DNA of 11,091 nt from Candidatus Eiseniibacteriota bacterium (GTDB lineage: Bacteria; Eisenbacteria; RBG-16-71-46), in the NCBI GenBank assembly GCA_031364845.1, contig JANLWX010000004.1:1-11091 (forward strand). The letters are read 5' to 3'. Under the pieces are notes generated by a model. That model was not told where the DNA came from, made no database searches, and was given only the letters and a program-made list of their open reading frames with translations. This document shows, in pieces, positions 1 through 11,091 of the stretch (its first letter is position 1; every line of letters begins with the position of its first letter). Both the position numbers and the translations under genes were made by a program.

Positions 1-96
1 GCCTTCCTCCAAGACGAGCCGGACGGCTCCCGCCCTGAACTCCTCACTGAACACACGCCGCGAGCGGCGACCACCGTTGTTGGGCATGCTGGACAT
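1..96 (-). CDS. IS3-family transposase OrfA (HTH_Tnp_1-like), N-terminal 32 aa, truncated by window edge
   Basis: Hand translation from ATG at 96: MSSMPNNGGRRSRRVFSEEFRAGAVRLVLEEG. This matches the RRxFSxEFKxxAVxLV start typical of IS3-family OrfA. Not in the ORF track because it runs off the window. Confidence 0.85.
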   Translation of the reverse strand, partial: MSSMPNNGGRRSRRVFSEEFRAGAVRLVLEEG

Positions 97-116
97 CGTA
101 TCCCCCTTTGGGAAGA

Positions 117-141
117 TGTCCACGAAATCGGGGCAAGCTCA
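117..141 (-). repeat. Left terminal inverted repeat (IRL) of the IS3-family element
   Basis: TGAGCTTGCCCCGATTTCGTGGACA. The partner IRR is outside the window, so the exact IR length cannot be determined. Confidence 0.7.
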
Positions 142-366
142 TCTTTTATTCCGCCGCGCGTGACGCAATTGCTCGACTCATAGACACTCCGGAACTGGGC
201 GTTTCGCGAGATGTCGGCACAGAGCAGTTGAAAGGGCTTCGAATGTGGCCCATTCCAGAGTTTCCGCGTCACCTGATTTTCTACCTACCCCTCTAAGGAA
301 GGCGTCGAAATCGTTCGCGTGCTCCACTCCGCCAGGGACATTCCTCAAATTTTTGGAGATCGCTAG
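142..366 (+). pseudogene. RelE/ParE-family type II toxin remnant (5' end cut off by IS; internal +1 frameshift)
   Basis: One frame gives FYSAARDAIARLIDTPELGVSRDVGTEQLKGLRMWPIPEFPRHLIFYLP and then stops at 294-296. The +1 frame from 292 continues SKEGVEIVRVLHSARDIPQIFGDR* (TAG 364-366). Joined, these give the ParE C-terminal signature (LxxxPxxG...LR.....HLIFY....VEIVRVLHxARD). The shift falls at the CCCC run 288-291. Confidence 0.85.
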
Positions 367-388
367 CGCGATATGCCTCAAGTTCAAT

Positions 389-427
389 GGAGCCAAACTT
401 CCCCGGGGGGGCTTGCGGCTCCCTTTT
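389..427 (+). terminator. Possible intrinsic terminator of the toxin gene
   Basis: GGAGCC (389-394) pairs with GGCTCC (417-422), with an inner CTTCC/GGGGG stem using G-U pairs, followed by CTTTT. Imperfect stem and short U tract. Confidence 0.3.
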
Positions 428-437
428 GAAAATCCCC

Positions 438-466
438 TTGAAGTCCGCTTAGCCTCGCCGTAACGT
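438..466 (+). promoter_or_regulatory. Candidate sigma70-type promoter for the small-peptide / TPR-activator operon
   Basis: TTGAAG (438-443) - 17 nt - TAACGT (461-466), preceded by an A/T-rich patch TTTTGAAAAT. Confidence 0.5.
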
Positions 467-560
467 CGGGTCAGTTCCGCTGACCGTTCCTCCTTGACCC
501 GGGATGCCGCATGGTCGTTTCCCCTCGCCCCATCCGGAACGTCGTTCACTGCCCGCTCAT

Positions 561-580
561 AGGCATGCCATTGCATGCCT
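561..580. promoter_or_regulatory. Perfect dyad AGGCATGC-N4-GCATGCCT (operator or RNA hairpin)
   Basis: 8-bp perfect inverted repeat with a 4-nt spacer, about 85 nt upstream of the small-peptide start. The dyad is seen directly; its function is inferred. Confidence 0.4.
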
Positions 581-665
581 TCGAGGGGGCTTTGTCTTTT
601 CCGGCGGCTCGCCCCCGAAGCAGAGCTGCTGTCGCACGGGGAAGGATCTCCGAAGGAGCGCTGAG

Positions 666-953
666 ATGATCAAGCCGAGCCGGCCTGTTCTGTGGCTGGC
701 CATCGTATTCGCCGCAGGCATCATGCTTGTGCCTCAAAGGGGAGCGGCGAGGACGAATCCGAACAGGTTCTGTGAGCCGATCAATGAGCCGAGGCTGGGC
801 GAGCCGGATGATCCGGGTTCGGGGCGCTCGTTGCGACTGCCCGCAATTCAGTTCATGCCAGGCGACTGGTGGTCGTACGCGTTGACAACCTATTTGGCAT
901 CCAACTTTGCTGGTGAACGTTCCGCCAGAGCCTCGCAGAGAGGGCAAAAATGA
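666..953 (+). CDS. Small exported protein / putative signalling propeptide, 95 aa
   Basis: Strong RBS AAGGAG 7 nt before ATG 666, so the ORF-track start at 504 is an unlikely extension. The sequence has a basic n-region MIKPSR, hydrophobic h-region VLWLAIVFAAGIMLV and a probable cleavage near GAA|R. These are followed by a Pro/acidic segment EPINEPRLGEPDDP and an aromatic segment DWWSYALTTYLASNF. The stop overlaps the next start (ATGA, 950-953). Confidence 0.75.
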   Translation: MIKPSRPVLWLAIVFAAGIMLVPQRGAARTNPNRFCEPINEPRLGEPDDPGSGRSLRLPAIQFMPGDWWSYALTTYLASNFAGERSARASQRGQK

Positions 954-3421
954 TCGACGTGCTTGAGCGCGCCCGGGCACTCAGGTCACTCCTGGAGTCG
1001 ACGGCCCTTTCCGAAGCAGATGTGTCATTAGTTGAAGCAACGATTGTCTGTTGCGAAAGGCTCATTGAAACCGGCAATTCAACCTGCGCGGTTGACCTCA
1101 TTGATGTTTGGATCCGGGACAAACAGGAATTCCAAGAGTCGCCAGGTTTGGGAGTCGTTCTCGCGCGAGCTTTGCTTGCAGCAGAGCAATATGAGCGGTG
1201 TTCTGCCCTGGCAACCGCCCTGCTCATCGATGTTGACCTTGCGCCGAGACTCACCAGAACTGATGCATTTCTCCTGCGAATCTACGAGGCCGCTTGCCTT
1301 CGTTTGTCCAGTCGTGCCGACGAAGCTGCCTCAAGGTTGACATCAATACGATCGGAATTGCTCAGTCTCCCCGAATCAAGGGCATTGGGTTGGTGCTCTT
1401 TTCAGCTAGGGGCAGCGCACCTGATGCGGGGGGATCGCAGCCAGGCCAAAGACCTGATGATCGAGGCGATTGTTTCGGCGAAGAGAACTGGCGACCAATA
1501 CTTGGAGGCGAGCGCGCTGCACGCGTTGGCAATCGGAGAGCGGTTGCTCTGCCGATGGTCGTCGGCCTTAGAGTCCGCTGAGCGCGCAATGTACATCTGC
1601 GAGGCATTGCAATCGCGTCTTCCCGCGGCTCACGCGCTTCGATCCACGTCACTGATTGCGTGGCGACGAGGGCACCTTGAGGCTGCCACCAGTCGTGTCG
1701 AGCGCTACGTTGATGCCTTGTCTCAGATCGGCCATCAGAACCAAGTTTGGGGCTGGTACGGCGCTCTCGTGAAGGGAATGATCCTCCTCCACCAAGGTAA
1801 GTACTCGGACGCAGGCTCCCTTCTCGGCTCGACCCCACGTTGGCAAGCACCCAACGAACACTCCCGTGCCTCACTCCTCACCACCGAATTCCTCGGCGAC
1901 GTCCACCTCGAGCAAGGCAACGCCGCGCCCGCTCTCGCGCTTTACGACGCCGTGTTCCCGAAGGCGCTCGCGCTCGTACCTAAGGGCGACATCGTGGCCG
2001 AGCTTCGTCGTCGTCGCGCCGAGTGCTATCTGCTCCTGAACCGCGCCAAAGACGCCTACGACGAAGCGAAGATCGGACTCGAGCACTGTCGCGACCTGGG
2101 CGACCGCTACGAAGAAGCGGCCACCTATCGCATTCTGGCGCTGAGTGCCGCGGCCCTCGGCAATCCCAACGAGGCCAAGCGCTGGTTCGATCAGGGCTTC
2201 GCCTACTACGACGACATCGAGACGCCCTACGAATGGGGCAAGCTGTGGATGGCGTACGGCGACTGGCTGCGCGGCTCGCATGCGGGCGAGTACGCCGACA
2301 TGGCGGCCGGGCTCGAGGCGTATCAGGCGGCTCGCGATCACTTCGATCGAATGGGCGCTCAGGGCAAGCTCGCCGAAGCAGAAGCGCGCATCGCGACGGC
2401 CAGTGGTCGTCCAACGAGGCCGGCTGCGAAAGTCGCTCGCGAGAAAGCCACGCCGCGTCGGCGCCCGCGTGGATCATCCGAACTCGAGCGCAAGTCGCAG
2501 TGGGCCTTCGACACATTCGGCATGCTGACGGCGAACAAGGCGCTCCTTCGAATGCTGGATGACGTGTCGAAGTTGTCTAAGACATCGTCGCCGCTGCTCG
2601 TTCTCGGCGAATCCGGAACGGGCAAGGAGTTGGTGGCGACGGCTGTACATAATCTGTCGGGGCGCACCGGAACGTATCTGCCGATCAATTGCAGCTCGCT
2701 GCCTCGCGAAGTCATCGAGAGCGAGCTGTTCGGTCACGCGCAGGGCGCTTTCACGGGTGCGGCGCGCGACAAGGCGGGGTTGCTCGAAGTCTGTGCTGGC
2801 GGTACGGCGTTCCTCGATGAGATCGGCGAGATGTCGATCGAGTTGCAGTCACGGTTGCTGAGGTTCCTCGAGACGGGTGAGATGCGCCGCGTCGGCGCCA
2901 CCCGCAATCTGCGCATCGACACGCGCATCGTCGCGGCGACTAATCGCGGAGCCGCCGAACTCGAAGCGGGCGATGGGTTCCGTCAGGATCTCTACTATCG
3001 TCTCGCGCATGCGGTCGTGGTCCTTCCGCCGCTGCGGCAGCGTGGCGACGACATCGAGCTTCTGGCGCATCACTTCCTCGAATCGGCGTGCGTCGAGCAA
3101 GGCAAGGATGTGGCGCTGAGTGAGGAAGCGGTCGATGCGCTGCGTGCCCACCGCTGGCCGGGGAACGTGCGTGAACTGAAGGCGGTGATGAAGCGGGTCG
3201 TCATCCTCTCGCCGGGCGACCATGTCGTCACGGTGTCCGACCTCGCGCTCAAGCCGGCGACCGCACCTTCGACGCTGCTCGAAGAACTCGCGCACAGCGA
3301 GCGCGAGAAGATCGCCGCGATGCTCAAGCACGTCGCGGGTTCTCGCACCGAGGCCGCCCGGGCGCTCGGTATTCCGCGCACGACACTGCTCAACAAGATC
3401 CGCCGCTACGGATTGAGCTGA
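950..3421 (+). CDS. TPR-domain sigma54-dependent transcriptional activator (bEBP; TPR array - AAA+ - Fis-type HTH), 823 aa
   Basis: Intact motifs: Walker A GESGTGKE, ESELFGH, GAFTGA (2744-2761), Walker B FLDEIGE, RIVAATNR, FRQDLYYRL, WPGNVREL, and C-terminal HTH SRTEAARALGIPRTTLLNKIRRYGL. The N-terminal ~480 aa are Ala/Leu-rich TPR-like helical repeats (e.g. LGAAHLMRGDRSQAKDLMIEA, LGDVHLEQGNAAPALALYDAV). No receiver domain is recognisable. Confidence 0.93.
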   Translation: MIDVLERARALRSLLESTALSEADVSLVEATIVCCERLIETGNSTCAVDLIDVWIRDKQEFQESPGLGVVLARALLAAEQYERCSALATALLIDVDLAPRLTRTDAFLLRIYEAACLRLSSRADEAASRLTSIRSELLSLPESRALGWCSFQLGAAHLMRGDRSQAKDLMIEAIVSAKRTGDQYLEASALHALAIGERLLCRWSSALESAERAMYICEALQSRLPAAHALRSTSLIAWRRGHLEAATSRVERYVDALSQIGHQNQVWGWYGALVKGMILLHQGKYSDAGSLLGSTPRWQAPNEHSRASLLTTEFLGDVHLEQGNAAPALALYDAVFPKALALVPKGDIVAELRRRRAECYLLLNRAKDAYDEAKIGLEHCRDLGDRYEEAATYRILALSAAALGNPNEAKRWFDQGFAYYDDIETPYEWGKLWMAYGDWLRGSHAGEYADMAAGLEAYQAARDHFDRMGAQGKLAEAEARIATASGRPTRPAAKVAREKATPRRRPRGSSELERKSQWAFDTFGMLTANKALLRMLDDVSKLSKTSSPLLVLGESGTGKELVATAVHNLSGRTGTYLPINCSSLPREVIESELFGHAQGAFTGAARDKAGLLEVCAGGTAFLDEIGEMSIELQSRLLRFLETGEMRRVGATRNLRIDTRIVAATNRGAAELEAGDGFRQDLYYRLAHAVVVLPPLRQRGDDIELLAHHFLESACVEQGKDVALSEEAVDALRAHRWPGNVRELKAVMKRVVILSPGDHVVTVSDLALKPATAPSTLLEELAHSEREKIAAMLKHVAGSRTEAARALGIPRTTLLNKIRRYGLS

Positions 3422-3440
3422 CGCTCGAGTCGCGCGGTCC

Positions 3441-3489
3441 TGCCTCGGTCCCCGGTGACGCCATGACGTCACGAAGCAAGGACCGAGCA
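3441..3489 (+). promoter_or_regulatory. Intergenic stem-loop overlapping the MFS ribosome-binding site
   Basis: Outer arms CTCGGTCC (3444-3451) / GGACCGAG (3480-3487); inner arms GTGACG (3455-3460) / CGTCAC (3467-3472). The putative SD AAGGA (3478-3482) overlaps the 3' arm. Confidence 0.4.
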
Positions 3490-3491
3490 TC

Positions 3492-4829
3492 GTGATTCGC
3501 TTCCTCCGCCCGCTTCCCGACGCGCCGCTGCTCACCGGCGAGCGCCAAGCCGCGGCCTATCGCGCAGGCCGCATGGTCATGCTGATCGGCGTGACCGCGA
3601 CCTACTCCTGCTATTACCTCACGCGCGCCGTGCTCGACGTCGCGAAGAAGCCGATGATCGGCGCCGGCGTCTTCGATGCCGACCAGCTCGGCACGATCGG
3701 CGCGATGATGACGGCGGCGTACGCCGTCGGGAAGCTCGTCAACGGCTGGATCGCCGATCGCGTGAACGTCGCGCGTTTCCTGCCGCTCGGGTTGTTCCTG
3801 TCGGCGATGGTGAACCTCGCGATGGGGTCGAATACCGGATTCGCCGTCGCGTGCACGCTGTGGCTGCTGAACGGCTATGTCCAGGGCGCCGGCGCCGGCG
3901 CCAGCGTGCGCGGCCTGACGCAGTGGTTCTCGGGCCGCGAGTATGGGCGTGTGTATGGATTCTGGAGCGGCGCTCACTCTGCGGGCGAGCTGCTCACGCT
4001 CGTCGGCACCGCGGCGCTTATCTCGCACGCCGGCTGGCGCGCCGGCTTCATTGGTCCCGGCATCGCGTGCGCGATCGTGGCGCTCGTGGCGGCGGTTGTT
4101 CTAAAAGACCGCCCGCGCGCCTACGGGCTGCCCGAGGTCAACGCGTGGAAGGGCGAGCCGCACGAGGAGGAGGGAGGTTCGACGCTCGGGGCCCAGCTCG
4201 AAGTCCTGAGGAATCCCGCCGTGTGGATCTGTGCGCTCGCCAGTGCGTTCATGTTTGTCACACGCTTCGGCATCAAGAGCTGGGGCGTCTACTACCTGCA
4301 GGAGACCCACGGGTTCACGCTGGTCGGGGCCAGTCTCATGATCGGTATCAACTCGGTCTCGGGCTTCGCGGGCTCGCTGGCGTACGGCTGGGTCAGCGAC
4401 GTGTGGTTCAAAGGCCGCCGCCCGCCCGCGACCCTGCTGTTCGGAGTGGTCGAGATTCTCGCCCTCGTGCTGATGTTCTACGGCCCGCGTTCGACACCGC
4501 TGTTGATCGTGTCCCTGTTCGTCTACGGATTCGCGCTGTCCGGAATCCTTGCGGTGCTCGGAGGCTTGTTCGCGGTGGATCTCTCGTCCAGGCGCGCCAC
4601 CGGCATGGCGATGGGGTTCATCGGATTCATCAGCTACATCGGCGCGACGATCCAGGAGAAGGTCTCGGGCGTGCTGATCAAGTCGAACACCACGACGCTG
4701 CCGGATGGAACCAAACACGTCGACTTCTCATTGCCCGTGGCGATCTGGGTAATTTCCAGCGTCGTGTCGATGCTGCTTGCGGCGACGCTGTGGCGGGTGC
4801 GAACGCGCTCGAGCCGGGTCGGCGCGTGA
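3492..4829 (+). CDS. MFS transporter, organophosphate:Pi antiporter family (GlpT/UhpT/UhpC-like), 445 aa
   Basis: About 12 hydrophobic segments. OPA-like motifs YYLTR, AYAVGKLVNGWIADR, QWFSGREYG, KDRPRAYGLP, RFGIKSWG and GWVSD. GTG start with AAGGA upstream. Confidence 0.88.
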   Translation: MIRFLRPLPDAPLLTGERQAAAYRAGRMVMLIGVTATYSCYYLTRAVLDVAKKPMIGAGVFDADQLGTIGAMMTAAYAVGKLVNGWIADRVNVARFLPLGLFLSAMVNLAMGSNTGFAVACTLWLLNGYVQGAGAGASVRGLTQWFSGREYGRVYGFWSGAHSAGELLTLVGTAALISHAGWRAGFIGPGIACAIVALVAAVVLKDRPRAYGLPEVNAWKGEPHEEEGGSTLGAQLEVLRNPAVWICALASAFMFVTRFGIKSWGVYYLQETHGFTLVGASLMIGINSVSGFAGSLAYGWVSDVWFKGRRPPATLLFGVVEILALVLMFYGPRSTPLLIVSLFVYGFALSGILAVLGGLFAVDLSSRRATGMAMGFIGFISYIGATIQEKVSGVLIKSNTTTLPDGTKHVDFSLPVAIWVISSVVSMLLAATLWRVRTRSSRVGA

Positions 4830-4951
4830 TGGATCGGCAGGTCGCAAGCCGGCGCCGGGAGTATACTTCGTCCAATTTGTCGCTCCGGACGGGACACAGG
4901 TTCGAAGGATCGCCGTCGCGTTATAGCTCTATGGAGATCGGAGACTCACAC

Positions 4952-7819
4952 ATGCTGCCGCTCGAGCTTCCTCCGCGGATCGTGCGTTCGTCCGGTTCTG
5001 TCATCGCCGCACTGGCGTCGGTGCTCATGTGCCTCGCGCTCGCGCCGGCCCGCGCCGGAGTTCCTTCCGACGGCACGTGGGCATCCATCGGCCCGCCGGC
5101 GGTCCGCCACAGCGCGAGCATCATCTACGACCCCGGGCTCGATGGCATCATTCTGTTCGGGGGCGCCTCGCGGCGGGGCGATTGCTGGACGTTGACCGTG
5201 GGCGCGAGTCCCACATGGACCGAGATTCACACCACCGGCGCTCGTCCGACGCCCCGCGACGGACATACTTCCGTCTACGATCCGGTCCGCGATCGCATGA
5301 TCGTGTTCGGCGGCGACGATGGTGAAGGAGTCGATTACGAAAACACCGTGAACGCGCTGCCGCTCGATGGGTCAGAGGCTTGGAGTCAGCTCACCACCAC
5401 CGGCACAGCACCACTCGGACGCACCGATCACACGATGGTGTACGACTCGATTCGCGATCGCGTCGTCGTGTTCGGCGGCGTCGCCGACTTCCAGCGATTC
5501 GAGGATGTCCGCGCGCTCTCGCTGTCGGGGACGCCCGCGTGGAGCGAGGTTCTGCCTCCGGGCTCGGGTCCTTCAGCGCGCTACGGTCACGTCGCCATTT
5601 TCGATCCGGTGGGCGACCGCATGATCGTCTTTGGCGGATCCGACCTGCTGACGCGCAACGATGTCTGGGCGCTCAACTTCTCGGGCGTTCCCGCGTGGAC
5701 CCAGTTGACGACGCTCGGCGCTTCGCCGCCGCTCACGACCGAAGCGGTGGCGGTCTACGATCCGACACCCGGACGCATGATCGTGTTCGGCGGTGATGAT
5801 GGCGAATCGAATCTGTCGAACGACGCATGGTCGCTGAGCCTCGACAGCCTGCGGTGGACGAAGCTCGAGCCTGCCGGCACGCGTCCGACTTCGCGATTCC
5901 GGCATGCCGCGACTTACGACCCGACGCGCGATCGTATGCTCGTATTCGGCGGCACCGATCCCAACCGCGAGAACGACGTGTGGGCGCTCAGCCTGACCGA
6001 CACGCCGGCGTGGACCGAGCTTCCGGATCTCGGCACGCCGTGGGATCGCGGCATGCATTCGGGGGTCTACGATCCTCTCAACCAGCGCATGGTGCTGTTC
6101 GGGGGCACCGATGGAACCGTGCGCAACAGCACGCGCATTCTGCCGCTAACGGGAACGCCGCGCTGGTCGACGCTCAGTGTGCTGAGGGATTCACTGCCCG
6201 CGCCGCGCGTTCGTTACAGCGCCATCCACGATCCGGTGCGCGAGCGGATGATCATCTTCGGTGGCTGGGACGAGCTTCCGGGCTCGAACTTCAAGGACGA
6301 CACCTGGGCGCTCTCACTCTTCGGTACGCCCACGTGGACGCCGATCGATCCTCCCGGTCAGCGGCCGGCGACCCGCATGGAGCACGCGGCGATCTACGAC
6401 TCACGTCGTGATCGCATGATCGTGATCGGCGGATACCTCGATCGCCACGATGTCTGGGCACTGCCGTTGTCGGGGACGCCGGTATGGACGCCGCCATGGA
6501 CGCCGCTCAATCCCACGGGCGCGTTTCCTTACGAGCGCGGCATTGCGGCGGTCTACGATCCGGTCGGGGATCGCGCGATCGTCTTCAACGCGATACCCAA
6601 CGACTGGGACGGGCCGCTGAATACGTGGGAGTTGACGCTCGGCGACAACCCGCAATGGAATCCGCTGCCGACGAGCGGGCTTTCGCATCGTGGGAGTTGG
6701 GGGATGTCGGCGATCTACGATCCGATCCGTCATCGCGTGGTGCTGATGGACGGAGACTACAGTTCCGGCCGGCCCGCTGCGACGACCGAGTTGTCACTGT
6801 CGACGCTCGCATGGCGCGCCTTCGACCTGGTCGCCCCACGCCCCGTCCGTCGCGCGATGCATGCCGCCATCTATGATTCGCATCGCGATCGCATGCTGAT
6901 CACGGGCCAGTTCAGCGCCGTACCCAATTCCGAGAGCAACACGTGGTCCCTGACGTGGGGCGATCCGGTGAAGCCGTCGGTCGATTGCGCGACGCCGTCT
7001 GGCGAGCAGCAGGACACGTTGAGCCTGCCCTATGTGCTCGCGCATCCGTTGAGCGGCACGCGTGCCGTCGCGTGGACGTTGAGCGCCGATCGCGCGTGGC
7101 CGGGATTCCCGCTGCGCGGGATCGAGAACGTCGAAGGCGGCACGCCCGAAACGTTGACGGTGAGCGTTCCGCTGCCCGACACGGCGGCGGCGGGCAAGGT
7201 CCAACTCCATATGTCGGTCGAGTTGAGCGGTGCGACCGGCAACGCGAACGTGTGCGATCACGAAGTCACCTTCGCAGTCACGCCGACGCTTGCGGCGGTC
7301 GTCACCGCTGAAGCGAACGATCATGGGATCCGGCTTCGGTGGCATGTGAGCGGCGAAGGTTCGGTCGTCGCGCAGCGGCGTACGCTCACGACTCCCTGGA
7401 CAGCGTTCCGCAACATCGTGCCCGATGGCGAAGGCTATGCCGTCGTCGAAGACCTCGATGTCGAGGCCGGCGCGCAATACGGCTATCGGCTGACCTGGAA
7501 CTCCGGCGGCCGCGAAGTCGTTGCCGGCGAAGTCTGGGTTGAGATGCCGGTCTTATCACAGCTCGCGCTGGCGGGACTCACACCGAATCCCTCAACGGGT
7601 CCGGTCGCAGTCGCGTTCTCGATTCCGTCGGCGGGCACGGCTCGCATCGACGTGCTCGACATCGCCGGACGATCGGTGGGCGTCGGCCGGCGACTCGATC
7701 TGGCCGCGGGCAATCACGTCGTGGCATTCGGAGAGCGGCGCCTTGCCCCGGGTGTCTATCTCGTGCGGCTCGAGTTCGGAGGTCGGACTCTGCACCGGCG
7801 CGCGGTGATCTTGAGGTAA
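4952..7819 (+). CDS. Secreted Kelch-repeat (double beta-propeller) protein with Ig/FnIII-like linkers and C-terminal T9SS/FlgD-Ig-like sorting domain, 955 aa
   Basis: ATG 4952 with GGAGA RBS (alternative ATG 4931). Signal peptide ending ...LALAPARA|G. Twelve YDPxxDRMxxFGG-type repeats. C-terminus PNPSTGPVAVAFSIP...IDVLDIAGRSV...LAPGVYLVRL...RRAVILR (about 7562-7816). Confidence 0.88.
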   Translation: MLPLELPPRIVRSSGSVIAALASVLMCLALAPARAGVPSDGTWASIGPPAVRHSASIIYDPGLDGIILFGGASRRGDCWTLTVGASPTWTEIHTTGARPTPRDGHTSVYDPVRDRMIVFGGDDGEGVDYENTVNALPLDGSEAWSQLTTTGTAPLGRTDHTMVYDSIRDRVVVFGGVADFQRFEDVRALSLSGTPAWSEVLPPGSGPSARYGHVAIFDPVGDRMIVFGGSDLLTRNDVWALNFSGVPAWTQLTTLGASPPLTTEAVAVYDPTPGRMIVFGGDDGESNLSNDAWSLSLDSLRWTKLEPAGTRPTSRFRHAATYDPTRDRMLVFGGTDPNRENDVWALSLTDTPAWTELPDLGTPWDRGMHSGVYDPLNQRMVLFGGTDGTVRNSTRILPLTGTPRWSTLSVLRDSLPAPRVRYSAIHDPVRERMIIFGGWDELPGSNFKDDTWALSLFGTPTWTPIDPPGQRPATRMEHAAIYDSRRDRMIVIGGYLDRHDVWALPLSGTPVWTPPWTPLNPTGAFPYERGIAAVYDPVGDRAIVFNAIPNDWDGPLNTWELTLGDNPQWNPLPTSGLSHRGSWGMSAIYDPIRHRVVLMDGDYSSGRPAATTELSLSTLAWRAFDLVAPRPVRRAMHAAIYDSHRDRMLITGQFSAVPNSESNTWSLTWGDPVKPSVDCATPSGEQQDTLSLPYVLAHPLSGTRAVAWTLSADRAWPGFPLRGIENVEGGTPETLTVSVPLPDTAAAGKVQLHMSVELSGATGNANVCDHEVTFAVTPTLAAVVTAEANDHGIRLRWHVSGEGSVVAQRRTLTTPWTAFRNIVPDGEGYAVVEDLDVEAGAQYGYRLTWNSGGREVVAGEVWVEMPVLSQLALAGLTPNPSTGPVAVAFSIPSAGTARIDVLDIAGRSVGVGRRLDLAAGNHVVAFGERRLAPGVYLVRLEFGGRTLHRRAVILR
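5105..6960 (+). repeat. 12 tandem Kelch-like repeats (~50-57 aa each)
   Basis: Counted cores: YDPGLDG, YDPVRDR, YDSIRDR, FDPVGDR, YDPTPGR, YDPTRDR, YDPLNQR, HDPVRER, YDSRRDR, YDPVGDR, YDPIRHR, YDSHRDR. The GG dipeptide is lost in the last three. Confidence 0.85.
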
Positions 7820-7828
7820 GCCGCTCCC

Positions 7829-8263
7829 ATGCCGACCCTCCAGTGCCAGCACTGCGGCGCCCCGGTGACGTTCGCCGAGCCGATCCCGCGCGATGCCGAA
7901 TGCGAATCGTGCCGGCGTGATCTGCGCGCGTGCCGCAATTGCCGTCACTACGACGTCGCCTACAACAACGCGTGCACCGAGCCGATGGCAGACCCGGTCG
8001 AGGACAAGTCGCGCCGGAACTTCTGCGAGTTCTTCTACTTCAATCGCGCGGCGTTCGTCGCGGCGAAATCGAACGAAGTTCGTGCGGCCAATGCGCGCGA
8101 CAAACTCGACGCCCTGTTCGGCGGCACGTCCAAGCCCGCGGACACACGAACCGCCCGTGAGAAGCTCGATGGCTTGTTCGGCGGAGGCGAGAAGCCGCGC
8201 GACAAAGCGGCGGACGCGCGCAAAGGGCTCGACGGGTTGTTCAAGAAGAAGGACGAGGCATAA
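7829..8263 (+). CDS. Cys-rich putative metal (Zn)-binding hypothetical protein, 144 aa
   Basis: CQHC, CESC and CRNC(xH) plus two further Cys (ACTEP, NFCEFF). Starts 9 nt after the upstream stop with GAGG upstream. High-GC3 codon usage. Confidence 0.8.
   Translation: MPTLQCQHCGAPVTFAEPIPRDAECESCRRDLRACRNCRHYDVAYNNACTEPMADPVEDKSRRNFCEFFYFNRAAFVAAKSNEVRAANARDKLDALFGGTSKPADTRTAREKLDGLFGGGEKPRDKAADARKGLDGLFKKKDEA
8093..8248 (+). repeat. Three tandem copies of an ARxxLDxLF motif
   Basis: ARDKLDALFGG (8093), AREKLDGLFGG (8153) and ARKGLDGLFKK (8216), with periods of 60 and 63 nt. Confidence 0.8.
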
Positions 8264-8264
8264 C

Positions 8265-8303
8265 GCATCGGCGCGATCGTTCACGTCACGATCGCGCCGA
8301 TGC
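8265..8303. terminator. Strong hairpin between convergent genes (probable bidirectional terminator)
   Basis: Perfect 16-bp stem GCATCGGCGCGATCGT / ACGATCGCGCCGATGC with a 7-nt loop, immediately after stop 8263. U tracts are weak. Confidence 0.7.
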
Positions 8304-8335
8304 TTCATCGATTTTCGTTGCGTCGGGAGAGTCGG

Positions 8336-8737
8336 CTACTTCTTCTTTCCGCGCCGCCCGTCGGGTTCTCCGCCACCCAACTCGCTCGCCAGGATCCCCG
8401 GCAAGAGCCTGCGAATGTGCGAGCGGATCTCGTCGCGAATCGTATCGGCGATGTTCATCGCGCCGCCGACCGCCTTGCCGACAGCGGCTGCGGCGACCAC
8501 GGCCCGGCCACCTTTCTTTCCGCGCTTGCCGGCGGCGCCCTTCTTGCGCCACGAATAGTAAGTCACGGGCGTCACGCCGAAGCGCTCCTTGACCTTCGCG
8601 GCGGTGAGCCCTTCGCGCTCGGCGGTCTCGAGTATGTTCTGCCGCTCCGCATCGGAGTATCGCGTACGCGTTTTTCTCCCTCGGCCGGACGTTGTTGCTT
8701 TCCCAGCGCTCGCCTTCTTGGACTTGCGGGCTGCCAT
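8336..8737 (-). CDS. Small basic HTH DNA-binding protein (transposase-OrfA-like HTH, stand-alone), 133 aa
   Basis: GGAGGG RBS before ATG 8737. Core RTRYSDAERQNILETAEREGLTAAKVKERFGVTPVTYYSWRKK resembles an HTH_Tnp_1-type helix-turn-helix. K/R/A/G-rich flanks; hand count about 33 K+R vs about 12 D+E. Confidence 0.8.
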   Translation of the reverse strand: MAARKSKKASAGKATTSGRGRKTRTRYSDAERQNILETAEREGLTAAKVKERFGVTPVTYYSWRKKGAAGKRGKKGGRAVVAAAAVGKAVGGAMNIADTIRDEIRSHIRRLLPGILASELGGGEPDGRRGKKK

Positions 8738-8850
8738 TGCCGAACCCTCCATGAGGTGGTGACACGGCCTCGACGACCGGCCCCACGCTACGCCACTCGA
8801 AGTGGGGCGTCCACATCCTTCCCGCGTTCGGCAAACCGCCACCGTCCGCT

Positions 8851-8880
8851 TTGACGCAGCACCCGCCCGTAACCTACCTT
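8851..8880 (+). promoter_or_regulatory. Candidate sigma70 promoter of the yicC-gmk-rpoZ-coaBC operon
   Basis: TTGACG (8851-8856) - 18 nt - TACCTT (8875-8880) in the divergent intergenic region. Confidence 0.5.
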
Positions 8881-8984
8881 CGCCGGTTCCGACACCCGAT
8901 TTCGCGGTCTCCCGCCGCCTTCCTTCTTAAGGCAGCCGCAGGCCGCGTCGTGATTCATGGTCTGCACCGGAGGAGTCCGCCAGC

Positions 8985-9863
8985 ATGATCCGCAGCATGA
9001 CGGGGTTCGGTTCGGCCGAACTCGAGCGTGATGGCCAGCGTCTCACGGCCGAGATCCGGTCGGTCAACCACCGCTACTGCGACGTGTCGATGCGGGCCCC
9101 CAAGCTCGTGAGCGCCTTCGAGGACCAGATCCGCCAGTTGATCGGCGAGCGCTACTCGCGCGGCAAGTTCAACCTCACGATCACCTGGAGCGGAGCGGGG
9201 GACGAGGGCGAGGTGCTCAAGGTCAACGAGCCGGTCGCCGATCGCTATGTCGCGCTGCTCGAGCAACTGCGCAGCCGCTACAAGCTCGACAGCGGACTCG
9301 ACATGCGCACGCTTGCGCAACTTCCGGATGTGTTCGTGTGGGAGCACACGGCGTTGTCCGACGAGCAGACGTGGAGTCTGGTGAAGCTGGTCGTGACCCA
9401 GGCGTGCGAGAACATGGAGGCGATGAAGTCCCGCGAAGGGCGTTCGCTCGCCGATGATCTCGAACACCGTCTCACGATTCTGCGCACGCAACTTGATCTG
9501 GTCAGCGAGCGCGCGCCGTATCGCCCGCTCGAAGCGAAGGAGCGTCTGACCGCGCGCGTCAAAGCGCTGCTCGGAGACGTCGAGATGGATCCGATCCGCA
9601 TTGCGCAGGAAGTCGCGATGATGGTGGACCGGCTCGACTGCACCGAGGAGTGCGTGCGGCTCGCGGCCCACATCGACCAGTTCCGCTCGCTGATCGAAGG
9701 CACCGAACTCGCCGGGCGCAAGCTGAACTTCTTGCTGCAGGAGATGAATCGCGAGGGCAACACGATCGGTGCGAAGTCGAACGACGTGGCGATCACCCGC
9801 GCAGTGATCGTGATGAAGGAAGAGATCGAGCGCCTGCGCGAGCAGGTGCAGAATGTCGAGTGA
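8985..9863 (+). CDS. yicC: YicC/YloC-family endoribonuclease, 292 aa
   Basis: N-terminal SMTGFG, EIRSVNHRY, EECVRL, GRKLNFLLQEMNREGNTIGAK and C-terminal REQVQNVE. GGAGGAG RBS. Conserved position upstream of gmk. Confidence 0.96.
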   Translation: MIRSMTGFGSAELERDGQRLTAEIRSVNHRYCDVSMRAPKLVSAFEDQIRQLIGERYSRGKFNLTITWSGAGDEGEVLKVNEPVADRYVALLEQLRSRYKLDSGLDMRTLAQLPDVFVWEHTALSDEQTWSLVKLVVTQACENMEAMKSREGRSLADDLEHRLTILRTQLDLVSERAPYRPLEAKERLTARVKALLGDVEMDPIRIAQEVAMMVDRLDCTEECVRLAAHIDQFRSLIEGTELAGRKLNFLLQEMNREGNTIGAKSNDVAITRAVIVMKEEIERLREQVQNVE

Positions 9864-10530
9864 CATCATGCCGCCCGACGTGAATCCTCACGGGGCGGCC
9901 CGGGCCTACGATCCGAACGCGACGTTCCACTTCGAGCCGGGCGGGTTCCTGTTCGTGGTGTCGGGTCCTTCGGGCGCGGGCAAGGGCACGCTGGTCGAGC
10001 GGCTGGTGAAGATCCGGCCCGAATGTATCTTTTCGATCTCGTCCACGACGCGGCCGCGACGGCCGCACGAAACGCACGGGGTCGAATACGAGTTCGTGAG
10101 CCGCGAAGAATTCGAGCAGCGCCGCGCGCAGGGATTGTTTCTCGAGTCGGCCGAAGTGCACGGTCATCTCTACGGCACTCCGGCCGGGCCGGTCGACGAA
10201 GGCGTGCGCGCGGGCCGGGTGGTGGTGCTGGATGTCGATGTGCAGGGCGGAGCGAGCGTGCGCGCGGCGCGGCCGGATGCGGTGTCGGTGTTCATCTACC
10301 CGCCTTCGATCGATGCGCTGCGCGAGCGCTTGCGCGGCCGCAACACCGAAACACCGGAAGCGCTCGAGGTTCGCCTCGGGAACGCGCCGGGTGAACTCGA
10401 GCAGTATCGTGACTATCAGTACGTGGTGGTGAACGACGATCTCGATCATGCGGCCGAGCGGCTGGTCGCGATCGTCGATGCGGAGCGCGCGCGAGTGCGT
10501 CGGTTGCGCGCGCATCCCGGACGTCCCTGA
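9853..10530 (+). CDS. gmk: Guanylate kinase
   Basis: P-loop VSGPSGAGKGT, SISSTTRPRRPHE, EVHGHLYGT, LDVDVQG and YVVVNDDL. Start is ambiguous (9853 vs 9868). Confidence 0.96.
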   Translation: MSSDIMPPDVNPHGAARAYDPNATFHFEPGGFLFVVSGPSGAGKGTLVERLVKIRPECIFSISSTTRPRRPHETHGVEYEFVSREEFEQRRAQGLFLESAEVHGHLYGTPAGPVDEGVRAGRVVVLDVDVQGGASVRAARPDAVSVFIYPPSIDALRERLRGRNTETPEALEVRLGNAPGELEQYRDYQYVVVNDDLDHAAERLVAIVDAERARVRRLRAHPGRP

Positions 10531-10553
10531 ACACCGACGATGGAGTGTATGGA

Positions 10554-10754
10554 ATGACGAAGCTTGCATCCTTGATCACGCCTCCGGGTGACAGTAAGTA
10601 CGAATTGGCGGTCATCGCGGCCCGCGAAGCGCGCCGCCTCAACGAGTGGTCGCGTCGCACGGGCGAAACGCCGAAGGGCAAGGTCACCGCACTCGCCCTC
10701 GAGCGCACGATCCGCCACGAGGTGCCGTACGGCTACGACGAGAACGCGGAGTAG
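10554..10754 (+). CDS. rpoZ: RNA polymerase omega subunit, 66 aa
   Basis: SKYELAVIAAREARRL and KVTALALE motifs. Lies between gmk and coaBC. GGAG 8 nt before ATG 10554. Confidence 0.88.
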   Translation: MTKLASLITPPGDSKYELAVIAAREARRLNEWSRRTGETPKGKVTALALERTIRHEVPYGYDENAE

Positions 10755-10812
10755 CTCCCGCAAGGCGAAAGCCCGTCGCGGCGCGAGCGCCGGCGTCGAG
10801 AACGTCGCGCAT

Positions 10813-11091
10813 GTGAGCGCCGACGCCACGACTTCCGGCGCGCTCGCAGGCACGGTCGTCGTGGTCGGAGTGTCGGGCGGCATCGCGGCCTACAAGGCGT
10901 GCGAATTGGTGCGCTGGTTTCGCCAGCGTGACGCGCACGTCGTCGTGGTTATGACCGAGGCCGCGGCCGAGTTCGTGACACCGCTCACGTTCCAGGCGCT
11001 GTCGGGCAATCCGGTCGTCTCGCATCTGTGGGGCGATCAATCCCCGCGCTTCGATCTGCCGCCGCGCGCGCGCGCCAAGGTCCGCGGGCGC
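10813..11091 (+). CDS. coaBC: Phosphopantothenoylcysteine decarboxylase/synthase CoaBC, N-terminal flavoprotein part (partial)
   Basis: Hand translation from GTG 10813: ...VVVVGVSGGIAAYKACELVRWFRQRDAHVVVVMTEAAAEFVTPLTFQALSGNPV... The frame is open to the window end; the exact start is uncertain. Confidence 0.92.
   Translation, partial: MSADATTSGALAGTVVVVGVSGGIAAYKACELVRWFRQRDAHVVVVMTEAAAEFVTPLTFQALSGNPVVSHLWGDQSPRFDLPPRARAKVRGR

Follow-up and report, generated by a model that had tools for sequence, protein, structure and literature searches.

The window, an 11,091-nucleotide stretch of Candidatus Eiseniibacteriota DNA, carries on its forward strand a small gene encoding 95 aa (666..953) that overlaps a gene for an 823-aa TPR-array sigma54 enhancer-binding protein (950..3421). 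The tail of the small protein and the sensor half of the activator are swapped as one DNA block between strains, so the pair is likely to be a strain-specific peptide signal and its receptor. Judging from sequence, it is moderately probable that the small gene encodes an exported pre-pro-peptide whose tail, a strain-specific signal, is re-imported and read by the variable N-terminal TPRs of the activator, which would then act as a sigma54 switch.

The small gene is preceded by the Shine-Dalgarno sequence AAGGAG (653..658, + strand), located 7 nt before the ATG and conserved across aligned leaders, and its stop codon shares the ATGA at 950-953 with the activator start. The predicted Sec signal peptide (666-749) has a basic N-region and a hydrophobic core (best 19-residue Kyte-Doolittle mean 1.75), and its Ala-rich end falls at residue 28, the cleavage site being placed by eye. 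The sequence thus confirms the small ORF, ribosome-binding site and overlap reported in a preliminary description of this DNA, the signal peptide as a prediction. Next come a GEPD motif (residues 45-48; 798..809, + strand), recognized by alignment of clade members, and a variable basic/hydrophobic tail. Across the family, a basic N-region and hydrophobic core (median 19-residue hydrophobicity 1.86) are likewise predicted from sequence. Among 76 small proteins of the clade, a lipobox occurs in two and a twin-arginine pattern in none; an AxA pattern present in 74 of the 76 is permissive and was not counted as evidence. The relatives' proteins have 83-130 aa, many slightly more than 100.

The G and P of the motif are invariant in 37 clade members, and its alleles among the 76 are GDPD (49), GEPD (18) and variants (9); two motif-like copies were seen in 17 of 149 family members. 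Since GEPD and GPPD alleles exist, Asp-Pro autocleavage was rejected as an essential step. Reasoning from position also led us to set aside a SecM-like arrest peptide: at residue ~45 the motif is a long way from the stop codon and too near the signal peptide. The pooled dN/dS of the three parts of the small ORF (0.43-0.48 over eight pairs, a rough value with synonymous sites near saturation) indicates a coding gene under purifying selection, in agreement with the conservation expected of a functional peptide gene; the same pairs gave no positive selection on average, dN/dS being below 1 everywhere. The clade tails are short and cationic (median net charge +5), no recognisable domain was found in them, and their amphipathic-helix moment was not above shuffles (37/76), while the tails of the sister clade have a conserved helix at their end. 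As far as the sequences indicate, the allele-specific information is the 40-60-residue basic, partly hydrophobic tail after the motif, and not a short C-terminal pentapeptide.

Translation, profile search and motif check agreed with the earlier assignment of 950..3421 as a one-component activator with a TPR array as input and intact AAA+ motifs. Pfam profiles matched TPR_MalT/TPR_12 at residues 147-420 (TPR_12 above and TPR_MalT below cut-off), Sigma54_activat at 527-688 (E 3.6e-55), AAA_lid and HTH_8; receiver, GAF, PAS or kinase domains gave no match in this search. The AAA+ activation domain, lid and Fis-type HTH occupy 2528..3409 (+ strand), with GAFTGA at 2744-2761, and the motifs GESGTGKE (Walker A), AFLDEI (Walker B), ATNR, FRQDLYYRL and WPGNVREL are intact. 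The protein therefore has what defines a sigma54 enhancer-binding protein, namely an AAA+ core with Walker A/B, a GAFTGA loop, arginine fingers, sensor II and an HTH. LuxO is among its AAA+ matches, and rpoN is present in the genome. GAFTGA is canonical in 48 of 120 activators of the window's clade, GSFTGA being found in 43 and GSYTGS in 8, and in 113 of 120 of the sister clade; this drift counts against the peptide-signal model. The TPR part alone has ~490 aa, and the ESM Atlas neighbours are TPR proteins. Mean pairwise identity between receptors was 0.67-0.77 at residues 321-440 compared to 0.26-0.44 at residues 1-320; the conserved C-terminal TPRs (residues 310-440; 1877..2269, + strand) are delimited by this identity profile and by invariant residues, with R306, A328, P344, D347 and G404 invariant across receptor subfamilies.

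The relatives are Ca. Eisenbacteria. The expectation that homologous activators would consistently follow a small exported-type ORF was borne out: an ORF with a hydrophobic N-terminus and a G[DE]P[D/T]-type motif preceded the activator in 66 of the 75 orthologues that could be tested (70 counting variant motifs), in 36/39 genome loci and 30/36 metagenome loci, plus four of the latter with variant motifs, and in all 18 testable paralogues. In the window's own genome such an ORF precedes all three TPR-type sigma54 activators and none of the 18 other sigma54 activators, one of these controls having just 56 nt upstream. Genome-wide, the motif occurred in 4 of 439 small signal-peptide-like ORFs, three of which are the partners of the TPR activators. 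The 4-nt stop/start overlap with the receptor was present in 44 of 76 loci. Five solo receptors were found without the small gene, which is cleanly deleted where they persist, and four of them retain the promoter and leader elements.

These elements lie in the 5' leader of the window on the + strand. A sigma70-type promoter-like element (TTGAAG, 17 nt, TAACGT; 438..466) aligns as TTGA and a TA-n-n-n-T hexamer in 18 leaders, and falls below the threshold of the consensus scan. It is followed by a C-rich element (510..535) beginning TTCCCCTC, which is conserved as nucleotides and not as a reading frame and had no Rfam match. Because the frame of the upstream ATG/GTG relative to the small gene differs between loci, a leader peptide starting at position 511 (ATG) was rejected. 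Further downstream, a covarying hairpin and then a T-rich tract (551..600) resemble a terminator or attenuator; the hairpin had changes on both sides in 14 of 16 pairs, a value reached by none of 500 shuffles and far above slid controls, and a scan gave a terminator-like match at 577-590.

The evidence for a strain-specific pair comes from pairwise DNA comparison of near-identical strains. A block of ~1.1 kb, from the motif to receptor codon ~300, is exchanged between them; in the window it corresponds to 750..1840 (+ strand), which covers receptor codons 1 to ~300 and, in the small protein, the mature part or the tail, and has low GC3. Inside the block identity is ~45-75%, against 95-100% (or a clearly higher value) in the flanks, for the pairs L181/L184, L003/L035, L146/L201 and L001/L133; the block is shorter in L023/L198. 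The boundaries are sharp in L181/L184, with 100% identity up to the motif, 48-68% for 1.07 kb and 95-100% for the next 1.5 kb. Each of the five exchanges that were compared begins within the small gene, its 5' breakpoint coinciding with the motif or preceding it. L160 and L133, to which the window is most closely related, keep the signal peptide and have a diverged mature part. Over 40 pairs with signal-peptide identity of at least 0.6, which are not independent, identity of the 30 residues after the motif correlated with that of the receptor N-half (Spearman 0.60) compared to 0.14 for the conserved TPRs. The suggested co-variation of peptide and TPRs was thus upheld for the joint swapping of tail and receptor N-half, and not for partial correlations between peptide parts and receptor regions, which were near zero over all 31 diverse loci. 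In L157/L203 and L147/L157 tail DNA is 66-68% identical and receptor codons 1-200 are 84-90% identical, so that tails can drift without a receptor swap. Contig breaks inside the receptor N-half were common (28/80, a count biased by the search pattern). Contigs of four DNA sequencing runs compared with positions 1-6000 gave short pieces of relatives alone and no bridged allele swap; none of the sequencing runs listed as containing the sequence was an RNA run.

Joint exchange could also be hitchhiking of neighbours in one recombined block. Taken further, the two genes would be co-transcribed without direct interaction, the TPRs sensing something else, such as a phage or competitor protein, and the small-gene tail being carried along. 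The existence of solo receptors and the resemblance of the TPRs to AfsR/HaaT/LGN types rather than to RRNPP receptors fit this explanation, which we regard as very improbable, since a small gene with the motif was present beside the TPR activators of all subfamilies tested in the phylum and beside none of the other sigma54 activators, and the 5' breakpoints all fall within the small gene as described above. No phage match was found for the receptor, and among viral contigs the best 80 of 298 matches cover the AAA+ part alone. Contact-dependent kin recognition, in the manner of polymorphic effectors, is improbable to a lesser degree: an exported protein would be displayed on or delivered to neighbours, a polymorphic tip starting after the motif as it does after DPxG in Rhs proteins, and the receptor N-half would be an immunity-like binder whose transcriptional output reports self or non-self contact. 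A conserved N-part, a junction motif and a polymorphic C-part swapped together with the cognate binder encoded directly downstream, as well as the positive charge of the tails, are as this explanation predicts, but the tails are short and have no recognisable domain, no delivery system is linked, the sister cassettes share the layout without polymorphism, and the first Asp-Pro bond is missing from GEPD and GPPD alleles.

The remaining explanation, rather unlikely on balance, is that the small protein is an anti-activator or an envelope/export monitor of its own cell's activator. It would sit at the inner membrane, or build up in the cytoplasm if Sec export is impaired, with its tail holding the TPR activator until stress or proteolysis sets it free; PspA-PspF and regulated intramembrane proteolysis offer analogies. 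Such a partner would account for the 1:1 translational coupling without transport across two membranes, and the hydrophobic stretch followed by basic residues, the helix that ends sister-clade tails and the RseP-type proteases of the genome are consistent with it. Transmembrane-level hydrophobicity (at least 1.6 on the 19-residue scale) is reached by 19 of the 76 clade tails, which also fits such a partner, but by just one of the 149 other family members; most clade tails fall below it, the window's scoring 0.35, which weakens the membrane-anchored alternative raised in the preliminary description. Moreover, nothing about a housekeeping inhibitor would explain why alleles are replaced again and again at fixed breakpoints, and solo receptors persist after clean deletion of the small gene.

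According to the peptide-signal model, Sec export and signal-peptidase cleavage of the small protein would be followed by a second cut at or near the motif and by release of the tail through the outer membrane; the host was presumed diderm, and seven Omp85 matches in the genome bear this out. The tail would return via an Opp-type transporter or an intramembrane-protease route. Six SBP_bac_5 peptide-ABC binding proteins, unlinked to the cassette, and M50/RseP-type proteases are present in the genome. No dedicated protease, transporter or delivery-system gene was consistently linked in neighbourhood clusters and a Pfam scan of 40 neighbours; M16 peptidases occur near several loci (a cluster of 9), where they follow the metK-ahcY region; the window has none. 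A tail of 40-60 residues is long for Opp uptake, and a second cut site is not evident. Inside the cell the tail would bind the variable N-terminal TPRs, the conserved C-terminal ones would hold the motif or pass the signal on, and the bound activator would switch sigma54 transcription, probably by activation rather than inhibition.

The RRNPP signature consists of a 10-100-aa Sec-secreted propeptide and an adjacent 250-500-aa TPR receptor, as outlined in PMC10075063, and PMC10075063 and PMC9765709 place peptide signals sensed by TPR receptors in the cytoplasm among Firmicutes and the mobile elements of these bacteria. Counting the predicted Sec signal, the pair has four of the five features (the others being size, 95 aa, TPRs and adjacency), and the 823-aa receptor exceeds the 250-500-aa range. 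Like RRNPP/RRNPPA systems (Rap-Phr, NprR-NprX, PlcR-PapR, AimR-AimP, Rgg-SHP), it joins a small, putatively Sec-type propeptide gene to a cytoplasmic TPR receptor, with several paralogous pairs per genome and solo receptors. Unlike them, it has receptors of 760-1050 aa among its relatives, a C-terminal sigma54 AAA+/HTH output, a diderm Ca. Eisenbacteria host rather than Firmicutes, and propeptides that share an internal motif followed by a long variable tail. The upstream position of the peptide gene, earlier thought unusual, is not so, as RRNPPA propeptides occur upstream or downstream in the account given by PMC9765709. RapH_N and RNPP_C had no match anywhere in the genome (RapH_N controls matched in B. 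subtilis, the RNPP_C control only in Bacteroides), and no RRNPP-named NCBIfam/PHROG model matched the receptor. The cassette thus likely works like RRNPP without being a member.

The best, though weak, profile matches of the sensor part, far below curated cut-offs, were AfsR/MalT/HaaT-type arrays and LGN/GPSM2 TPRs; LGN-type superhelices bind extended peptides, and, unlike the AfsR/MalT/HaaT types, the cassette has no linked STAND NTPase or RiPP enzymes. The exchanged block recalls staphylococcal agr, whose types are defined by a swapped signal gene and receptor 5' part in one hypervariable block, according to the available text of PMC3673130. A large regulatory RNA output (RNAIII) parallels the RNAs of the sister cassettes, whereas the membrane histidine kinase, cyclic thiolactone and linked AgrB of agr are absent here, judging from the neighbourhood clusters, the Pfam scan of neighbours and, for the kinase, the receptor's own profile matches. 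At abstract level, in mostly open-access papers without supplements, the literature searched held no description of this system. If the model is correct, the cassettes would be a phylum-wide equivalent whose sigma54 ATPase output extends TPR-peptide logic to a double-membrane lineage, and would raise the question of how a peptide crosses two membranes and returns.

Any promoter controlled by the window's type of cassette would have to lie at another place in the genome. None of 86 loci of its clade has a sigma54 site directly downstream, a result that counts against the model. A candidate at G000:C200:86460, where a stretch lacking ORFs accompanies an orphan sigma54 site, was rejected as its target, 80 family genomes giving just 24-72-nt chance-level matches. 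Genome-wide, the -24/-12 pattern was not enriched relative to the reversed pattern used as a control, so the analysis was restricted to sites conserved in position. Such sites occur in the two sister cassettes, each with a sigma54 promoter and a conserved ORF-less RNA downstream. The site lies 210-400 nt downstream in all nine RKTL/YPTL-type loci for which downstream DNA was available; both of the genome's own paralogues and two further ones have it as well (chance ~0.002 per locus). In Vibrio LuxO-sigma54-Qrr and phage AimR-AimP-aimX a signal-controlled regulator also transcribes a non-coding RNA, LuxO via sigma54; LuxO differs in being a phosphorylated response regulator downstream of small-molecule sensors, and AimR in not being a sigma54 activator. 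We tentatively suggest, as a possibility somewhat short of even, that Eisenbacteria run a multi-channel peptide network of non-RRNPP TPR receptors wired to sigma54, with conserved channels that have large regulatory RNAs as output, a strain-specific kin channel (the window's type, a 1.1-kb pherotype cassette) and signal-less eavesdropper alleles. In that case a family of intracellular peptide quorum sensing would have arisen in a diderm phylum, independently of RRNPP. Natural allele pairs such as L181/L184, which differ only in the swapped block, already provide matched and mismatched combinations of signal and receptor, and a reporter promoter is available from the sister cassettes, so the claim is testable in E. 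coli without culture of the host; further gains would be two RNA families not described before and a potential toolkit for orthogonal signalling. The sister-cassette downstream regions contain paired TGT(C/T)AC...GT(G/A)ACA palindromes and a structured RNA of ~500 nt; these RNAs matched no Rfam family, and one of them has an invariant anti-Shine-Dalgarno loop.

The gene pair consists of a 95-aa small gene (666-953, forward strand), which has AAGGAG 7 nt 5' of its start, and an 823-aa TPR/sigma54 activator gene (950-3421, forward strand), whose start overlaps the small-gene stop as ATGA. Pfam matched TPRs at residues 147-420 of the activator, then a sigma54 activation domain, a lid and a Fis-type HTH, and no further input domain; every catalytic motif was intact. 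The coupled layout, the strong RBS and the TPRs as sole input to an intact AAA+ protein, as given in the preliminary description, were confirmed. The 95-aa protein matched no family in Pfam, NCBIfam or PHROG. Titled relatives came mostly from Ca. Eisenbacteria; a small number of contigs bearing other names (e.g. locus L083) have near-identical genes and are probably mis-binned. The window's genome (G000) encodes rpoN and Omp85 genes.

Pairing was scored when an ORF with a hydrophobic N-terminus and G[DE]P[DNSV] ended between -35 and +20 nt from the receptor start. After duplicate removal 55 orthologous genome loci remained, 16 of which had too little upstream DNA and were left out; a small motif-bearing ORF lay upstream in 36 of the 39 testable loci. 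Sufficient upstream DNA was available for 36 of 80 metagenome loci (not de-duplicated), with the motif in 30, a variant in four (GDPG once, GPPD twice, DGPD once) and none in two. Among 20 distant paralogues picked by hand from the matches listed, two lacked upstream DNA and the other 18 all had a small ORF (GDPD, GDPT, GDPS or GDND). The expectation that homologous activators carry a small exported-type ORF upstream was therefore borne out. In the window's genome a motif ORF accompanied 3/3 activators with the same TPR region and 0/18 other sigma54 activators, and of 439 small ORFs with a signal-peptide-like start only four bore the motif, three of these being the receptor-paired ones. A profile built from 22 propeptides matched 258 proteins among 1.84 billion; 149 of the best 150 were shorter than 240 aa and the motif was present in 149/149, with two motif-like copies in 17. 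The pairing of small ORF and receptor is conserved and specific. The TPR region was matched in 150 of 151 genomes of the phylum, a tally that takes in the unpublished G015 and in which weak hits could stem from unrelated TPR proteins, and the window's receptor type was strongly matched in 40 of the 60 genomes from its own family against 0 of 91 others. The system is real and phylum-wide.

Five solo receptors had no small gene (L068, L074, L080, L194 and L204), and four of these kept promoter-like and leader elements that continued to the receptor. Orthologous receptors broken by stops, frameshifts or insertion, with the small gene intact where visible, were seen at L002/L058, L010/L073, L030/L047 and L008/L039; these may represent either assembly errors or signal-blind alleles.

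The small protein runs from a signal-peptide-like start through a Pro/Gly-rich acidic segment (median charge -3) closing in the motif to a tail of about 52 residues (median charge +5) with a hydrophobic stretch. Across 31 loci, mean pairwise identity of the receptor was 0.26-0.44 over residues 1-320 and 0.67-0.77 over residues 321-440, and mean third-position GC was 0.70 in the small gene, 0.65 in the receptor N-half and 0.83-0.85 further on. For certain receptor protein pairs, identity was 99-100% across the C-terminal part but 39-61% across the N-half. As far as the motif, the DNA of L181 and L184 was 100% identical; identity then fell to 48-68% over about 1.07 kb and returned to 95-100% over the following 1.5 kb; DNA identity revealed the same block in L003/L035, L146/L201 and the window versus L133, and a shorter one in L023/L198. 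The 5' boundary lay within the small gene, at the motif or slightly upstream, in all five swaps. This layout matches that of the agr hypervariable region, which covers 3' agrB, agrD and 5' agrC (PMC3673130). Swaps were not seen in the sister clade (C119 type), where the lowest N-half identity across 118 close pairs was 0.65. At L036, L037 and L041 the window-type cassette has one of C119 type a few kb upstream, suggesting an origin by tandem duplication.

In 40 non-independent pairs whose signal peptides were alike, the stretch of 30 residues past the motif correlated with the receptor N-half (Spearman 0.60); the coefficient was 0.14 with the conserved TPRs, and weak (0.28) between the 16 residues preceding the motif and the N-half. 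Partial correlations of peptide parts with receptor regions were near zero among 31 diverse loci. Two pairs had tails 66-68% identical yet receptor starts 84-90% identical, and dN/dS was below 1 in every region. These last three results, together with the joint travel of block neighbours, which happens whether or not they bind, weaken a strict lock and key. Such travel is also what mere linkage of the two genes would produce, a reading that we consider very improbable. That the small protein serves as a same-cell anti-activator or export monitor seems rather unlikely. For the most part its tail does not qualify as a transmembrane helix: transmembrane-level hydrophobicity (1.6) was reached in 19 of 76 clade tails and 1 of 149 others, and the window tail scored 0.35. 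Contact-dependent kin sensing is less likely again.

On balance, it is probable that the small gene encodes a pre-pro-peptide that would leave the cell, be trimmed and taken up again, and bind the receptor TPRs. The tail and the N-terminal repeats would set strain identity, and the AAA+ domain would go on to open a sigma54 promoter; the steps past the gene arrangement, binding to the TPRs among them, are ones that we infer. Six peptide-ABC binding proteins are encoded in the window's genome, as are M50 proteases, none of them linked to the cassette in the neighbourhoods compared.

A TGGCAY-N5-TGC site was found 210-400 nt past the receptor stop in 9/9 examined loci of the two sister types with downstream DNA (chance expectation about 0.002 per locus), and also in the two paralogues that the window's genome carries and in two further copies. 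In the C119 type, two TGT(C/T)AC...GT(G/A)ACA palindromes lie 5' of the sigma54 site, and 3' of it conservation marks an ORF-less RNA of about 500 nt (G000:C119:6794-7230, equal to L106:4795-5230; also L036, L037 and L113-L116). It has an invariant, anti-Shine-Dalgarno-like GCACCTCCATC loop and a terminal hairpin, a terminator; 19 of its 81 predicted pairs showed double changes among six sequences, and it is a candidate new sRNA family. Behind the C85-type receptors, whose length of about 1030 aa suggests a GAF-like insert, a sigma54 site precedes another ORF-less RNA (G000:C85:115084 onward, L107; also L117-L121) opening with a GGAGG...CCTCC hairpin, GGAGGGGGGACCTCC, possibly, as speculation, a CsrA-type binding hairpin. 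Neither RNA matched Rfam. Among 11 other paralogues (one with 284 nt of downstream DNA) a downstream sigma54 site was present in L088 only. In the window's clade 0 of 86 loci had an adjacent site within 450 nt downstream and the GAFTGA loop drifts, indicating that the target lies elsewhere or that some members are sigma54-independent; no target promoter of the window's type was found beyond adjacent DNA. An orphan sigma54 site (G000:C200:86460, L124), behind which an ORF-less stretch of about 290 nt runs to a terminator-like hairpin, was not found in 80 family genomes beyond chance-level matches of 24-72 nt. In the leader of the window's cassette a sigma70-like promoter precedes a C-rich element, after which comes a terminator-like hairpin with covariation; the leader had no Rfam match.

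The five RRNPP signature criteria include size, TPRs, adjacency, Sec export and receptor length, as set out in PMC10075063. The window pair agrees in propeptide size, TPRs and gene adjacency, Sec export is plausible, and the receptor length differs. The upstream peptide gene, earlier regarded as a departure from known layouts, proved to be none, this order being normal for RRNPPA (PMC9765709). No RRNPP model matched the window's system, and AfsR/HaaT/LGN TPR types were closer to its receptor TPRs than RRNPP. The mode of action is likely RRNPP-like, but filing as an RRNPP member is unwarranted. We take LuxO-Qrr, aimX, PspA-PspF and Rhs DPxG to be analogies. No description of the system was found in the literature searched (titles and abstracts), and the sequences point to a putatively new peptide-TPR signalling variant whose output would run through sigma54 and RNA and whose alleles are exchanged in the manner of agr.

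Two activators of about 1700 aa (G000:C34 and G000:C55; Ser/Thr kinase-NTPase-TPR-sigma54, domains judged by eye) had no motif-bearing small gene beside them. Behind a paralogous receptor at L122 (572-754 and 761-1921), a sigma54 site is followed by a small lipoprotein gene with twice-repeated PTGGNELN, convergent with the gene of another TPR-like protein, a possible second peptide-TPR pair. Window bases 15-141 have an identical copy at the end of contig C111, and the broken reading frames at 108-365, without Pfam match, resemble a toxin-antitoxin gene of ParE/RelE type in its C-terminal part. The protein encoded at 4955-7819 is a secreted double Kelch beta-propeller whose C-terminus resembles Por_Secre_tail (Pfam); in relatives the cassette is often flanked by large secreted FlgD/T9SS-tail proteins, which could be targets or hotspot cargo only. 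Many orthologous cassettes lie directly upstream of yicC, with variable genes intervening; yicC-gmk-rpoZ occupies 8985-11040, with coaBC next in relatives. The 168-aa Lys/Arg-rich protein encoded at 8336-8842 (reverse strand), with an HTH_Tnp_1-like helix-turn-helix (Pfam), is perhaps nucleoid-associated.
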